Part shown: one piece after another, positions 1 to 64,000 of the stretch | How positions within the stretch are numbered: position 1 is the first letter of the stretch | Layout: the number at the start of each line of letters is the position of its first letter | From: an uncultured Clostridia bacterium | GTDB lineage: Bacteria; Bacillota; Clostridia; Christensenellales; UBA1242 | Assembly: GCA_944383415.1 (NCBI GenBank) | Contig: CALWPK010000006.1 | Location: 28,224-92,223, forward strand | Length of the DNA: 64,000 nt | Reading direction: 5' to 3' | Program-made: the position numbers and the translations under genes | The notes under the pieces: generated by a model | What the model saw: the letters and a program-made list of their open reading frames with translations, nothing else | Databases searched by the model: none | Told to the model about the DNA's origin: nothing

Positions 1-218
1 AAGGTATGCCTGTATTCAATGTGAATGCTTTTAGTATCAAAGTAGATTTTAATGGAGTTGATATTAATATGACTTGTACTGGAGCTATAGTATTTGCATC
101 AGTATTTGGAGTAATAGAAGTGGCTCTTATTACATTTGGAGCATTATCTCTTGTATTCTTCTTAAAAAATAGAAAGGGTAGTTCGACTCAATCAGCAGAT
201 ACTCCAGTTGTCGAATAA
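1..218 (+). CDS. 3' end of a CDS that enters from upstream of the window. It ends in a C-terminal hydrophobic membrane anchor plus a short polar tail.
   Basis: The frame is open from base 3 to the TAA at 216-218. A long hydrophobic stretch (GAIVFASVFGVIEVALITFGALSLVFFL) is followed by KNRKGSS. The rest of the protein lies outside the window. Confidence 0.5.
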   Translation, partial: GMPVFNVNAFSIKVDFNGVDINMTCTGAIVFASVFGVIEVALITFGALSLVFFLKNRKGSSTQSADTPVVE

Positions 219-272
219 TAGAATTCTTGTATTATAATTAGATTGCTAATACATAAAAAATTTATGAAACAA

Positions 273-307
273 AAATCTAACTACGTATTTATATAGTTAG
301 ATTTTTT
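273..307. terminator. Bidirectional intrinsic terminator
   Basis: An 11-bp perfect stem pairs AAATCTAACTA (273-283) with TAGTTAGATTT (294-304). A T-run lies on the + strand and an A-run lies 5' of the stem (a T-run for the minus strand). It sits between convergent CDS ends. Confidence 0.7.
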
Positions 308-397
308 GATTGTTTAATTAAATTAATCCATTAGATATTGTGTGAAAAATATTTATTTTTACACCAGATGTAGTAGTATCTAAAAATTTAAAAGTTT

Positions 398-592
398 TTA
401 GAATGTAATATTATCAAATACATTGTTTGTGATTAAATTGTTTGTGGTCGGTGTGACAACAGAGTTTGGGCAAAATCTATAACGACAATTATTTCTAACA
501 TTTCTACATACTGTATATGCTGAAAGTGGGATAGAAAGATTGGATATCCTGATACAATCGCATCCGCCTATTCTATAGAAGAAATAAAACAT
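398..592 (-). CDS. Small Cys-rich hypothetical protein (64 aa, 5 Cys)
   Basis: The minus strand reads AGGAGGTAAATT-ATG, a perfect SD 6 nt upstream of the ATG at 592. The ORF ends just upstream of the bidirectional terminator at 273-307. I recognise no family. Confidence 0.4.
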   Translation of the reverse strand: MFYFFYRIGGCDCIRISNLSIPLSAYTVCRNVRNNCRYRFCPNSVVTPTTNNLITNNVFDNITF

Positions 593-735
593 AATTTACC
601 TCCTAAAACATAATATTGTATAGTTTAGCCTAATTGTGAATTGGAATGAGAATCTCCTTGTATCAACTACCAAAATATGCTATTTTTTTTAAGAGTAAAA
701 TCAAACTTTTTGCATATTATACAATAGAGGTTAAT

Positions 736-1488
736 ATGAGAGAAATTGCCCTTGCCACAAAAGCAAGGAATAGAGAAATAATCGATTTTTTGCACGCAAA
801 TATTCAGGCAAAGATTGATTTTTGCAAAACGATCATTACTAGGTATAATGATAACAATTTTAGTTATTTATTGTTTGCTTGTGAAGAAAAATTTATTGAA
901 CCTTGCGAGGCGATTCTTCGTGAAGTTATTGTGGATTATATTGAATCGATCTACAAATTGAATTATCTGAAACATAAAATTAAGAATCCCCTTTCAAATT
1001 CGCTTGCATTTAACGCATATATCAAAGTTTTGGCATTGTTTGACAAATCTACAGATGAAACGGCTCTCAACAAAATTTTGATTTTCAATCAGTCTTTTTT
1101 TGTTGATAGTTTTTTAGAGTTTAGATTGAATCCGCTTAAAAAACATTGGAACAATCTTGCGGAACTTAGCAGTGACAATTTAATGATGTTCAATTCTTCT
1201 ACATTCATAGACATTATACGTTTTTTGATTAATACTATGGACAATTTGGTTTACAAAATAAAAGTCATTTGCGATAGTGAACATTTTAGTATTTATATTA
1301 TGAAAAACAAAAATGAGAAAATACAAAAAATAGCCGAATGCAAAAATTCAACAGAACTTATCACAAATGTACTTAATTCTTGCCCAAATTATATAGATAT
1401 CTATATCAATGACAATAATAATTATGAAGCAGTCAGTTTTCTTAGCAACGTTTTTACAAATCGTTTAAAAATTTTTATGAAAAACTAA
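736..1488 (+). CDS. ytxC: YtxC-like putative sporulation protein
   Basis: It lies immediately upstream of thrS, as ytxC does in Bacillus subtilis. Its size is about 250 aa and it has the FLEFRL motif typical of YtxC-like proteins. The ATG at 736 has an AGAGG SD 6 nt upstream. The track start at 646 has no SD. Confidence 0.55.
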   Translation: MREIALATKARNREIIDFLHANIQAKIDFCKTIITRYNDNNFSYLLFACEEKFIEPCEAILREVIVDYIESIYKLNYLKHKIKNPLSNSLAFNAYIKVLALFDKSTDETALNKILIFNQSFFVDSFLEFRLNPLKKHWNNLAELSSDNLMMFNSSTFIDIIRFLINTMDNLVYKIKVICDSEHFSIYIMKNKNEKIQKIAECKNSTELITNVLNSCPNYIDIYINDNNNYEAVSFLSNVFTNRLKIFMKN

Positions 1489-1644
1489 TATCTATTGATT
1501 TTTGTATTTTAAATTATCGTCAAAATATTCTATAGAAATTTGATTTCAATTATAAAATTTCTTTCTTATTATAATAAAGAAGGAAGATAATATTGCTCGT
1601 AAACTTGTTGTAAATTTTTCTAAAAATTTTAAGCATAAATATGC

Positions 1645-1673
1645 TTGACTAAGTCAACTTGGTGTGTTAAAAT
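1645..1673 (+). promoter_or_regulatory. Sigma-A type promoter of the thrS T-box leader
   Basis: TTGACT (1645-1650), a 17-nt spacer, then TAAAAT (1668-1673). Confidence 0.6.
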
Positions 1674-1679
1674 AGAAAT

Positions 1680-1975
1680 AGTTAAATAGACTATTGATTA
1701 GACAAGTAGTCTGATGGTCAATTTTTACAGAGAGTGCCTGCCGGCTGAGATTGGCGCAAAATACCATTAGATGAAACCACTGATTAGGTCAATGCAGGTG
1801 AATCCTTGCAAATTGAGAGGGTATGCTGAAATTTGCTTATAGACTTTGTTTTAGTTTTCGAAGACTAAGATGGAAAGAATTGTTTGAGCATTTAGATTTG
1901 GCATATCAATTTGGGTGGAAACGCGGTTATGTAATCGTCCCGAAGCGGTGCTAGGGATTTTTTGTTTTTTAGGAG
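1680..1975 (+). promoter_or_regulatory. T-box riboswitch leader, Thr-specific
   Basis: Elements seen: AGAGAG at 1729-1734; a GGCTGAGA distal-loop-like motif; the ACC (Thr) specifier at 1763-1765 followed by A; the T-box core AATTTGGGTGGAAACGCGG at 1908-1926; and a hairpin plus T-run at 1936-1970 directly before the thrS SD (AGGAGG, 1971-1976). Confidence 0.9.
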
Positions 1976-1980
1976 GATTT

Positions 1981-3723
1981 ATGAAAGAAGACAAACAAGA
2001 TATGTATCGTCATAGTATGAGTCATGTACTAGCAAAGGCTATCAAGACTTTTTATCCAAATGCAAAAATGGCTATTGGTCCAGCAATTGACAACGGATTT
2101 TATTATGATTTTGACAACTTAAATATTACGCCAGATGATTTCGATAAGATTGAAGAAAAAATGCGTTCAATTATTGCGAACAATGAAGATTTTATTCGAA
2201 AAGAAGTGAACAAGACTGAAGCGTTGGAAATGTTCGTTGACGAACCATATAAAATAGAATTGATCAATGAATTGCCGGCAAATGAAAAAATCACAGTATA
2301 TTTCACTGGGGATGATTTTTATGACCTTTGTCGTGGTCCGCATGTTGGAAATACAAAATTTTTACGCGGATTTTCGTTTAAAATTAATCGTATTAGTGGT
2401 GCGTATTGGCGTGGTAACGAAAAGAATAAAATGCTCACTCGTATTTATGTCTATGGTTTCTTAGATAAAGAAGACTTGAAAGAATGCTTGCGTCTAGAGG
2501 CAGAGGCTAAAGAGCGTGATCATAGGAAATTAGGCAAAGAATTAGGAATATATATGACGAGCGATTTGGTAGGCAAGGGACTTCCTATGTGGCTACCTAA
2601 GGGCTTCATTGTGAGGAGAGAATTGTCTGATTACATCATCAATAAAGAGATAGAACTAGGATACCAGCACGTTATGACGCCGTCACTTGGCAATGTCAAT
2701 TTGTACAAGACTTCAGGGCACTGGGATCATTACAAAGATGATATGTTTCCAGTTATGGAACGCGATGATGAAGCATACGTGTTGCGTCCAATGAATTGCC
2801 CTCATCATATGATGATATACAAAAACTTTATGCACTCATATAGAGATTTACCTTTGCGTTTGGCGGAGGTTGCTAATGATTTCAGATTTGAAGCAAGTGG
2901 TTCTCTTTGCGGGATAGAGCGTACACGTGCGTTCACTCAAAATGACTCACATATTTTCTGTCGTCCAGATCAGATTGAGGAAGAGATAGATGGAGTGATA
3001 AAACTTATTTTGAATGTTTACAAAGATTTTGGGCTAAAAGATTACACTTTTAGATTATCACTTAGAGACAAAGAGAATGTCGAAAAATATTTTGCCAATG
3101 ACGAACTTTGGGAGAAGAGCGAAAATGCGCTTAGAAATATTTTGAAAAAAAGCGGTGCCACTTTTTATGAAGCAGTCGGAGAGGCAGCGTTCTATGGGCC
3201 AAAGATTGACGTTCAAGTGAAAACGGCATTGGGACATGATGTGACTTTGTCTACTGTTCAACTTGATTATCAACTCCCTGAAAGGTTTGAATTGGAATAT
3301 GTAGATGAAAATGATAATAGAGTGCGACCAGTGGTCATTCATAGAGCGATTTTAGGTTCATTAGATAGATTTGTTGCATTCATTTTAGAGGAAACGAAGG
3401 GTATTTTGCCAGCGTGGCTAAGTCCTGTACAAGTGAAAATCTTGACCGTGAATGAACACAATATTAATTATGCAAATTCAATTGTTGAAAATCTTTCGAA
3501 GAAAAAAATACGTGTAGAAAGAGACTTTTCAAACGAGTCAGTAGGCAAGAAAATACGTTCAGCCGTGATAGAAAAATCTCCATTCATATTGGTGCTAGGG
3601 GACAAAGAGATGAATGAAAATTTAATTTCGGTCCGCAAGCGTGGTGGCAAAGATACCGTTAGTTGTACCTATGAAGAATTTGAAAATATGCTGCTGCAAG
3701 AGATAGCACACAAAGCATTATAA
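1981..3723 (+). CDS. thrS: Threonine--tRNA ligase (short form, begins at the editing domain)
   Basis: It aligns by eye with B. subtilis ThrS from about residue 66 (MYRHSMSHVLAKAIK.. vs IMRHSTAHLLAQAIK..). Class II motifs are present (RPMNCPHH, FRFEASG, GPKID). The ATG at 1981 follows AGGAGG. Confidence 0.97.
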   Translation: MKEDKQDMYRHSMSHVLAKAIKTFYPNAKMAIGPAIDNGFYYDFDNLNITPDDFDKIEEKMRSIIANNEDFIRKEVNKTEALEMFVDEPYKIELINELPANEKITVYFTGDDFYDLCRGPHVGNTKFLRGFSFKINRISGAYWRGNEKNKMLTRIYVYGFLDKEDLKECLRLEAEAKERDHRKLGKELGIYMTSDLVGKGLPMWLPKGFIVRRELSDYIINKEIELGYQHVMTPSLGNVNLYKTSGHWDHYKDDMFPVMERDDEAYVLRPMNCPHHMMIYKNFMHSYRDLPLRLAEVANDFRFEASGSLCGIERTRAFTQNDSHIFCRPDQIEEEIDGVIKLILNVYKDFGLKDYTFRLSLRDKENVEKYFANDELWEKSENALRNILKKSGATFYEAVGEAAFYGPKIDVQVKTALGHDVTLSTVQLDYQLPERFELEYVDENDNRVRPVVIHRAILGSLDRFVAFILEETKGILPAWLSPVQVKILTVNEHNINYANSIVENLSKKKIRVERDFSNESVGKKIRSAVIEKSPFILVLGDKEMNENLISVRKRGGKDTVSCTYEEFENMLLQEIAHKAL

Positions 3724-3797
3724 TATTTAGATTATTAGATTAAATGAAAATAAAAAATTAGTGCACATTGTTAATAAATTCATTTTAAATAAAATAA

Positions 3798-3822
3798 AAA
3801 TACAGTTTATCTGTATTTTTTT
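3798..3822 (+). terminator. Intrinsic terminator after thrS
   Basis: An 8-bp stem pairs AAATACAG with CTGTATTT around the loop TTTAT, followed by a T-run. Confidence 0.75.
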
Positions 3823-3972
3823 CAACAATTTGACAATAAATGTTCAAAATTGTACAAAAAATTCAAGAAATTTTTGAAAATTTAATTTTTTATTTGACTA
3901 GATTTTTTATTAGTATTAAACTAAAATTAATAGACATTTGTTTATTATTTTTTAATGTTAAGGAGATGAAAA

Positions 3973-5175
3973 GTGAACATTTTTAAGAAATTATATTGTA
4001 GAACATTTCAAATAGTTTTTAGGATAGCGATTCCAATACTGCCGTACCGCGAACCTCAAATTTTGACTAGCAATGACGAATTAGTTTCAACACTACTTGA
4101 AAATAATACCAAAAGCGTTTTGCTTGTGACAGATGCGGGACTCACTAATTTGGGTTTATATAATAGTCTAGTTGACGCAATGAGAGAAAAGGGTGTGAAA
4201 GTCAGTGTTTATGATAAAACAGTGGCAAATCCTACTACTCAAAATGTTGATGAAGCACTTGGAATGTATAGAGACAATGCGTGCAATGCAATTATTGCAT
4301 TTGGAGGCGGATCTTCTATGGACTGTGCGAAAGCCACTGGTGCACGAGTGGCGCGACCAAAGAAGACTCTTGGGCAAATGAAAGGCATACTTAAGGTGGG
4401 GAAAAAGATTCCGCTATTGATCGCGGTGCCAACTACAGCAGGCACAGGAAGTGAGACAACGCTTGCAGCAGTGATTACAGATAGTGAAACAAGACATAAA
4501 TATGCGATAAACGATTTCCCATTAATACCAAGTTACGCTATGTTGGACGCAAATTTGACAGTTGGGCTTCCAAAATTTGTCACAGCAACAACAGGAATGG
4601 ATGCACTTACTCACGCGGTTGAGGCTTACATTGGACGTAGCACCACCAAAGATACTAGACAAAATGCATTAGAGGCTGTGAAACTGGTGTTTGAAAATTT
4701 ATACAAAGCATACGAAGATGGTGACAATTTAGAGGCTAGAGACAATATGTTGCAAGCGGCGTTCAAGGCTGGGACAGCATTTACAAAATCTTATGTAGGA
4801 TATGTGCACGCGATCGCTCATTCGTTGGGCGGGAAATATAATGTTCCACATGGACTTGCTAATGCTATAATTTTACCTTATGTTTTGAAAAAATATGGAC
4901 GTGCAATATACAAAAAACTTTGGGAAATGGGCGTGTATGCAAATCTTTTTGATTCGGATACATCGATTGAAGCGGGTGCGAAGATTTTTATAGAAAAAAT
5001 TGAAGATTTGAATAAATCTATGAATATAGGCACTTCAATCCCAGAGATCAAAGGTGAAGATGTGTCGTACCTTGCGATAACTGCAGAGAAAGAGGCAAAT
5101 CCTTTGTATCCTGTTCCAGTATTGTATACTGCAGAGCAGTTAGAAAAAATATATTACGAGGTAAAGAATGGATAA
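3973..5175 (+). CDS. Iron-containing (group III) alcohol dehydrogenase
   Basis: GGGSSMDCAK and HAIAHSLGGKYNVPHGLANA motifs are present. The GTG start lies 7 nt after AAGGAG. Confidence 0.9.
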   Translation: MNIFKKLYCRTFQIVFRIAIPILPYREPQILTSNDELVSTLLENNTKSVLLVTDAGLTNLGLYNSLVDAMREKGVKVSVYDKTVANPTTQNVDEALGMYRDNACNAIIAFGGGSSMDCAKATGARVARPKKTLGQMKGILKVGKKIPLLIAVPTTAGTGSETTLAAVITDSETRHKYAINDFPLIPSYAMLDANLTVGLPKFVTATTGMDALTHAVEAYIGRSTTKDTRQNALEAVKLVFENLYKAYEDGDNLEARDNMLQAAFKAGTAFTKSYVGYVHAIAHSLGGKYNVPHGLANAIILPYVLKKYGRAIYKKLWEMGVYANLFDSDTSIEAGAKIFIEKIEDLNKSMNIGTSIPEIKGEDVSYLAITAEKEANPLYPVPVLYTAEQLEKIYYEVKNG

Positions 5176-6544
5176 AGAATTGATTTTGGAAAAAATAAAA
5201 GTTCAGCGTAAATATTTAGAGATTAATCCAATGCTTGATTATAGAAAACGTGTCGAAGCGCTGAAAAGACTATATAGAAATATTAAGAATATGACGCCAG
5301 AGATCAATGATGCACTGAAAAAAGATTTGAATAAGGGTGAAGTTGAAACTTATATGGTGGAAATAGGAATGGTGCTCAGTGAGATTAGTTATATGATCAA
5401 GCATTGTAGGAGATTTTCTCGTCCAAAAAGGGTGGCAACTCCGCTAGCACAATTCCCGTCCTCCAGTTATAGAGTGCCTTGCGCGTATGGCATAGTGCTT
5501 ATTATCAGTCCTTGGAATTATCCTTTTATGCTTGCGATCGAGCCTCTTGTAGATGCAATTTGTGCTGGAAATTCTGTCATAATTAAACCTAGTGAGCATT
5601 CGCCAAATACAAGTAAAGTGATTGAGAGACTGATTGCTAGCACTTTTGATCCAGGACATGTGACTACAGTGCTGGGTGCAGTTGATGAATGTACCTTTTT
5701 ACTGGACCAAGACCTTGATTATATTTTCTATACAGGTAGTACTAGAGTTGGTGAAATTGTTATGAAAAAAGCGGCAGAGCATTTCACTCCAGTGACTTTG
5801 GAAATGGGAGGGAAAAGTCCCTGCGTTGTGGATGAAACGGCAAATATTCCGCTCACGGCAAAAAGAATTGTGTTCGGCAAACTACTAAATTGTGGTCAGA
5901 CTTGCGTAGCACCTGACTATATCTATTGCGATGAAAAAGTGAAGGATGCATTGATATACGAATTGAAACGCCAAATTATTTTACAATATACCACAGATCC
6001 TATCAATAATCCTGAATATCCACGTATGGTAAATCAAAAACAATATGATATAATGCGTTCACTTATTAAAGATGAAAATCTAATTTTTGGCGGAAAATGT
6101 TCGGATGAGAAGTTGAAAATTGAGCCAACTATTCTCAACGCATCTTTTGATGATGAAGTTATGAAAGAAGAGATTTTTGGACCAATCATCCCTGTCGTCA
6201 CCTTCAAAGATATTGATGAAGCAATCAAAAATATAAATAAATTAACCAAACCGCTTGCGTTTTATATTTTCTCATCCAGCAAAGAAAATCAAAACAAATT
6301 TATAGATCGCTGTCCTTTTGGTGGGGGATGTGTCAATGATACTATTGTGCATATTGCCAGTTCAAATATGGGATTTGGAGGATTGAAACAAAGCGGTATT
6401 GGAGCGTATCACGGTAAAGTCGGCTTTGAGACTTTCACGCATTACAAAAGCATTTTGAACAAAAAGACATGGCTAGATTTGCCTATGCGTTATCAACCAT
6501 ACAATAAATTTAAGGCATTTTTAATCAGATTGTTTTTAAGATAA
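5168..6544 (+). CDS. Aldehyde dehydrogenase, ALDH3-like (fatty/aromatic aldehyde type)
   Basis: It has EMGGKSP and the catalytic-Cys motif CGQTCVAPDY. It overlaps the upstream ADH gene by 8 nt (ATGGATAA), which suggests translational coupling. Confidence 0.9.
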   Translation: MDKELILEKIKVQRKYLEINPMLDYRKRVEALKRLYRNIKNMTPEINDALKKDLNKGEVETYMVEIGMVLSEISYMIKHCRRFSRPKRVATPLAQFPSSSYRVPCAYGIVLIISPWNYPFMLAIEPLVDAICAGNSVIIKPSEHSPNTSKVIERLIASTFDPGHVTTVLGAVDECTFLLDQDLDYIFYTGSTRVGEIVMKKAAEHFTPVTLEMGGKSPCVVDETANIPLTAKRIVFGKLLNCGQTCVAPDYIYCDEKVKDALIYELKRQIILQYTTDPINNPEYPRMVNQKQYDIMRSLIKDENLIFGGKCSDEKLKIEPTILNASFDDEVMKEEIFGPIIPVVTFKDIDEAIKNINKLTKPLAFYIFSSSKENQNKFIDRCPFGGGCVNDTIVHIASSNMGFGGLKQSGIGAYHGKVGFETFTHYKSILNKKTWLDLPMRYQPYNKFKAFLIRLFLR

Positions 6545-6768
6545 AATAAAAAATTATGAATTTAGATGAAAAAATTAAGAAAAACATAGTAAAAATCTGA
6601 TATATTAAAATTTTTTATTAAATTTTATAATTTAATTAAAATTAAATGTATCAAAAAATTGTTTTAAAATAAACGTTTACAAAATAAATAATAGTCGAAT
6701 GTCACAAAATCAAAGAGATATTATTTTTTATTATTTAAACTAATTCGCATATAAACTTAAGGAGAAAT

Positions 6769-7476
6769 ATGAAAAAATCTGCATTTGTTTTGAATTTAAT
6801 ATTTTTCTTAGCAATCATAATTTTAGATGTATTTTACATTGTCAACGGTGGAATTGTTTTGAAAAGCATAACCAGTGCTTGCTTTTTCTTGCTAGGTGTG
6901 ATCAATTTGATTTTTGTATTGAAGATGAAAACGGAAAAAATCAAATTTTCTATTCTTTTACTCGTGGGACTTTTCTTTGCTATGTTGGGGGATATTTTGC
7001 TAGAGATCAATTTCATTGTTGGTGCAATATTTTTTGCAATAGGTCACATATTCTATTTTATATCATTTTGCTTCATAGAGAGATTAAAATGGACAGATCT
7101 TATCTTTGGTATTGTGATTTTCATTCCATCCGTTCTTGTGATCACATTATATCCACATTTTGATTTCGGTGGGGTAGCGATGGAAGTGTTGTGTGTGGTT
7201 TATGCTTTTGTCATATCATTTATGGTAGGCAAGGCAATTTCTATGTATGTTGCAAAAAGATCCATTTCCAGACTTATCATAATGATAGGCACGATACTTT
7301 TCTTTTTCTCAGACCTTATGCTTCTTTTCAATGTTTTCTCTTCAGTGAGCAGTGTGTTTGGTGTGCTTTGTCTTGCCACATATTATCCAGCAGAGTTTTT
7401 GCTCGCCTTCTCAATTTTGTTTACCACAGTTTTAGATCAAATTTTGCAGAGCAATAATAGCGCAAAAGCAAAATGA
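6769..7476 (+). CDS. YhhN-family integral membrane protein (lysoplasmalogenase / TMEM86 family)
   Basis: The protein is polytopic and hydrophobic, with GDILLE and FFFSDLML motifs characteristic of YhhN. A good SD (AAGGAG) is present. Confidence 0.75.
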   Translation: MKKSAFVLNLIFFLAIIILDVFYIVNGGIVLKSITSACFFLLGVINLIFVLKMKTEKIKFSILLLVGLFFAMLGDILLEINFIVGAIFFAIGHIFYFISFCFIERLKWTDLIFGIVIFIPSVLVITLYPHFDFGGVAMEVLCVVYAFVISFMVGKAISMYVAKRSISRLIIMIGTILFFFSDLMLLFNVFSSVSSVFGVLCLATYYPAEFLLAFSILFTTVLDQILQSNNSAKAK

Positions 7477-7524
7477 TTTCTATATAAAATTTGGTTTAGT
7501 ATAATAGATAATTCGAATTTATAT

Positions 7525-7608
7525 AAAAAACGAAATTACTATGAGTTATGAGTCTAAAAAAACTAGGTACAAACTAAGATTCGACTCAATGATATAATTT
7601 CGTTTTTT
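7525..7608. terminator. Large hairpin / bidirectional terminator between convergent genes
   Basis: AAAAAACGAAATTA (7525-7538) pairs with TAATTTCGTTTTTT (7595-7608). An inner GAGTC/GACTC pairing is also present, and A/T runs lie on both sides. Confidence 0.55.
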
Positions 7609-7675
7609 CTTTTTGGAATATAAAATTTTGAATGCATTTAATAAGGCAGGCGAAGAGAAGCAATTATATCTATTT

Positions 7676-7945
7676 TTATTTATTTTGGTAGTCTTTTGAC
7701 AATCGCTTTGCTTTTTTGTTTATCTCTATTGCTCGCGATTGCAATGAAAAAAGGATTATTTTAATCTCGTTCATTTTTGTTTTGATTTTTATCTTTTCTT
7801 TTTCACTAGCAATTTTATATTTATCTTTCAATTGGGTGTACACATTTATTATTTTTTTCAATTCTTCATTGACTTTGATTTGCTCGTCTAATATGGCGTT
7901 GAACCGCGCGAGCAGATCTTGTTCAATTTCCTTTTCTTTTTTCAT
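7676..7945 (-). CDS. Hypothetical 89-aa Lys/Glu-rich coiled-coil protein
   Basis: The ATG at 7945 lies 1 nt after the stop (7947-7949) of the upstream LRR gene. The SD TAGGAG lies inside the end of that gene, which indicates translational coupling. Confidence 0.6.
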   Translation of the reverse strand: MKKEKEIEQDLLARFNAILDEQIKVNEELKKIINVYTQLKDKYKIASEKEKIKIKTKMNEIKIILFSLQSRAIEINKKAKRLSKDYQNK

Positions 7946-7946
7946 T

Positions 7947-17355: not shown

Positions 17356-18379
17356 TTATAAATCATTAGATACCTATGACTATCACCTTCCCGAAAATCT
17401 GATTGCTCAAACTCCGCTTGAAAAACGGGACGAGAGTAGATTGCTCATTTTTGATAGAAAGACAAAGGATATGTATCATAGACATTTCAAGGATATCACT
17501 GATTTTTTGAAAAAGGGCGATGTCTTGGTCGTGAACAACACACGCGTATTGCCAGCACGATTAATGGCGAAAAAAGATACTGGGGCAAATGTTGAAATTT
17601 TGCTTTTGAAACGAATTAATTTGAATGATTGGGAAGTATTATTAAAACCAGGCAAGCGAGTGAAAATTGGCACTATTCTTACTATTAGTGACGAATTGAA
17701 ATGTGAATTGATAGAAATTAAACAAGACGGCAACCGAGTTGTGCGATTTCATTATAATGGCGTGTTTGAGGAGATTTTGAATAGAGTTGGCAGTATGCCA
17801 CTTCCTCACTATATTCACGAAAAATTGAAAGACAATGAGAGATATCAGACGGTTTACAATAAGGTTTTAGGCAGTGCGGCAGCCCCTACAGCAGGGCTTC
17901 ACTTCACACCAGAACTTATGAAAAATATACTAGATATGGGGGTAGAAATACTTGAACTTACCCTTGATGTAGGGCTTGGCACTTTTCGTCCGTGCAAAGA
18001 AAAAGATATCACGAAACACGTTATGCACACCGAACATTATCGACTTACACAAGACGTGGCAGACAAGATCAACAAGGCAAAGATTGAAAACAGACGCATA
18101 ATTGCAGTTGGCACGACTTCAGTTAGGACACTTGAAACTGTCGCACAAAATGGTATGCCACTTGAGGCTAGCGAGGGAGATACGAGCATATTCATCTATC
18201 CGCCTTATGAGTTTAAAGTGGTGGATGCACTCATCACAAATTTTCATTTGCCAAAGAGCACTCTACTTATGCTCGTCAGTGCGTTTGCAGGATACGAAAA
18301 CACAATGAATATTTATGAAACTGCAGTTGAAAATCAATATAGATTTTTCAGTTTCGGCGATGCAATGTTTATAGAATAG
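17348..18379 (+). CDS. queA: tRNA preQ1(34) S-adenosylmethionine ribosyltransferase-isomerase
   Basis: [24 protein letters not shown], the [13 protein letters not shown] motif and a [10 protein letters not shown] terminus. Confidence 0.97.
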
Positions 18380-18397
18380 TTTAAATAGAATTGATAA

Positions 18398-19534
<1,137 letters not shown>

Positions 19535-19592
19535 ATTGACTATCAAATTTTGATTTGATATAATTAAATCATTAGTTAAATAGGGGAGAGAT

Positions 19593-20078
19593 ATGGAAAT
19601 AGTATTATTAATTATTCTTATAGTGTTAGTAGTGGCATTATTTGTAATAAGTTATATGAAAAAGAAAAAGTATAATAATGAACTTAGCCAAATGCGTAGC
19701 GAACTAAAAGTTGGCGATAAAGTTATGACAGATACTGGAGTTGTTGGTGAGGTCGTTGATTCTTACATTGAAGATGAGTACAAATATTTTGTATTAAAGT
19801 CAGGTAAAGGTAGCAATGTAGGCTATTTCACAGTTCACGCGAATGCTATCTATTATGTGTTTGGAAAGGAAGAGAAACAAACTACACAAAAAGTTGTGGT
19901 AAAGCCAGTTGATAGCAAGCAAGAGAAATCTGTAGATGACAATATCGTTGATGTAGCAGAAAGCAAAGAAAAAGAAGATAATCAAAATACGAAGTCAGCA
20001 CCAGAAGCAAAAAATGAGGGTCAGGAAGAAAAATTCTCACAGAAAAAATCTCAAACTAAGAAATCAAATAAGAAATAA
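19593..20078 (+). CDS. yajC: Preprotein translocase subunit YajC with a long charged C-terminal tail
   Basis: An N-terminal TM helix and the LKVGDKVMTDTGVVGEVV motif are present. The gene sits between tgt and secDF. Confidence 0.85.
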   Translation: MEIVLLIILIVLVVALFVISYMKKKKYNNELSQMRSELKVGDKVMTDTGVVGEVVDSYIEDEYKYFVLKSGKGSNVGYFTVHANAIYYVFGKEEKQTTQKVVVKPVDSKQEKSVDDNIVDVAESKEKEDNQNTKSAPEAKNEGQEEKFSQKKSQTKKSNKK

Positions 20079-20093
20079 TTTCAATTAGTAGAT

Positions 20094-20141
20094 AAATGGA
20101 TGGAAATTTTGTATAAATAGTCGAATTACATCCATTTTTTT
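20094..20141 (+). terminator. Intrinsic terminator after yajC
   Basis: A 9-bp stem pairs AAATGGATG with CATCCATTT, followed by a T-run. The loop is fairly long (26 nt). Confidence 0.6.
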
Positions 20142-20421
20142 ATTTGCGAATGTTGCTATAAAATCATACTTTAATTTGAATAAATTGATATGATATAATG
20201 GACTATACAAATCAAGTTATTGATAAAACTAAATTGTTATATTTAAAATTGATTTTATATGTTTATAGCAATGAAGATATTTATATATGCTTATATTCAA
20301 TTCAACTTGGTATTATTGATATTTTACATAAATTTACAAATTATTTTATTAAAGTATAAAAATACAATTTCAATTTTGTGATTAATTGATTTATCTAAAA
20401 TACATTATAGTAGGAGGCAGT

Positions 20422-20820
20422 ATGCAAAAATTGAAATCATTGAATTGGAGCGGGTTTTTATCTATAATCAAATGTTGTATGATCGGAATATTAGTAACCC
20501 TGATTGGACTAATTTTGTTTGCGGTGGTGCTAAAATTCGTAGATCTATCTTCAAACGTTATAGGATACGTAAACGATGCGATAAAAGCAGTATCAATATT
20601 CGTGATGTTGTTTTGTATCAAGAGAACGAATGGAGACAAACTAATAGTCAAATCAATCTTCGCTGGACTTTTGTACGCCGTGCTAAGCCTGATTATATTT
20701 GCCATTTTGAATAAAGGATTTGTTTTCAATTTAACAATTTTATACGATATTTTATTTGCACTAATTGTGTCAATCATTGTGTCAATCATCATTAATCTTA
20801 CTCATAAGAAAAATGCATAA
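20422..20820 (+). CDS. Small polytopic membrane protein (possibly TIGR04086/YrzE-like)
   Basis: The ATG at 20422 follows GTAGGAGG. It has four hydrophobic segments and lies between yajC and secD, as yrzE does in Bacillus. The family call is tentative. Confidence 0.6.
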   Translation: MQKLKSLNWSGFLSIIKCCMIGILVTLIGLILFAVVLKFVDLSSNVIGYVNDAIKAVSIFVMLFCIKRTNGDKLIVKSIFAGLLYAVLSLIIFAILNKGFVFNLTILYDILFALIVSIIVSIIINLTHKKNA

Positions 20821-21103
20821 ATTTTGATTGAATATGTTTTTTTAGTCAATAATTCAATTTAGAGCAAATTATCTATATATTGTGACAATTGTTATTCAGT
20901 TTGAAGTTTTATCTGTTTAATTCCAATTGTATCTGTACTTTGGTGCTTGGAAAGTGCAAAATGAAAAAAATAAAATATAGAATCAAACTATATGTTCAAT
21001 AATTACTTGCTTTATATTAAAATACTTATTGCATAAACAGACAAAAAACGCGAACAAAAATTGTATTTTACAATAAAGAAATAATCTAAAGTATAATAAT
21101 TGT

Positions 21104-21132
21104 TTGACAATAATTTCTAGATAAGTTATAAT
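21104..21132 (+). promoter_or_regulatory. Consensus sigma-A promoter upstream of secD
   Basis: TTGACA (21104-21109), a 17-nt spacer, then TATAAT (21127-21132). Confidence 0.7.
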
Positions 21133-21154
21133 AATTTTTAAATTAGGAGATATT

Positions 21155-22471
21155 ATGACTAAAAAACGATCAAAGTGCTTATTTGTTGTGTTTTCTATTC
21201 TTTTAGTTATATGTTTGATTGCTAGTTTTGTTAATTTCACTTATCCTTTTACAATTAATGGAAACTACTATTCTTATTCTAATTTTGTATCAAATTTGAA
21301 ATTAGGCGAAGATATAGGGAAAACATATAGAATAGTCTATAGAGCAGAACTTCCAGAAGGTGAGGCTCAATCGAATTATGACAATCTACGAACATCTACT
21401 AAGGAAGAGTTGAAACACATTCTTCAAAGTGAAGGGTACAGAGATGTTACGGCTAGCGAGTATGGCACAGACTCAATTCTTATACAGGTTGGAAATATCT
21501 TAACAATAGACGATGAAAATGAAATTGTAAACCTAATTGGTTCGCCCGCTACTGTTAGTTTTTCTATGAATAGTGACAATTCTGATCCATTTGCTGGAGC
21601 AAAAGATATTGAAAATGTATATGCAACGTCATATTATGACCAAGAGATTGCCGAGAATGTGTATGTAGTCTTGATAGATTTCAATGATGATATGATAGAC
21701 TCAATAGCAGATGCCACAGCAGATGGTGGCACTGTCTATATTTTCTTCGGTGACACGCAATTCACTCAGATGGATTTGGGTTCTTCTGCTATAACTGAAG
21801 GCGTGATATATATGCAGAGTGATGATTTTCAAAGTCTAGCACATGCCAACACCGTAGCGAATAGGATCAAAACAGGTATGCTAGATCTTGAATTGACCAC
21901 TGTTGAATCAGGCTCTGTCAGTCCAACCTATGGAGTTGGGGCGAATTTATGGATCGCGGTAGCAATGGCGATATTTATCTTGATAGGATTCATTTTCTTA
22001 ATAGTGAAATATCGTCATCTTGGCTGGCTTGCTTGTTTCAATTTGTTATTCTTCATTACAATCAGTTTATTCCTATTGCAATCAATTCCATTGGTACATT
22101 TGAATTTTGCTGGAATGATAGGATTTTTGATTGCATTCATATTCGTTGTTGATAGTTTCATATCAATATTCGAAAAAGCAAAAGAACATTATAATCAGGA
22201 TACTAAATTGTATATTGCAATGAAAGTGGCGCAAAGCGAGACCCTTACTAAAACATTCGTTATGAACGTCGGATTGATGATTGTAGGGCTTATTAGTTTG
22301 TTTATGCCATCACTCGCTGTTCAATCATTTGGTTGGGCAGTATTCGTAATGTCATTTGTAAGCCTGTTCTGTGTTCAGGTGCTCAATAGGCTGTTTATCA
22401 AAATGTATCTTCCATTCAATAGCACCGACGGCAAGAAATGCAACTTCCACAAAGGAGGACAAAATGCTTAA
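21155..22471 (+). CDS. secD: Protein translocase subunit SecD
   Basis: An N-terminal TM helix, a large extracytoplasmic domain and a C-terminal 5-TM bundle. It is followed by an overlapping secF. Confidence 0.88.
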   Translation: MTKKRSKCLFVVFSILLVICLIASFVNFTYPFTINGNYYSYSNFVSNLKLGEDIGKTYRIVYRAELPEGEAQSNYDNLRTSTKEELKHILQSEGYRDVTASEYGTDSILIQVGNILTIDDENEIVNLIGSPATVSFSMNSDNSDPFAGAKDIENVYATSYYDQEIAENVYVVLIDFNDDMIDSIADATADGGTVYIFFGDTQFTQMDLGSSAITEGVIYMQSDDFQSLAHANTVANRIKTGMLDLELTTVESGSVSPTYGVGANLWIAVAMAIFILIGFIFLIVKYRHLGWLACFNLLFFITISLFLLQSIPLVHLNFAGMIGFLIAFIFVVDSFISIFEKAKEHYNQDTKLYIAMKVAQSETLTKTFVMNVGLMIVGLISLFMPSLAVQSFGWAVFVMSFVSLFCVQVLNRLFIKMYLPFNSTDGKKCNFHKGGQNA

Positions 22472-23444
22472 TAGAGATTTTTCAAAGTCAAATAAGGAAT
22501 ATTTCAAAAAAAATAAATATGCAATTTTGGTCTTAGTTGCATTTTTGGTGATTGGTATAATTGTCCTAGCGTGTTTTGGAATGAATTCAAATTTTGAATT
22601 GGCTGGCTACAATGAATTCACCGTAAGGGTAGGTGCAGAGACATCGAATTATAATGAATATATTGAGAAAATTCAGTCGGCGATAAATAGCGAGAATGGT
22701 GATTATGATTCGTTTTCAATAATGGGCGAGGGAGACGACACTACACTCATCATTCGCTACAATCGTGATTTAACGAGTGAACAACAATCAAATATCAACG
22801 ATACCATAGTTGAAGATTTGTCAATTACAATTGAAGACGTGTCCGCACATTCTTATGTTTCTCCAGTGGTGGAGAATACTGATTATATATTTACCGCTTT
22901 AACTATCATTTTGATGCTGATTTTGTCTAGCATATTTGCATACTTTAGATATAATACCGCCAGTGCTCTCACCACTATTATATCTTCATTGATCGGTACA
23001 TTGATCTTCATTTCAATTGGTGCAATCTTGAGACTAAGCATCGGAATGAGTTATTTTGCAGTGCTAGTAATAATCAATCTGCTGATGATGTTCTTTGCAT
23101 TCAATATATTTGAGCATATTCGGGAGAAGAATTGGTTGCAGACTGATCAATATTCGCTCGCCATTGATTCTTCAATGAAGGCTAATAGATTCCGTTTATG
23201 TGCATTAAATATAGGAATCTTCTTGATTGGTCTTTTATTAGTGATATTAGCGCCAACAAGTATAAAATATATTTCACTCAACATTTTGTTTATGGCGGTT
23301 GTGGTGTTGGCGGTCGAATTGTATGTCGTACCATTTTGTTGGAGCGTATTCATTACATTATGCAAAAAACGTGAGGTAAAAGTAAAGGCGGATAAAGAGA
23401 AAGTTATCGAAGAATCTATATCAAAAAAGGATAATGAACAATAG
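22464..23444 (+). CDS. secF: Protein translocase subunit SecF
   Basis: The ATG at 22464 follows AAGGAGG and overlaps the secD end by 8 nt. The topology is SecF-like. Confidence 0.85.
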   Translation: MLNRDFSKSNKEYFKKNKYAILVLVAFLVIGIIVLACFGMNSNFELAGYNEFTVRVGAETSNYNEYIEKIQSAINSENGDYDSFSIMGEGDDTTLIIRYNRDLTSEQQSNINDTIVEDLSITIEDVSAHSYVSPVVENTDYIFTALTIILMLILSSIFAYFRYNTASALTTIISSLIGTLIFISIGAILRLSIGMSYFAVLVIINLLMMFFAFNIFEHIREKNWLQTDQYSLAIDSSMKANRFRLCALNIGIFLIGLLLVILAPTSIKYISLNILFMAVVVLAVELYVVPFCWSVFITLCKKREVKVKADKEKVIEESISKKDNEQ

Positions 23445-23448
23445 GATA

Positions 23449-23475
23449 AAAAGCCTTTCTTATGAAAGGTTTTTT
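23449..23475 (+). terminator. Intrinsic terminator after secF
   Basis: A stem pairs AAAAGCCTTTC with GAAAGGTTTTT around the loop TTAT, followed by a T-run. Confidence 0.75.
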
Positions 23476-23489
23476 AATATTATTTAACT

Positions 23490-25874
23490 ATGAAATACAT
23501 TTGCAGTTTAAGTGACGAATTTAATGAACAAGAATACGAGATGGCGAAATATTTTGATTTGGATAAAAATCTCGTTCATCTTTTGTACTCGCGAGGAATT
23601 AACGATAAAGAAAAGATGAATAAATTTTTATATCCCAACTTATCAAATCTTTATGATCCTTTCTTATTTGAAAATATGTATGCTGTGGTGGAAAAAATTC
23701 AAAACTATTTAGAAAAAAAATCAAAAATATTGATTTTTGGCGATTATGATGTAGATGGAATTACGGCAAGTGCTATTTTGATTAAATATTTTAATTCAAT
23801 AGGTGTGAATGTTAGCAATTTTATGCCTAATAGATATGAGGATGGATATGGATTGTCTATACCGACTATAGATAAGATTTTTGCACAAAACAAACCAGAT
23901 CTAATCATTACAGTTGACTGTGGTATCACCGCCATAGAAGAAGTCGAATACATCAAAAAATGTGGAGTGGATATAATTGTCACCGACCATCACGAGCGAG
24001 CGGAAACTTTACCAGATTGCTTGATCATCAATCCAAAGATAAGTGAGACCTATCCGTTCAAATCTCTATGCGGAGCGGGTGTTGCTCTAAAACTAGTTCA
24101 GGCACTAGCAGGTATTAATGTTGCTAGCAAATATTTGTCAATTTGTGCCATAGCGACCATCGCTGATATCGTGGAACTTTTTGATGAAAATAGGGCAATT
24201 GTGGCACTTGGGTTGAAAGACTTTGAGCATCTACCTTTGGGATTAAATAGATTGATGCAAGAATGTGGCATCAGTTTGAATTGTAAGGCTAGTGATATCG
24301 CTTTCAAACTTGCACCTAAAATAAATGCTAGCGGACGAATGGGATCTGCTGAGACAAGTTTGGAATTGTATTTAGAAGAAAATCCTGTGACTATAAAAAA
24401 ATTATGCAACAAAGTGATTGAATTCAATAATCACAGACAACAACTGTGTGATAGAGTGTACACGGACGTAAAACAAGATTTGAAAACTCGCGATATTTTC
24501 AAAATCAATGCAATCATAATGTCCAGTCCAGAGTGGGATAGTGGTATATTGGGTATAGTATCTGCTCGTATAGCAGAAGAATATCATCGCCCTGCGTTTT
24601 TATTTAGTCAAGTAGGAGACGAATTGACAGGATCATGTAGGAGTGTTAATGGAGTGAATGTTCACACTCTTCTTAGTAATGAATCACATTTGTTGACCAA
24701 GTTCGGTGGACATCCTATGGCTGCGGGACTGACTTTGAAAGTGGAAAATTACGATGAATTTTGTAAACTTACCGAGATGTACGTAGAGCAGAATTTGAAT
24801 AAGGCAGACTTTTTGCCAACCAAAACTTATGATTTTGAATTCGAAGATAGCGAAATAACGCTGAAACTCGTTGAAGATATTGATAGATTGGAGCCCTGCG
24901 GTCATCTCAATTCTCGTCCGATTTTCAAATTCAAATTGAATAGAGCGACAATCAGTTCACTTCCAAAGCATCCTCAACATCTAGTATTGAGTTATCCAAA
25001 TTTTAGTTTGCTTGCGTTTAATTCCAGTGAAAAATATTTTGTATTATCTGGAAACACATCTTCAACAATATTAGCAGATTTGAACATAGACAATTTTAGA
25101 AATAACAAACGAATTTCAGGTATTGTGAAATCTATTGACTATGAGGATATTTATAGACCAAGTGATGACGAGATAATTCAGGCTGAGTATTTGAAACAAG
25201 TATGTTATCCTCTAGAGGGTAGTTACACATTCAATAATTACAATCGAGATCAACTGATAAGGCTATTGCTAGATATGGATAAAAATGTCTACGGTACGCT
25301 TATTGTGGCAAATGATTATAATACGTACATCAATTTCAAATCAATATATGATAGCAACAATATATTTAGAAATCGCATTTTTTTGATCAATGATGAAACG
25401 GGGCTGAATACAATCATTTTAGCACCTACCAATTTTAATTCATTCAATACATTTAGCAGAATAATATTTTTAGATCCTATACTAAGTATGGGGTATTTGT
25501 CAGAACTTAAAAAACATACAAAATCCACAATATATCTTCCACATTTTCCTGCGAGCACATTTTCATTAATGAAAAAAATCAACTTGTCGAGACAAGAATT
25601 TGGTAGATATTTTAGACTTATTCAATTTGCGTCAGAAAACAAAATTACTGGCTACTATACCTATAATTTATATACAAACATTTTAAGTAAACTGAAAGAT
25701 AAATCAAATTATTCATATTTGCAATTTTATGTGTGTTTGCTCGTTTTCAAAGAGTTGGGCATAGTTATTACGGATGATATGGACACACAAATTTTGGCAA
25801 TCACCAACAAAAAAAATCCGCTAAACGCCAGTGCGTTTTATAATAAACTCTCCACAATGAAAGTGAAAAATTAA
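23490..25874 (+). CDS. recJ: Single-stranded-DNA-specific exonuclease RecJ
   Basis: DHH motifs (IFGDYDVDGITA, VDCG, VTDHH) and the DHHA1 GGHPMAAG motif are present. Confidence 0.95.
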   Translation: MKYICSLSDEFNEQEYEMAKYFDLDKNLVHLLYSRGINDKEKMNKFLYPNLSNLYDPFLFENMYAVVEKIQNYLEKKSKILIFGDYDVDGITASAILIKYFNSIGVNVSNFMPNRYEDGYGLSIPTIDKIFAQNKPDLIITVDCGITAIEEVEYIKKCGVDIIVTDHHERAETLPDCLIINPKISETYPFKSLCGAGVALKLVQALAGINVASKYLSICAIATIADIVELFDENRAIVALGLKDFEHLPLGLNRLMQECGISLNCKASDIAFKLAPKINASGRMGSAETSLELYLEENPVTIKKLCNKVIEFNNHRQQLCDRVYTDVKQDLKTRDIFKINAIIMSSPEWDSGILGIVSARIAEEYHRPAFLFSQVGDELTGSCRSVNGVNVHTLLSNESHLLTKFGGHPMAAGLTLKVENYDEFCKLTEMYVEQNLNKADFLPTKTYDFEFEDSEITLKLVEDIDRLEPCGHLNSRPIFKFKLNRATISSLPKHPQHLVLSYPNFSLLAFNSSEKYFVLSGNTSSTILADLNIDNFRNNKRISGIVKSIDYEDIYRPSDDEIIQAEYLKQVCYPLEGSYTFNNYNRDQLIRLLLDMDKNVYGTLIVANDYNTYINFKSIYDSNNIFRNRIFLINDETGLNTIILAPTNFNSFNTFSRIIFLDPILSMGYLSELKKHTKSTIYLPHFPASTFSLMKKINLSRQEFGRYFRLIQFASENKITGYYTYNLYTNILSKLKDKSNYSYLQFYVCLLVFKELGIVITDDMDTQILAITNKKNPLNASAFYNKLSTMKVKN

Positions 25875-25966
25875 CAGAATTTTACAATATATAGTGTTTT
25901 ATATGAATTAAATACCAGATATTTTGATTACTATTAAATTTAATTGACACAATTTTTAATAATTGT

Positions 25967-25995
25967 TTGCCAATTTGTCTACTATCTGATATAAT
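25967..25995 (+). promoter_or_regulatory. Sigma-A promoter with extended -10
   Basis: TTGCCA (25967-25972), a 17-nt spacer ending in TGa, then TATAAT (25990-25995). Confidence 0.6.
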
Positions 25996-26009
25996 AAAAG
26001 TGAGGGATT

Positions 26010-26696
26010 GTGCTATATTATATTCTATTCAATGACTATTATACACCAAGAGAAGCAGTAATTGTATTGTTAATTACAATTTTTGTTTACCTTGTATCTC
26101 TTACTTTGCACGAATTAGCCCATTCATTCACTGCATATAAAATGGGTGATCCCACTCCTAAACTTATGGGTAGACTTACGCTCAATCCATTTAAACATTT
26201 AAGTCTTGGCGGATTTTTGATGTTCGTGCTGTTAGGTATAGGTTGGGCAAAGCCTGTCCCTATCAATCCCTTGAATTTCAAAAAGTATAGAACGGGCATA
26301 AGATTAGTGTCTATTTCTGGGATTTTGACAAATTTCTTGTTAGGACTGATTGCTGCTATCATATATGCAATATTGCTTCCAACAGTAGGTTATATAAACA
26401 CGGCAATGGAGTGCGTGTTCCTAGTCTTGCAATACTTTATGGTGGTGAATAGTTTCTTGGCACTATTTAATCTTATTCCGATTTATCCAATGGACGGATT
26501 CAATTTTGTCACTTCCTTTATGCGTGCGGATAATAGATATATCAAGTTTAATGTCAAAAATGGATTGAAATTATTATTATGCATTCTTTTGGTGACTTTA
26601 TTGATAGAAACAATTTTCTCATTTGATTTGCTTGATTGGTATCTATCAATTTTGTATAATTATGTATATTTACCGATAAGTCTTTTAGGGGTATAG
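26010..26696 (+). CDS. Site-2 protease family (M50) membrane metalloprotease
   Basis: The HELAHS zinc motif lies in a TM helix, and the protein is polytopic. The GTG start follows GAGGGA. Confidence 0.85.
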   Translation: MLYYILFNDYYTPREAVIVLLITIFVYLVSLTLHELAHSFTAYKMGDPTPKLMGRLTLNPFKHLSLGGFLMFVLLGIGWAKPVPINPLNFKKYRTGIRLVSISGILTNFLLGLIAAIIYAILLPTVGYINTAMECVFLVLQYFMVVNSFLALFNLIPIYPMDGFNFVTSFMRADNRYIKFNVKNGLKLLLCILLVTLLIETIFSFDLLDWYLSILYNYVYLPISLLGV

Positions 26697-26697
26697 A

Positions 26698-27465
26698 ATG
26701 GATGTTGTAGACACGTCAGACGAGATTTTGACAGAATCTTCATCTCAATTAACTTTCAAATTGGAGGGATTTGAAGGACCTCTAGATCTTTTGTTGCACT
26801 TGATCAAAGAGCACGATATGACCATCTGGGAAATCAAGATTAGTGAGATCACTGATCAATATATGAAATATATGGAAGGGATCACGGAACTTGATATGGA
26901 AGAAACGACAGCGTTCCTTGATATGGCAAGTAGATTGCTAGAGATAAAATCAAGAAGTCTATTGCCAGTAGAAACCTCAGAGGAAGAAGAGGAACAGATA
27001 GATCCAGAGACTCAACTGAAAATTCAACTTCAAGAATATCAACTATTCAAAGAGGCTGGCGGAGAATTGCATAATATTGAAAACGTGGATAGATTTTATA
27101 AACAGCCAGACAAAAATGTAGGAGATCCAAGAATAGTTTTCAATCAATTCAACTTAGATAAACTTTTAGATGCGTTTGCATTCATATTGATGAGGACAAA
27201 AGATAGAGACAATCCGCAAGAGAAGAAAATTAATCGTGATAGATGGACGGTTGCAGACAAAATTGCATTTCTAACTAATGTTTTGAAAGACAACAAAGAG
27301 ATCAATTTCTTCAGTTTGTTTGATGATACATATTCAAAACTAGAAGTTATCACAGTATTTATGGCAATCTTAGAATTGTTGAAATTTCAAAAGATTGAGG
27401 TAGTGCAAAAAGAGCGCTACGCAGATATACTGATTAGAAGAAAGGAGATTAGCGATGAATCTTAA
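26698..27465 (+). CDS. scpA: Segregation and condensation protein A
   Basis: The N-terminal motif FEGPLDLLLHLIKEHDM is present, and the gene is followed by scpB. Confidence 0.93.
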   Translation: MDVVDTSDEILTESSSQLTFKLEGFEGPLDLLLHLIKEHDMTIWEIKISEITDQYMKYMEGITELDMEETTAFLDMASRLLEIKSRSLLPVETSEEEEEQIDPETQLKIQLQEYQLFKEAGGELHNIENVDRFYKQPDKNVGDPRIVFNQFNLDKLLDAFAFILMRTKDRDNPQEKKINRDRWTVADKIAFLTNVLKDNKEINFFSLFDDTYSKLEVITVFMAILELLKFQKIEVVQKERYADILIRRKEISDES

Positions 27466-28159
27466 AGAAATAGCAAAGATCGTTGAAGGTGTGTTGTTTG
27501 TGTCGGGCGAAGGGGTTGAGATCGATGAATTCAAATCCCGCTTTGATATGAACGACAGAGAGTTCAACAAATGTCTAGATATTTTGAAAGAAAAATATAA
27601 TGAAGATAGTGGAATTAATATTATTCAATATAAAACTAAAGTTCAATTATGCTCGAATCCACAGATAGTGGAGAATATTGCCGAGATATTGAATCCGATC
27701 AGGGAGCGTAGTTTGACCAAAGCGGCACTTGAAACAATCGCGATAATCGCATACAAGCAACCAATCACAAGGATGGAGATCGAGGGAATAAGAGGGGTGA
27801 ATTGCGATTATGCGATTCAACTTTTGCAGGCAAACAATCTCATAGAAGTCGTAGGTAGAAAAGATGCGGTAGGCAAACCTCTTTTGTTCGGTACGACTGA
27901 AAATTTTTTGAAAAGATTTGAATTGAAGTCAATCGAATCACTTCCAAACTACAACGAATTGTTGGATAGAATACGCGTTATACATAGTGAGGGCGATTCG
28001 CTCTATAGAGAGTTTACTATTCCAGAGGAAGATGAAGAGACTGAAAAGAAAAGTTCTGCCGAAACGAATGAGGGCGAAGACCTTAATAATTCTGATACGC
28101 GATCAAACCACACCGATGAAACGGATGAAAACTCAGAGCAAAGAAAGGATGCCGTTTGA
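27455..28159 (+). CDS. scpB: Segregation and condensation protein B (with an acidic C-terminal tail)
   Basis: ALETIAIIAYKQPITRMEIEGIRGV and GRKDAVGKPLLFGTT are ScpB winged-helix motifs. Confidence 0.93.
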   Translation: MNLKEIAKIVEGVLFVSGEGVEIDEFKSRFDMNDREFNKCLDILKEKYNEDSGINIIQYKTKVQLCSNPQIVENIAEILNPIRERSLTKAALETIAIIAYKQPITRMEIEGIRGVNCDYAIQLLQANNLIEVVGRKDAVGKPLLFGTTENFLKRFELKSIESLPNYNELLDRIRVIHSEGDSLYREFTIPEEDEETEKKSSAETNEGEDLNNSDTRSNHTDETDENSEQRKDAV

Positions 28160-28360
28160 TAAAAACTGATTGAGGCAATGGTCATTTTAAGTTAGTTAAA
28201 AAGCGCAAGAACAAAGAGCGTGGGCTTTTAACGAATGTTAAATTTTTCAAGAATTTATAGTTTTGCAAAGAAGGCAGAAATAAAATTTGATTAATATAAA
28301 TTTTAACATTATGGTTTATATTTTTTGAATAGAAATGAGATAATATAAGATACTACTTTT

Positions 28361-28930
28361 ATGTGGTATCTTATTTTCTTGTTTAGTACGATTATGAATA
28401 TATTGACGATAATCTATCCATTTTTAATTTCGTTTGATGTTAGATTCAATATTTTGCGCCTAAAGGGCAGTGTAACAATCAAGATTTTCAACAAAATAAA
28501 GTTAGAGTTTAAAATTCGTATAAAAAATGGCTATATTTATATTAATCATAAGAATAAATTGAGGAAAGAGAAGATCAGCAAGACAAATTTCAATTTTATG
28601 TTTTTAATCACACTCTTGAATCAATTATACTTTAGAGAACAATTCCTATCGTTTTATTTCAAAACAAATTTTGGCTTTGTGCTAGATTCTAATGTGACGG
28701 CAGTTGTTTGTGGATATATTGACGTCATTGGGAAATCTTTGTTGGCAAAACTAAAAAACAATAAAAAATCTTCACATATTTTTATAGATATTGAGCCACA
28801 ATATAATCAAGATATATTTAATGTCAGGCTAGAAAATACTATCCGAATGTCTATCTTCGACATTTTGTATTCGCTAGTTTATACATCATTTGGAGTATGG
28901 AGAAAATATGAAAAAAATGGAACGAATTAA
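28361..28930 (+). CDS. DUF2953/YtfI-like sporulation membrane protein (tentative)
   Basis: It has an N-terminal TM segment and sits directly upstream of, and overlapping, a ytfJ homologue, as in the B. subtilis ytfI-ytfJ pair. Confidence 0.45.
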   Translation: MWYLIFLFSTIMNILTIIYPFLISFDVRFNILRLKGSVTIKIFNKIKLEFKIRIKNGYIYINHKNKLRKEKISKTNFNFMFLITLLNQLYFREQFLSFYFKTNFGFVLDSNVTAVVCGYIDVIGKSLLAKLKNNKKSSHIFIDIEPQYNQDIFNVRLENTIRMSIFDILYSLVYTSFGVWRKYEKNGTN

Positions 28931-29306
28931 TTTCAAAAAAGACAGCAAAATTGAGTCATTAATAGACGTATCTTTGCAAAAGATTCGCACAATGATTGAC
29001 GTAAATTGTGTCATTGGCAGTGCCATCACTATGCCAGATGATAGCATTATCATACCTATTTCAAAGGTGAGCGTTGGTTTTGTCGCGGGTGGCGGAGAAT
29101 ACAATGACCTTAACGCAAAGCGAAATTCTGCAGATTTTCCTATGGCTGGAGGAACGGGTGGCGGATTCACAGTGTCTCCTATAGGCTTTTTCGTGGTCAG
29201 CAAGGACAAGTTCAAAATCATTCACGCAGATAAATCCACTGCATATTTAGGTTTAATCAAGAATGCGACTGAAGTATTGAAAAAATTTGCGGAGAAATTG
29301 AAATGA
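28908..29306 (+). CDS. ytfJ: GerW/YtfJ-family sporulation protein
   Basis: IIPISKVSVGFVAGGGEY and GGTGGGFTVSPIGFFVV are characteristic of YtfJ. Confidence 0.85.
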   Translation: MKKMERINFKKDSKIESLIDVSLQKIRTMIDVNCVIGSAITMPDDSIIIPISKVSVGFVAGGGEYNDLNAKRNSADFPMAGGTGGGFTVSPIGFFVVSKDKFKIIHADKSTAYLGLIKNATEVLKKFAEKLK

Positions 29307-30475
29307 AAACAAAGATAATAAAAAAAAGTCTAATTCTTTTATGTCTATTGCTGATGTCTTTTTTGCCAATTTCAAATCTTTGTTTGCAAAGAATTGAGAA
29401 CGTAAGTGCAAATTATATCCCAACTTCTAGTGCCAAAGGGATGTGTGTGATAGAAAAGGAAAGCGGAAGAGTGTTATACTCAAAAAATAAAGATCAAAAA
29501 CTCCACATGGCATCAACTACTAAGGTGGCAACCGCACTTACTGCAATTGAAAATTGTGATAATCTAGACGAGATGATTGTTGTAAATGAAAGATCGGTTG
29601 GAGTAGAGGGCACCTCTATATATTTAAGGAAAGATGAAGAAATCAAAGTTATTGATCTTTTGTATGGTTTAATGTTGAGGAGTGGAAACGATTCGGCTAC
29701 GGCTTTGGCATATCATATAGGAGGAAGTGTCGATGACTTTGCCAAAATGATGAACGAAACTGCAAAAAAGGCGGGAGCCAACAACTCAAATTTTGTCAAC
29801 CCTCACGGATTGGATGATCCAAATCATTATACGACCGCTTATGATCTAGCGAAAATCACTGCCTATGCTTTAAACAACCCAATATTTGCAAAGATAGTAT
29901 CTACCAAAAATTATGTTATAGAAGAGACAAATAAATCGGAAAAGAGATATCTGACTAATAAGAACAGACTATTGTCCAGTCTGGAAGGTTGTTGCGGGGT
30001 GAAGACGGGATTTACGAGCAAAGCAGGAAGATGTCTAGTCAGTGCTAGCAAAAGAAATGATTGCACTATTGTGTGTGTGGTTTTGAATTGCGGACCGATG
30101 TTCGAAGAAAGTAGTGCACTGATCAATTCGGCATTTGACGAGTTTGAATTTAAGAAAATAATAGACAAAGAAAAGGAAATCTATAATGAATATATATTGA
30201 GCGAGAAAGAGGGCAAATTGTATTTATACACTGATGAAGATTTCTGTTATCCGCTACGATCAGATGAGTTCAAAGATGTTAAGATAAACTATTCAGTTGA
30301 TCTAAAAGATGCAAAATCTGGAGACGAAGTGGGCAAAATTGATATTTTCTTCAAAAATGACTTGATTAAAAGTTTAAAATTGTATACAATGAATAAAATA
30401 GATAAGTTGCTAGACAACAAAACTTTACAAATCGAAGAAATTTTATGGGAAGAAAATATAGATGAGGATCAATAA
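29303..30475 (+). CDS. dacB: D-alanyl-D-alanine carboxypeptidase (S11 penicillin-binding protein)
   Basis: A signal peptide and the SxxK (STTK), SGN (RSGNDSA) and KTG (VKTGFT) motifs are present. Its position after scpAB matches B. subtilis dacB. Confidence 0.85.
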   Translation: MKTKIIKKSLILLCLLLMSFLPISNLCLQRIENVSANYIPTSSAKGMCVIEKESGRVLYSKNKDQKLHMASTTKVATALTAIENCDNLDEMIVVNERSVGVEGTSIYLRKDEEIKVIDLLYGLMLRSGNDSATALAYHIGGSVDDFAKMMNETAKKAGANNSNFVNPHGLDDPNHYTTAYDLAKITAYALNNPIFAKIVSTKNYVIEETNKSEKRYLTNKNRLLSSLEGCCGVKTGFTSKAGRCLVSASKRNDCTIVCVVLNCGPMFEESSALINSAFDEFEFKKIIDKEKEIYNEYILSEKEGKLYLYTDEDFCYPLRSDEFKDVKINYSVDLKDAKSGDEVGKIDIFFKNDLIKSLKLYTMNKIDKLLDNKTLQIEEILWEENIDEDQ

Positions 30476-31172
30476 ATATATTGCACAATGTGGTATTGCA
30501 AGCAGAAGAAAAGCAGAAGATATAATCAAATTGGGAAAGATTAAAGTGAATGGAAAAGTCACTACTGATTTGTCTACCGACATAAGAGACACAGACATCG
30601 TTTCAATAGATAACAAAACTATAAAGGTTGTGTCAAATTACGTTTATTATAAACTAAACAAACCCAAAGGGTATATTACGTCCACTTCTGACGACAAAGA
30701 TAGAAAGACAGTCATCAATTTAATGCGAGGGGTACATTATCGTGTTTTTCCTATAGGAAGGTTAGATTATGATACTGAAGGATTGCTCTTGCTCACAAAC
30801 GATGGAGATATTGCAAACATTTTGACCAAACCAAATAGTGAGGTCAAGAAAACATATGTTGTCCATATAGAAGGCTTTATTAATAAGGATGATATCAAGA
30901 AATTATCCTCAGGTGTAGATATAGGAGATTACATCACGAGACCTTGCAGTGTAGAGTTGATAGAGACTAATGAAACACAATCAAAATTAAAGGTGGCAAT
31001 CACTGAAGGCAAAAATAGACAAATTAGGAAAATGTTCTCGTCAATTGGTAAAGAAGTCACATTTTTAAGACGTATTCAAATAGGTGATATCAAACTTGGC
31101 GGACTGTCTAGAGGCGAATATGCGCCACTCAATCAAAAAGAAATTAGATATTTGAAATCATTGAAGAAGTAG
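30462..31172 (+). CDS. rluB: Pseudouridine synthase, RsuA/RluB family
   Basis: An S4 domain N-terminus (MRINKYIAQCGIASRRKAE) and the catalytic GRLDYDTEGLLLLTNDG motif are present. Confidence 0.9.
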   Translation: MRINKYIAQCGIASRRKAEDIIKLGKIKVNGKVTTDLSTDIRDTDIVSIDNKTIKVVSNYVYYKLNKPKGYITSTSDDKDRKTVINLMRGVHYRVFPIGRLDYDTEGLLLLTNDGDIANILTKPNSEVKKTYVVHIEGFINKDDIKKLSSGVDIGDYITRPCSVELIETNETQSKLKVAITEGKNRQIRKMFSSIGKEVTFLRRIQIGDIKLGGLSRGEYAPLNQKEIRYLKSLKK

Positions 31173-31188
31173 AGTATTCTACTTTTTT
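31168..31188 (+). terminator. Short intrinsic terminator after rluB
   Basis: AGTAGA pairs with TCTACT around the loop GTAT, followed by T6. The stop codon lies within the stem. Confidence 0.55.
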
Positions 31189-31259
31189 ATATACTTTCAA
31201 ATGAAAAATCAATTTTTTAATCGAAATTTTATATTATTTGACGATTTACTATTAAAAAA

Positions 31260-31288
31260 TTGCCAAACAAACGGAAAAGTGCTAGAAT
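31260..31288 (+). promoter_or_regulatory. Sigma-A promoter with extended -10, only 6 nt from the downstream ATG
   Basis: TTGCCA (31260-31265), a 17-nt spacer ending in TGc, then TAGAAT (31283-31288). The ATG is at 31295. Confidence 0.55.
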
Positions 31289-31294
31289 ATAATA

Positions 31295-32524
31295 ATGATG
31301 GATATTTATGATTGTATTATAATAGGTGGCGGTGCATCTGGTATGATGGCATCAATTTTTTCAGCAAAAAACGGATACAATACTCTACTATTGGAGCATA
31401 ATGAAAAATTAGGCAAAAAATTGTATATTACTGGCAAGGGTAGATGCAATTTGACAAACAATAGTTCAATAGAAAATCATCTTCAAAATATTGTGACTAA
31501 TAGCAAATTTATGTATTCAGCATTATACAATTTTCCACCAAATAAAGTAATGGAGTTTTTTTCTGACGCAGGATTGAGGCTGAAAACTGAGCGTGGCAAT
31601 AGGGTATTTCCATCAAGTGACAAATCTAGTGATGTAATCAATACTCTTATTGATCAAATGTATAATTATTCAGTAAAATACGAATTAAATACCGCAGTAG
31701 AGCGTGTAGAAAAAATTGACAAAATTTTCTATATCTATTGTAGAAATGGTATAATCTACACCACATATAGATTAATTGTCGCCAGTGGTGGAGTTTCATA
31801 TTCTGGTACTGGTGCCACGAAAATTGGCTATGATATAGCACGTCATTTTGGGCACAACATCATTAGACCAAAAAGTGCTCTATGTCCCATTGTGCTGAAA
31901 GAGCACACTGTAGCACTTAATGGATTGAGTTTGAAAAATGTTAGGCTAACTATTATTCTAAATAATGGTAAAGAGTTTAGCGAATTTGGTGAACTTTTGT
32001 TCACTTATACATCACTGAGTGGTCCAATAGCGTTGGCGCTCTCTAGTGAAATAAATAAATATAGTCTCAATAACGCGATCGCAAGAATTGATTTCAAGCC
32101 TGCGCTATCTTATGAAGAACTAGATATTAAATTCCAAAAAGAATTCAAAACTTTTGCCAAAAAAGATTTACGCAACTATATCAAAACTTTGCTACCAAAT
32201 AAATTTTGTGAATATTTCTTCGTGCGAACTGGGTTAAAAAATGAGAAATTGGCAGATCTTACCAAAGAAAATAGACAGCATATTATAAATTTGTTAAAAA
32301 AATTTGACTTTTCTATAAAATCATTAGATAATATAAATGTTGGTATAGTCACCTCAGGTGGTGTGGACGTAAAAGAGATCAATTCCAAGACTTGTGAAAG
32401 TAAATTGGTAGAGAATTTGTATTTTATCGGAGAGGTTTTGGATGTAGATGCCCTGACAGGAGGATATAATCTTCAGATAGCGTGGTCCACAGCATACCTA
32501 GCAGGTAATAACTTAAAAGGATAA
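31295..32524 (+). CDS. HI0933/BaiN-like NAD(P)/FAD-dependent oxidoreductase
   Basis: It has the IIIGGGASGMMAS dinucleotide-binding motif and is about 409 aa, the typical length for HI0933-like flavoproteins (B. subtilis YtfP type). Confidence 0.85.
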   Translation: MMDIYDCIIIGGGASGMMASIFSAKNGYNTLLLEHNEKLGKKLYITGKGRCNLTNNSSIENHLQNIVTNSKFMYSALYNFPPNKVMEFFSDAGLRLKTERGNRVFPSSDKSSDVINTLIDQMYNYSVKYELNTAVERVEKIDKIFYIYCRNGIIYTTYRLIVASGGVSYSGTGATKIGYDIARHFGHNIIRPKSALCPIVLKEHTVALNGLSLKNVRLTIILNNGKEFSEFGELLFTYTSLSGPIALALSSEINKYSLNNAIARIDFKPALSYEELDIKFQKEFKTFAKKDLRNYIKTLLPNKFCEYFFVRTGLKNEKLADLTKENRQHIINLLKKFDFSIKSLDNINVGIVTSGGVDVKEINSKTCESKLVENLYFIGEVLDVDALTGGYNLQIAWSTAYLAGNNLKG

Positions 32525-32530
32525 ATTTCT

Positions 32531-33145
32531 ATGCTTTTTTATATTGCAATTACATTGATTATGATACCGTGCTTGATTCTTTTTCCTATCAAAAAGATAG
32601 GCAAAAAACATTTGAAGCAACTGAAGGGCAAGAATTTCATAATTTCTTGCAATCATACTTCGAATCTTGATCCAGTGATGATTGACATTACTTTTAATAA
32701 AAAGCATAGGATCTTGGCGAAAAAAGAATTGTTCAAAAACAAGTTCATTTCCGCTTGTTTAAAGAGTCTCGGTGCTGTACCTGTAGATAGGTCACAAGCC
32801 GATCCTCGAGCGGTGAAAGAGATCCTTTCTCTACTGAAAAAGAATAAACCTATTTTAATTTTTCCACAAGGAACTAGGGCAAAAACTGTTAATATCGAAG
32901 AGGGAGGGGCAAAAGAAGGCGTAGCATTATTTTCTCTACGTACAAACACGCCAGTTGTGCCTATGATGTTTACGCGAAAAATTAAAATATTTAGACGTAC
33001 AAAACTTATAATAGGTGAACCAATTTATCCTGATATCACTAGGAAAAAAGATAAAGAATATCTAGATGAATATGCCAACTTGATTATATCTAAAATGAAC
33101 GATTTATTAAAGGAGAATTCACCTAATGAGAATGAAAGATTTTAA
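32531..33145 (+). CDS. plsC: 1-acyl-sn-glycerol-3-phosphate acyltransferase
   Basis: The HX4D motif (NHTSNLD) and the FPQGTR motif are present. Confidence 0.88.
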   Translation: MLFYIAITLIMIPCLILFPIKKIGKKHLKQLKGKNFIISCNHTSNLDPVMIDITFNKKHRILAKKELFKNKFISACLKSLGAVPVDRSQADPRAVKEILSLLKKNKPILIFPQGTRAKTVNIEEGGAKEGVALFSLRTNTPVVPMMFTRKIKIFRRTKLIIGEPIYPDITRKKDKEYLDEYANLIISKMNDLLKENSPNENERF

Positions 33146-34136
33146 TATTAATATGACTCAGTATAATCGCGGAGATATCATTACTGGCACCATTGTTATG
33201 ATTGGAGCAAAAGAGGTGGTTGTTGCACTAGGTGGGCTAAAAGAAGGAGTTTTCCCACGTGAAGAACTTGATTCAGCATTTAAAATTGGCGATGCGATTT
33301 TAGTAATGGTTACGGGTGAGATTGACGATAAGGGCTGTCTGGTACTTACTCATTCTGGAGTAAATAAAGCGCTTGAGGACAAAGAAAAATTGAAAAATTT
33401 AAAAGTTGGAAGCGAATTGAATTTCAAAATCTCAGATGTCAATACTAGTGGGATACTAGGAGAATTTATGGGATACAGAGTATTTTTGCCATACTCTCAA
33501 TGTGCTACAAAAGATTTTCTCAACAAAGATAGTTTGATCAATCGAGAAATTACTGCTATAGTGATCGAATTGAATAATATAAAAAAATCAATTGTATGTA
33601 GTACAAAGTTATTGGAAGAAAATCAAACGGTTCCAGTTCAGATCAATGAAATTTTGAATGGAACAGTGATAAAATTGGAAGATAAATATGCTATAGTCCT
33701 GTTGGGCAATGGTGCAAAAGCAAAATTATCAATCTCTGAGGCCTCATACGAACATATCAATAGTTTGAAAGATATCGTAGAACTCAACAAAAGTTACGAT
33801 TTCAAAGTGTTAGACACAAACGGCGATTATTCTAGGATAAGCGTAGGTTTGAAGCAGTTGAAAGAAAATCCATTAGATATTCAATTTAATCAATTAAATA
33901 TTGGAGATGAAGTTTCAGGTCAGGTGGTCAAAATTCTGCCTGTCGGAGCGGTTGTAAAATTGGATAACGGATTGACCGCTCTTGCAATCACGAAAGAGAA
34001 TAGCGATAGAGCGAATATAGCCACTCATCATATATATAAATTGAATAGTAGAGTCAATGGAATTATCTCTAAAATAAATAGAGAAAATCATAAAATAAAT
34101 ATTTTGACAAATATTAAAAAAGACAACAACAGATAA
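33126..34136 (+). CDS. S1 RNA-binding domain protein (short ribosomal protein S1 homologue, YpfD-like)
   Basis: Repeated S1-type segments are present (GDIITGTIV.., GSELNFKISDV.., ILNGTVIKL.., GDEVSGQVVKILPVGAVVKL). Confidence 0.7.
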   Translation: MRMKDFNINMTQYNRGDIITGTIVMIGAKEVVVALGGLKEGVFPREELDSAFKIGDAILVMVTGEIDDKGCLVLTHSGVNKALEDKEKLKNLKVGSELNFKISDVNTSGILGEFMGYRVFLPYSQCATKDFLNKDSLINREITAIVIELNNIKKSIVCSTKLLEENQTVPVQINEILNGTVIKLEDKYAIVLLGNGAKAKLSISEASYEHINSLKDIVELNKSYDFKVLDTNGDYSRISVGLKQLKENPLDIQFNQLNIGDEVSGQVVKILPVGAVVKLDNGLTALAITKENSDRANIATHHIYKLNSRVNGIISKINRENHKINILTNIKKDNNR

Positions 34137-34562
34137 TGGATAATGATAATATTATGATATTCTGAATAAATAAAATTTGATGCATTTAATAGATGCACCA
34201 TAGTTTATATACATACAAATAAATTTTTTAACATTTCATTAAGAATAATGAAATCATTTTTGGTTATAATATTTATCTTAAAATTATTTATTTTACTATC
34301 AATATTAAGACCAATAGATTCAAATTAGAATTTGAAATCGAAATATAAACATAATCATTATTAAATGAAAATATATATATTCAGATGTTTTGCTTTATTA
34401 TTAATTATTTTAGCACATCAGACTAGTTATGAGATGATGAAATTAACTATATAAAACAAAAAATCTGCTAAAATTATCATATTTTTACGAAAATTTAAAA
34501 TATTTTTTACATTTTTCGACAAAATATTTGTAAAATTTTTCCAATTTTTATATTATTTTTCC

Positions 34563-35753
34563 GTGTCTAAAAAGACAGTTACGTTCTCAATATATTGCAT
34601 TTTGATAATAACCGTGTTAGTGTTATTCCTCGTTTTCTTTTCTATCAACTCAGCAAGTGCTACAGAGGAAAATAATTCTCAATCTAGCACTCAAGTTTCA
34701 GAAGATGAACAAGTTGGTTTACCCGACATAGACGATACAGATGAGGACGAGCCAAGTATTGATGATTTGCCAGATGATTCAACGGATGAACCTAATGATC
34801 CTCCAATAGATTCGGATGAAACGGACGATAATGATTCAACATCAGATGTTGAGGATGAAACAAACGACAATCAGCCATCTATAGACGTCGATGACGAGAC
34901 GAACAGTGATCCACCAACGGACATTGAAGACGATATAACCTATGCCACAACTCTCACATTAAAATGTCCAAGAAGTATAACTATCACTTTATCTAAATCT
35001 GTATCTCTGATTGGTGATTATATTTTGATTCGACCAGCAGATAGCGTCAGATATTTGACATATACAATCTCGGGCAAATATGGGAGCGAACCATCAGGAA
35101 TTACATTTTCAGATAATATCATCACAGCAAAAGAAGTGGGTACATATTATATCGAATTTACTGTTCCCAAATCTAACGGTCATTATCTCACAGACGGGAT
35201 ACAGGTGTCTGTAGTCGATATTGAAAATACCAACATAGTTCAAGTCACCACCACTTTATATATTGGTTCAGAATATAGTTTGAGTGAAGTATTTGAGTGT
35301 AATACTAAAACCGATATAAAGATTACAGTTGTCGATACAAATTTATTAAAGTATGGAAATCGGACATTTACGCCAATATCTGAAGGTGAGGCAAGGATTG
35401 AGATAAGTCTAATTTATGATTATGTTAAATACAATTATTGTTATTCTTTGGCGATTGAACCAAAGCCTCTACCGCCAGAATATACAATAGAGATATATGA
35501 TCTAGATCGGGATTTAATAGAATTGACTATCGATACATACTATTTCATACAATATAATGTGATAGACAAAAATGGTGTAACCGCTCAACAGAAAATCAAA
35601 GTGACAAGTTCGAATGCTGAAATTGTCGAAGTTATAAGTATAGACCATCCTCTTATTTTGATAAAAAGCGAACAAAAAGGCGAGGTGATTTTGACTTTGA
35701 CTTGCCTGTCAGATGAAAGCATAACCAAAGAGTTAAAGATAATTGTTAAATAA
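34563..35753 (+). CDS. Secreted protein with an Asp/Glu-rich spacer followed by Ig-like (Big_2-like) domains
   Basis: The signal peptide ends SINSASA. An ~85-aa acidic region carries reiterated D-x-P-S/P-I-D motifs. Beta-rich segments follow (ITAKEVGTYYIEFTV, ISEGEARIEISL, KGEVILTLTC). The GTG start has no recognisable SD. Confidence 0.65.
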   Translation: MSKKTVTFSIYCILIITVLVLFLVFFSINSASATEENNSQSSTQVSEDEQVGLPDIDDTDEDEPSIDDLPDDSTDEPNDPPIDSDETDDNDSTSDVEDETNDNQPSIDVDDETNSDPPTDIEDDITYATTLTLKCPRSITITLSKSVSLIGDYILIRPADSVRYLTYTISGKYGSEPSGITFSDNIITAKEVGTYYIEFTVPKSNGHYLTDGIQVSVVDIENTNIVQVTTTLYIGSEYSLSEVFECNTKTDIKITVVDTNLLKYGNRTFTPISEGEARIEISLIYDYVKYNYCYSLAIEPKPLPPEYTIEIYDLDRDLIELTIDTYYFIQYNVIDKNGVTAQQKIKVTSSNAEIVEVISIDHPLILIKSEQKGEVILTLTCLSDESITKELKIIVK

Positions 35754-36021
35754 AGTTATTCTGTAGATATGGCGTTAAAAATACTTTGTCTCAATGTTTT
35801 ATGACCTTTTTCATTGTTTGGTAGCATAGATAAATTAATTATTGTACACATATTAAATATATTAAAATCCGATATAATCAATAGTCGGAGAAATAAGTAT
35901 TTAAAATTTTGCATTGGCAAATTTTTCAAATTGAATCAAATAAATTTATTTAATTTAATAAAATTTTTAAAATTACTACGAAACAATTTACAAAAATTAT
36001 CGTTTTTGTTAAACTAAAAAT

Positions 36022-36453
36022 ATGAAGGCAATGGGGATTGATTTTGGACTAGCACGCATAGGTATAGCACTTTCGGATGAAACTAAATTTTTAGCATCAC
36101 CATACATCACATACAAAAGGAAGAATGAAAAAGAAGATATAGATTTTTTTATTGATCTAATCAATCATCAAAATGTCGATGAAATAATCTGCGGGCTACC
36201 TCTCAATATGCAGGGCGAAGAACAACATATTGCAAGATTGACACGCGAATTTATTCGGAAACTTTCAGACTCTCTAGATCAGCATCCAAATCAAAAAAAG
36301 GTTAAAATCGAATTTGTAGATGAAAGGATGTCATCCATCATTGCAGACGACATTTTGAAAAACACGATCAAAGATTGGAAAAAACGAAAAGAAAAACTAG
36401 ATAGTGTGTCCGCATCAATCATATTGCAAGATTATTTAGATTTAAGGAGATAA
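36022..36453 (+). CDS. ruvX: Putative pre-16S rRNA nuclease / Holliday junction resolvase-like YqgF
   Basis: MGIDFGLARIGIALSD and GLPLNMQGEE are YqgF motifs. Confidence 0.92.
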   Translation: MKAMGIDFGLARIGIALSDETKFLASPYITYKRKNEKEDIDFFIDLINHQNVDEIICGLPLNMQGEEQHIARLTREFIRKLSDSLDQHPNQKKVKIEFVDERMSSIIADDILKNTIKDWKKRKEKLDSVSASIILQDYLDLRR

Positions 36454-36454
36454 A

Positions 36455-36796
36455 ATGGAAAAAATAAAACAAGAAAGCAAATCTATGAAAAAGAAATCAA
36501 AGGATCCTATCGCTCAGATTCTAGACGAGGATAATACAGAAAATATTTTTTATCCAGATGTAAACAATGTGCCTATCGAATTTGAGCAAGTGGCGCTTAT
36601 CCCTCTAGACAGCACGGGGAAATTATATACTATTTTAATACCTGTCACCCCTATGGAAAATGTGGAAGAGGGAGAAGGCGTTTTGTTTGAAGTGGATGAG
36701 GAGGACAGGAAGTTAATTCCAATAAACGACAACAAAATAATAGATGAGGTATTGGAAATCTATCAAAAGTTGATTGATGAGGGCTCAGCAAATTAA
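36455..36796 (+). CDS. DUF1292 family protein (YrzB-like)
   Basis: It directly follows ruvX as in Bacillus (yrrK-yrzB). It is an acidic ~110-aa protein with the YTILIPV...VLFEVDEED pattern. Confidence 0.75.
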   Translation: MEKIKQESKSMKKKSKDPIAQILDEDNTENIFYPDVNNVPIEFEQVALIPLDSTGKLYTILIPVTPMENVEEGEGVLFEVDEEDRKLIPINDNKIIDEVLEIYQKLIDEGSAN

Positions 36797-36891
36797 TTTT
36801 GGATATTTACTCAAATTTTTAAATTATATCCTCAAATATTGCAATTAAGATAAATAAAATGACTTAAATATTAAAAATTTAAAGTTTTTTA

Positions 36892-36920
36892 TTGACAAAA
36901 ACTATAAAACTTGCTACACT
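36892..36920 (+). promoter_or_regulatory. Sigma-A promoter of rpsB-tsf
   Basis: TTGACA (36892-36897), a 17-nt spacer, then TACACT (36915-36920). A ~100-nt leader follows. Confidence 0.65.
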
Positions 36921-37024
36921 AAGTCCGTTCAAAGAATAGCACCTATTATGATTGCTAGTCTGTTGCCTTTATGGTTTATAGCAAAATGAGTAATAGGGAA
37001 GAAGACAAACAGGAGGTTAATTTT

Positions 37025-37873
37025 ATGTCAGTTATTTCAATGAAACAATTATTAGAAGCGGGTTGCCATTTTGGTCATCAGACTAGGAAATGGAATCCAA
37101 AGATGAAGAAGTTTATCTTCACGGATAGGAATGATATCCACATTATCAATCTTGAAGATACTTCCAAAAAGATAGATGAGGCTTATGTATTCATCAAAGA
37201 GAAAGTGCTTGCAGGCGCGAATGTATTGTTCATCGGCACGAAGAAACAAGCGAGCGAGACGGTCAAACAAGAGGCTGAAAGGTCTGGTATGTTCTATGTG
37301 AACACCCGTTGGCTCGGCGGTACTCTCACCAATTTCTCAACGATCAGAAAGAGAATCGATAGAATGAACAAATTGAACAATATGGAAACTTTAGGCGACT
37401 TTGATTTGCTTCCTAAAAAAGAGGTCATCAAATTGAAAGCCGAGAGAGACAAATTGGCAAACAATTTGACAGGTATCAAAGATATGACATCTCTTCCAGG
37501 ACTTATCATTTTGGTTGATCCGCACACAGAGCATATTGCAGTGAAGGAAGCGAAGAAACTGCACATTCCTACAGTTGGAATTGTTGACACGAACAGCGAT
37601 CCAGATGATGTAGATTATTGCATTCCAGCCAACGATGATGCGATTGGTTCAGTCAAGTTGATTTTAAGCGCACTCACAGATGCTATTTTGGAGGCAAAGG
37701 GTGGCGTCATTCTTCACGATCCTAATGCTGAAGACGAAGATGTATCTATGGAGGCTATGGTAAGTGGCGAGATCGTGAAAGACGAAGACAAGCCAGAAGA
37801 GAAGAAAAGACCCGTAAGAGCGAAGAAAGATAAGAAAGTCGAATCAGCCGAAGAGACTTCAAGCGAAGAGTAA
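37025..37873 (+). CDS. rpsB: 30S ribosomal protein S2 (with a charged C-terminal extension)
   Basis: [27 protein letters not shown] is present. The ATG at 37025 follows AGGAGG, and the track start at 36971 lies in the leader. Confidence 0.97.
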
Positions 37874-38141
37874 TAGAAAATAGAAGATTATGTGAGTGAT
37901 TGAAATTGTTGGAATAATAGCATCTATATTAGTATAGATATCAATGTGTTTCAATTCTACCTCATATAAAGGTTCTCTTTTGATGCGGACGTTCAATTTG
38001 GTAGCGTTATACTTATAGTTTATGGTTCATTGATACGAGCGTTTAGTGATATTTTAAATGGTGTGCTAGTATTGGTGAATATTTACTATCTAATAGATTT
38101 AATAGTTAAAATTCAAAAATAAAATAAATAAGGAGTAATTT

Positions 38142-38801
38142 ATGAACATTACAGCAAAAGATGTCGCTCAATTGCGCGATATGACTGGTGCAGGAATGAT
38201 GGATTGCAAAAAGGCATTGGTAGACGCCGATGGCAATATGGATAAGGCTGTCGAACTTCTACGCGAAAGAGGAGTTGCTAAGGCTGCCAAGAAAGAGGGC
38301 AGAATCGCAGCCGAAGGATTCATTGACTCTTATGTGCACGGTGGCGGAAGTTTTGCTTCCCTTGTTGAAATCAACACAGAGACAGATTTTGCGGCAAAAA
38401 ATGAAGAATTGAGAGAGTTTGCTCACAATATTGCGATGCAGGTTGTAGCATCACGTCCTATTTGTGTGAATATTGATGAGGTTCCACAAGACAAAATCGA
38501 TGCAGAACGCAATATCTATCGTGTTCAACTTTTGAATGAAGGCAAACCTGAGGCAATGGTAGACAAAATCGTCGATGGCAAGATCAACAAATATTATGAA
38601 GAAGTCGTTTTGATGGAGCAACCTTATATTAGAGACGATTCAGGCAAGAAAAAGGTCAAAGACGTTTTGACTGAATTAGTTGCTAAAATCGGTGAGAAAA
38701 TCACTATCAGACGTTTCTATATGATGACAATGGGTGAAGGACTTACCAAGCGTAATGACGACTTTGCGGCAGAAGTTGCGGCTCAGACCAAAACAAAATA
38801 G
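38142..38801 (+). CDS. tsf: Translation elongation factor Ts (short form)
   Basis: ITAKDVAQLRDMTGAGMMDCKKAL and the LVEINTETDFAAKN motif are present. Confidence 0.96.
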   Translation: MNITAKDVAQLRDMTGAGMMDCKKALVDADGNMDKAVELLRERGVAKAAKKEGRIAAEGFIDSYVHGGGSFASLVEINTETDFAAKNEELREFAHNIAMQVVASRPICVNIDEVPQDKIDAERNIYRVQLLNEGKPEAMVDKIVDGKINKYYEEVVLMEQPYIRDDSGKKKVKDVLTELVAKIGEKITIRRFYMMTMGEGLTKRNDDFAAEVAAQTKTK

Positions 38802-38827
38802 TATATCAACCTTTTTGATGTTTAATG

Positions 38828-38860
38828 AAACTTTTGAGTTTTTGCTCAGAAGTTTTTTTT
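38828..38860 (+). terminator. Intrinsic terminator after tsf
   Basis: An 11-bp stem pairs AAACTTTTGAG with CTCAGAAGTTT (one G-U pair), followed by T8. Confidence 0.85.
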
Positions 38861-39109
38861 GTTGATATTAATGGAAATTTTTGATTTTTTCTTAATAATT
38901 TATAATAACCTATTCTTAGGATAATTTTACGAAAAATTTAATTTTATCAATATATTTCATTGAATAAATAGTATGATGAGATAGACTATTTTTTTCGTTT
39001 TTATGAATGAAAACCAGCGGAATTTACCTATTTCCCCCCTCAGATAGCAGATATTTATATAAATATATGAAAATTTATATAAAATTTTCGTATGGCATAT
39101 TGAATTTAC

Positions 39110-39141
39110 TTGACAAGGCTAGGGGGGGGGGGCATTAGAAT
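39110..39141 (+). promoter_or_regulatory. Candidate promoter of the surface-protein gene, with a G11 tract in the spacer
   Basis: TTGACA (39110-39115), a 20-nt spacer containing G11, then TAGAAT (39136-39141). An alternative -10, TATAAT, lies at 39149-39154. The SD AAGGAG lies at 39182-39187. Confidence 0.5.
39122..39132. repeat. Homopolymeric G11 tract
   Basis: Read directly from the sequence: A GGGGGGGGGGG C. It is the longest G/C run seen in the window. Confidence 0.99.
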
Positions 39142-39192
39142 ATAAGTGTATAATAATGTACGGAAAATACAAATTAATACAAAGGAGATAAG

Positions 39193-42100
39193 ATGGAAAA
39201 TCAAGAAAAGAAACCAAAGTCAACCAAGAATACAAACGCAAAGGATGTAGAGAAGAAAGTCTCTACATCGAAAGCAAGCAAAGCGAATGCCACCACTCAA
39301 GAAAGAGCAGTGAAATCTAATGCTAGTAAGCAGAGTGCAAGCAAGAGAGGTGTCAAGACTGAACCTAAGCAGACTGACGAGGTAGTGAAAGGTCAAGAGG
39401 TCGCTGTAGACACAGCAGATGTGGAGAGGAACAGTTCGAGTGACGACTTCAGTATACAGAGTCAGGGCGAGAGGATCAAGAAGAATGCGGGTAAGAATAG
39501 CAAGCGAAAGAAAGCAGCGATAGCCACTGCTGTAGTTTTGCTGGTCACAGCGAGCGTAGCAATACCTACAGCGGTATACCTATCTAGAAGGAAAGTGTCA
39601 GTAGATATCTCAAATAATATTGACGTGATACAAGAGTATACAGTAAATATCAAGCGAGGTAGCACGATCAAGGACATAGTTCCACAAGAGATCACGGGAT
39701 ATACATTCGTAGGGTTCTACAAGGATGCCGAACTCACCGTGCCATACAAAGATACGGATAAGATAAATAAAAATATGACCATATATGCCAAGTATGAGGC
39801 GAATGTATATAAGGTGACCTTCCCAACCAGCCCAGCATTCACCATTGAGGGCGAGGATATAGTGAACAACCAGGTAGAGATAGAGTACAACACAGAGTAT
39901 AGATTCAAACTAAATCTCGCTACAGGTTATAACGAGAGCGATATCACAGTCAAAGTGAATGGAGAGACCATCACACCAGATAAAGAAGGATACTATACTC
40001 TCACAATCTATGGAGACACACTAGTAGAGGTAGAAGGCGTGGAGATCAACACCTATGAGGTGACATTCTATGATAGCCTAGAGAAAAACGAGATATATCA
40101 AAGACTAGACATAGATTACAACGAACTCTGCACCTACACAGGCGTCACTCCAACTAAGCATAGCACCCATACATATACCTACACATTCATAGGCTGGGTA
40201 GATGCGGATGGTAATCCGGTAGACCTCAGCACTACCAATATAGTGACCGATCTAGAACTCTTCGCCAACTTCCGAGAAGAATATATAGAGTACACGATAT
40301 CCAAGCCAGAGCAAGTGAATGTGAAATTCGGAGATCTGTATTTATCCAACACAGCCACACTTCACTATGGAGATATAGTAGAGATAACTTATGACACCAC
40401 AGAGGGACACGATGTCACTGCTTTTTCTGTATCAGGAGCAGAGAAAGTAGAGGGGAGTGAGAATCAATATAAGATCACAGGCAACCTAGTGGTCACCTAT
40501 AGTGAGGAGATACAGAAATTCACAGTGCAAATAGTGTCTAGCAATTTTGAATATGGTTCAATTAATCAATCTAGCATAACAGTAGAGTATGGCACGACAT
40601 ATACAGTGGAAGGGAATGTATTAAGATTTAGTGATGGACAGACTGTGACAGCCACACCAGAGACAAACACTGCTCAGTATACATATACTTTTTTAGATTG
40701 GACAAGTGAGAGTGGCACAGTCACGGGAGAGGCTACGATCACAGCGAACTTCACTCGAGAGACGAATACCTACACAGTGTCTATTCAGAGCAACAATACA
40801 GAGTATGGCACAGTGACTGAATCTAGCGTGACAGTAGAGTATGGCACGGAGATAACCGTCAGTGGCAATACGATAACGATAGGAGAATATGCGATCACTG
40901 CTACACCTACTACCAGCACAGCACAATACTCATATTCATTCGCTAGTTGGAGCACTGGCAACACTACTGTCACAGGAGAGATTACAATCACAGCCACATT
41001 CACTCAAACAGTACAGACATATACCGTGACTTGGCAGAACTGGGACGGCACCACTCTAGAGACAGACACATCAGTTCCTTACGGCACTACTCCAGAGTAC
41101 AACGGAGAGACCCCTACACGTGAGGAGACCGCAAGCCATAGTTATACCTTCATAGGATGGGATCAAGAGATAAGCCCAGTGACAGGAGACATCACATACA
41201 CAGCCATATTCGACTCTGAGATCAAAGCGAGTTATGACTTCACCATAGAGGACGGCATCATCACCTCATACACAGGAAATGACACATACGTAGTTCTCCC
41301 AAGCACATATTCACTAAGTGAACCAATGGCGGTCTATGATTGTGCATTAGGTTATAGCGTCCTAATGAATATCATGTCGGGAACTGGAAATTATTTTGAG
41401 ATGTTAAATTATTCACCATTTGGATTTTATTTAATAGAAGATCAAGTTAAGGTCTTATTTACTAATATAAATGAGTTTATAGAATACCTTAACTCAATTA
41501 CATCGCTAAATCTACCATTCCAAATTGAATTGATATATGAATATGAGGTAGAAAGTTTAGATTCAATGACTACAGATACCAGATTGTTAGCACTGTTAGA
41601 TTGGACAGATACAGCAGGAAACACATTTTCTATAGAAACTGCAGATGGGAAAACACTATCAGGTTTGACCAAAGCGAATTATATTAGCGAAATCAACGCT
41701 CTCTATTCGGATTCGGGCAACATTGATTCAGCATTTCCAGCCAAAGTGAGCATATCACCATATATGATGCAATACGCTGTACCAGGAGATGACTATGAGG
41801 TGACCAGCATAGGAGGTGGTGCATTCGGCGAATGTAGCAGTCTCACCAGTATCACTATACCAGATAGTGTGACCAGCATAGGAAATTCTGCATTCGAAGG
41901 TTGTACCAGTCTCACCAGCATCATCATACCAGATAGTGTGACCAGCATAGGAGAGTGGGCATTCTCAGGATGTAGCAGTCTCACTAACATCATTATACCA
42001 AAGAGCGTGACTAGCATAGGAGAGTATGCATTCTCAGGATGTAGCAGTCTCACCAGCATCACTATACCAGATAGTGTGACCAGCATAGGAGAGAGGGTAT

Positions 42101-42399
42101 TCAATAATTGTTATAATCTCACCAGCATCACCATACCAGATAGTGTGACCAGCATAGGATATTATGCATTCGAAGATTGTAGCAGTCTCACCAGTGTGAC
42201 TATAGAGAGCAATTATGCGTACGCGAATGCGGGTACAGGATATTATCAATGTGGATATCTTTTAGAAAATGCTACTGAGGTGAGGGTGCTGATCAGTTGT
42301 ATTGAAGAGGGTAGCACGAATAGTTATCTTGAGGACACAGCGACCTTCACCAAGACCACCTCTGAGGACGGACTATATTATATTTACACAAAAAGGTAA
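39193..42399 (+). CDS. Large membrane-anchored surface protein with Listeria-Bacteroides (InlB B-type) repeats and C-terminal BspA-type LRRs
   Basis: A Lys/Ser-rich ~105-aa N-terminus precedes a single TM helix ([23 protein letters not shown]). Multiple ~80-aa units with the ...YTFIGW... signature follow, then six 23-aa LRRs ([22 protein letters not shown]). Confidence 0.9.
41800..42213 (+). repeat. Six tandem 69-bp near-identical coding repeats (LRR units)
   Basis: GTGACC/GTGACT recurs at 41800, 41869, 41938, 42007, 42076 and 42145, an exact 69-nt period, with long identical stretches (e.g. AGCAGTCTCACCAGCATCACTATACCAGATAGTGTGACCAGCATAGGAGAG). Confidence 0.95.
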
Positions 42400-42408
42400 T
42401 GATTGAAT

Positions 42409-43389
42409 ATGCGTGAGAATTATAAGATATCTATCATCATCCCAGTGTACAATGCGATTAAATATTTGCCAAAGTGTATTGAATCTATATTGTCACAGAC
42501 TTATGGCAATCTGGAGGTCATTTTCGTGGATGACGCCTCTACGGACGGCAGTAGAGAGTATATAGAGAAGATTATAGATAGATTCAAACAAGCGAGATTG
42601 ATCAAGAATGAGACTAATATCAAGCCATTTTTGTCGAGGATCAAAGGGTTTGAGCAATGCACGGGAGATTTCGTCATTTGTTTAGACGGTGATGATTATG
42701 TCGATAGTGATTATTATGAAAAATTGCTGAATAAAATAGTCGAGACAGATGCGGATATGTGCATAGGAGATACGACGATGGAGGGCTATCAGAACATAAT
42801 CGATTCGTCCACATTTGATTTCCGTACGGAATATTATGAAGGCGGAGAATGCCTAGACTACTTGCTTTTCTCAAACGAGAATAGGAATTTCTCCGTCTGG
42901 AACAAACTGGTGAAACGATCGGTCTTGAATACTGCGCTAGAGGATATGAAACAATATAATAATATTGAAAATAAGATCAGTTTCAGTGACGATGTCATCA
43001 CATTGCTAATAGTGGGATACTACGTGAAAAAATTGGTGGCTATGTTGGGACCTTGTTATCATTATGTGTATCATTACGAGCAGTCTACGAACATCACAGA
43101 CAAAGATCAACTTGCATTTCAATTGTATAGTTTGAAAAGGGGACGCAATATTGCATTGGATTTTTTGGAAAAGAAAAATCTATTGGCTAAATATGAAGAT
43201 TCTATAATCAGGAGATTCAATAAATCCTTTCTAAAACTAAAAAATGATGCCTATGTCAATGGGTATATGAAGGATCCAAATATAAAAAAATCATTCGAAT
43301 CTACGATAGTTGATTTGCGAAATTCGAATTTATATGGTAATATGAAGAAAGTAAATATTTTCAAGCCATTTGAAAAATATAAGCATTAG
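42409..43389 (+). CDS. Family-2 glycosyltransferase (paralogue A)
   Basis: ISIIIPVYNA, IFVDDASTDGS and a DGDDY DxD-type motif are present. The ATG at 42409 is preferred to the TTG at 42403. Confidence 0.88.
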   Translation: MRENYKISIIIPVYNAIKYLPKCIESILSQTYGNLEVIFVDDASTDGSREYIEKIIDRFKQARLIKNETNIKPFLSRIKGFEQCTGDFVICLDGDDYVDSDYYEKLLNKIVETDADMCIGDTTMEGYQNIIDSSTFDFRTEYYEGGECLDYLLFSNENRNFSVWNKLVKRSVLNTALEDMKQYNNIENKISFSDDVITLLIVGYYVKKLVAMLGPCYHYVYHYEQSTNITDKDQLAFQLYSLKRGRNIALDFLEKKNLLAKYEDSIIRRFNKSFLKLKNDAYVNGYMKDPNIKKSFESTIVDLRNSNLYGNMKKVNIFKPFEKYKH

Positions 43390-43442
43390 ATGTTTCGTCC
43401 ATCTAGGTTTGATTTTGATAATATTTACGAAATATATGAATT

Positions 43443-44429
43443 ATGACAGAGAAGAAAATATCTATTTTAATACCAGTATATAATGTGAAAAGATTTCTGC
43501 CTAAGTGCATTGATTCGCTAGTCAATCAGACCTATGGCAATCTTGAGATTATTTTCGTGGATGACGCCTCTACAGACGGCAGTAGAGAGTATCTTGAGGA
43601 AAACATTAATAGGTTGAAAAATGCGAGATTGATCCTGCACGAGCGAAACAAAAATTTGTTTTTGACACGAATCTCTGCTATGCGTGAGTGTACAGGAGAT
43701 TTCATCATCTGCCTAGATAGCGATGACTATGTGGACTATGATTATTACGAAGTGCTGGTCAAAAGAATGATCGATACTGGGGCGGATATGTGCATAGGCG
43801 ATATGCAGTTTGAGAACGGGGACAAGAAATTCGATAGATTTTCTAATGCAAGATTCGAAAAAGATTGCTACCTAAACGGCGAGTGTATTGACTATCTTCT
43901 CTTTTCGAATAACAATCAATTAATTTCGGTTTGGAACAAAATGATCAGTCGCAGGGTGCTGGATCGCTCGCTCACAGATATTGAGAAAATGGTGGATGGT
44001 GCGGAGGGTATAAATGTGTGTGAGGACAATATTTTCCTATTCGTTTTCGCGTACTATACTGAAAAACTTGTACGTGCCACTGGATCTAAATATCACTATG
44101 TACAACACGACAATCAATCGACCGTTTTCAATGACAAGGACAAATTAATTTCACAACTAAATAGCCTACAAAAAGCCGTTGATAGAATCATAATTTTTTT
44201 GAAAGAAAGAAATCTGTATCAACAATATGAAGACCGGATATTGAATAAATATAATTCGGTTTTTCTATTTTTGAAAAACAAGGTATATCAAAACGGATTT
44301 TCAAAAGATCCAGAGATTAAAAAAGCGTTTAATTTTGATTTTAAATCTAAATTTAAGTTCAAATATTCAGACAAACCTAAAATAAATTTATTTAAATTCG
44401 ATAATTTTAAAAACATAAAGTTAAAATAA
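43443..44429 (+). CDS. Family-2 glycosyltransferase (paralogue B)
   Basis: ISILIPVYNV, IFVDDASTDGS and DSDDY are present. It has the same length (328 aa) and is collinear with paralogue A. Confidence 0.88.
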   Translation: MTEKKISILIPVYNVKRFLPKCIDSLVNQTYGNLEIIFVDDASTDGSREYLEENINRLKNARLILHERNKNLFLTRISAMRECTGDFIICLDSDDYVDYDYYEVLVKRMIDTGADMCIGDMQFENGDKKFDRFSNARFEKDCYLNGECIDYLLFSNNNQLISVWNKMISRRVLDRSLTDIEKMVDGAEGINVCEDNIFLFVFAYYTEKLVRATGSKYHYVQHDNQSTVFNDKDKLISQLNSLQKAVDRIIIFLKERNLYQQYEDRILNKYNSVFLFLKNKVYQNGFSKDPEIKKAFNFDFKSKFKFKYSDKPKINLFKFDNFKNIKLK

Positions 44430-44513
44430 TATTACAAATACAAATCACTACTATTGGCGTTATCCAAAATAGACTCCGTAGAGTTTAATTGATCACATAA
44501 ATTTTGTAAAATT

Positions 44514-44563
44514 AACAGTTTGATACTCATTATACTTTTGAGTTTACATACTGTTATTTTTTT
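44514..44563 (+). terminator. Possible terminator after the glycosyltransferase pair
   Basis: AACAGT...ACTCA pairs with TGAGT...ACTGTT in an interrupted hairpin, followed by A-T7. Confidence 0.4.
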
Positions 44564-44740
44564 CCGTATCAATTACATAAATAATATACATAAAATACTT
44601 TCAGAAAATAAACGCAGATTATAATTATAAAACGATAAATTTTGATTTTTAATCGCGAAAAGATAGAAAATATCATTTTGATTATCAAATAAGTTGCAAT
44701 TTTTTTCAATATTTTGTAGTATAAACTTATAGGAGAAATT

Positions 44741-45307
44741 ATGAACGAAAATGTTGAAATGGCAAAAATGGAATTTGAGGATAATTTGAACAAACAATTC
44801 AATAGGTTGATCGACGAGTATATGATGATCAGGGTCGGCAGGGCAAACCCTAAGTTGATAGAGAATATCAAAGTCGACTATTACGGCACACGCACGCCGA
44901 TCATTCAGACTGGCAACATCACAGTGCAAGACGCACGAATGCTCGTGATATCCCCTTGGGATGCTAGCACCATCAAATCGATTAAGGCAGGGATTGAGTC
45001 CGCAAATTTGGGAGTATCGGTAAGCGATGACGGGAAGATCATTCGCGTGGGGTTCCCAATTCTCACCGAAGAGAGGAGAAGAGAGTTTTCAAAAGACGCA
45101 AAAAAACTTCTGGAAGAATGCAAGATTGCTATGAGGAACGCGAGAAGAGACTGCTTGGATATTTTCAAGGATATGAAGAAGAATTCTGAGATTAGCGAAG
45201 ATGAGTATGTTGCGCTAGAAAAAGATGTGCAGAAATCTTTAGATACTTTCACGGAGAAAGCAGATAAGAGTTGTGAAAAGAAAATTGCAGAGATAATGGA
45301 AGTGTAG
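44741..45307 (+). CDS. frr: Ribosome recycling factor
   Basis: RVGRANPKLIENIKVDYYGTRTPI and the PILTEERRREF motif are present. Confidence 0.96.
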   Translation: MNENVEMAKMEFEDNLNKQFNRLIDEYMMIRVGRANPKLIENIKVDYYGTRTPIIQTGNITVQDARMLVISPWDASTIKSIKAGIESANLGVSVSDDGKIIRVGFPILTEERRREFSKDAKKLLEECKIAMRNARRDCLDIFKDMKKNSEISEDEYVALEKDVQKSLDTFTEKADKSCEKKIAEIMEV

Positions 45308-45308
45308 A

Positions 45309-46028
45309 ATGAATTTTGAAAAATTGAAAAATGATCCAAGACTGCCACAGCACCTCGCTTTCATAATAGACGGCAACGGCAGATGGGCAAAACACAGGGG
45401 GCTACCAAGAAGTCTAGGGCATAAAGCGGGCTTTGACAACCTCAAAAAGCACACTGAATACGTGGAACAGTTGGGAATAAAAAATTTATCTCTATATTGT
45501 TTTAGCAAAGAAAACTGGAATAGACCTAAGGATGAGGTTGACTATTTAATGACGTTATTTGATCAAATGTTAGACGAATACAAACGCGAATATTTGAATA
45601 GAGATGTGCGAATAATTATTTCTGGAGATATGGATGATATCAGGATTCCTGAGAGTGTGAGGGAAAAAGCAAAAGAATTGATGCTACTCACTAGGAATAA
45701 AACTGGATTTGTCATCAATCCTTGCATAAATTATGGTGGTAGACAAGAAATCTTGAAGGCGGTCAATGAGTTACTGCAAGAGGGCAAAAAACAAATAGAT
45801 GCAAGCGAATTCGAAAAACATTTGTACACAAAAGATTTGCTCCCACTAGATTTCATCATTAGGACATCTGGAGAGTTGAGGACTAGCAATTTCTTGCCAT
45901 ATCAGTCTACATATAGCGAATGGTATTTTCCGAAAACTCTTTGGCCTAGTTTTAGCAAAAAAGATTTGGTACGTGCGCTGGTCGCATATTTGAAACGCAA
46001 CAGACGATTCGGAGCAATAAAAGGATAA
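45309..46028 (+). CDS. uppS: Isoprenyl transferase (undecaprenyl diphosphate synthase)
   Basis: HLAFIIDGNGRWAK and IRTSGELRTSNFLPYQSTYSEWYF are present. Confidence 0.96.
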   Translation: MNFEKLKNDPRLPQHLAFIIDGNGRWAKHRGLPRSLGHKAGFDNLKKHTEYVEQLGIKNLSLYCFSKENWNRPKDEVDYLMTLFDQMLDEYKREYLNRDVRIIISGDMDDIRIPESVREKAKELMLLTRNKTGFVINPCINYGGRQEILKAVNELLQEGKKQIDASEFEKHLYTKDLLPLDFIIRTSGELRTSNFLPYQSTYSEWYFPKTLWPSFSKKDLVRALVAYLKRNRRFGAIKG

Positions 46029-46030
46029 AG

Positions 46031-46930
46031 ATGAAACAAAGATCAATTACAAGTTTTTTTATAGTTTTGGTGGTGGCACTCGCGGTCGCTAGTAAATTTT
46101 TGCCTTATGATATAGGTGATTACGTTTTCGATCTATTCATTTTGTGCGTCACAGTGGTCGCATCGTTTGAAATGAGTCACTTGATGGAAAGTTGCAATAA
46201 AAAAGTGAACAAATATCTTTCTTCAATGTATGCAATTTTCAACTATATCATTTTGATATGCTGTTTTAAACTGCTTGAATTTTATTATATCCTTTTGATC
46301 GAACTAGCAGGGTTAATTGTGTATTTTTGCCTAATTTTGATCACAGAGTCTATCAAAAACAATGCTAGGACTTTCAAAGAAAACGTAATGGTCAGTTTGA
46401 ATAGTTTTTTAGTGTGTTTCTATCCTGGATTCTTGTTTTGTCTATTCTTAAATATTAATCATATTGATTTTTATGCAGGTGTTGAATATTTCTCAATTGC
46501 TTTTATACTGCTCGTATTCGCCATCACTATGCTTTCAGATACCTTTGCATACCTTATCGGTAGAACACTTAAAGGACCGAAACTTGCACCAACAATTAGT
46601 CCGAACAAAACAATTAGTGGGGCAATAGGTGGTCTATTGGGCGGAATCGCTGGCAGTATGCTAGTATATGCTTTGTCATACAATGTTGATTCAATGAGTT
46701 TAATCCTCACTATGTACAATCTTTCTTGGTGGCATTTCTTGATCGTGGGGTTGATCGGATCGTTGGTTAGCCAAATTGGTGATCTGGTTGAGAGCAAAAT
46801 CAAGCGCGTTGCAAATATAAAAGACAGTGGCAACATCTTACCTGGTCATGGCGGAATGCTAGATAGAATCGATGCTATGATTTTCTGCGTCACATTCTTG
46901 TATGTAGTATGCTTCATTATTATTCTCTAA
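46031..46930 (+). CDS. cdsA: Phosphatidate cytidylyltransferase
   Basis: The signature ESKIKRVANIKDSGNILPGHGGMLDRIDA is present. Confidence 0.93.
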   Translation: MKQRSITSFFIVLVVALAVASKFLPYDIGDYVFDLFILCVTVVASFEMSHLMESCNKKVNKYLSSMYAIFNYIILICCFKLLEFYYILLIELAGLIVYFCLILITESIKNNARTFKENVMVSLNSFLVCFYPGFLFCLFLNINHIDFYAGVEYFSIAFILLVFAITMLSDTFAYLIGRTLKGPKLAPTISPNKTISGAIGGLLGGIAGSMLVYALSYNVDSMSLILTMYNLSWWHFLIVGLIGSLVSQIGDLVESKIKRVANIKDSGNILPGHGGMLDRIDAMIFCVTFLYVVCFIIIL

Positions 46931-47112
46931 ATTAACATAAATAATGCAGTTTATAATGCATTATTTTTTATAGCAAAAACTAAATTTTGAAATAAAAATT
47001 AGATCAAATTGCAAAAATTGTATTATTTTATAAATAAAAACATTTTTCAATTATTTTTCTTGCTTTTTTTCGTTATAATTATTATAATTTTTTAGTATAA
47101 TTAAAGGAAAGT

Positions 47113-48288
47113 ATGTCCAATTTGCTTAGTATAACATCTGTATTCACTTATATTGGCTATATTGTTTTAGCCATCATTGTTTTGCTATTTATGGTGCTAA
47201 TTCACGAATTAGGGCATTATACCGCAGGTAAAATCTTAAAATTTAAAATCAATGAATTTAGTGTCGGATTTGGTCCTAAATTGATACAAAAAACCAAAAA
47301 AAATGGAGAGAAAATTACCCTAAGAGCACTGCCATTGGGTGGATATTGTGCTTTTGAAGGAGAGGGGGAAGATGGACAAACTAATTCCCAAGCGTTTAAC
47401 AATCAAAAACCTTGGAAACGCCTAATTGTACTGTTTTTCGGTGCCTTTTTCAATTTCTTGAGCGGTATAATATTTTCATTTATTCTTTTAATATCCTCAG
47501 GCTACGATTTGGTAGAAATCAAGAATTTGAACGAAAATTCAATTAATTATAATACCTTTCAGACAGGAGATGTGATTTATGGTATTGATGGTACTGATAT
47601 AGATTTTGTCCACGATGAATATTTCAACAATTTGCTTACTGTGAGTGTGACTGAATATTATTCTAAATATGCTGGTAGCATTGAAGATTTACAAAATGAA
47701 GTTTCATTTTCTGATGATGGAAAAACTTATTATCTTGATACTCAATCAATGATTTTTAATGTAAGGCGTCAGGGCGAAGATATTGAAATCACGGGTTATA
47801 TTAATGTCATTTATAATGACAAAGGTGAGTATGCTGGATGGTCACTTTATAGTACAGAGCAAGCGGATTCGAACGAGTTTGCCATTGGGAATTATAAATA
47901 TTCATTTTGGGAAAGTTTGATTGAGGCAGTTCCTTTCACTTGCAAATGGGCTTGGAAAATCATCGTGATATTCGGTCAATTGATTATTGGTCAACTTTCT
48001 TTGACATCGCTAGGCGGACCAGTCACCACGATAAACACCATCGCCTCGTATACTCAGACTGGAGGTTGGGCATATTTGGCGGTGTTGTTGCCTCTGATCG
48101 CCATAAACTTGGCAGTTTTCAATTTGCTACCAATACCTGCTCTAGACGGATTCCAAATGATATTCGTAATAATAGAATGGATCAGGAAAAAGCCGTTGAA
48201 GCAAACTGTGATTAATACAATCAATAATGTCGGACTAATAGTATTATTGTGTTTTGTGGTATTGGTTGATATACTGCAGTTTGTGTGA
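47113..48288 (+). CDS. rseP: RIP metalloprotease RseP/RasP
   Basis: HELGHY lies in TM1, with a central PDZ-like segment (GDVIYGIDGTDI) and the C-terminal NLLPIPALDG motif. Confidence 0.92.
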   Translation: MSNLLSITSVFTYIGYIVLAIIVLLFMVLIHELGHYTAGKILKFKINEFSVGFGPKLIQKTKKNGEKITLRALPLGGYCAFEGEGEDGQTNSQAFNNQKPWKRLIVLFFGAFFNFLSGIIFSFILLISSGYDLVEIKNLNENSINYNTFQTGDVIYGIDGTDIDFVHDEYFNNLLTVSVTEYYSKYAGSIEDLQNEVSFSDDGKTYYLDTQSMIFNVRRQGEDIEITGYINVIYNDKGEYAGWSLYSTEQADSNEFAIGNYKYSFWESLIEAVPFTCKWAWKIIVIFGQLIIGQLSLTSLGGPVTTINTIASYTQTGGWAYLAVLLPLIAINLAVFNLLPIPALDGFQMIFVIIEWIRKKPLKQTVINTINNVGLIVLLCFVVLVDILQFV

Positions 48289-48292
48289 TTTG

Positions 48293-48329
48293 GTCAGGAT
48301 TGTTATAGTTGACAATTCTGACTTTTTTT
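48293..48329 (+). terminator. Strong intrinsic terminator after rseP
   Basis: A 10-bp stem pairs GTCAGGATTG (48293-48302) with CAATTCTGAC (48313-48322), with one G-U pair. T7 follows at 48323-48329. Confidence 0.85.
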
Positions 48330-48337
48330 GATATATT
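48309..48337 (+). promoter_or_regulatory. Sigma-A promoter with extended -10 embedded in the rseP terminator
   Basis: TTGACA (48309-48314), a 17-nt spacer ending in TGa, then TATATT (48332-48337). The next ATG (48345) lies 7 nt downstream. Confidence 0.55.
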
Positions 48338-48344
48338 TACATTT

Positions 48345-49865
48345 ATGAACGATAGACTAGATATTTTAGATAGATTATATGATGGATTAAAATTCAAAAA
48401 CGCAACCTATACAGAAAATAATAATACCTGCGTAATGAATTTTTTGTACAATCCAGATGTTTTCAAGCCAAATGAACAAAATAGAATTGAATTATTAAAC
48501 AAATTCAAAGAGATCATTGGGGATTATGTCAAATTTGATATAAAATTTACAAATTGCCCATTGGATAAACGCACTATAGCGAACTATACATATTCAACTA
48601 TTGTCAATATATTTCCTGCGATTTCTAAAAATTTTACTTATGACGATGTATCGGTAAATATAGAGAATATGAAAGTAAATATCACTTTGCGTTTATCACC
48701 ATCAGCGTATGAATATGCGAAGAGTCTGAATAGAGAGACTTTGATCGCTGAAAAATTGAAAGAAAGTTTTTTTGCTGATTTTTCTGTCCAATTCGAAAGA
48801 AAAGACGATGAGGTGGTCGTAGAAAACCGAATAGAAAGTAATGCTGAATTTATGTCATCAATCAAGGAGGCTGAGGAAAAAACTGTTTATGAATTGTCCA
48901 ATCAGGCGAATATAATAGGAATAAATGATTATAATTTGGCTACAGATTTTACAAAAGTTAAGTCACCAGTTGAAAATGTAGCAATTTGTGGTGAAGTGAA
49001 TTCTGTTCAGCGCAAGACATACAAGCGGAACTATACAAGAAATGGAGAGACGAAAGAAATTGAACGCGCCTTTTATAATTTTACACTGCGAAACGAAAAC
49101 AAATTCTTGTATTGTGTAATTTTCCCAAAACAAGCAGATGAAGCGAAAGGTGATTTGATCGAAGTGGGGATGAAAGTGTGTTGTTTTGGTTCATTTAGGG
49201 AATTTAATGGCAAAATGAATTTTACAGCCAATTCAATCGCTCGATGTGAATTCAAACGAGAAGAAATAAAATCTCAATTTAAACACGTCAATGAAGAATA
49301 TCATACCGTTTTCCCTCAAAAATATGTTGATTATGAACAAGCGGATCTATTTTCAGATGCCGAAAAGACTTTTGATGGCAGTTTCGTAGTGTTTGACTTG
49401 GAGACTACAGGACTTGAATCTACAAAGGATGAAATAATTGAGATTGGTGCGTGTAAAATTTTGCAGGGCAAAATTGTTGAAACGTTCTCTACTTTTGTCA
49501 AACCTAGTAGACATATTCCGAAAGAAATTACAGATCTGACGGGGATTGATGATACTATGGTTGAAAACGCTCCAACAATCAATTACGTATTGCCAGATTT
49601 TTATAAATTTTGCTATGCTTCGACAATGGTGGGGCACAATGTATCATTTGATATTTCATTTATATATTTCATAGCGAAAAAACTATCATATAATTTTGAC
49701 AATCCACTAATGGACACATTGGAGATGGCGAGAGCGAAACTGCCAGGATTGAAGAATTACAAATTGTCTACAGTGGTAGAAAGACTCAATATTGTACTCG
49801 ACAACGCGCACCGCGCCATCAATGACGCCACTGCTACCGCAAAAGTTTTTATAAAATTGTATTAA
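48345..49865 (+). CDS. DEDDh 3'-5' exonuclease (DnaQ/PolC-exo type) fused to a ~330-aa N-terminal region with an OB-fold-like segment. No polymerase or PHP domains are present.
   Basis: Exo motifs are present: FVVFDLETTGL (I), HNVSFDISFI (II) and HRAINDATATAKVF (III). The OB-like pattern is NVAICGEV....FTLRNENKFLYCVIFPK....GMKVCCFGSF. It occupies the polC slot between rseP and rimP. The track start at 48309 is the -35 box inside the terminator. Confidence 0.8.
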   Translation: MNDRLDILDRLYDGLKFKNATYTENNNTCVMNFLYNPDVFKPNEQNRIELLNKFKEIIGDYVKFDIKFTNCPLDKRTIANYTYSTIVNIFPAISKNFTYDDVSVNIENMKVNITLRLSPSAYEYAKSLNRETLIAEKLKESFFADFSVQFERKDDEVVVENRIESNAEFMSSIKEAEEKTVYELSNQANIIGINDYNLATDFTKVKSPVENVAICGEVNSVQRKTYKRNYTRNGETKEIERAFYNFTLRNENKFLYCVIFPKQADEAKGDLIEVGMKVCCFGSFREFNGKMNFTANSIARCEFKREEIKSQFKHVNEEYHTVFPQKYVDYEQADLFSDAEKTFDGSFVVFDLETTGLESTKDEIIEIGACKILQGKIVETFSTFVKPSRHIPKEITDLTGIDDTMVENAPTINYVLPDFYKFCYASTMVGHNVSFDISFIYFIAKKLSYNFDNPLMDTLEMARAKLPGLKNYKLSTVVERLNIVLDNAHRAINDATATAKVFIKLY

Positions 49866-49870
49866 AACTA

Positions 49871-49899
49871 TTGATTATTAGTTTCAAATATGATATACT
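49871..49899 (+). promoter_or_regulatory. Sigma-A promoter with extended -10 for the rimP-nusA-infB operon
   Basis: TTGATT (49871-49876), a 17-nt spacer ending in TGa, then TATACT (49894-49899). The leader contains the hairpin GGAGTGGC-ATT-GCCACTCC (49914-49932). Confidence 0.65.
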
Positions 49900-49955
49900 A
49901 GTGCTGACGACTGAGGAGTGGCATTGCCACTCCTAATTAGTTTTATAGGAGTAAT

Positions 49956-50408
49956 ATGAGAGTATCAGATTTAGTTTTTGAAAGCATTAAGCCACTATTT
50001 CAAGGAGATATTAGATTAGTGGAAGTTGAGTATGTCAAGCGCAATGACGGGATGCATTTGATAGTCTATATAGACAAGGACGGCGGTGTCACGATAGACG
50101 ATTGTGTCAAAGTCAATGATATCATCACTCAATATATGGATGATTTGAATCCTACAAATGATGCGTCATATATGTTGGACGTTTCATCTTATGGTTTGGA
50201 TAGACCGCTCAAATATGATTGGCAATTCAAAAAATATGAAAATAAAAAGGTCAATGTCAAATTATATAGAAAGGTTGATGGTAAGAAAGAATTTGTTGCG
50301 ACCCTTTTAGGTAAAGATGAAAAAGGATTTATGTTCAACCTTAATGATGAAAATTTTACTATAAATACTGCTGATGTAGCATATATTACACCATATATAG
50401 AATTTTAA
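49956..50408 (+). CDS. rimP: Ribosome maturation factor RimP
   Basis: It is 150 aa, lies upstream of nusA, and has the LEVSSYGLDRPLK-type motif (VSSYGLDRPLKYDW). Confidence 0.9.
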   Translation: MRVSDLVFESIKPLFQGDIRLVEVEYVKRNDGMHLIVYIDKDGGVTIDDCVKVNDIITQYMDDLNPTNDASYMLDVSSYGLDRPLKYDWQFKKYENKKVNVKLYRKVDGKKEFVATLLGKDEKGFMFNLNDENFTINTADVAYITPYIEF

Positions 50409-50422
50409 GGAGTAGACAGAAA

Positions 50423-51553
50423 ATGATTAATAAAGATTTTTTTGAAGCATTGAGAGATTTGGAAGCAGAAAAAGGAATAAAACAAGATGTTTTTATTTCA
50501 GCATTGGAGCAAGCGCTGACGGCTGCGTATAAAAAGAATAGTGGAGTAGCACGCAACGCACAGGTGAAATTGATACCCGAGAAGAACACTATTAAGATCT
50601 ATTCATATAGGACAGTGGTAGACAACGTTGAAGATGAAGAAAAAGAAATCAGTCTGGAGGATGCTCACCAAATTAAACATTCATATAAAATTGGCGATTT
50701 GGTTATGCAAGAGGAGAGTACAAAGGAATTCAATCGTATAGCAGTACAGACTGCAAAACAAGTCATCACCCAAAAAATTAAAGAAATTGAGAAACAATCT
50801 GTTTACAAAGATATCGCGGAAAAAGAGGGTAAGTTGATTGTTGCCAATGTCAAACGTATGGATGGTGATAATGTTTATCTTGAGATTGGAGGGACGACAT
50901 TAGAAGGCTTGCTTACAAAACATGATATGCTACCTACTGATCACTTCAAATTGGGAGACAAAGTGAAAGTTTATGTGCGTCATATACGTGATGATTTCAG
51001 AGGAACAGTCGTGCAAGTCACTAGGACACACACAAATTTTGTGAAATTGTTGTTGGAAATGGAAGTTCCGGAACTTACAAATGGAGAAGTAGATATCGTG
51101 GGTATCGTCCGCGAGGCAGGACTGAGGACAAAAATTGCAGTTTCTACTTCGGTGCCTAATCTTGATCCAGTAGGTGCATGTATCGGCAACAGAGGCAGTA
51201 GAATTAATTCAGTGATTAATGAATTGAACGGTGAAAAAATAGATATAATTAATTATAGCGACAATCCTGCAGATTATATCGTATCCGCTTTGAGTCCAGC
51301 GGAAGTCAGTGAAATCACTGTAGATACTGTAGCAGGTGTGGCAAATGTGATTGTCCCTGAAAATAAACTTTCGTTGGCAATTGGTAAGGGCGGGCACAAT
51401 GTTCGACTTGCTGCCAAACTTACAGGCTACAAAATTGATGTTAAACCAGCGATTTCAGAATCTAATGTCCACAATAAATCAAATGATGTAGTTAGCACCA
51501 ATAGCGCAAATATTATTCTTGACGACGATTTCTTCGATGATATTGATGAATAA
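50423..51553 (+). CDS. nusA: Transcription termination/antitermination factor NusA
   Basis: An N-terminal domain, an S1 domain and two KH domains (VGACIGNRGSRINSVINEL and LSLAIGKGGHNVRLAAKLTGYKIDV) are present. Confidence 0.97.
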   Translation: MINKDFFEALRDLEAEKGIKQDVFISALEQALTAAYKKNSGVARNAQVKLIPEKNTIKIYSYRTVVDNVEDEEKEISLEDAHQIKHSYKIGDLVMQEESTKEFNRIAVQTAKQVITQKIKEIEKQSVYKDIAEKEGKLIVANVKRMDGDNVYLEIGGTTLEGLLTKHDMLPTDHFKLGDKVKVYVRHIRDDFRGTVVQVTRTHTNFVKLLLEMEVPELTNGEVDIVGIVREAGLRTKIAVSTSVPNLDPVGACIGNRGSRINSVINELNGEKIDIINYSDNPADYIVSALSPAEVSEITVDTVAGVANVIVPENKLSLAIGKGGHNVRLAAKLTGYKIDVKPAISESNVHNKSNDVVSTNSANIILDDDFFDDIDE

Positions 51554-51562
51554 GAGGCGAAG

Positions 51563-51820
51563 ATGCATTTGAAACAATCTAGAAGATGTGTGGCTTGCAA
51601 AGAGAGCAAGCCTCAAAGTGAAATGCTGAGACTCACCAAAATTGATAATCAAATCATAATTGATAATAAAAATAAATTGGGTGGTAGAGGCGCTTATGTT
51701 TGTAAAAATAATGATTGTATGAAATTAGCGATTAAAAAGAAATTATTTAATCGAGCCTTTAAAATGAATATAGACAATTCAATTTATGAACAGTTAGGAG
51801 AATATGAACAAAATAATTAG
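51563..51820 (+). CDS. ylxR: YlxR/RnpM family (DUF448) RNA-binding protein
   Basis: RRCVACKESKPQSEMLRL and GRGAYVC motifs are present, and it lies after nusA. Confidence 0.9.
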   Translation: MHLKQSRRCVACKESKPQSEMLRLTKIDNQIIIDNKNKLGGRGAYVCKNNDCMKLAIKKKLFNRAFKMNIDNSIYEQLGEYEQNN

Positions 51821-52103
51821 TTATATTGGATTTGCGATCAAAGCACAAAAGGTTATCATAGGGCAATCACACTTGAAACGTACAGACAAAAAACTATTTT
51901 TAATTTTGGTGTGTTCATCTGCAAGTGAAAATTTGATTAACCTAGCAAAAAATTTAGCATTAAAAAACGAATGCGGTTTGATAATAACAAAACCAAAACT
52001 TGATATATTGACAAATATACAAGATGTAAAAATTATAGGAATCACTGACGAAAACCTAAGTAAAGCAATAATAGAAAATAAGGAGATGATTAATATTGGC
52101 TAA
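51804..52103 (+). CDS. L7Ae/L30e-family ribosomal-protein-like protein (YlxQ)
   Basis: It is ~99 aa, lies between ylxR and infB, and has the typical IGFAIKAQKVIIG start. Confidence 0.8.
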   Translation: MNKIISYIGFAIKAQKVIIGQSHLKRTDKKLFLILVCSSASENLINLAKNLALKNECGLIITKPKLDILTNIQDVKIIGITDENLSKAIIENKEMINIG

Positions 52104-54618
52104 CGAAACGAATAATCAAGAATTCAACAAATCAATTAAACAATTGCAGTCTATGGTAAAAGACAAGATGCTTATTAATCTTGCCGAAAAGTTTTTCAAT
52201 CTGAAAACTGAGATGAGCAATTTAGTTCGTGCGGTTAAGGAAAAGGAAACGAAACTAATAATTGAAGAAAACAAACAGCAATCAGTCAAAGAACAGGTTA
52301 GTCAAATTCAGGAAACAAAACCTGAAATTGTTTTTGCTCCTCAAAAACAAGAAGTTATAATTGAGACGCAACAGACTAAGCAAGATGCTAATTTGAATAG
52401 AAATCAAAATATTTCAAGGCAACAATCTAACTCAAACGGCAATTACAACAATAGGAATAACTACAATAAAAATTTCAATGCTAACAATTCTAATAATTTC
52501 TATAGAGATAGGCGACCATTTAATAATAGACAACAAAATCAAAACAATCAGAATAGGCCGTACAATGCTAATAAACCAAATCAAAATTATAAGCCAGGTC
52601 AAAGACCACCATTCAATAAGGACAATCAAAACAAACGTCCATCAATAAATTATGCTCAACCTGTTATTACGGCAAGTCCCGCAAGGAATTTTGGTAATAA
52701 AAAGAAAGATAGCGATAGAGGAGAGGAAAAGAGAGCGTATTCAAAACGCGACTTAATCAAACGCGGAATGCTTGATTTCGAGGATACGGAAGATAGGATG
52801 GTGAATAGGAAAATCCGTCCTAAAAAGAAAGAAACAATTGAAAAAGTGATAGAAAAACCTCAGGGACCAGCAATTATAACCACTGACAATATCACCATCA
52901 AGTTGCTTTCCGAAGTGAGCGGAAGACCAGTAAGTGAAATTATTAAGAAGTTTATGCAACTGGGTATGATGATGACAATCAATTCCACAATTGATTTCCA
53001 AACCGCAGAATTGGTAATGTCGGATATGGGCATTGAATTAGTTCAGAAATTAGGCAAGACTAGTGAAGAAAAGTTGCAAGATGTTCAGAAAAATATTCGT
53101 TCGTATGACGAATCCGAAGCAATCGCTCGTCCACCAATCGTCACAGTTATGGGTCACGTAGATCACGGAAAGACCAGTTTGCTTGACTACATTAGAAAGA
53201 CAAAAGTTACTTTAGGCGAAGCGGGTGGCATCACACAAGCGATCGGAGCATATAGAGTGAGTGTGAACAATAGGCATATTACATTCATTGATACGCCTGG
53301 ACACGAAGCATTTACAGCAATGCGTGCTCGCGGTGCTTCTGTGACAGATATTGCTATATTAATTGTAGCGGCAGATGATGGGATAATGCCACAAACAATA
53401 GAAGCAATCAATCATATTAAATCAGCAAAGATACCAATGATTGTTGCGATAAATAAAATGGATAAACCTCAAGCAGATCCAGATAGAGTGATGCAACAAT
53501 TGGCAGAACATAATGTATTGCCTGAAGCGTGGGGTGGAGACGCTATAATATGCAAAATTTCCGCTCATACAGGAGAGGGAATAGACAAATTGCTTGAAAC
53601 GATTTTGCTTGTGGCTGATATGCAAGATTTGAAAGCAAATCCAAATGTGCCAGCAATTGGTACCATTCTCGAATCACGTTTGGACAAAGGAAAAGGGGCT
53701 GTGGCTTCATTGATAGTGCTTGATGGATCATTGCATATTGGTGACACGATCGTATCTGGAACAAGTATATGTAAAGTAAAAGCGATGATAGATGAAAACA
53801 ACAAGATAGTCAAAGTGGCAGAGCCTTCAATGCCAGTAACTGTGCTTGGTTTTAATGAAGTACCTGTTGCAGGTGAATCATTCACTGTAGTTGATGAAAA
53901 ATTGTCAAAGCAGATTGTAGAAGATAGAAAGGCTAAAATAAAAGAGGATTTGATCAAGCATAGTGGTGGCAACACATTGGAAGATTTGCTACAAAAGACA
54001 AGCGAAAAAGATGTCAAGATTCTAAATATAATTTTGAAGACAGATGTTCACGGTTCTCTTGAAGCAATAAAATCTTCCATTTTGAAATTGGTAAACGATG
54101 AAGTGAAGATCAATATTCTTCATAGCGGTGTAGGAGCGGTGAGCGAAAGTGATCTCATACTTGCAAATGCCTCAAACGCTATGGTGATCGCATTCAATGT
54201 CGGTCAGGATAGCAAAGTCAAAACTCTTGCGGATAGAATGAAAATTAAAATATATTCATACAAAATTATATATGAGTTGCTAGATGAGTTAGAACGTGTG
54301 ATAAAGGGTATGAAAGAACCTAAATATGAAGAAGTCTATCTCGGACGCGCAGATGTCATTGCGGTATTCAAACTTTCAAATGTAGGAATTATTGCGGGAT
54401 GTATGGTTAGAGATGGGAAAATAGTTCGAGGGGAACACGCTCGCATATATCGCGGAGATGAACTACTGATTGAAACAGAAATTAAATCCCTGAAAATTGT
54501 GAAAGACGATGTTAAAGAAGCAGGCAAAGATAGAGAATGTGGAATAAAGACAGGTTTTGACGATGTGGTAGTCGGAGATAGAATTGAATGCTACACTCTA
54601 AAAAGGATAGAAGAATGA
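52096..54618 (+). CDS. infB: Translation initiation factor IF-2 (with an Asn/Gln-rich N-terminal linker)
   Basis: The G domain has [19 protein letters not shown] and NKMD motifs. The TTG start at 52096 follows AAGGAG. Confidence 0.97.
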
Positions 54619-54992
54619 AAAGTGTTAGAATAGAACGTATCAATAGCGAGATACAAAAAATTGTGTCAGAGATAATAGATACCAAATTGCGTGATCCTCA
54701 AATAGACGCCATAATTAGTGTAAATCAAGTAGATACTACACCAGATTTAGCGTATTCAAAAGTATATATATCATCCATTGGCAATACACCGAAAGAGGAA
54801 GTCATCGCACGCCTCAAGGGTGCTGGCGGTTTCATTCGCGGACAATTATCAAAAAATATCAATTTAAGGAAAACTCCGCGTCTAGAGTTTATTTTAGATA
54901 CATCAGAAGAATATGCTAGCAAAATTGAAAATATTTTAAAAACTATAAAATATTCAACATCACCAGACGATACGGAAAATGAAAATGATTAA
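54615..54992 (+). CDS. rbfA: Ribosome-binding factor A
   Basis: RIERINSEIQKIVSEII and the LRKTPRLEFILD motif are present. The ATG at 54615 overlaps the infB stop. Confidence 0.93.
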   Translation: MKSVRIERINSEIQKIVSEIIDTKLRDPQIDAIISVNQVDTTPDLAYSKVYISSIGNTPKEEVIARLKGAGGFIRGQLSKNINLRKTPRLEFILDTSEEYASKIENILKTIKYSTSPDDTENEND

Positions 54993-55833
54993 AGGTATTT
55001 TGGCGATCAACAAACCTAAGAATTGGACTAGTTTTGATGTCGTAAATAAGATTAAACACATCTTAAAAATCAGACAAGTCGGACATCTTGGCACACTTGA
55101 TCCATTGGCTACGGGCGTTTTGTTGGTGACTATAGGCAGAGCGACAAAATTATTCGATTTTTTCCAAGAAAAGATAAAAACTTATTCGGCAAAATTTGAA
55201 TTTGGTTATGAAACAGACTCTTTGGACAGCGATGGAAAAATTGTAAACGAAACCGATATAATTCCAAATCTCAATCAAATAAAGCACGTAATTGGCGATT
55301 TCATAGGCGAAATCGCTCAAATCCCACCTAAATATAGTGCTAAGAGCGTAAATGGAAAACGTGCGTATGAACTCGCTAGAAATAATATTGATTTTGAATT
55401 GATACCAAAGATTGTCAAGATATATAATATGAAAATCCTAGACTATACGCAAAATATTTTGACTTTAAATATACAATGCGGGAGCGGAACATATATCCGA
55501 TCAATTTGTAGAGACTTGGCTCGCAAGTTAAATTCCTATGCCACAATGATTGACTTGACTCGAACAAGCGTCGGGAAAATAGGTGTAGAAGATTGCGTAG
55601 ATATTCAGGATTTGAAAGAAAATAATATTTTAGATTATATAATCAAATTAGATGTTCTGATTGACATACCAATTATAAAATTGAATGAAAATCAAACTTA
55701 TAAATTGTTAAATGGGCAGACTATTCAAACAAACTTACCGAATGGATCATACAAACTAAACGATGATACTGACACCATTGCTATCGTGTCTGTTTCAAAA
55801 AACAATGCAAAAATGTCATTATTTTTAAATTAA
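54979..55833 (+). CDS. truB: tRNA pseudouridine(55) synthase
   Basis: GILAINKPKNWTSFDVV and the catalytic GHLGTLDPLATGVLLV motif are present. Confidence 0.96.
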   Translation: MKMIKGILAINKPKNWTSFDVVNKIKHILKIRQVGHLGTLDPLATGVLLVTIGRATKLFDFFQEKIKTYSAKFEFGYETDSLDSDGKIVNETDIIPNLNQIKHVIGDFIGEIAQIPPKYSAKSVNGKRAYELARNNIDFELIPKIVKIYNMKILDYTQNILTLNIQCGSGTYIRSICRDLARKLNSYATMIDLTRTSVGKIGVEDCVDIQDLKENNILDYIIKLDVLIDIPIIKLNENQTYKLLNGQTIQTNLPNGSYKLNDDTDTIAIVSVSKNNAKMSLFLN

Positions 55834-55856
55834 TTTTGTTTATTGACGTCTAATCA

Positions 55857-55885
55857 TTGTCAAAACAATAAAATTATGTTATACT
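55857..55885 (+). promoter_or_regulatory. Sigma-A promoter with extended -10 upstream of efp
   Basis: TTGTCA (55857-55862), a 17-nt spacer ending in TGt, then TATACT (55880-55885). Confidence 0.6.
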
Positions 55886-55914
55886 AGATTTGATTAATTT
55901 AAGGAGAAACAATT

Positions 55915-56493
55915 ATGATTACAGCAGGAGATATTAGAAAGGGAGTTATATTTGATGATGGTTCATCTACTGATCCTAAAAAACCTAGTTTATTTTTGGT
56001 GGTAGATTTTCAGCACGTAAAACCCGGCAAGGGAGCGGCTTTTGTGCGTACAACTCTAAAAAATATAATTACGGGCAAAGTGATTGAACGCACGTTCAAT
56101 CCATCTGAAAAGATCAATGATATATCAATCGAGAGAAAAGAGATGATGTATCTATATAACGAAGGCGGTTTGTATTATTTTATGGATAATAATACTTATG
56201 ATCAAATTCCGTTCAATTATGACACTGTGAAAGATGCTTTGAATTTTGTCGTTGAGAACACTAATTGCAACGTACAATTTTATAATGGTCAGCCAATCAA
56301 TGTTGAGCCACCAATTTTTGTAGAATTGACTATTACCAAGACAGAACCTGGCGTGCGTGGAGATACGGTGAAAACGGGTGGCAAACCTGCCACATTAGAG
56401 ACTGGGTATGTCATTCAAGTGCCATTATTTGTGAATGAAGGGGATCGCGTTCGCGTTGATACTCGTACTGGCGAATATATGGAGAGATTATAA
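55915..56493 (+). CDS. efp: Elongation factor P
   Basis: [26 protein letters not shown] and [10 protein letters not shown] motifs are present. Confidence 0.96.
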
Positions 56494-56617
56494 TTTTTTG
56501 TCAATTTTGTCTAGGCAAAAATTAATGTAAAAATAAATATAAAGTCGAAAAATCAGTACTATTGTGGTATTGATTTTTTTTGCGTATTTTTTTCATTTTC
56601 ATCTAATAGTTTTAAGT

Positions 56618-57526
56618 ATGTTAAAAGACTATTTAGATAGGGATATTTACAATTTAATAACAAAAACCTTCAGTTTTTCTGACATTACTGAAATACGTAT
56701 GCGTGCAAATGAAAATTTGATTATCATTGTAAAAAATAAAAAATATTATTTGAAAGATGATAATGGCGAATTCGTGAAAGTCAATAGAAATGTTATTGAA
56801 AATTTCGTTAGACGAGCGAGTGAAAACTCTATCTACGCTTTCAATGACAATATAGTAAATGGCTTTATAACTCTTCCTAAAGGGATACGCGTTGGGCTGT
56901 GTGGGAATATTGTGACAGATGGAGACAAGATCGTCACAGTAAAAGATTTTCAATCGGTCAACATTCGTATTCCACACGTGATTAGGAATTGCAGTTTGCC
57001 AGCCTTTGATTATTTAGTAAACGATGATGTCAAAAATACTTTAATAATATCTCCGCCCGGAAGTGGGAAAACAACGTTTATCAGAGATTTTATCTATCAA
57101 TTATATACTCATAATATATCGAAAAACGTTTTGATAGCAGATGAAAGGAACGAAATCTGTTCGGTAATAAATGGTGAACCAAATATAGATTTGGGAGGTT
57201 TTTGCGATATTTACACAAATTGTACAAAAAAATTTGCTTTCAAAAACGGCATACGCAGTATGCGTCCAGACGTGATAGTGACAGACGAAATAGATCTTGA
57301 AAAAGATCTGGACTCAATCGTCGAAGCAATGAATTGTGGAGTGAACGTGATTGCTACCATACACGCAAAAGATATAAATCAACTGAAAAAGAAACCAAAT
57401 TTTGATAAGATTTTGGACGAAAAGTTTTTTTCTAGATTTGTAGTTCTATCAAGCGATGAGGGACCTGGAACGCTGACAAATATTTATGATGAAAAATTAA
57501 ACTGTATCTATTGTAGGTGCGTATGA
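56618..57526 (+). CDS. spoIIIAA: Stage III sporulation protein AA (AAA ATPase)
   Basis: Walker A ISPPGSGKTT and Walker B VIVTDEI are present. It is the first gene of an 8-gene spoIIIA-like operon. The start is taken as the ATG at 56618 (no clear SD), because the track start lies in the efp terminator region. Confidence 0.88.
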   Translation: MLKDYLDRDIYNLITKTFSFSDITEIRMRANENLIIIVKNKKYYLKDDNGEFVKVNRNVIENFVRRASENSIYAFNDNIVNGFITLPKGIRVGLCGNIVTDGDKIVTVKDFQSVNIRIPHVIRNCSLPAFDYLVNDDVKNTLIISPPGSGKTTFIRDFIYQLYTHNISKNVLIADERNEICSVINGEPNIDLGGFCDIYTNCTKKFAFKNGIRSMRPDVIVTDEIDLEKDLDSIVEAMNCGVNVIATIHAKDINQLKKKPNFDKILDEKFFSRFVVLSSDEGPGTLTNIYDEKLNCIYCRCV

Positions 57527-57999
57527 TCAAATGGATCTTAATCATTATTCTAATAGTTGTGATTATGTTGATTGCATATTCTGTTAGTGAACAAATTAGA
57601 GATAAATATGATTTTTTTAACAATTTGAAACAATTTTTGAATCAATTTAAAATCAATGTCGCTTTTAGACAAGAAAAAATCAATGAATTTTTGCAAAAAA
57701 GCAATTCAAAAAAACAATTTAAAGTATTTGTTGATGAGTATTTAAATTTTTTAAAGACAGGCGAACTTTGCTTGGAAAAAATAAAAGTATTGGAAGAGGA
57801 TGATAAACAAATTTTGCAAGATATAGTGAAAAACATTGGTAAATATGATGCTAAGAATGAAATCAGTCAGATGGAATCGTTTTTATTGACAGTTGATGAA
57901 AAATTGGCAAAGGCAAATGAAGATAAAAATAAACTTTGTCCTATGATAATAAAACTTTCACTGCTCTTTGCAATTGGACTAGCAATTTTATTGATTTAG
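57517..57999 (+). CDS. spoIIIAB: Stage III sporulation protein AB
   Basis: It has the size, N- and C-terminal TM helices and operon position expected of SpoIIIAB. Confidence 0.8.
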   Translation: MRMIKWILIIILIVVIMLIAYSVSEQIRDKYDFFNNLKQFLNQFKINVAFRQEKINEFLQKSNSKKQFKVFVDEYLNFLKTGELCLEKIKVLEEDDKQILQDIVKNIGKYDAKNEISQMESFLLTVDEKLAKANEDKNKLCPMIIKLSLLFAIGLAILLI

Positions 58000-58007
58000 G
58001 AGGAAAT

Positions 58008-58196
58008 ATGGAAATAATTTTCAAACTGGCAGGAATTGGATTAATTACTTCTATTGTGAATCAGATACTTAAATATTGCGGGAAAGAAGAAATCGCTTCT
58101 ATTACAACTCTGGCGGGCTTGATAATTAGTTTGCTTATGGTCATAGATTTGGTGAGGGATCTGTTCACGACCGTACAATCATTATTTATTTTTTAG
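58008..58196 (+). CDS. spoIIIAC: Stage III sporulation protein AC
   Basis: This is a 62-aa two-TM protein (MEIIFKLAGIGLITSIV...). The ATG at 58008 follows AGGAGG. Confidence 0.85.
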   Translation: MEIIFKLAGIGLITSIVNQILKYCGKEEIASITTLAGLIISLLMVIDLVRDLFTTVQSLFIF

Positions 58197-58203
58197 GTAG
58201 GGT

Positions 58204-58590
58204 ATGACAGAATTATTAAAGATATTAGCAGTGGCGTTAATTACTGTGTTTGCATCAATATTAGTCAAGCAAACCCGACCAGAAATAGCGATGATCATAT
58301 CCATTGCTGGTAGTATTTTGATAATAGTGATGATTGTAGACAGCATTAGTTCTGTCCTATCTTCTTTTTATGGAATATTTCAAACTACAGGCGTAGATAC
58401 GACACTACTGACTCCTTTGTTTAAAATTATTGCCATAGGGTACATTACAGAATTTGGAGCAAATATATGTTTGGATGCGGGGGCGAGTAGCGTGGCTGAC
58501 AAAGTGCTTTTTGCCGGCAAACTGGTCATTTTGCTTGTGGCACTTCCAATAGTGACGACTGTAATAAATATGGTGGTATCATTATTATGA
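58204..58590 (+). CDS. spoIIIAD: Stage III sporulation protein AD
   Basis: This is a 128-aa polytopic protein in the expected operon position. Confidence 0.85.
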   Translation: MTELLKILAVALITVFASILVKQTRPEIAMIISIAGSILIIVMIVDSISSVLSSFYGIFQTTGVDTTLLTPLFKIIAIGYITEFGANICLDAGASSVADKVLFAGKLVILLVALPIVTTVINMVVSLL

Positions 58591-59804
58591 ATAAATTGAA
58601 AAATGTCCATTCAAACAAAATGACAATAATATGTATGATATTGCTAATATCATTATTTTCTATATTTTCTCCTATGGCTACATTTTGTGCCGAAAACACA
58701 ACTGTAGAGATCAGCGAAGATCTGAACAATTCAATAATAGACGAATTGAATGAAATCGATTTTTCAGCACTCAATGGAGTGGTAGAAGAATTTCAAAACA
58801 ATAGTACAAACATCTTTTCAATTGATAACATTAAAAGCAAAGTTTATTCTATCATTTCTGGCGAAAACGCAGTGTCGTATTCCTCATTTTTCGCAAGTGT
58901 ATTTTCAATCTTTGTAGATTTGATAGTGAAATATCTTCCTATGCTTTCACTAATTGTGGCAATAGGTGTAATAAGCAATTTATTAAATGGTATCAAGAGC
59001 AAATTCAATGAAAAGTCTACAAGCGGACTGATTCATTTTGTGTGTTTTCTAGCGGTAGTCGTACTTACAATAGGTATGATTAGTTCGATTAGCAAGACGA
59101 GCGTATCTTCAGTCAATTCTATGGTGTCGCAAATGAATGCTATATTCCCGATACTTTTGACATTAATGATAGGTATAGGCGCCACAGCAAGTGCAGGCGT
59201 ATTTCAACCAATTGTGGCAATAATTTCAACCTATGTAGCAGATTTTTTCACATATTTAATATTGCCACTATTTATGGTCAGTTTCGTGTTCGGAATTATT
59301 AATAATCTATCAGATAATATCAAATTGGATAAGTTTAATTCGTTCATCTCTAGTTTGTTCAAATGGTGTGTTGGGTTGATATTTACATTATTCTTCGCTG
59401 TATTCACTATTCAGGGAATATCGGCGGGAACTTTTGATAGCCTCAGCATTAGGACTACAAAATATACAATCAAGAGTTATATCCCTATTATGGGAGGTTA
59501 TCTATCAGACGGAATGGATTTGATTCTTTCTAGCACAATCCTTATCAAGAATGCGGTAGGTTTAGTTGGTATTCTTATGATTATCAGTACTATTATATCA
59601 CCATTGATAGAAATAGTAGTATTTAGTTTGCTATTAAAACTTGTGAGTGCAATCTTGCAACCTATGGGAAATAATAAAACCTCAAATTTTCTTATGTCAA
59701 CTTCAAAGTCAATAACAATGCTGTCGTCTTGTATAATAGCGGTAGGATTTATGTATTTGATATCGGTAGGGTTGGTAATGACTACCTCAAATGTGGTGAT
59801 GTGA
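58587..59804 (+). CDS. spoIIIAE: Stage III sporulation protein AE
   Basis: This is a ~405-aa polytopic membrane protein with a signal-like N-terminus, in the expected operon position. Confidence 0.88.
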   Translation: MNKLKNVHSNKMTIICMILLISLFSIFSPMATFCAENTTVEISEDLNNSIIDELNEIDFSALNGVVEEFQNNSTNIFSIDNIKSKVYSIISGENAVSYSSFFASVFSIFVDLIVKYLPMLSLIVAIGVISNLLNGIKSKFNEKSTSGLIHFVCFLAVVVLTIGMISSISKTSVSSVNSMVSQMNAIFPILLTLMIGIGATASAGVFQPIVAIISTYVADFFTYLILPLFMVSFVFGIINNLSDNIKLDKFNSFISSLFKWCVGLIFTLFFAVFTIQGISAGTFDSLSIRTTKYTIKSYIPIMGGYLSDGMDLILSSTILIKNAVGLVGILMIISTIISPLIEIVVFSLLLKLVSAILQPMGNNKTSNFLMSTSKSITMLSSCIIAVGFMYLISVGLVMTTSNVVM

Positions 59805-60277
59805 TGGCTGGGTATATATTAAGTATTTTAGGGATAGTGGTGGCGGGCGTCTTTATAGATATAATAATCCCAAGTGGAACGATCAACAAATATATCAAGA
59901 GTATATATGCAATATTTGTGTTGGCGGTGATTATTACGCCTATAATTAAATTTTTCAATGACAATCAAGGCTTTAACTTAGAATATCAAGAATATGAAAT
60001 AAATCAAAATTTGATCAATTATATTCAAACTAATAAAATAGAAGCGATGGAAAATAATATCGTTTCTGACCTAGAAGATGAGGGATTATTAAATATCGAC
60101 ATATTAATCAACTATTCCTTAGATAACAACGAATTATCCATAAATTCTTGTACAATTAATTTGGAAAATTTGGTCATTAGTTCGGACAACCAGCATATAA
60201 ATAAATATGAAATCATTAAAGAGATTGTCCGAAAGCACACAAATTTAGCAGATGAGGAGATGATATTCTATGAGTGA
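59804..60277 (+). CDS. spoIIIAF: Stage III sporulation protein AF
   Basis: The ATG at 59804 overlaps the spoIIIAE stop (ATGA-type overlap). It has two N-terminal TM helices. Confidence 0.8.
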   Translation: MAGYILSILGIVVAGVFIDIIIPSGTINKYIKSIYAIFVLAVIITPIIKFFNDNQGFNLEYQEYEINQNLINYIQTNKIEAMENNIVSDLEDEGLLNIDILINYSLDNNELSINSCTINLENLVISSDNQHINKYEIIKEIVRKHTNLADEEMIFYE

Positions 60278-60719
60278 AAATGAGAAAAAGACTGGTCTCA
60301 AATGGCTTGAAAAGTTGAAAAAAATCAAGCATATTGAAATCTACATTGCGATTATCTTCATTGTGATTTTGCTACTCATATATATGTCAAACTTCAGCAA
60401 TTCAAAGTCGGACAATAATGATTCAAACACGGATACTTTGACTGTAACAGCCTATATTGATAGGCTAGAAACAAATCTAGAAGAGACTTTGTCCAATATC
60501 GGAGGTGTGTCAGATGTGAAAGTAATGATTACATTGAATATGAGTGATGCAGAAGTGACTGATTCTACAATTAACTTAAATAAATTTCCCGAGATAAAAG
60601 GTGTGATAGTTACGGCAAAAGGCGTCAACGATACGTCCACAAAAATGAAAGTACTTCATGCAATTGAGGCTGTTATTGATATACAAAATGGAAATATTGA
60701 AATTTTGTCAAGTGAATAG
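60270..60719 (+). CDS. spoIIIAG: Stage III sporulation protein AG
   Basis: A single TM helix is followed by a YscJ/FliF-like ring-building region (VKVMITL...GVIVTAKG). Confidence 0.8.
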   Translation: MSENEKKTGLKWLEKLKKIKHIEIYIAIIFIVILLLIYMSNFSNSKSDNNDSNTDTLTVTAYIDRLETNLEETLSNIGGVSDVKVMITLNMSDAEVTDSTINLNKFPEIKGVIVTAKGVNDTSTKMKVLHAIEAVIDIQNGNIEILSSE

Positions 60720-60727
60720 GAGGTATT

Positions 60728-61213
60728 ATGAAAACATTGTCAAAAAAGAAAAAAATTATTATCATTTCAGTTATGGTGGCATTATTATTGATTACGGGTT
60801 ATGTAAACGTTGCATTAAATAGTTCAATCTCAGACGGTATGAGTACTACAACTAATACAACATCTGAAAGTTTTTATGTATCATATCGAACAGAGCGTGA
60901 AGCGACTAGAACGCAAGAGATTCAATTTTATGACTCAATAATTGCTAGTACGTCAAGTAGTGATGAGGCTAAACAAGAAGCAGAAGAGAATAAATTGGCA
61001 CTTATCGCACAAATGGAAAAAGAATTGGTAACAGAAGGTATAATTCGTGGAAAAGGTTTTGAGGACGCTATTGTCACATCAAGCAGTTCAAATGTTAATG
61101 TATTCGTAAAAAGTGCGGAACTAACGAGAGATGAAGTGGCTCAAATCACAGCAGTAGTGACAGAGCAACTAGGTGTTGAGATAGATAAAATCATTATTAT
61201 ACCGTCAGAATAA
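60728..61213 (+). CDS. spoIIIAH: Stage III sporulation protein AH-like
   Basis: An N-terminal TM helix is followed by a C-terminal YscJ/FliF-like domain. It is the last gene of the operon. Confidence 0.75.
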   Translation: MKTLSKKKKIIIISVMVALLLITGYVNVALNSSISDGMSTTTNTTSESFYVSYRTEREATRTQEIQFYDSIIASTSSSDEAKQEAEENKLALIAQMEKELVTEGIIRGKGFEDAIVTSSSSNVNVFVKSAELTRDEVAQITAVVTEQLGVEIDKIIIIPSE

Positions 61214-61264
61214 TTGCTAAAAATATTTGATTGTGGTATAATATTGCACAAGAGAGGTTGACTT

Positions 61265-61621
61265 ATGGCACAAATAAAAAAAGTTAATGATGCAGATACA
61301 TATATAAATAAAAATATGGTAGTTTCAATCGTAAGTTTGGCTACAAAAGAAATAATGGGAGTGATAGATGTATATCAACCTACTAAACTTTCAATCAAAA
61401 GGTTGTTTAATCGTAACGTTGGGAAAGGTGTACGTATCAAATATACCAAGTTGGGCATTTTGATTGATATATATGTGACGGTTGATACAGGCTGTGAAGT
61501 TAATGACGTTGTATTTAAGATTCAACAAAATGTAAAGAATAGTATCACATCACTTTTACCGATTAAGATAAAAGCAATTAATGTCCACATTATGGATGCA
61601 GAAAAAAAAGATTCTCTCTAA
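61265..61621 (+). CDS. Asp23/Gls24-family envelope stress protein
   Basis: It is ~118 aa. Its position before nusB matches B. subtilis yqhY, and it has an Asp23-like pattern (IVSLATKEIMGV.., V.V.D.). Confidence 0.8.
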   Translation: MAQIKKVNDADTYINKNMVVSIVSLATKEIMGVIDVYQPTKLSIKRLFNRNVGKGVRIKYTKLGILIDIYVTVDTGCEVNDVVFKIQQNVKNSITSLLPIKIKAINVHIMDAEKKDSL

Positions 61622-61654
61622 ATGAGAGAGTTTTTCTATATAAGGAGATGACTT

Positions 61655-62029
61655 ATGAAAAGAACAGAGATGAGAGAATTGGCTTTTAAAACTATATATT
61701 CGAAATTTTTTAATCCTTCAGAGGAAGAAGTTTTTGCAAATGCCGATCAAAATAGTTTGGAGTTTACTAGCAAAATTTTGCAAAACTTCGCTTCGCACTA
61801 TCAGGAAATCAATGATTTTTTATCTAAAAAGTTGAAAGGGTATACAATAGACAGAATCAACAAAGTAGATTTGGCAATTTTGATTTTGGCAGTGATTGAA
61901 TTAAAATATGTCAAAGAAAACCCTAAGGAAGTTGTAATAAACGAAGCCGTAGAGTTAGCAAAGAAATATTCTACAGAGAAAAGTCCTAAATTTGTCAATG
62001 GGATATTGGCAGATATTGTAAAAGAGTAA
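61655..62029 (+). CDS. nusB: Transcription antitermination factor NusB
   Basis: RTEMRELAFKTIY and the EAVELAKKYSTEKSPKFVNGILA motif are present. Confidence 0.93.
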   Translation: MKRTEMRELAFKTIYSKFFNPSEEEVFANADQNSLEFTSKILQNFASHYQEINDFLSKKLKGYTIDRINKVDLAILILAVIELKYVKENPKEVVINEAVELAKKYSTEKSPKFVNGILADIVKE

Positions 62030-62127
62030 TTTATTTAATTAAATTTTTGATATGACATCAAGATGAAATTTAAAAATTCATTTTAAAGATAACGCTTATT
62101 TTGATATTATAATAATTCCTTAATAGT

Positions 62128-63296
62128 ATGAAAGTGTTTACAGTTTCACAGATAAATAAAATAATAAAAGATCTGATTGACAATGAAGTTATTTTAGAAG
62201 ACATAATGATAACTGGAGAATTGTCGTCTTTTTCTATTACTCGAAATATTGCGTATTTCACCTTGAAGGATAATGACAATCTTTTGAATTGCATACAATT
62301 CAATGCTCGTGCTGAATATAAAATTGGAGATATGGTTCAATGTCGTGGGAATGTTAAATATTATCCTAAAGGTGGGAAATTGACTTTTACGGCTTTATCA
62401 ATAGAGGCTTGTGGGCAGGGGGAACTTTATCAGCAATTTTTGAAAATGAAACAAAAATTGCAAGACGAAGGTTTGTTTGATGAAGATCATAAAATTCCTA
62501 TACCAAAATTTATCAATTCGGTTGGTGTGGTGACATCAAAAACCGGTGCGGTCTTGCAAGATATAAAAAATATTGCATTTAGAAGAAACCCGAACATCGA
62601 TATATATGTATATGATGCACAAGTTCAAGGAAACTTTGCTGTTCAGCAAGTAATAGAAGGTATATCATACTTTGACAATTTATCAGATGTTGATGTCATA
62701 ATTGTGGCTCGCGGAGGAGGAAGTATAGAAGATCTTATGCCGTTTAATAGTGAAGAATTAGCACGTATCGCATATATTTGCAACAAACCTATAATAAGTG
62801 CAGTTGGACACGAAACCGATTTTTCTATTTTAGATTTTGTTGCAGATCTACGTGCACCAACACCTAGTGCGGCAGCAGAATTGATAACTTACGATAATTT
62901 AGAAATTATTCAGTATATTAAAGATTTACAATCAAATTTGAATTCCATTTTGGAAAACAAAATTATAGATATTGATAGCAATATTAATTATAATATCTTA
63001 AATATAGAAAGGCTAATTAATGAATCAATAAATAGTGAAATGATATATATAAATGACATTATGAATGATATTGAACATTATTTAGATAAAAACATAGATA
63101 ATACCACATATCGTGTAAATATATTATTAAATACACTAGATAAACTAAATCCAATGAAATTATTAAGGTCAGGATATGCTCATATTATGAAAGATAATCA
63201 AGTTATAAATTACAAAAATATAAACGTCGGTGATGTGTTAGATATAAGAACTAGTGGAATGAAATTGAAAGCAAAAGTGACAAATAAGGAGAAATT

Positions 63297-63300
<4 letters not shown>
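62128..63300 (+). CDS. xseA: Exodeoxyribonuclease VII large subunit
   Basis: An N-terminal OB domain (VSQINKIIKDLID...GELSSF), VVTSKTGAVLQD and ARGGGSIEDL motifs are present. Confidence 0.95.

Positions 63301-64000
<700 letters not shown>

Follow-up and report, generated by a model that had tools for sequence, protein, structure and literature searches.

A length-variable poly-G tract as a candidate promoter-spacer switch for a surface-protein gene of an uncultured Clostridia bacterium

In Neisseria meningitidis, the length of a core-promoter tract (poly-G in porA, poly-C in opc) sets the promoter spacer and results in high, intermediate, or no expression. Haemophilus hif is a further established example of repeat tract behavior in a promoter spacer. 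Mycoplasma hyorhinis carries a poly-A tract in each vlp promoter, and its vlp genes adopt independent, combinatorial on and off states. For the vlp family, PMC4198240 cites Citti & Wise 1995 and Yogev et al. 1995. The general principle of promoter-spacer tract switching is cited in PMC9187656 and PMC11868660, and promoter-spacer G tracts are mentioned only in passing in the former.

Related mechanisms are described in other organisms. In the gut commensal Bifidobacterium breve, G-tract slippage controls a sortase-pilus (PMC9187656). For Ca. Mycoplasma girerdii, BspA-like genes are reported to switch through simple-sequence repeats (SSRs), and most copies are predicted to be “off” in the majority genotype (PMC5476646). 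For Clostridia, a 2025 review of phase variation covers only the inversion switches of Clostridioides difficile (PMC11868660). Across the literature searched, phase variation of Clostridia and Bacteroides is described as DNA inversion, and repeat-driven contingency loci come mainly from Neisseria, Haemophilus, Campylobacter, Helicobacter, Bordetella, and mycoplasmas. That search returned no promoter homopolymer switch for Clostridia or spore-forming Firmicutes, which leaves the absence of one unproven.

The locus described here lies in a 64-kb stretch of DNA (the window; 34% G+C) from an uncultured Clostridia bacterium, with all promoter features on the forward strand. The predicted -35 hexamer TTGACA (39110-39115) is followed by a spacer of 20 nt as assembled (39116-39135) and then by the proposed -10 hexamer TAGAAT (39136-39141). 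The spacer is composed of AGGCTA (39116-39121), a G11 homopolymer (39122-39132), and CAT (39133-39135), so that consensus boxes stand on both sides of the tract. A second conserved box, TATAAT (39149-39154; (G)TGTATAAT), lies 7 nt 3′ of TAGAAT and may mark the transcript start or serve as an alternative -10 that has no -35. A ribosome-binding site, AAGGAG (39182-39187), stands 5 nt 5′ of the ATG and is conserved in all promoter families. The ATG at 39193 opens a 1068-codon reading frame that ends at 42399. The original prediction had placed TTGACA, AGGCTA, G11, CAT, TAGAAT, and TATAAT at exactly these positions, and its spacer arithmetic (20 nt with G11, 17 nt with G8) was confirmed from the sequence. 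A simple promoter scan missed the TTGACA/TAGAAT pair only because it accepted spacers of 16-18 nt.

Apart from the G11 tract, G runs in the 64 kb reach at most G5 (8 cases), and the only C run longer than 4 is C6 (39034-39039), so G11 is indeed the longest G/C homopolymer of an AT-rich window, as had been claimed. In dinucleotide-preserving shuffles of the window, runs of G9 or longer occur at a mean of 0.01 per shuffle. A G/C run of about 7-8 or more is long enough to slip, and G11 exceeds this length. No further copies of the promoter were found inside the window.

The tract is intergenic and sits 5′ of the ribosome-binding site, 61 nt upstream of the ATG of the surface-protein gene. A frameshifting repeat within a coding region was considered and rejected, given this distance and the in-frame stop (TAG, 39136-39138) that separates the tract from the ATG. 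The only small open reading frame that spans the tract (39007-39138) was also rejected as a frameshift target, since it is not kept in the other copies. The tract therefore lies outside any conserved reading frame, which excludes a frameshift mechanism.

The product of the downstream gene is a 1068-aa protein (39193-42399, +). Its first ~105 aa are rich in Lys and Ser, a single transmembrane helix spans approximately residues 108-130, and the protein contains InlB/Listeria-Bacteroides repeats as well as a BspA-type leucine-rich repeat (LRR) match to LRR_5 (E = 5.7e-55). A KRKK stretch ahead of the helix suggests that the helix is a signal-anchor and that the remainder of the protein is outside the cell. 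The anchor, the InlB repeats, and the LRR_5 match bear out the label of surface repeat protein that the original prediction had given it. Together with a hypervariable distal part, they indicate a surface-exposed product, and the protein is a putative adhesin. Exact look-ups of this protein and of one of its homologues (P0017) found neither on record, and a protein cluster look-up returned no protein names.

Seven A-type alleles of the protein were compared (window 39193-42399 with P0002, P0003, P0005, P0012, P0017, and P0018). They are 92-99% identical over the first ~420 aa and only 10-50% identical beyond that point, where the ectodomains are strongly diverged mosaics; the shortest allele has 1068 aa and the longest 1349 aa. 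Such a pairing of a conserved stalk and a hypervariable distal region is as expected for a protein that may be under diversifying selection, and by analogy a membrane-anchored, repeat-rich protein with a hypervariable ectodomain would be the usual cargo of a contingency locus. The window encodes a second BspA-type LRR_5 protein of 761 aa (7947-10232, -), which has no transmembrane or signal segment and carries a long C-terminal region without a family match. The upstream region of its gene is unrelated to the tract-bearing promoter.

Copies of the promoter were gathered from contigs that encode an identical EF-Ts, whose gene (tsf) is directly upstream, and from contigs that encode homologues of the surface protein. 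This yielded 17 copies from independent metagenome assemblies, 15 of which are complete and two of which (L009, L010) are cut where the contig ends within the G run. Ten complete copies, including the window, are at the tsf locus and are of A-type; nine of these encode the identical EF-Ts, and the tenth (L091) was found through its near-identical adhesin in the same rpsB-tsf context. Tract and spacer lengths at this locus are G11 and 20 nt in the window and L091, G12 and 21 nt in L003, L004, and L006, G10 and 19 nt in L005, G9 and 18 nt in L001, and G6 and 15 nt in L007. Two copies are interrupted, with G5TG4 in L002 and G5AGAG2 in L008, each giving a spacer of 19 nt. Among the ten copies there are thus five uninterrupted lengths and two interrupted forms.

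No other site in the 390-nt intergenic region comes near the tract in length variation: the region is otherwise almost unchanged, and the flanks diverge by ≤1%. A single substitution in 327 nt separates L003 (G12) from L005 (G10), and 3 differences in 386 nt separate the window (G11) from L004 (G12). Judged by these comparisons, the tract changes far faster than its surroundings, and the original prediction's question of whether its length is invariant across strains is answered in the negative. Polymorphism between assemblies shows hypermutability over evolutionary time and is not a measure of the switching rate within a clone. Interrupted tracts make up 3 of the 15 complete copies at all loci (G5TG4, G5AGAG2, and G5AG4), and the interruptions would damp slippage.

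Metagenome homopolymers must be read with care. Illumina reads are reported to fail past G tracts, G-tract lengths in databases are reported to be unreliable, and the short-read consensus length of a long G run may err by about 1 (PMC9187656). In eight of the 17 copies, the contig terminates no more than about 50 nt away (L005-L010 at 3983-4043, L011 at 7025, and L099 at the contig start). Such breaks near the promoter could stem from length heterogeneity within the sample, from Illumina failure past G runs, or from a repeated promoter and 5′ gene module. The two contig ends inside the tract are compatible with length change inside a population and are not specific for it. As a practical caution, contigs of this clade tend to break at tract promoters.

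The breaks and the known failure of reads past G tracts could also mean that the tract, or its differences in length, are products of poly-G sequencing errors or mis-assembly, and this reading is highly improbable. The tract sits inside long contigs, conserved sequence continues on either side of it, and it recurs at four loci in assemblies of at least three record-naming schemes. Its lengths range over 6-12, homopolymer miscalls do not produce its interrupted alleles, and the three assemblies with G12 are distinguished by flanking SNPs. Scans of further collections added no copies: a scan of JGI metagenomes with the exact 21-mer gave no match, a relaxed pattern gave one unrelated AT-rich contig, and a scan of IMG/VR gave six matches that are all unrelated and at chance level.

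The assignment of the promoter boxes was drawn from the upstream regions of paralogues in the surface-protein family, which comprises six N-terminal types. These upstream regions are homologous and contain the motif CATATTGAA(T/A)T.. directly 5′ of TTGAC(A/T). Without exception, families A, B, C, E, and F carry TTGAC(A/T), at a distance of 71-78 nt from the ATG. Family D (L094) has TTGTAG in place of TTGAC, 102 nt from the ATG, and a spacer of 18 nt that contains G5. The tract-free TTGACT types (L093, L095/96, and L097) place TATACT, TACTAT, or TATAAT (TAnnnT) 18 nt after TTGACT and have a second box, TATAAA, 3-8 nt past the first. In L097, TAGGGGTAT is found where the tract sits in other promoters.

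The tract-free paralogues are all at 18 nt, which lends support to the -35/-10 assignment; alignment by position supports TTGACA and TAGAAT as the likely equivalents of a canonical -35/-10 pair. The putative ancestral geometry of 18 nt would correspond to G9 and the textbook optimum of 17 nt to G8, for a predicted canonical range of G8-G9. In the B-type promoter, an overlapping TATATAAT gives two -10 registers, which would make G9-G10 permissive.

G8, the predicted optimum, occurs in none of the 15 complete copies, and G9 occurs in one A-type copy (L001). The commonest lengths are 10-12, and most spacers are 19-21 nt, from which weak or no transcription is predicted; the original prediction had not foreseen this distribution. 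This scarcity of G8-G9 means either that the usual state is off or low, or that the box assignment or the length rule is wrong.

The spread of lengths over 6-12, with no clustering at the predicted optimum, is what would be seen if the tract were hypermutable but without regulatory effect, drifting neutrally in length while transcription started from TATAAT (39149-39154) or from another promoter. The second box, (G)TGTATAAT, also fits such a reading, as families A, B, C, E, and F all retain it 3-8 nt past the first box, where it is at least as conserved as TAGAAT. Yet this box lies 27-33 nt from TTGAC, an unusable spacing, and its own -35 position, 17 nt upstream, is occupied by GGGGGG. Neutrality would also leave unexplained why TTGAC(A/T) is invariant in five families and stands exactly 18 nt from the first -10-like box where the tract is absent, and why a run of G9-12, which should decay, has survived at four loci of two species although the flanks have diverged. 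A neutral tract is accordingly considered unlikely.

A conserved module precedes the core promoter (39065-39109, +). An inverted repeat rich in A and T, with the arms ATATGAAAATTT / AAATTTTCGTAT (39065-39076 / 39082-39093), comes first, and the motif GCATATTGAAT follows immediately before the -35. Repeat and motif are both retained across diverged promoter families (the window; L092, L093, L095, and L100 at about 1380-1416), and the motif is kept upstream of TTGAC in promoter families A, B, C, and E. The module is a candidate UP element or site for a shared regulator.

In the Bordetella fim promoters, tract length modulates the action of a regulator rather than sigma-factor spacing. A comparable role here, in which the tract sets the distance from the upstream site (the 39065-39105 repeat and GCATATTGAAT) to the core promoter or is itself bound, draws on the conservation of the repeat and motif across promoter families. 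It is nonetheless improbable: the tract is 3′ of the -35 and not between the upstream site and the -35, and no regulator gene is evident beside the locus. Because the tract is downstream of the -35, a regulator effect would still act through the -35/-10 geometry.

In the window, G/C runs longer than 5 are limited to C6 and G11, and these two fall in imperfect inverted repeats (39028-39048 / 39118-39138) around a 69-nt segment that carries the -35. The arms are 71% complementary and the predicted fold has z = -2.9, which could be taken as an invertible promoter or as pairing within a leader RNA. Either would be extremely surprising. A single orientation is seen in 17 of 17 copies, no recombinase gene is adjacent, and the C run is poorly kept: most copies read TC5, L009 reads CCCTC, L007 has other sequence in its place, and B-type promoters lack it. 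Leader-RNA pairing would need a promoter further upstream to transcribe the region, and none is evident. An inverton built from C6 and G11 was therefore rejected on its unconserved left arm and single orientation. An Rfam scan of 38000-40000 gave only sub-threshold chance matches and no known cis-regulatory RNA.

The TTGACA-polyG-(-10) design recurs at three further loci, in the same species and in a sister species. At the tsf locus of the sister species, the promoter reads TTGACA-AAGGCTAA-G9-TA-TATAAT in L011 and TTGACA-AAGGCTAA-G10-TA-TATAAT in L100. A locus downstream of rplK-rplA carries G11 (L092, 1417-1460). G12 is found in L099 (32-75), which is probably at the same locus; its contig begins just 5′ of the promoter, so that it was assigned by the downstream dUTPase/IS21 genes that it shares with L092. 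An A-type gene beside a GH43 gene has G5AG4 (L101, 1419-1460).

An IS21-family IstB gene is near the promoter copies in L092 and L099. The gene cassette, in which the tract promoter is joined to the conserved 5′ portion of the coding sequence, seems to be mobile or duplicated. L101 and L007 come from one sample and have similar coverage (10.0x and 8.4x), which suggests two tract-bearing copies in one genome. At 34% G+C, a run of G9 or longer would be expected to erode unless selection, or gene conversion between copies of the promoter, preserved it, and the maintenance of long G runs at four loci in AT-rich DNA thus argues for one or the other.

The surface-protein gene is embedded in a conserved translation-gene cluster (rpsB-tsf-...-frr-uppS-cdsA-rseP-...-rimP-nusA-infB-truB). 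The slot between tsf and frr is the usual place of pyrH; here there is no pyrH, and the slot (38802-44740) is filled by the surface-protein gene and two family-2 glycosyltransferase genes (GT2; 42403-43389 and 43443-44429, +; Pfam GT2, E about 1e-35). A strong intrinsic terminator of tsf, with a 13-bp stem and a T run (38827-38862, +), insulates the adhesin promoter against upstream transcription. Its hairpin is tandemly duplicated as a 46-nt unit in two assemblies, L001 (3711-3756) and L005. The first GT2 gene begins 4-10 nt past the adhesin stop, and no terminator was detected within the trio or ahead of frr; co-transcription of both GT2 genes with the surface-protein gene is probable. The same trio is present in L091 and L100.

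The window also carries spoIIIAA and spoIIIAE at 56.5-59.8 kb (56564-59804). A comparison with 185,579 species representatives yielded a single close genome, an uncultured Clostridia MAG (L011) with an EF-Ts that is 98% identical, and the next-best EF-Ts is 57% identical. Both observations are in keeping with the original attribution to a sporulating Firmicute. In Firmicutes, the interval between rseP and rimP-nusA is the usual position of polC. In the window, this interval holds a 518-aa reading frame (48309-49865) that is not a full PolC, as its match to a PolC/DnaQ-type DEDD exonuclease domain is confined to the C-terminal ~165 aa. For SecD/SecF (21155-23444), the mycoplasma-type SecDF model NF046001 scores best or near-best, far below its cutoff, and these scores may hint that the lineage is deeply placed.

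A slipped-strand contingency locus that alters promoter spacer length is the likely explanation for these observations. The G tract would be a hypermutable simple-sequence repeat that forms part of the spacer in a promoter for the housekeeping sigma factor (sigma-A type; TTGACA-N(9+n)-TAGAAT), and slipped-strand mispairing in replication would add or remove one or more G's. The spacer would shift between 15 and 21 nt, with promoter strength following the 17 +/- 1 rule. Transcription of the surface-protein gene would then toggle, in a heritable but reversible way, among three states: strong (about G8-G9, 17-18 nt), weak, and off, and the two downstream GT2 genes would probably be switched together with it. 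With at least four tract-bearing promoter loci in two sister species, a population could vary the surface proteins that it displays. From the anatomy of the promoter and the known behavior of promoter-spacer tracts in Neisseria, Haemophilus, and Mycoplasma, we infer that RNA polymerase uses these boxes, that tract length controls expression, and that the tract changes fast enough within a clone for phase variation. The original proposal of a promoter-spacer slipped-strand switch is thus supported, as a candidate, by the polymorphism of the tract and by the 18-nt geometry of the tract-free paralogues.

Neisseria porA and opc have a G/C homopolymer of ~9-14 nt in the core promoter of a gene for a surface protein; the proposed switch has such a run in a predicted core promoter, and in both cases tract length differs between close strains. 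Unlike those genes, which encode outer-membrane proteins of Gram-negative pathogens and whose switching was shown experimentally, the proposed switch concerns a one-helix-anchored protein of an uncultured endospore-forming Clostridia bacterium. C. difficile has phase-variable surface and signaling genes in endospore-forming Clostridia (cwpV, flgB, cmrRST, and pdcB/pdcC), but these rely on site-specific DNA inversion by a recombinase, of which the present locus has no signature (PMC11868660). In B. breve, G-tract slippage controls a surface adhesive structure and the caveats on reading G-tract lengths are the same, but B. breve is an actinobacterium in which the tract is intragenic and fuses two reading frames (PMC9187656). 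Ca. Mycoplasma girerdii likewise has a large BspA-type LRR surface family and length-variable simple repeats in metagenome data, but its repeats are dinucleotides in or near coding sequence, with phase inferred from frameshifts (PMC5476646). The tract described here is a mononucleotide repeat in a promoter spacer, where it would act at the level of transcription.

The vlp family offers a further comparison. As in vlp, paralogous surface-protein genes have their own homopolymer in homologous promoters, the proteins vary in size, and the lineage of the host is related to Firmicutes. The vlp tracts are poly-A, and the genes encode lipoproteins of a wall-less bacterium and are clustered in one locus, whereas the present copies are poly-G and scattered (after tsf, after rplA, and beside GH43), with several per genome only hinted at by L007 and L101. 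A vlp-like system of scattered InlB-repeat/BspA-LRR paralogues, each with its own poly-G promoter and switching independently to give combinatorial variation of the surface and, by way of the linked glycosyltransferases, of glycans, is proposed only tentatively.

The mechanism itself is classical; what is distinctive is the lineage, the protein family, and the possible multi-locus, vlp-like system. If the multi-locus system exists, it would be the first SSR-based “phasome” in Clostridia. If the switch operates as proposed, promoter poly-G switching would reach a new part of the tree, in an uncultured spore-former with hypervariable surface proteins. Tract length would then serve as a metagenome-readable marker of surface-antigen switching in vivo, and this protein family would be flagged as a probable target of host or phage selection.

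Follow-up and report, generated by a model that had tools for sequence, protein, structure and literature searches.

The canonical cluster of Bacillota is arranged as rpsB-tsf-pyrH-frr-uppS-cdsA, and PyrH, the UMP kinase, is regarded as essential and bacteria-specific and has been pursued as an antibacterial target. Variable surface-protein multigene families with homopolymer-tract promoters are represented by vlp of Mycoplasma hyorhinis and vsp of M. bovis, and poly-G contingency genes occur in Campylobacter, Neisseria and Haemophilus. The wall-polymer transferase gene tarP is accessory and strain-variable and alters surface antigenicity. CgT, the C-terminal GT-A domain of dGT1 (GalT1) from Streptococcus parasanguinis, attaches GlcNAc to the glycan of the Fap1 adhesin (PDB 5HEA/5HEC; PMC5063993).

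The locus studied here occupies positions 38861-44740 of the window, i.e. the whole stretch of 64,000 nucleotides that was analysed. Open reading frames and Pfam matches give the order rpsB, tsf, terminator, 1068-aa LRR membrane protein, two family-2 glycosyltransferases (GT2a and GT2b), terminator and frr-uppS-cdsA, as the original prediction had described it. The individual features are the following.

36971-37873, + strand: rpsB, encoding ribosomal protein S2 and anchoring the conserved cluster on the left (PF00318, E=6e-95)
38142-38801, + strand: tsf (EF-Ts), short 219-aa form (PF00889; TIGR00116, 215 bits)
38827-38864, + strand: intrinsic terminator of tsf (13-bp stem at 38827-38856 and T-run; -14.7 kcal/mol)
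38865-39049, no strand: AT-rich single-copy spacer that separates the terminator of tsf from the multi-copy promoter block (no second copy in the genome)
39050-39192, + strand: promoter and leader block common to the LRR gene family (93-98% identical to copies on contigs C1, C11, C14 and C16)
39110-39115, 39122-39132, 39136-39141 and 39149-39154, + strand: promoter elements TTGACA, G11, TAGAAT and TATAAT, respectively, followed by an RBS
39193-42399, + strand: gene of the 1068-aa type-II-anchored surface protein (LRR_5, E=5.7e-55; Flg_new; hydropathy and motif counts)
41313-41959, + strand: strain-variable segment within the LRR gene (the conspecific scaffold L092 has 898 nt of unrelated sequence instead)
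41800-42273, + strand: 69-nt tandem repeats encoding LRR units (five copies, 69-nt spacing)
42403-43389, + strand: GT2a, family-2 glycosyltransferase (PF00535, E=2e-35; 50% identical to GT2b)
43443-44429, + strand: GT2b, family-2 glycosyltransferase with GT-A core and C-terminal helical domain (PF00535, E about 1e-35; AlphaFold model)
44513-44563, + strand: cassette terminator (hairpin and T7; -13.2 kcal/mol, z = -4.5)
44692-44727, + strand: frr's own promoter (TTGCAA, 17 nt, TAGTAT; motif recurring 5' of frr across the genus)
44741-46930, + strand: frr, uppS and cdsA, anchoring the conserved cluster on the right (PF01765, PF01255, PF01148)
44741-45307, + strand: frr (PF01765)

The strong terminator announced after tsf is borne out by its fold (z = -4.6, with 0 of 200 shuffles equally good), and the cassette does possess its own promoter and a possible terminator, a similar hairpin being found at the place of the latter in the related genome G007. 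At empty tsf-frr sites, the -35 element of the frr promoter is the 3' arm of the tsf terminator. The features of an integrative genomic island (integrase or recombinase, tRNA/att target, flanking direct repeats) are absent, again as predicted: no integrase or transposase was detected in the interval or the window by open reading frames and Pfam, no tRNA lies in the window, and the search of the flanks for direct repeats returned only AT-rich matches of 14-22 nt, at chance level. A 17-nt match joins the two terminators, about 17 such matches being expected by chance on a rough estimate. The GC content of the cassette is close to that of the neighbouring genes, and an Rfam search found no element.

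The original prediction further held that no UMP kinase is encoded in the window, which is correct, and that the cassette had displaced pyrH or was built in its place, which is contradicted by the comparative data. Neither the window nor the complete genome of 1.09 Mb contains an AA_kinase (PF00696) match, TIGR02075 (PyrH) has none in this genome, and tblastn with a PyrH query of the same order returned nothing (best E 0.81); the genome-wide search for pyrH elsewhere in the assembly thus found it nowhere. Across the order, 143 of 151 genomes yield a TIGR02075 match, yet none of the 6 from the host family does, and six other families retain the tsf-pyrH-frr arrangement. Among 121 genomes of the family, representing at least 58 genera, 120 have no TIGR02075 match above the cut-off; the only one that passes it lies on a contig of 2.8 kb that is suspect, its rpsB appearing to come from outside the family, and it looks mis-binned. 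The tsf-frr distance is 112-340 nt in 15 of 20 genomes of the same genus, and tsf and frr are adjacent in three genomes of a sister genus, from which the ancestral state in both genera is read as tsf directly beside frr. Since pyrH is missing family-wide and the junction is empty in most of the genus and sister genus, the loss long predates the insertion: on these comparisons pyrH was lost first and the cassette arrived later. The 5.9 kb are an accessory, lineage-restricted operon and not a pyrH replacement. The cassette itself is ordinary and the surprise is the absence of PyrH across the family, on which a literature search for pyrH-less bacteria found nothing relevant.

Three lineages of one sub-clade carry the cassette, and all its carriers form one clade (100/99 support) together with G007, where a relic remains (the last ~35 codons of the LRR gene and a split GT2b), and G006, where it is probably absent, the empty site resting on a 16-nt contig overlap. 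This distribution indicates that the cassette arose once, in one sub-clade, within which gains and losses fall on a polytomy of the tree. The same slot contains an HA-repeat protein and a DUF6886-like gene in G012 and a 2.66-kb insert in G106. Four chicken-gut metagenomes, each from a different study, contain contigs that cover the two cassette junctions; on the left these contigs extend from tsf across the spacer 38865-39049 and break at 39077-39107. A 241-kb scaffold from another sample (L092, 97-98% identical) carries rpsB-tsf-LRR-GT2-GT2-frr in one piece, spanning rpsB to rseP. The cassette is fixed in the sampled populations of the species and hence is not a strain-level island. Comparison of the tsf-frr interval among relatives therefore upholds the lineage restriction that had been suggested, the cassette being missing from the rest of the genus, and does not uphold a strain-variable island, as it is common to three lineages and fixed in those populations.

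The LRR protein begins with a Lys/Ser-rich tail (residues 1-105, net charge +9) and a single TM helix (about residues 108-130), beyond which are found Listeria-Bacteroides-type repeats, six BspA-type LRR units of 23 residues each and a tail conserved in the family. The LRR_5 score of 185 bits (cut-off 27.7) places it among the BspA-type LRR proteins, and it matches the HupY model only weakly, its 68 bits (cut-off 1250) leaving it outside the HupY equivalog. A serine-rich repeat region is absent from the 1068 residues, only the 105-residue tail being moderately Ser/Thr-rich (22/105). The N-terminal module is found in about 32 cluster representatives. The genome contains at least seven LRR paralogues, which have in common a poly-G promoter of ~140 bp and a 1.5-kb 5' block (93-96% nucleotide identity); reads cover the LRR gene body about 1.5 to 40 times as deeply as the flanks, consistent with several copies. 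Only one of these paralogues has GT2 neighbours, which suggests that the GT2 enzymes are not needed by the LRR family generally. In L092 the LRR protein has 1151 aa, and the flanks of the swapped segment are 97-98% identical.

The G11 tract lies between TTGACA and TAGAAT, placing a homopolymer in the promoter spacer as in a contingency locus. Tract lengths among the copies are 10, 10 (interrupted), 11, 11 and 13, and the tsf-frr LRR locus of a conspecific strain has an interrupted 10-nt tract, so that length varies among copies and strains (10, 11, 11, 13 and two interrupted tracts) in the manner of such loci. A minus-one variant is seen on metagenome contigs, where paralogues confound differences in the tract. 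Phase variation of the LRR promoter through poly-G slippage is therefore probable from its sequence.

GT2a starts 3-9 nt past the LRR stop codon, with its RBS inside the 3' end of the LRR gene, and is separated from GT2b by 53 nt devoid of significant structure. The two proteins score 122.5 and 119 bits with PF00535 (cut-off 23.3) and reach no NCBIfam equivalog. All 46 aligned homologues keep the acidic residues D92, D94 and D95 (D-S/G-D-D, providing the DxD motif) as well as D41 and D45. A fold search with the AF2 model of GT2b (pLDDT 92.7, pTM 0.90) gave glycosyltransferases for all top 50 PDB matches, mostly known GT-A enzymes. The best fold match is CgT 5HEA (E=7e-19), followed by TarS, TarP and RmlT (E about 1e-15 to 1e-13), and CgT is also the best sequence match (90.9 bits, residues 5-161). 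The GT2 proteins are thus modelled with the fold of polymer-decorating transferases (CgT, TarS/TarP). The interval 38861-44740 contains no GtfA/GtfB or SecA2/SecY2 among its open reading frames and Pfam matches. What looks like the 3' tail of an LRR-family gene precedes members of the GT2 subfamily in two further relics at the tsf-frr locus (G007 and L071/L072) and, elsewhere on the chromosome, at one or two sites (L086/L087, 5' of rpsF; G012 C19), the tails at these latter sites being short peptides only (9-25 residues) at contig ends. A 41%-identical relative has a VTT/DedA-type membrane protein gene as its neighbour and no LRR gene in its vicinity.

We favour, with a probability of about 0.7, a joint reading in which pyrH was lost by the family, an accessory LRR-GT2-GT2 operon then entered the vacated slot, recombination took place among paralogues and the cell surface was diversified. 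The comparisons show that the family ancestor lost pyrH cleanly, leaving tsf beside frr with a short spacer containing the tsf terminator and the frr promoter, and that this spacer has gathered different accessory genes in different species since. In one sub-clade of the genus it received an operon composed of one member of a multi-copy surface-protein family followed by the GT2 genes. Both the arrival of the operon and its continuing change may proceed by homologous recombination or gene conversion among LRR paralogues; the existence of at least seven of these with a near-identical promoter and 5' block points to homologous recombination, and, as they also share a conserved 3' tail, an integrase would be unnecessary. 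The LRR gene, GT2a and GT2b would be co-transcribed from the family promoter: we infer a three-gene operon from the 3-9 nt gap, the unstructured 53-nt spacer and the position of terminators only at both ends. Slippage of the poly-G tract in the promoter spacer would vary expression. The two GT2 enzymes, presumed cytoplasmic, would decorate a polymer of the cell surface, which may be a wall glycopolymer or a glycan carried by LRR proteins; the proximity of their genes to uppS would also be compatible with action on undecaprenyl-linked wall polymers. The locus would in this way diversify the cell surface.

Several other explanations were weighed against this reading. A displacement of pyrH by the cassette in the host lineage, or assembly of the cassette in its place, with pyrH moved elsewhere, would account for the use of the exact slot that pyrH occupies in other families of the order; it is nevertheless highly improbable given that the gene is nowhere in the genome or in 120 of 121 family genomes, and that the junction is empty in most genus members and in the sister genus. 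An origin as a mobile genomic island or a phage/ICE remnant, brought in by site-specific recombination, is very unlikely: the lack of integrase, transposase and tRNA, the chance-level repeats, the undistinguished GC content and a left end consisting of the promoter block common to chromosomal paralogues all speak against it, whereas the lineage restriction, the separate promoter and terminator and the other inserts held by this intergenic spacer in other species are what it would predict. The multi-copy LRR repeats could also have produced an assembly chimera, and short-read contigs do break at the LRR gene borders in every metagenome examined and in several MAGs; this probability is negligible, as the scaffold L092 shows the same order from rpsB to rseP and in four independent runs the single-copy sequence on either side continues into LRR sequence.

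The link between the GT2 pair and the LRR protein is less firmly settled. The two genes could represent a TarS/TarP/RmlT-type module decorating wall glycopolymers in connection with the undecaprenyl-phosphate pathway (uppS lies downstream), upstream of which the LRR gene merely landed. TarS, TarP and RmlT match the fold nearly as well as CgT, the relative beside the VTT/DedA-type gene has no LRR companion, and six other LRR paralogues of the genome have no GT2 neighbour. We consider such independence possible but rather unlikely, because the subfamily is repeatedly found directly 3' of the LRR-family tail, including at a different chromosomal site (as short peptides), the GT2 gene of G007 is split in the same locus as the LRR deletion, and the best match in both sequence and fold is an adhesin-glycan transferase.

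UMP must be phosphorylated by another enzyme in these organisms, most plausibly by Cmk-type kinases. The canonical cmk overlaps the enolase stop codon in the host genome, and second Cmk copies take the form of a 183-aa archaeal-type Cmk-like protein in the host genus, a fused Cmk-Cmk in a sister genus and two separate copies in several other genera. Tentatively, and at somewhat under even odds, we propose that this family of gut Clostridia with genomes of ~1 Mb (at least 58 genera) makes UDP without PyrH through a Cmk-type kinase, canonical and/or the recurrent second copy, in a natural non-orthologous displacement, the vacated tsf-frr junction then becoming a hot spot for cell-surface accessory genes. 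The 183-aa kinase was rejected as a clean replacement: only 17 of the order's 151 genomes encode it, pyrH-bearing families among them, and that query matches one of five other family genomes. Counts from the PF13189 family scan are suggestive only, as it cross-matches canonical Cmk. A specificity switch in the Cmk base pocket was also discarded, Ser36, Arg110 and Asp132 (E. coli numbering) being kept and only Arg188 changed to Lys. The pyrG, upp and udk genes are absent from five family genomes checked, and loss of pyrG was not retained as a family trait since this gene is patchy across the order (41/61 genomes). The ATP/ADP-type nucleotide transporter PF03219 gave no match, nor did it in control genomes, and scans for dNK and deaminases returned nothing decisive. 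A 150-aa deaminase resembles, in its general look, a tRNA deaminase such as TadA.

The locus offers an example, in an uncultured bacterium of the chicken gut with a reduced genome, of cell-surface diversification in the absence of mobile-element machinery, in which one copy of a recombining and probably poly-G-controlled adhesin-like family is tied to two putative decorating glycosyltransferases inside a housekeeping operon. A widespread PyrH-less gut lineage also provides a concrete way to ask which enzyme supplies UDP, and bears on the dependence of these organisms on environmental nucleotides.

Among known systems, CgT and GT2b are alike in that a helical domain follows the GT-A core and that the gene of each adjoins an adhesin gene, but identity is only 22% and the TM-score 0.54. 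In contrast to dGT1, the present GT2 proteins are single-domain and devoid of DUF1792, and the 1068-aa protein does not offer the long Ser-rich repeat substrate of Fap1/GspB-type glycosylation. GT2b also shares its GT-A and C-terminal helical regions with TarS and TarP of S. aureus and RmlT of L. monocytogenes, a likeness of fold only (16-22% identity), the TarS-type trimerisation domains being missing here. The six LRR_5 units are a feature in common with BspA-type proteins (Tannerella BspA, streptococcal HupY/LrrG), to which an N-terminal signal-anchor and a lineage-specific N-terminal module are added. As in the vlp/vsp and poly-G contingency families, the paralogues have promoters and 5' blocks that are nearly the same but repeat-rich ectodomains that diverge, and a homopolymer tract between the -35 and -10 hexamers differs in length among copies and strains; this likeness is one of sequence. 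The vlp/vsp products are lipoproteins, whereas the proteins concerned here come from a Clostridia lineage, are of the BspA LRR type and are anchored by an N-terminal TM helix; one copy is coupled to glycosyltransferase genes. Finally, the canonical Bacillota cluster retains its flanking genes and their order here, whereas pyrH has been deleted family-wide and the junction reused as a landing site for accessory genes.

The window is part of contig 6 in a genome assembly of 1.09 Mb (16 contigs, 96% complete), and the public runs containing this stretch are chicken-gut metagenomes. An ORF listing of the window combined with Pfam scans confirmed the predicted gene order of tsf, terminator, surface protein, two family-2 glycosyltransferase (GT2) genes and frr, which is detailed as follows:

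36971-37873, rpsB
38142-38801, tsf
38827-38856, hairpin with T-run 3' of tsf (z = -4.6 versus shuffled sequence)
39193-42399, gene of a 1068-aa protein with BspA-type LRR_5 (E=5.7e-55) and Listeria-Bacteroides repeat matches
42403-43389, GT2a, family-2 glycosyltransferase gene
43443-44429, GT2b, family-2 glycosyltransferase gene
44513-44563, hairpin with T7 (z = -4.5 versus shuffled sequence)
downstream of GT2b, in this order: frr, uppS, cdsA and an M50 protease gene

The start of GT2a is located 3-9 nt from the stop codon of the LRR gene, whose 3' end includes the GT2a ribosome-binding site, and the 53-nt spacer separating GT2a from GT2b (50% identity) is unstructured upon folding. In the simplest reading, the LRR gene, GT2a and GT2b, referred to below as the cassette, would form one transcription unit between two terminators.

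EF-Ts occurs in two forms within the genus, a short one of about 219 aa in the window species (tsf, 38142-38801) and some others, and a long one aligning as two segments; both are interleaved on the frr-uppS tree (loci L031-L050). The position usually occupied by polC in Bacillota, after rseP and before rimP-nusA, holds a gene (48309-49865) encoding a protein of only 518 aa. A polymerase domain is missing from it, and the Pfam matches are to an OB fold and a DEDDh exonuclease. The same gene encodes 506 aa in a related lineage. The only Pol III alpha-family gene in the whole genome is a 1222-aa open frame on contig 14, and a split or reduced PolC arrangement may be present.

The cassette was originally proposed to have displaced pyrH from the tsf-frr interval. 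This is refuted by the lack of pyrH throughout the family (UBA1242 of the Christensenellales) and by the adjoining tsf and frr genes, separated by 112-340 nt, in 15 of 20 genomes of the window's genus. Relocation was examined as well: no amino-acid-kinase-fold gene was found in the whole genome, and TBLASTN searches of it with PyrH from the same order returned nothing (best E 0.81). Across the order, the pyrH model matches 143 of 151 genomes, yet none of the six belonging to this family. When sampling of the family was extended to 121 genomes, which span at least 58 genera and 0.6-1.6 Mb, a single one passed the model cut-off; its match sits on a short contig (2.8 kb) of a MAG with 140 contigs. 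The associated rpsB is only 54% identical to that of the window. This level resembles the 55-63% typical of other families rather than the 65-69% of the two further genera of this family that were checked, and the match therefore looks mis-binned. The order rpsB-tsf-pyrH-frr-uppS-cdsA is found in six genomes, one from each of six other families, and the tsf-frr gap is 128-237 nt in three genomes of a sister genus. The family-wide absence of pyrH, together with these empty sites in the genus and its sister genus, places the loss before the cassette: pyrH was cleanly lost in the family ancestor, long before the cassette existed. This loss is the result worth pursuing, the cassette itself being an ordinary, well-resolved surface-variation operon.

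Where tsf and frr adjoin, the -35 element of a conserved frr promoter is often supplied by the 3' arm of the tsf terminator. At such empty sites in loci L033-L043, this arm and the T-run (CTTGCTATTTTTTT) overlap the -35 element in a compact arrangement. The promoter reads TTGCTA or TTGCAA, 17 nt, TA..AT, and its window counterpart lies at 44692-44727.

Five family genomes likewise lack pyrG, upp and udk. The distribution of pyrG in the order is itself patchy, which leaves the loss of pyrH as the only family-specific one. The nucleoside-monophosphate kinases found in the window's genome are a canonical Cmk, Adk and a 183-aa archaeal-type Cmk-like protein, the latter scoring under the equivalog cut-off and being patchy across the order. 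The leading candidate for supplying UMP kinase activity in the family is a Cmk-type enzyme, because in E. coli Cmk has weak UMP kinase activity and its over-expression suppresses PyrH loss (PMC3603445). The base-pocket residues of the canonical Cmk are conserved with the exception of Arg188, replaced by Lys. Its gene (contig 10, 43954-44619; locus L089, 3958-4623) has a start codon in a 4-nt overlap with the stop codon of the enolase gene, and cmk is probably co-translated with this highly expressed glycolytic gene, which is relevant if Cmk must cover UMP kinase activity. Many family genomes display two Cmk-type matches. Two further arrangements come from loci L052 (G072) and L053 (G106). In a sister genus, two Cmk copies are fused in tandem (about 445 aa), the second with a divergent C-terminal substrate-lid motif; in another genus, MiaA and Cmk share a single open frame of 524 aa, and a Gmk-like protein of 276 aa is encoded next.

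The LRR-GT2-GT2-frr order is also present in a sister species (91% nucleotide identity) and in a third lineage (GT2b identity 67%). A 241-kb conspecific scaffold (97-98% identity) carries the whole arrangement in one piece, with an LRR protein of 1151 aa in which an internal segment (window 41313-41959) is replaced. On the frr and uppS tree, all carriers group with genomes G007 and G006 in one clade (support 100/99). This GT2 type is rare in the genus: the window's genome has two copies, G007 a single copy broken into two reading frames, and G012 one elsewhere in its genome. In G007, only the last ~35 codons of an LRR gene remain ahead of the broken GT2b, a deletion relic; in G006, an empty site is suggested by a 16-nt overlap between the contig ends bearing tsf and frr. 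Both cassette junctions were present in all four chicken-gut metagenomes searched (four studies), and no tsf-to-frr joint was detected in them. From this distribution, the cassette is fixed in two sister lineages as well as in the sampled populations of the species itself; the two remaining sub-clade members examined have it in decay or lack it, and the rest of the genus is without it. The cassette is lineage-restricted, and within the species as sampled it does not vary in presence. Other species carry different material in the same spacer, namely an HA-repeat protein and a DUF6886-like gene in G012 and a 2.66-kb insert in G106; in G050 the neighbourhood is rearranged, with rplS upstream of frr. 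The spacer is about 0.7 kb in two sister-species loci, L047 (G009, 11541-12227) and L046 (G014), apparently with a short reverse-strand ORF.

The predicted lack of an integrase, tRNA or flanking direct repeats was borne out by the Pfam scan and window searches, repeats occurring at chance level only. The window's genome contains at least seven LRR paralogues, cassette copy included, many of them at contig ends. They share a ~140-bp promoter/leader block and the first ~1.5 kb (93-96% nucleotide identity), as well as a conserved C-terminal tail, and homologous recombination is proposed on this basis. Recombination and gene conversion among paralogues would account for the insertion, for the relics and for the segment exchanged between strains. 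In the metagenomes, the depth ratio of the LRR gene body to its flanks is about 1.5 to 40. The shared promoter includes a G tract between TTGACA and TAGAAT, of length 11 in the window (39122-39132); the copies on contigs 1, 11, 14 and 16 have tracts of 10, 11 or 13, or ones in which an A or T breaks the run, and at this locus the conspecific strain has a 10-nt tract that is also interrupted. Such variation fits slipped-strand control, and interrupted tracts may lock individual copies.

The LRR protein begins with a Lys/Ser-rich segment (residues 1-105, net charge +9), followed by one strong hydrophobic helix (~108-130) and then repeats, including six 23-residue LRR units; as judged from its sequence, it is signal-anchored with an extracellular C-terminus. 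Its N-terminal module is limited to ~32 protein clusters of 1062-1786 aa. Members of this GT2 subfamily come after an apparent LRR-family 3' tail in G007 and G012, in another lineage at a site upstream of rpsF, and in the third lineage, where the tail lies between its pair of GT2 genes. These tails are limited evidence for a link between the GT2 proteins and LRR proteins; against it, the six other LRR paralogues of the genome are devoid of GT2 neighbours, the tails upstream of rpsF and in G012 amount to short peptides, and a 41%-identical relative adjoins a DedA/VTT-type gene. Decoration of a surface polymer by GT2a and GT2b is favoured, the acceptor being either the LRR protein or a wall glycopolymer. 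Both enzymes retain the invariant acidic motifs, no curated equivalog was reached, and the GT2b model (pLDDT 92.7) displays a GT-A core followed by a C-terminal helical domain. Its top match in both sequence and fold is CgT, an enzyme that elongates the glycan on the streptococcal adhesin Fap1 (PMC5063993), and the teichoic-acid glycosyltransferases TarS, TarP and RmlT come close behind as fold matches.

Follow-up and report, generated by a model that had tools for sequence, protein, structure and literature searches.

PolC is usually regarded as an essential replicase and as a mark of the low-G+C Gram-positive bacteria. Epsilon (DnaQ) of the E. coli Pol III is a free-standing DEDDh exonuclease that has neither an N-terminal domain (NTD) nor an OB fold of the PolC kind; its clamp motif sits after the nuclease domain, and its C-terminal peptide binds the PHP domain of the alpha subunit. 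In B. subtilis, PolC is recruited by DnaE and the PolC exonuclease corrects DnaE errors in trans, and DnaE synthesis is stimulated by a polymerase-dead PolC (PMC5627055). In some Clostridia DnaE1 stands alone (Timinskas et al. 2014, PMC3919608), and Firmicute DnaE1 carries a conserved putative epsilon-binding surface (PMC3919608). As in the DnaE1-only Clostridia and the Bacteroidetes of that survey, the locus described here belongs to a history in which the link between exonuclease and polymerase was rearranged more than once, by fusion in the Bacteroidetes, whose DnaE1 has a fused N-terminal exonuclease (PMC3919608), and by fission in the present case. We found no description of this short PolC-derived family in the literature; a retained PolC front end is absent from the survey because fragments that lack a polymerase active site had been taken out of it (PMC3919608).

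The locus lies in a 64,000-nucleotide stretch from an uncultured gut bacterium with a small genome, of the clostridial order Christensenellales (the window, to which all coordinates refer). Its features are:

48292..48323, + strand: terminator-like hairpin of rseP (terminator scan: 14-pair stem, then a T-run), whose loop and 3' arm hold the -35 box of the next gene
48309..48337, + strand: promoter of the short gene, TTGACA, 17 nt, TG-n-TATATT (extended -10), 11/12 consensus matches
48345..49865, + strand: coding sequence of the 506-aa PolC-derived protein (P0001), ATG at 48345, TAA at 49863-49865 (stop included)
48345..48878, + strand: NTD, residues 1-178, a PolC NTD homologue of two small alpha/beta (KH-like) subdomains, NI (about 10-97) and NII (about 98-175)
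48882..49265, + strand: OB fold, residues about 180-307, a PolC OB homologue
49266..49379, + strand: linker, residues 308-345, what is left of the PolC PHP domain's N-terminal half, with conserved Y319-x-x-V-x-P324-x-x-Y
49338..49352, + strand: QADLF, residues 332-336, a pentapeptide that may bind the beta clamp (family logo Q-x-[NDS]-[LIFM]-[FL])
49380..49862, + strand: DEDDh 3'-5' exonuclease (RNase_T), residues 346-506, with catalytic D351, E353, D436, H489 and D494
49914..49934, + strand: G+C-rich hairpin with a T-rich tail (terminator scan: 9 pairs, 6 of them G-C), in the gap between the short gene and rimP

The short gene is flanked by rseP (47113-48288) and rimP (49956-50408), and the slot it fills, directly 5' of rimP-nusA, is the one that full-length polC fills in relatives. 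The preliminary description had added that proS moved away from this neighbourhood; this fails, since the gene between rseP and polC in the order is ispG, and the proS found 3' of xseB encodes a ProRS of family I (archaeal type). Being inherited from polC, the neighbourhood is uninformative on the present function of the gene. The promoter was present in 31/31 loci of the genus, with the TG in 30 of the 31 and the start codon 6-8 nt past the -10 box in 25, and the overlap between the rseP hairpin and the -35 box likewise recurs in the genus loci. As this promoter ends 7 nt 5' of the ATG and no Shine-Dalgarno was found ahead of ATG 48345, the mRNA of the short gene is probably leaderless. The ORF finder's longer version with a TTG start at 48309 was discarded, since this TTG lies within the promoter's -35 box. 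We likewise rejected an alternative genetic code: the one "stop inside" that the genome searches listed is the terminal TAA read through. The hairpin at 49914..49934 may be the terminator of the short gene or a leader structure of rimP-nusA. With expression judged from word sharing alone, chicken-gut metatranscriptome runs contain 81-85% of the sampled words of the gene.

The short protein descends from PolC, whose NTD, OB fold and DEDDh proofreading domain each have a homologue in it, arranged as in PolC. With the exonuclease excluded, residues 1-310 are collinear with PolC 24-329 (hhalign 99.6%, E 5e-24), and the full profile alignment makes residues 13-504 collinear with PolC 27-584. The OB fold alone matches the PolC OB (hhalign 98.8%, E 7e-17), the NTD alone matches a 26-sequence PolC NTD profile (97.5%, E 6e-12, residues 10-158 to PolC 24-172), and the two NTD subdomains taken singly are again collinear with PolC (NI 4e-8, NII 2e-6), while the cross-domain hhalign controls produced no match. 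The NTD profile-profile score is modest against six PolCs (E 1e-5) and becomes convincing only with the 26 PolC N-termini. Other searches with the front end gave little: the Pfam models of the PolC NTD recognised 0/90 (PF14480) and 1/90 (PF11490) members, residues 1-336 had no significant match when compared with six PolCs by pairwise BLAST, and weak collinear BLAST matches came only from less diverged short forms of other families. An exonuclease-free HMM matches the N-termini of 1400-aa PolCs throughout the order and the class, and an NTD-only HMM matched the exact N-terminus of full PolC in just 2 of about 59 PolC-bearing genomes.

The AlphaFold2 model of the protein (pLDDT 92.7, about 90 in the NTD) has full-length PolC 9qpc as its top PDB match, over 380 columns; the NTD is invisible in 9qpc and 9qrn, so that this match gives no structural comparison of the NTD. 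Solved PolC structures indeed have no visible NTD (PMC12592400). The fold matches of an NTD-only model were to generic tandem alpha/beta and KH/ring-building modules, e.g. PrgH and the KH domains of NusA (PrgH-type TM 0.42-0.47). ESM Atlas neighbours of the protein point to PolC NTD families with a score of 0.87, which is a lead only. Among PDB sequences, the OB fold best matches that of G. kaustophilus PolC (3f2b). The Pfam OB model matches it weakly at 212-298 (E 2.7e-5, slightly below the gathering score) and is detected in 81/90 family members. G216, F260 and G282 are invariant or nearly so across the family.

The exonuclease is complete and its catalytic site intact. Pfam RNase_T (PF00929) covers residues 348-502 at E 1.2e-39 (137 bits, cut-off 24), TIGR00573 scores 115 bits, above its cut-off of 71.5, and the motifs FVVFDLETTGL (347-357), HNVSFDISF (431-439) and HRAINDATATAKVF (489-502) are all in place. 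The domain is most similar to PolC exonucleases, its nearest solved relative being the T. maritima PolC exonuclease 2p1j (E 1e-37), and it is the only DEDDh/RNase_T domain encoded in the genome. D351, E353, D436, H489 and D494 are invariant across 140 diverse members, mostly 24-40% identical to the query.

What separates the short form from PolC is first the loss of both PHP halves, of which only about 20 residues, with no metal ligands, remain. Pfam found neither PHP nor Pol III alpha domains in the protein; the profile aligns the linker to the PolC segment GVvQAFPDAY and places the HxH and DHG metal motifs in a gap, i.e. they are deleted, where the N-terminal half of PHP is intact in the order's full PolCs. 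By itself the linker has no significant profile match to PolC, for which it is too short. The polymerase has been lost as well: palm, thumb, fingers (PF07733 core included), HhH module and C-terminal clamp motif are all missing, the protein ending at residue 506, right behind the exonuclease, and it cannot polymerise DNA. The NCBIfam PolC model gives the protein 190 bits, short of its cut-off of 873, with a match confined to model positions 417-584, the exonuclease, and a second whole-protein PolC score stops at 164 bits, its cut-off of 1043 not being reached.

At first impression, a short gene in the polC slot of a 16-contig draft genome that is 96% complete might stem from faulty assembly, be a polC pseudogene in decay, or be one half of a split polC with the polymerase half at another place, yet such explanations are hardly credible when the gene has the same length and architecture in 24/24 genomes of the genus and about 127 genomes from 18 families. 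Misassembly was rejected: independent contigs from three other studies span 47900-50500 and both gene junctions with 11-12 substitutions and no indels. A pseudogene was rejected on dN/dS, which lies at 0.048-0.059 over the NTD, OB fold, linker and exonuclease alike, values that are approximate because dS is about 1.3-1.4; the short protein is under strong purifying selection throughout. A split PolC was rejected too, the only other Pol III alpha gene being a complete DnaE1 and not the C-terminal half of a PolC, and the gap of just 90 nt to rimP leaves no room for polC remnants.

The form is characteristic of a whole lineage. The same architecture at the same locus in all genomes of the genus, where the gene is 65-92% identical, and in every PolC-less family of the order excludes chance by far. 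At 50% identity the family falls into at least 276 clusters (E <= 1e-30), and of the 150 best matches almost every one measures 500-545 aa (typically about 510 aa). None of 251 sampled genomes of the order had both full-length PolC and the short form; the two are split by family, 18 families being PolC-less, and on each of three trees a single change suffices for the distribution. The PolC-less clade accounts for about half of the order's sampled genomes, and every sampled PolC-less family retains the short gene, even in genomes of only 0.8-0.9 Mb.

The best explanation of these findings is that the short protein is functional and descended in place from polC. The preliminary description had read it as a stand-alone PolC-front-end exonuclease and not simply a truncated reading frame, and every check suggested there has upheld this reading: the 506-aa frame and its 90-nt distance from rimP agree with our coordinates, all three quoted DEDDh motifs are in the frame, residues 1-330 resemble the front end of PolC by collinear alignment and by model, the lack of a PHP HxH between OB fold and exonuclease is borne out, the check for assembly truncation was negative, the survey placed the form across its lineage, and the whole-genome search returned no full-length polC and one dnaE. 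The other possibility raised there, a remnant retained after polC moved, is wrong and was rejected, as polC has not moved; its polymerase part is missing from the genome, and selection is strong throughout what is left.

The sole C-family polymerase (Pol III alpha) gene of the genome is a canonical DnaE1, encoded on another contig; as the only C-family polymerase left, DnaE1 must be the replicase. It is complete, with its own PHP domain, a C-terminal OB fold and the clamp motif QMDLF, and the genome also encodes DnaN, DnaX, a probable HolB, PolA and MutS. In a comparison of DnaE sequences, PolC-less genomes were set apart only by a variable, charged 12-19-residue insertion and by seven discriminating columns, which are suggestive at most.

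The linker of the short form contains what is likely a newly gained motif for docking on the sliding clamp. In the 140 members, the first position of QxxLF is Q in 129, the fifth is F or L in 128, and the fourth is L, I, F or M; one family has a weaker QMSAF instead. The resulting logo fits the clamp consensus QL[S/D]LF, in which positions 1, 4 and 5 weigh most (PMC3919608), and QADLF itself resembles the QMDLF of DnaE. No such motif was found in the 110 residues upstream of the exonuclease in six full PolCs, three of which have a strict clamp motif (QISLF/QLSLF) at the extreme C-terminus, the one lost from the short form. Since AlphaFold models the linker as ordered (block means 78-95), the conservation of QxxLF could also be structural.

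It can be hypothesized, with a probability of about 0.55, that the short protein, tethered to the clamp, proofreads for DnaE1 in trans. At the base of the clade, PolC would have shed most of its PHP domain, the whole polymerase core, the HhH module and the C-terminal clamp motif, keeping the NTD, OB fold and DEDDh exonuclease and leaving DnaE1 as sole replicase. The QxxLF motif would then dock the short protein on the beta clamp beside DnaE1, the OB fold and perhaps the NTD would hold it at the primer-template or at another part of the replisome, and the exonuclease would excise misincorporated 3' nucleotides in trans. That the protein acts as a nuclease, binds the clamp, contacts DnaE1 and contributes to fidelity is what we infer. 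It would be a natural equivalent of the polymerase-dead PolC constructed in B. subtilis, an exonuclease-proficient, polymerase-less PolC that works on the ends of DnaE-made primers (PMC5627055); that construct, however, keeps the whole PolC scaffold and acts beside DnaE3, whereas here evolution deleted the scaffold and the partner would be DnaE1.

The DnaE1 sequence also raises a different prospect. As all nine PHP metal ligands are retained, DnaE1 may proofread its own synthesis, in which case a trans proofreader may be redundant or serve another process. The short protein could thus be a clamp-tethered 3'-5' DNA exonuclease for repair or DNA-end processing, e.g. mismatch-repair excision, trimming of gaps or Okazaki ends, or recombination, and not the replicative proofreader of DnaE1. 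The layout of OB fold plus DEDDh nuclease is common among single-strand DNA exonucleases, clamp motifs of the QxxLF type are used by many repair factors (PMC13220808), and a MutS is at hand. We nevertheless consider this unlikely, though it deserves attention: the exonuclease is closest to PolC proofreading domains, its direct ancestor is a proofreader that in B. subtilis works in trans on DnaE, and all PolC-less families, down to the smallest genomes, have kept the gene though other genes were shed.

The evenness of the selection bears on yet another idea, that the protein is mainly architectural, the NTD and OB fold preserving a former PolC contact within the replisome (to the clamp loader, SSB or the primosome, for example), with the nuclease in second place. 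The NTD (dN/dS 0.059) and the OB fold are about as constrained as the nuclease (0.052-0.059 vs 0.048), and B. subtilis PolC is recruited by DnaX (PMC13220808). This seems improbable, however, as the invariance of all five catalytic residues is not expected of dispensable catalysis, and the PolC NTD is without any defined contact.

Taken as a trans proofreader of DnaE1, the short protein would resemble epsilon as a free-standing DEDDh exonuclease that has a candidate clamp motif beside the nuclease domain and serves a DnaE-type polymerase. It differs from epsilon in its separate origin and in stopping directly behind the nuclease domain. The short protein thus has no counterpart of the alpha-binding C-terminal segment of epsilon, an observation that speaks against the proofreader reading. 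A broader scenario, to which we would give even odds, is that a two-polymerase PolC/DnaE1 replisome was rebuilt at the base of the clade, the PolC polymerase being dropped, DnaE1 becoming sole replicase, and the proofreader persisting as a free-standing, clamp-tethered, epsilon-like subunit with a new clamp motif. Polymerase and proofreader would have come apart by natural fission, giving an arrangement that parallels alpha-epsilon of E. coli but has an independent origin.

A clade of gut Clostridia to which about half of one order's sampled genomes belong thus lives without the PolC polymerase, and it reveals what outlived the loss, namely the proofreader with its NTD and OB fold. It offers a route to study the role of the PolC NTD, how a clostridial DnaE1 system replicates DNA and whether it employs an external proofreader despite an intact PHP site, and how separate proofreading subunits such as epsilon originate. 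PolC is the target of a new class of antibiotic, ibezapolstat (PMC12592400, PMC11963600), and members of the clade, which have no PolC polymerase, would be expected to be naturally insensitive to PolC inhibitors. Database names for the family are inconsistent ("PolC-type DNA polymerase III", "3'-5' exoribonuclease", "hypothetical protein"), so that automated pipelines could falsely score these genomes as polC-positive.

The short gene lying between rseP and rimP runs on the + strand from an ATG at 48345 to a TAA at 49865 and encodes 506 aa, in the order frr, uppS, cdsA, rseP, short gene, rimP, nusA, ylxR, an L7Ae-like gene and infB. The 90 nt given in the preliminary description as separating it from rimP were measured as such, and the three exonuclease motifs quoted there are all present in the ORF. 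The Pfam search gave RNase_T (residues 348-502, E 1.2e-39) and, weakly, an OB fold (residues 212-298); as had been described, it found no PHP domain or polymerase domain, and the protein ends with the exonuclease, with nothing after it. Against the curated PolC model it scores 190 bits (cut-off 873), the match being limited to the exonuclease segment. By sequence, the solved structures nearest to it are PolC exonuclease domains (2p1j, E 1e-37; 9qpc, E 5e-26). The short form is akin to known PolC and DnaQ-type proofreaders; a description of the protein was not found in the literature searched, and database names for the family are inconsistent. Timinskas et al. 2014 (PMC3919608), who reported that some Clostridia have DnaE1 alone, left out fragments without the polymerase active site, and a 2026 survey of bacterial polymerases dropped truncated sequences before tree building.

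A family alignment of 140 diverse short-form members, compared with full-length PolCs from the same order (Christensenellales), is collinear with PolC, residues 13-504 corresponding to PolC 27-584. Since the exonuclease dominates the full-length alignment score, it was removed for the test of the front end, in which the query was aligned with a profile built from 26 PolC N-termini. The homology to the PolC front end that had been proposed held without the exonuclease:

Exonuclease-free segments of the short protein aligned with PolC (hhalign)
Residues 1-310, with PolC 24-329: 99.6%, E 5e-24
N-terminal domain (NTD) alone, residues 10-158, with PolC 24-172: 97.5%, E 6e-12
NTD subdomain NI, collinear with PolC: E 4e-8
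NTD subdomain NII, collinear with PolC: E 2e-6
OB fold alone, with the PolC OB fold: E 7e-17

The cross-domain controls (NTD against OB, OB against NTD) gave no hhalign match. An exonuclease-free HMM of the NTD and OB fold matched the N-termini of PolC frames of 1400-1470 aa, with E down to 2e-20 in the order and 1e-12 to 1e-17 across the class (Clostridia). The AlphaFold model of the short protein (mean pLDDT 92.7) has full-length E. faecium PolC as its best PDB match (9qpc, E 4e-20, 380 columns); among the listed structure matches there is a second PolC entry (9qrn, 190 columns), and the remainder are exonuclease structures of ~160-205 columns. The NTD cannot be compared with a solved counterpart because the PolC NTD is unresolved in solved PolC structures (PMC12592400). 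Folded alone, it is modelled as two small alpha/beta modules with weak likeness to tandem KH and ring-building domains, in keeping with the two KH-like subdomains that have been predicted for the PolC NTD (PMC3919608). The short-form NTD is strongly diverged; it is not recognised by Pfam's PolC NTD models, and with an HMM of the NTD alone full PolC was hit in just 2 of ~59 PolC-bearing genomes, each time precisely at the PolC N-terminus. In full PolCs from the order, the OB fold is separated from the exonuclease by an intact PHP N-half of ~85 residues, containing ELHxHT...MD, AITDHGVVQAFPxAY and GxKxxxGxE. The corresponding segment of the short form is 38 residues long, and in the profile alignment its conserved Y319-x-x-V-x-P324-x-x-Y aligns with 'QAFPDAY' of PolC while the metal-binding motifs fall in gaps.

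Misassembly, considered in the preliminary description, is rejected, since independently assembled contigs from three other studies each cover the end of rseP, the short gene and rimP without interruption, with 11-12 substitutions and no indels relative to the window locus. At least 10 studies of gut samples, chicken ones among them, account for the 20 or more public runs that contain the exact locus DNA. A split polC, with the polymerase half encoded elsewhere, is likewise rejected. In the genome (1.09 Mb, 16 contigs, 96% complete) there is a single gene of the Pol III alpha type. It lies on contig C14 and encodes 1209 aa, and its domain order (PHP, alpha, fingers, HhH, C-terminal OB) and score on the DnaE model NF005298 (1407 bits, cut-off 1260) identify it as a canonical DnaE1 and not as the missing PolC half. 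No PolC at or above the family cut-off was found in this genome, and the idea of a remnant left after polC moved has to be abandoned: polC did not move, and the genome lacks its polymerase part.

As to the distribution of the short form, a point raised in the preliminary description, PolC is missing from all 24 sampled genomes of the window's genus, each of which has the short form and a DnaE of ~1210 aa. Among 251 genomes of the order, each at least 85% complete, PolC passed the cut-off in 122 and PolC fragments were found in two more; the remaining ~127, from 18 families, have the short form and no PolC, in frames that are mostly ~490-600 aa, with a few shorter or cut by contig ends. No genome with both PolC and the short form was seen among the 251. 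Genomes without PolC are the smaller ones (0.8-2.3 Mb), and strong short-form matches were confined to the order when 399 genomes of the class were searched. In each of three trees, built from DnaE, from NusA as an independent neighbour and from the NTD-OB-exonuclease module, one fully supported branch splits the PolC-bearing from the short-form state. The trees being unrooted and the sample small, a single ancient truncation of PolC is the most economical reading rather than a proven event.

Judged by its sequences, the short form is a functional, widespread family. Within-genus dN/dS is uniform over the four regions (NTD 0.059, OB fold 0.052, linker 0.050, exonuclease 0.048), although the values are approximate, since dS is ~1.3-1.4. 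D351, E353, D436, H489 and D494 are invariant in the 140 members, most of which are 24-40% identical to the query. The exonuclease-free profile found 844 cluster representatives at 50% identity (276 with E <= 1e-30); among the best 150 of them, almost every protein is 500-545 aa long. The short protein has the only DEDDh domain in the genome, and 81-85% of the gene's sampled words occur in chicken-gut metatranscriptomes, to which carried-over DNA could contribute. Ten residues before the nuclease, the 140 members have what we regard as a new candidate clamp motif, QxxLF, with the logo Q (129/140), any residue, N/D/S, L/I/F/M, and F or L (128/140); the clamp-binding consensus is QL[S/D]LF, in which positions 1, 4 and 5 matter most (PMC3919608). 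The window genome has QADLF at residues 332-336, and QMDLF occurs in the DnaE of the same genome. Caution is due because the linker around QADLF is ordered in the AlphaFold model, although the block with QADLF has the region's lowest confidence (78). A strict motif (QISLF or QLSLF) stands at the extreme C-terminus of three of six full PolCs, a part lost from the short form, and the pattern Qxx[L/I/M/F/V][F/L/W/Y], searched for up to 110 residues upstream of the exonuclease, was found in none of the six.

The genome also encodes DnaN, DnaX, a probable HolB, PolA and MutS. All nine PHP metal ligands are kept in DnaE1, in PolC-less and PolC-bearing relatives alike, and this intact site leaves room for the main rival reading, a clamp-associated repair or end-processing nuclease, which we consider possible but rather unlikely. 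In B. subtilis, PolC is recruited by DnaE and its exonuclease fixes errors of DnaE in trans; synthesis by DnaE is also stimulated by a PolC that is polymerase-dead but exonuclease-proficient (PMC5627055). A putative epsilon-binding surface is conserved in Firmicute DnaE1 (PMC3919608). The trans-proofreading and this surface lead us to favour, at slightly better than even odds (about 0.55), a short protein that would proofread for DnaE1 in trans while tethered to the clamp.

The DnaE1 gene (locus L006:4204-7830 (-), outside the window) encodes, at residues ~478-494 in the palm/thumb region, a variable charged insertion of 12-19 residues, found in 7 of 8 sampled PolC-less genomes versus 0 of 10 PolC-bearing relatives. 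By the domain limits of E. coli alpha we take it, speculatively, to lie in the thumb, near epsilon's place in the E. coli complex. Immediately upstream of the gene are whiA and the gene of a separate PHP-domain protein of 280 aa (L006:7830-8717, 8724-9563 (-)).

The start codon of the short gene is ATG 48345; an upstream TTG at 48309 was rejected since it belongs to the -35 box of an extended -10 promoter that is close to consensus and is kept in 31 of 31 genus loci. In 25 of these the start codon lies 6-8 nt past the -10, which suggests a leaderless mRNA, and six species have instead a longer gap of 12-34 nt, with an AAAGGA Shine-Dalgarno in some. At 48292-48347 of the window, the rseP terminator hairpin encloses the short gene's -35 box, the hairpin T-run forms the promoter spacer and the ATG stands 7 nt past the extended -10, a compact terminator-promoter module that predicts leaderless mRNA. 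The stretch 49871-49934, which leads straight up to the rimP ribosome-binding site, contains first a sequence resembling a promoter (TTGATT, 17 nt, TG-TATACT) and then a G+C-rich hairpin whose tail is rich in T; the element may be the short-gene terminator or a leader/attenuator of the rimP-nusA-infB operon.

It had also been proposed that proS moved away from the gap between rseP and polC, but the gene between them in this order is ispG. Other families of the order have ispG (GcpE) between rseP and polC or the short gene (as in locus L016:7546-8601). It was not detected in the window's genus, nor was a GcpE match found anywhere in the window's 96%-complete genome, which hints that the MEP isoprenoid pathway has been lost in the genus. 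At the window end (62128-64000, with L075:90-1532), xseA and xseB are followed by an overlapping prolyl-tRNA synthetase gene of the family-I (archaeal/eukaryote) type (TIGR00408, 594 bits), whereas the enzyme of the Bacillus rseP-proS-polC cluster is of the bacterial type.
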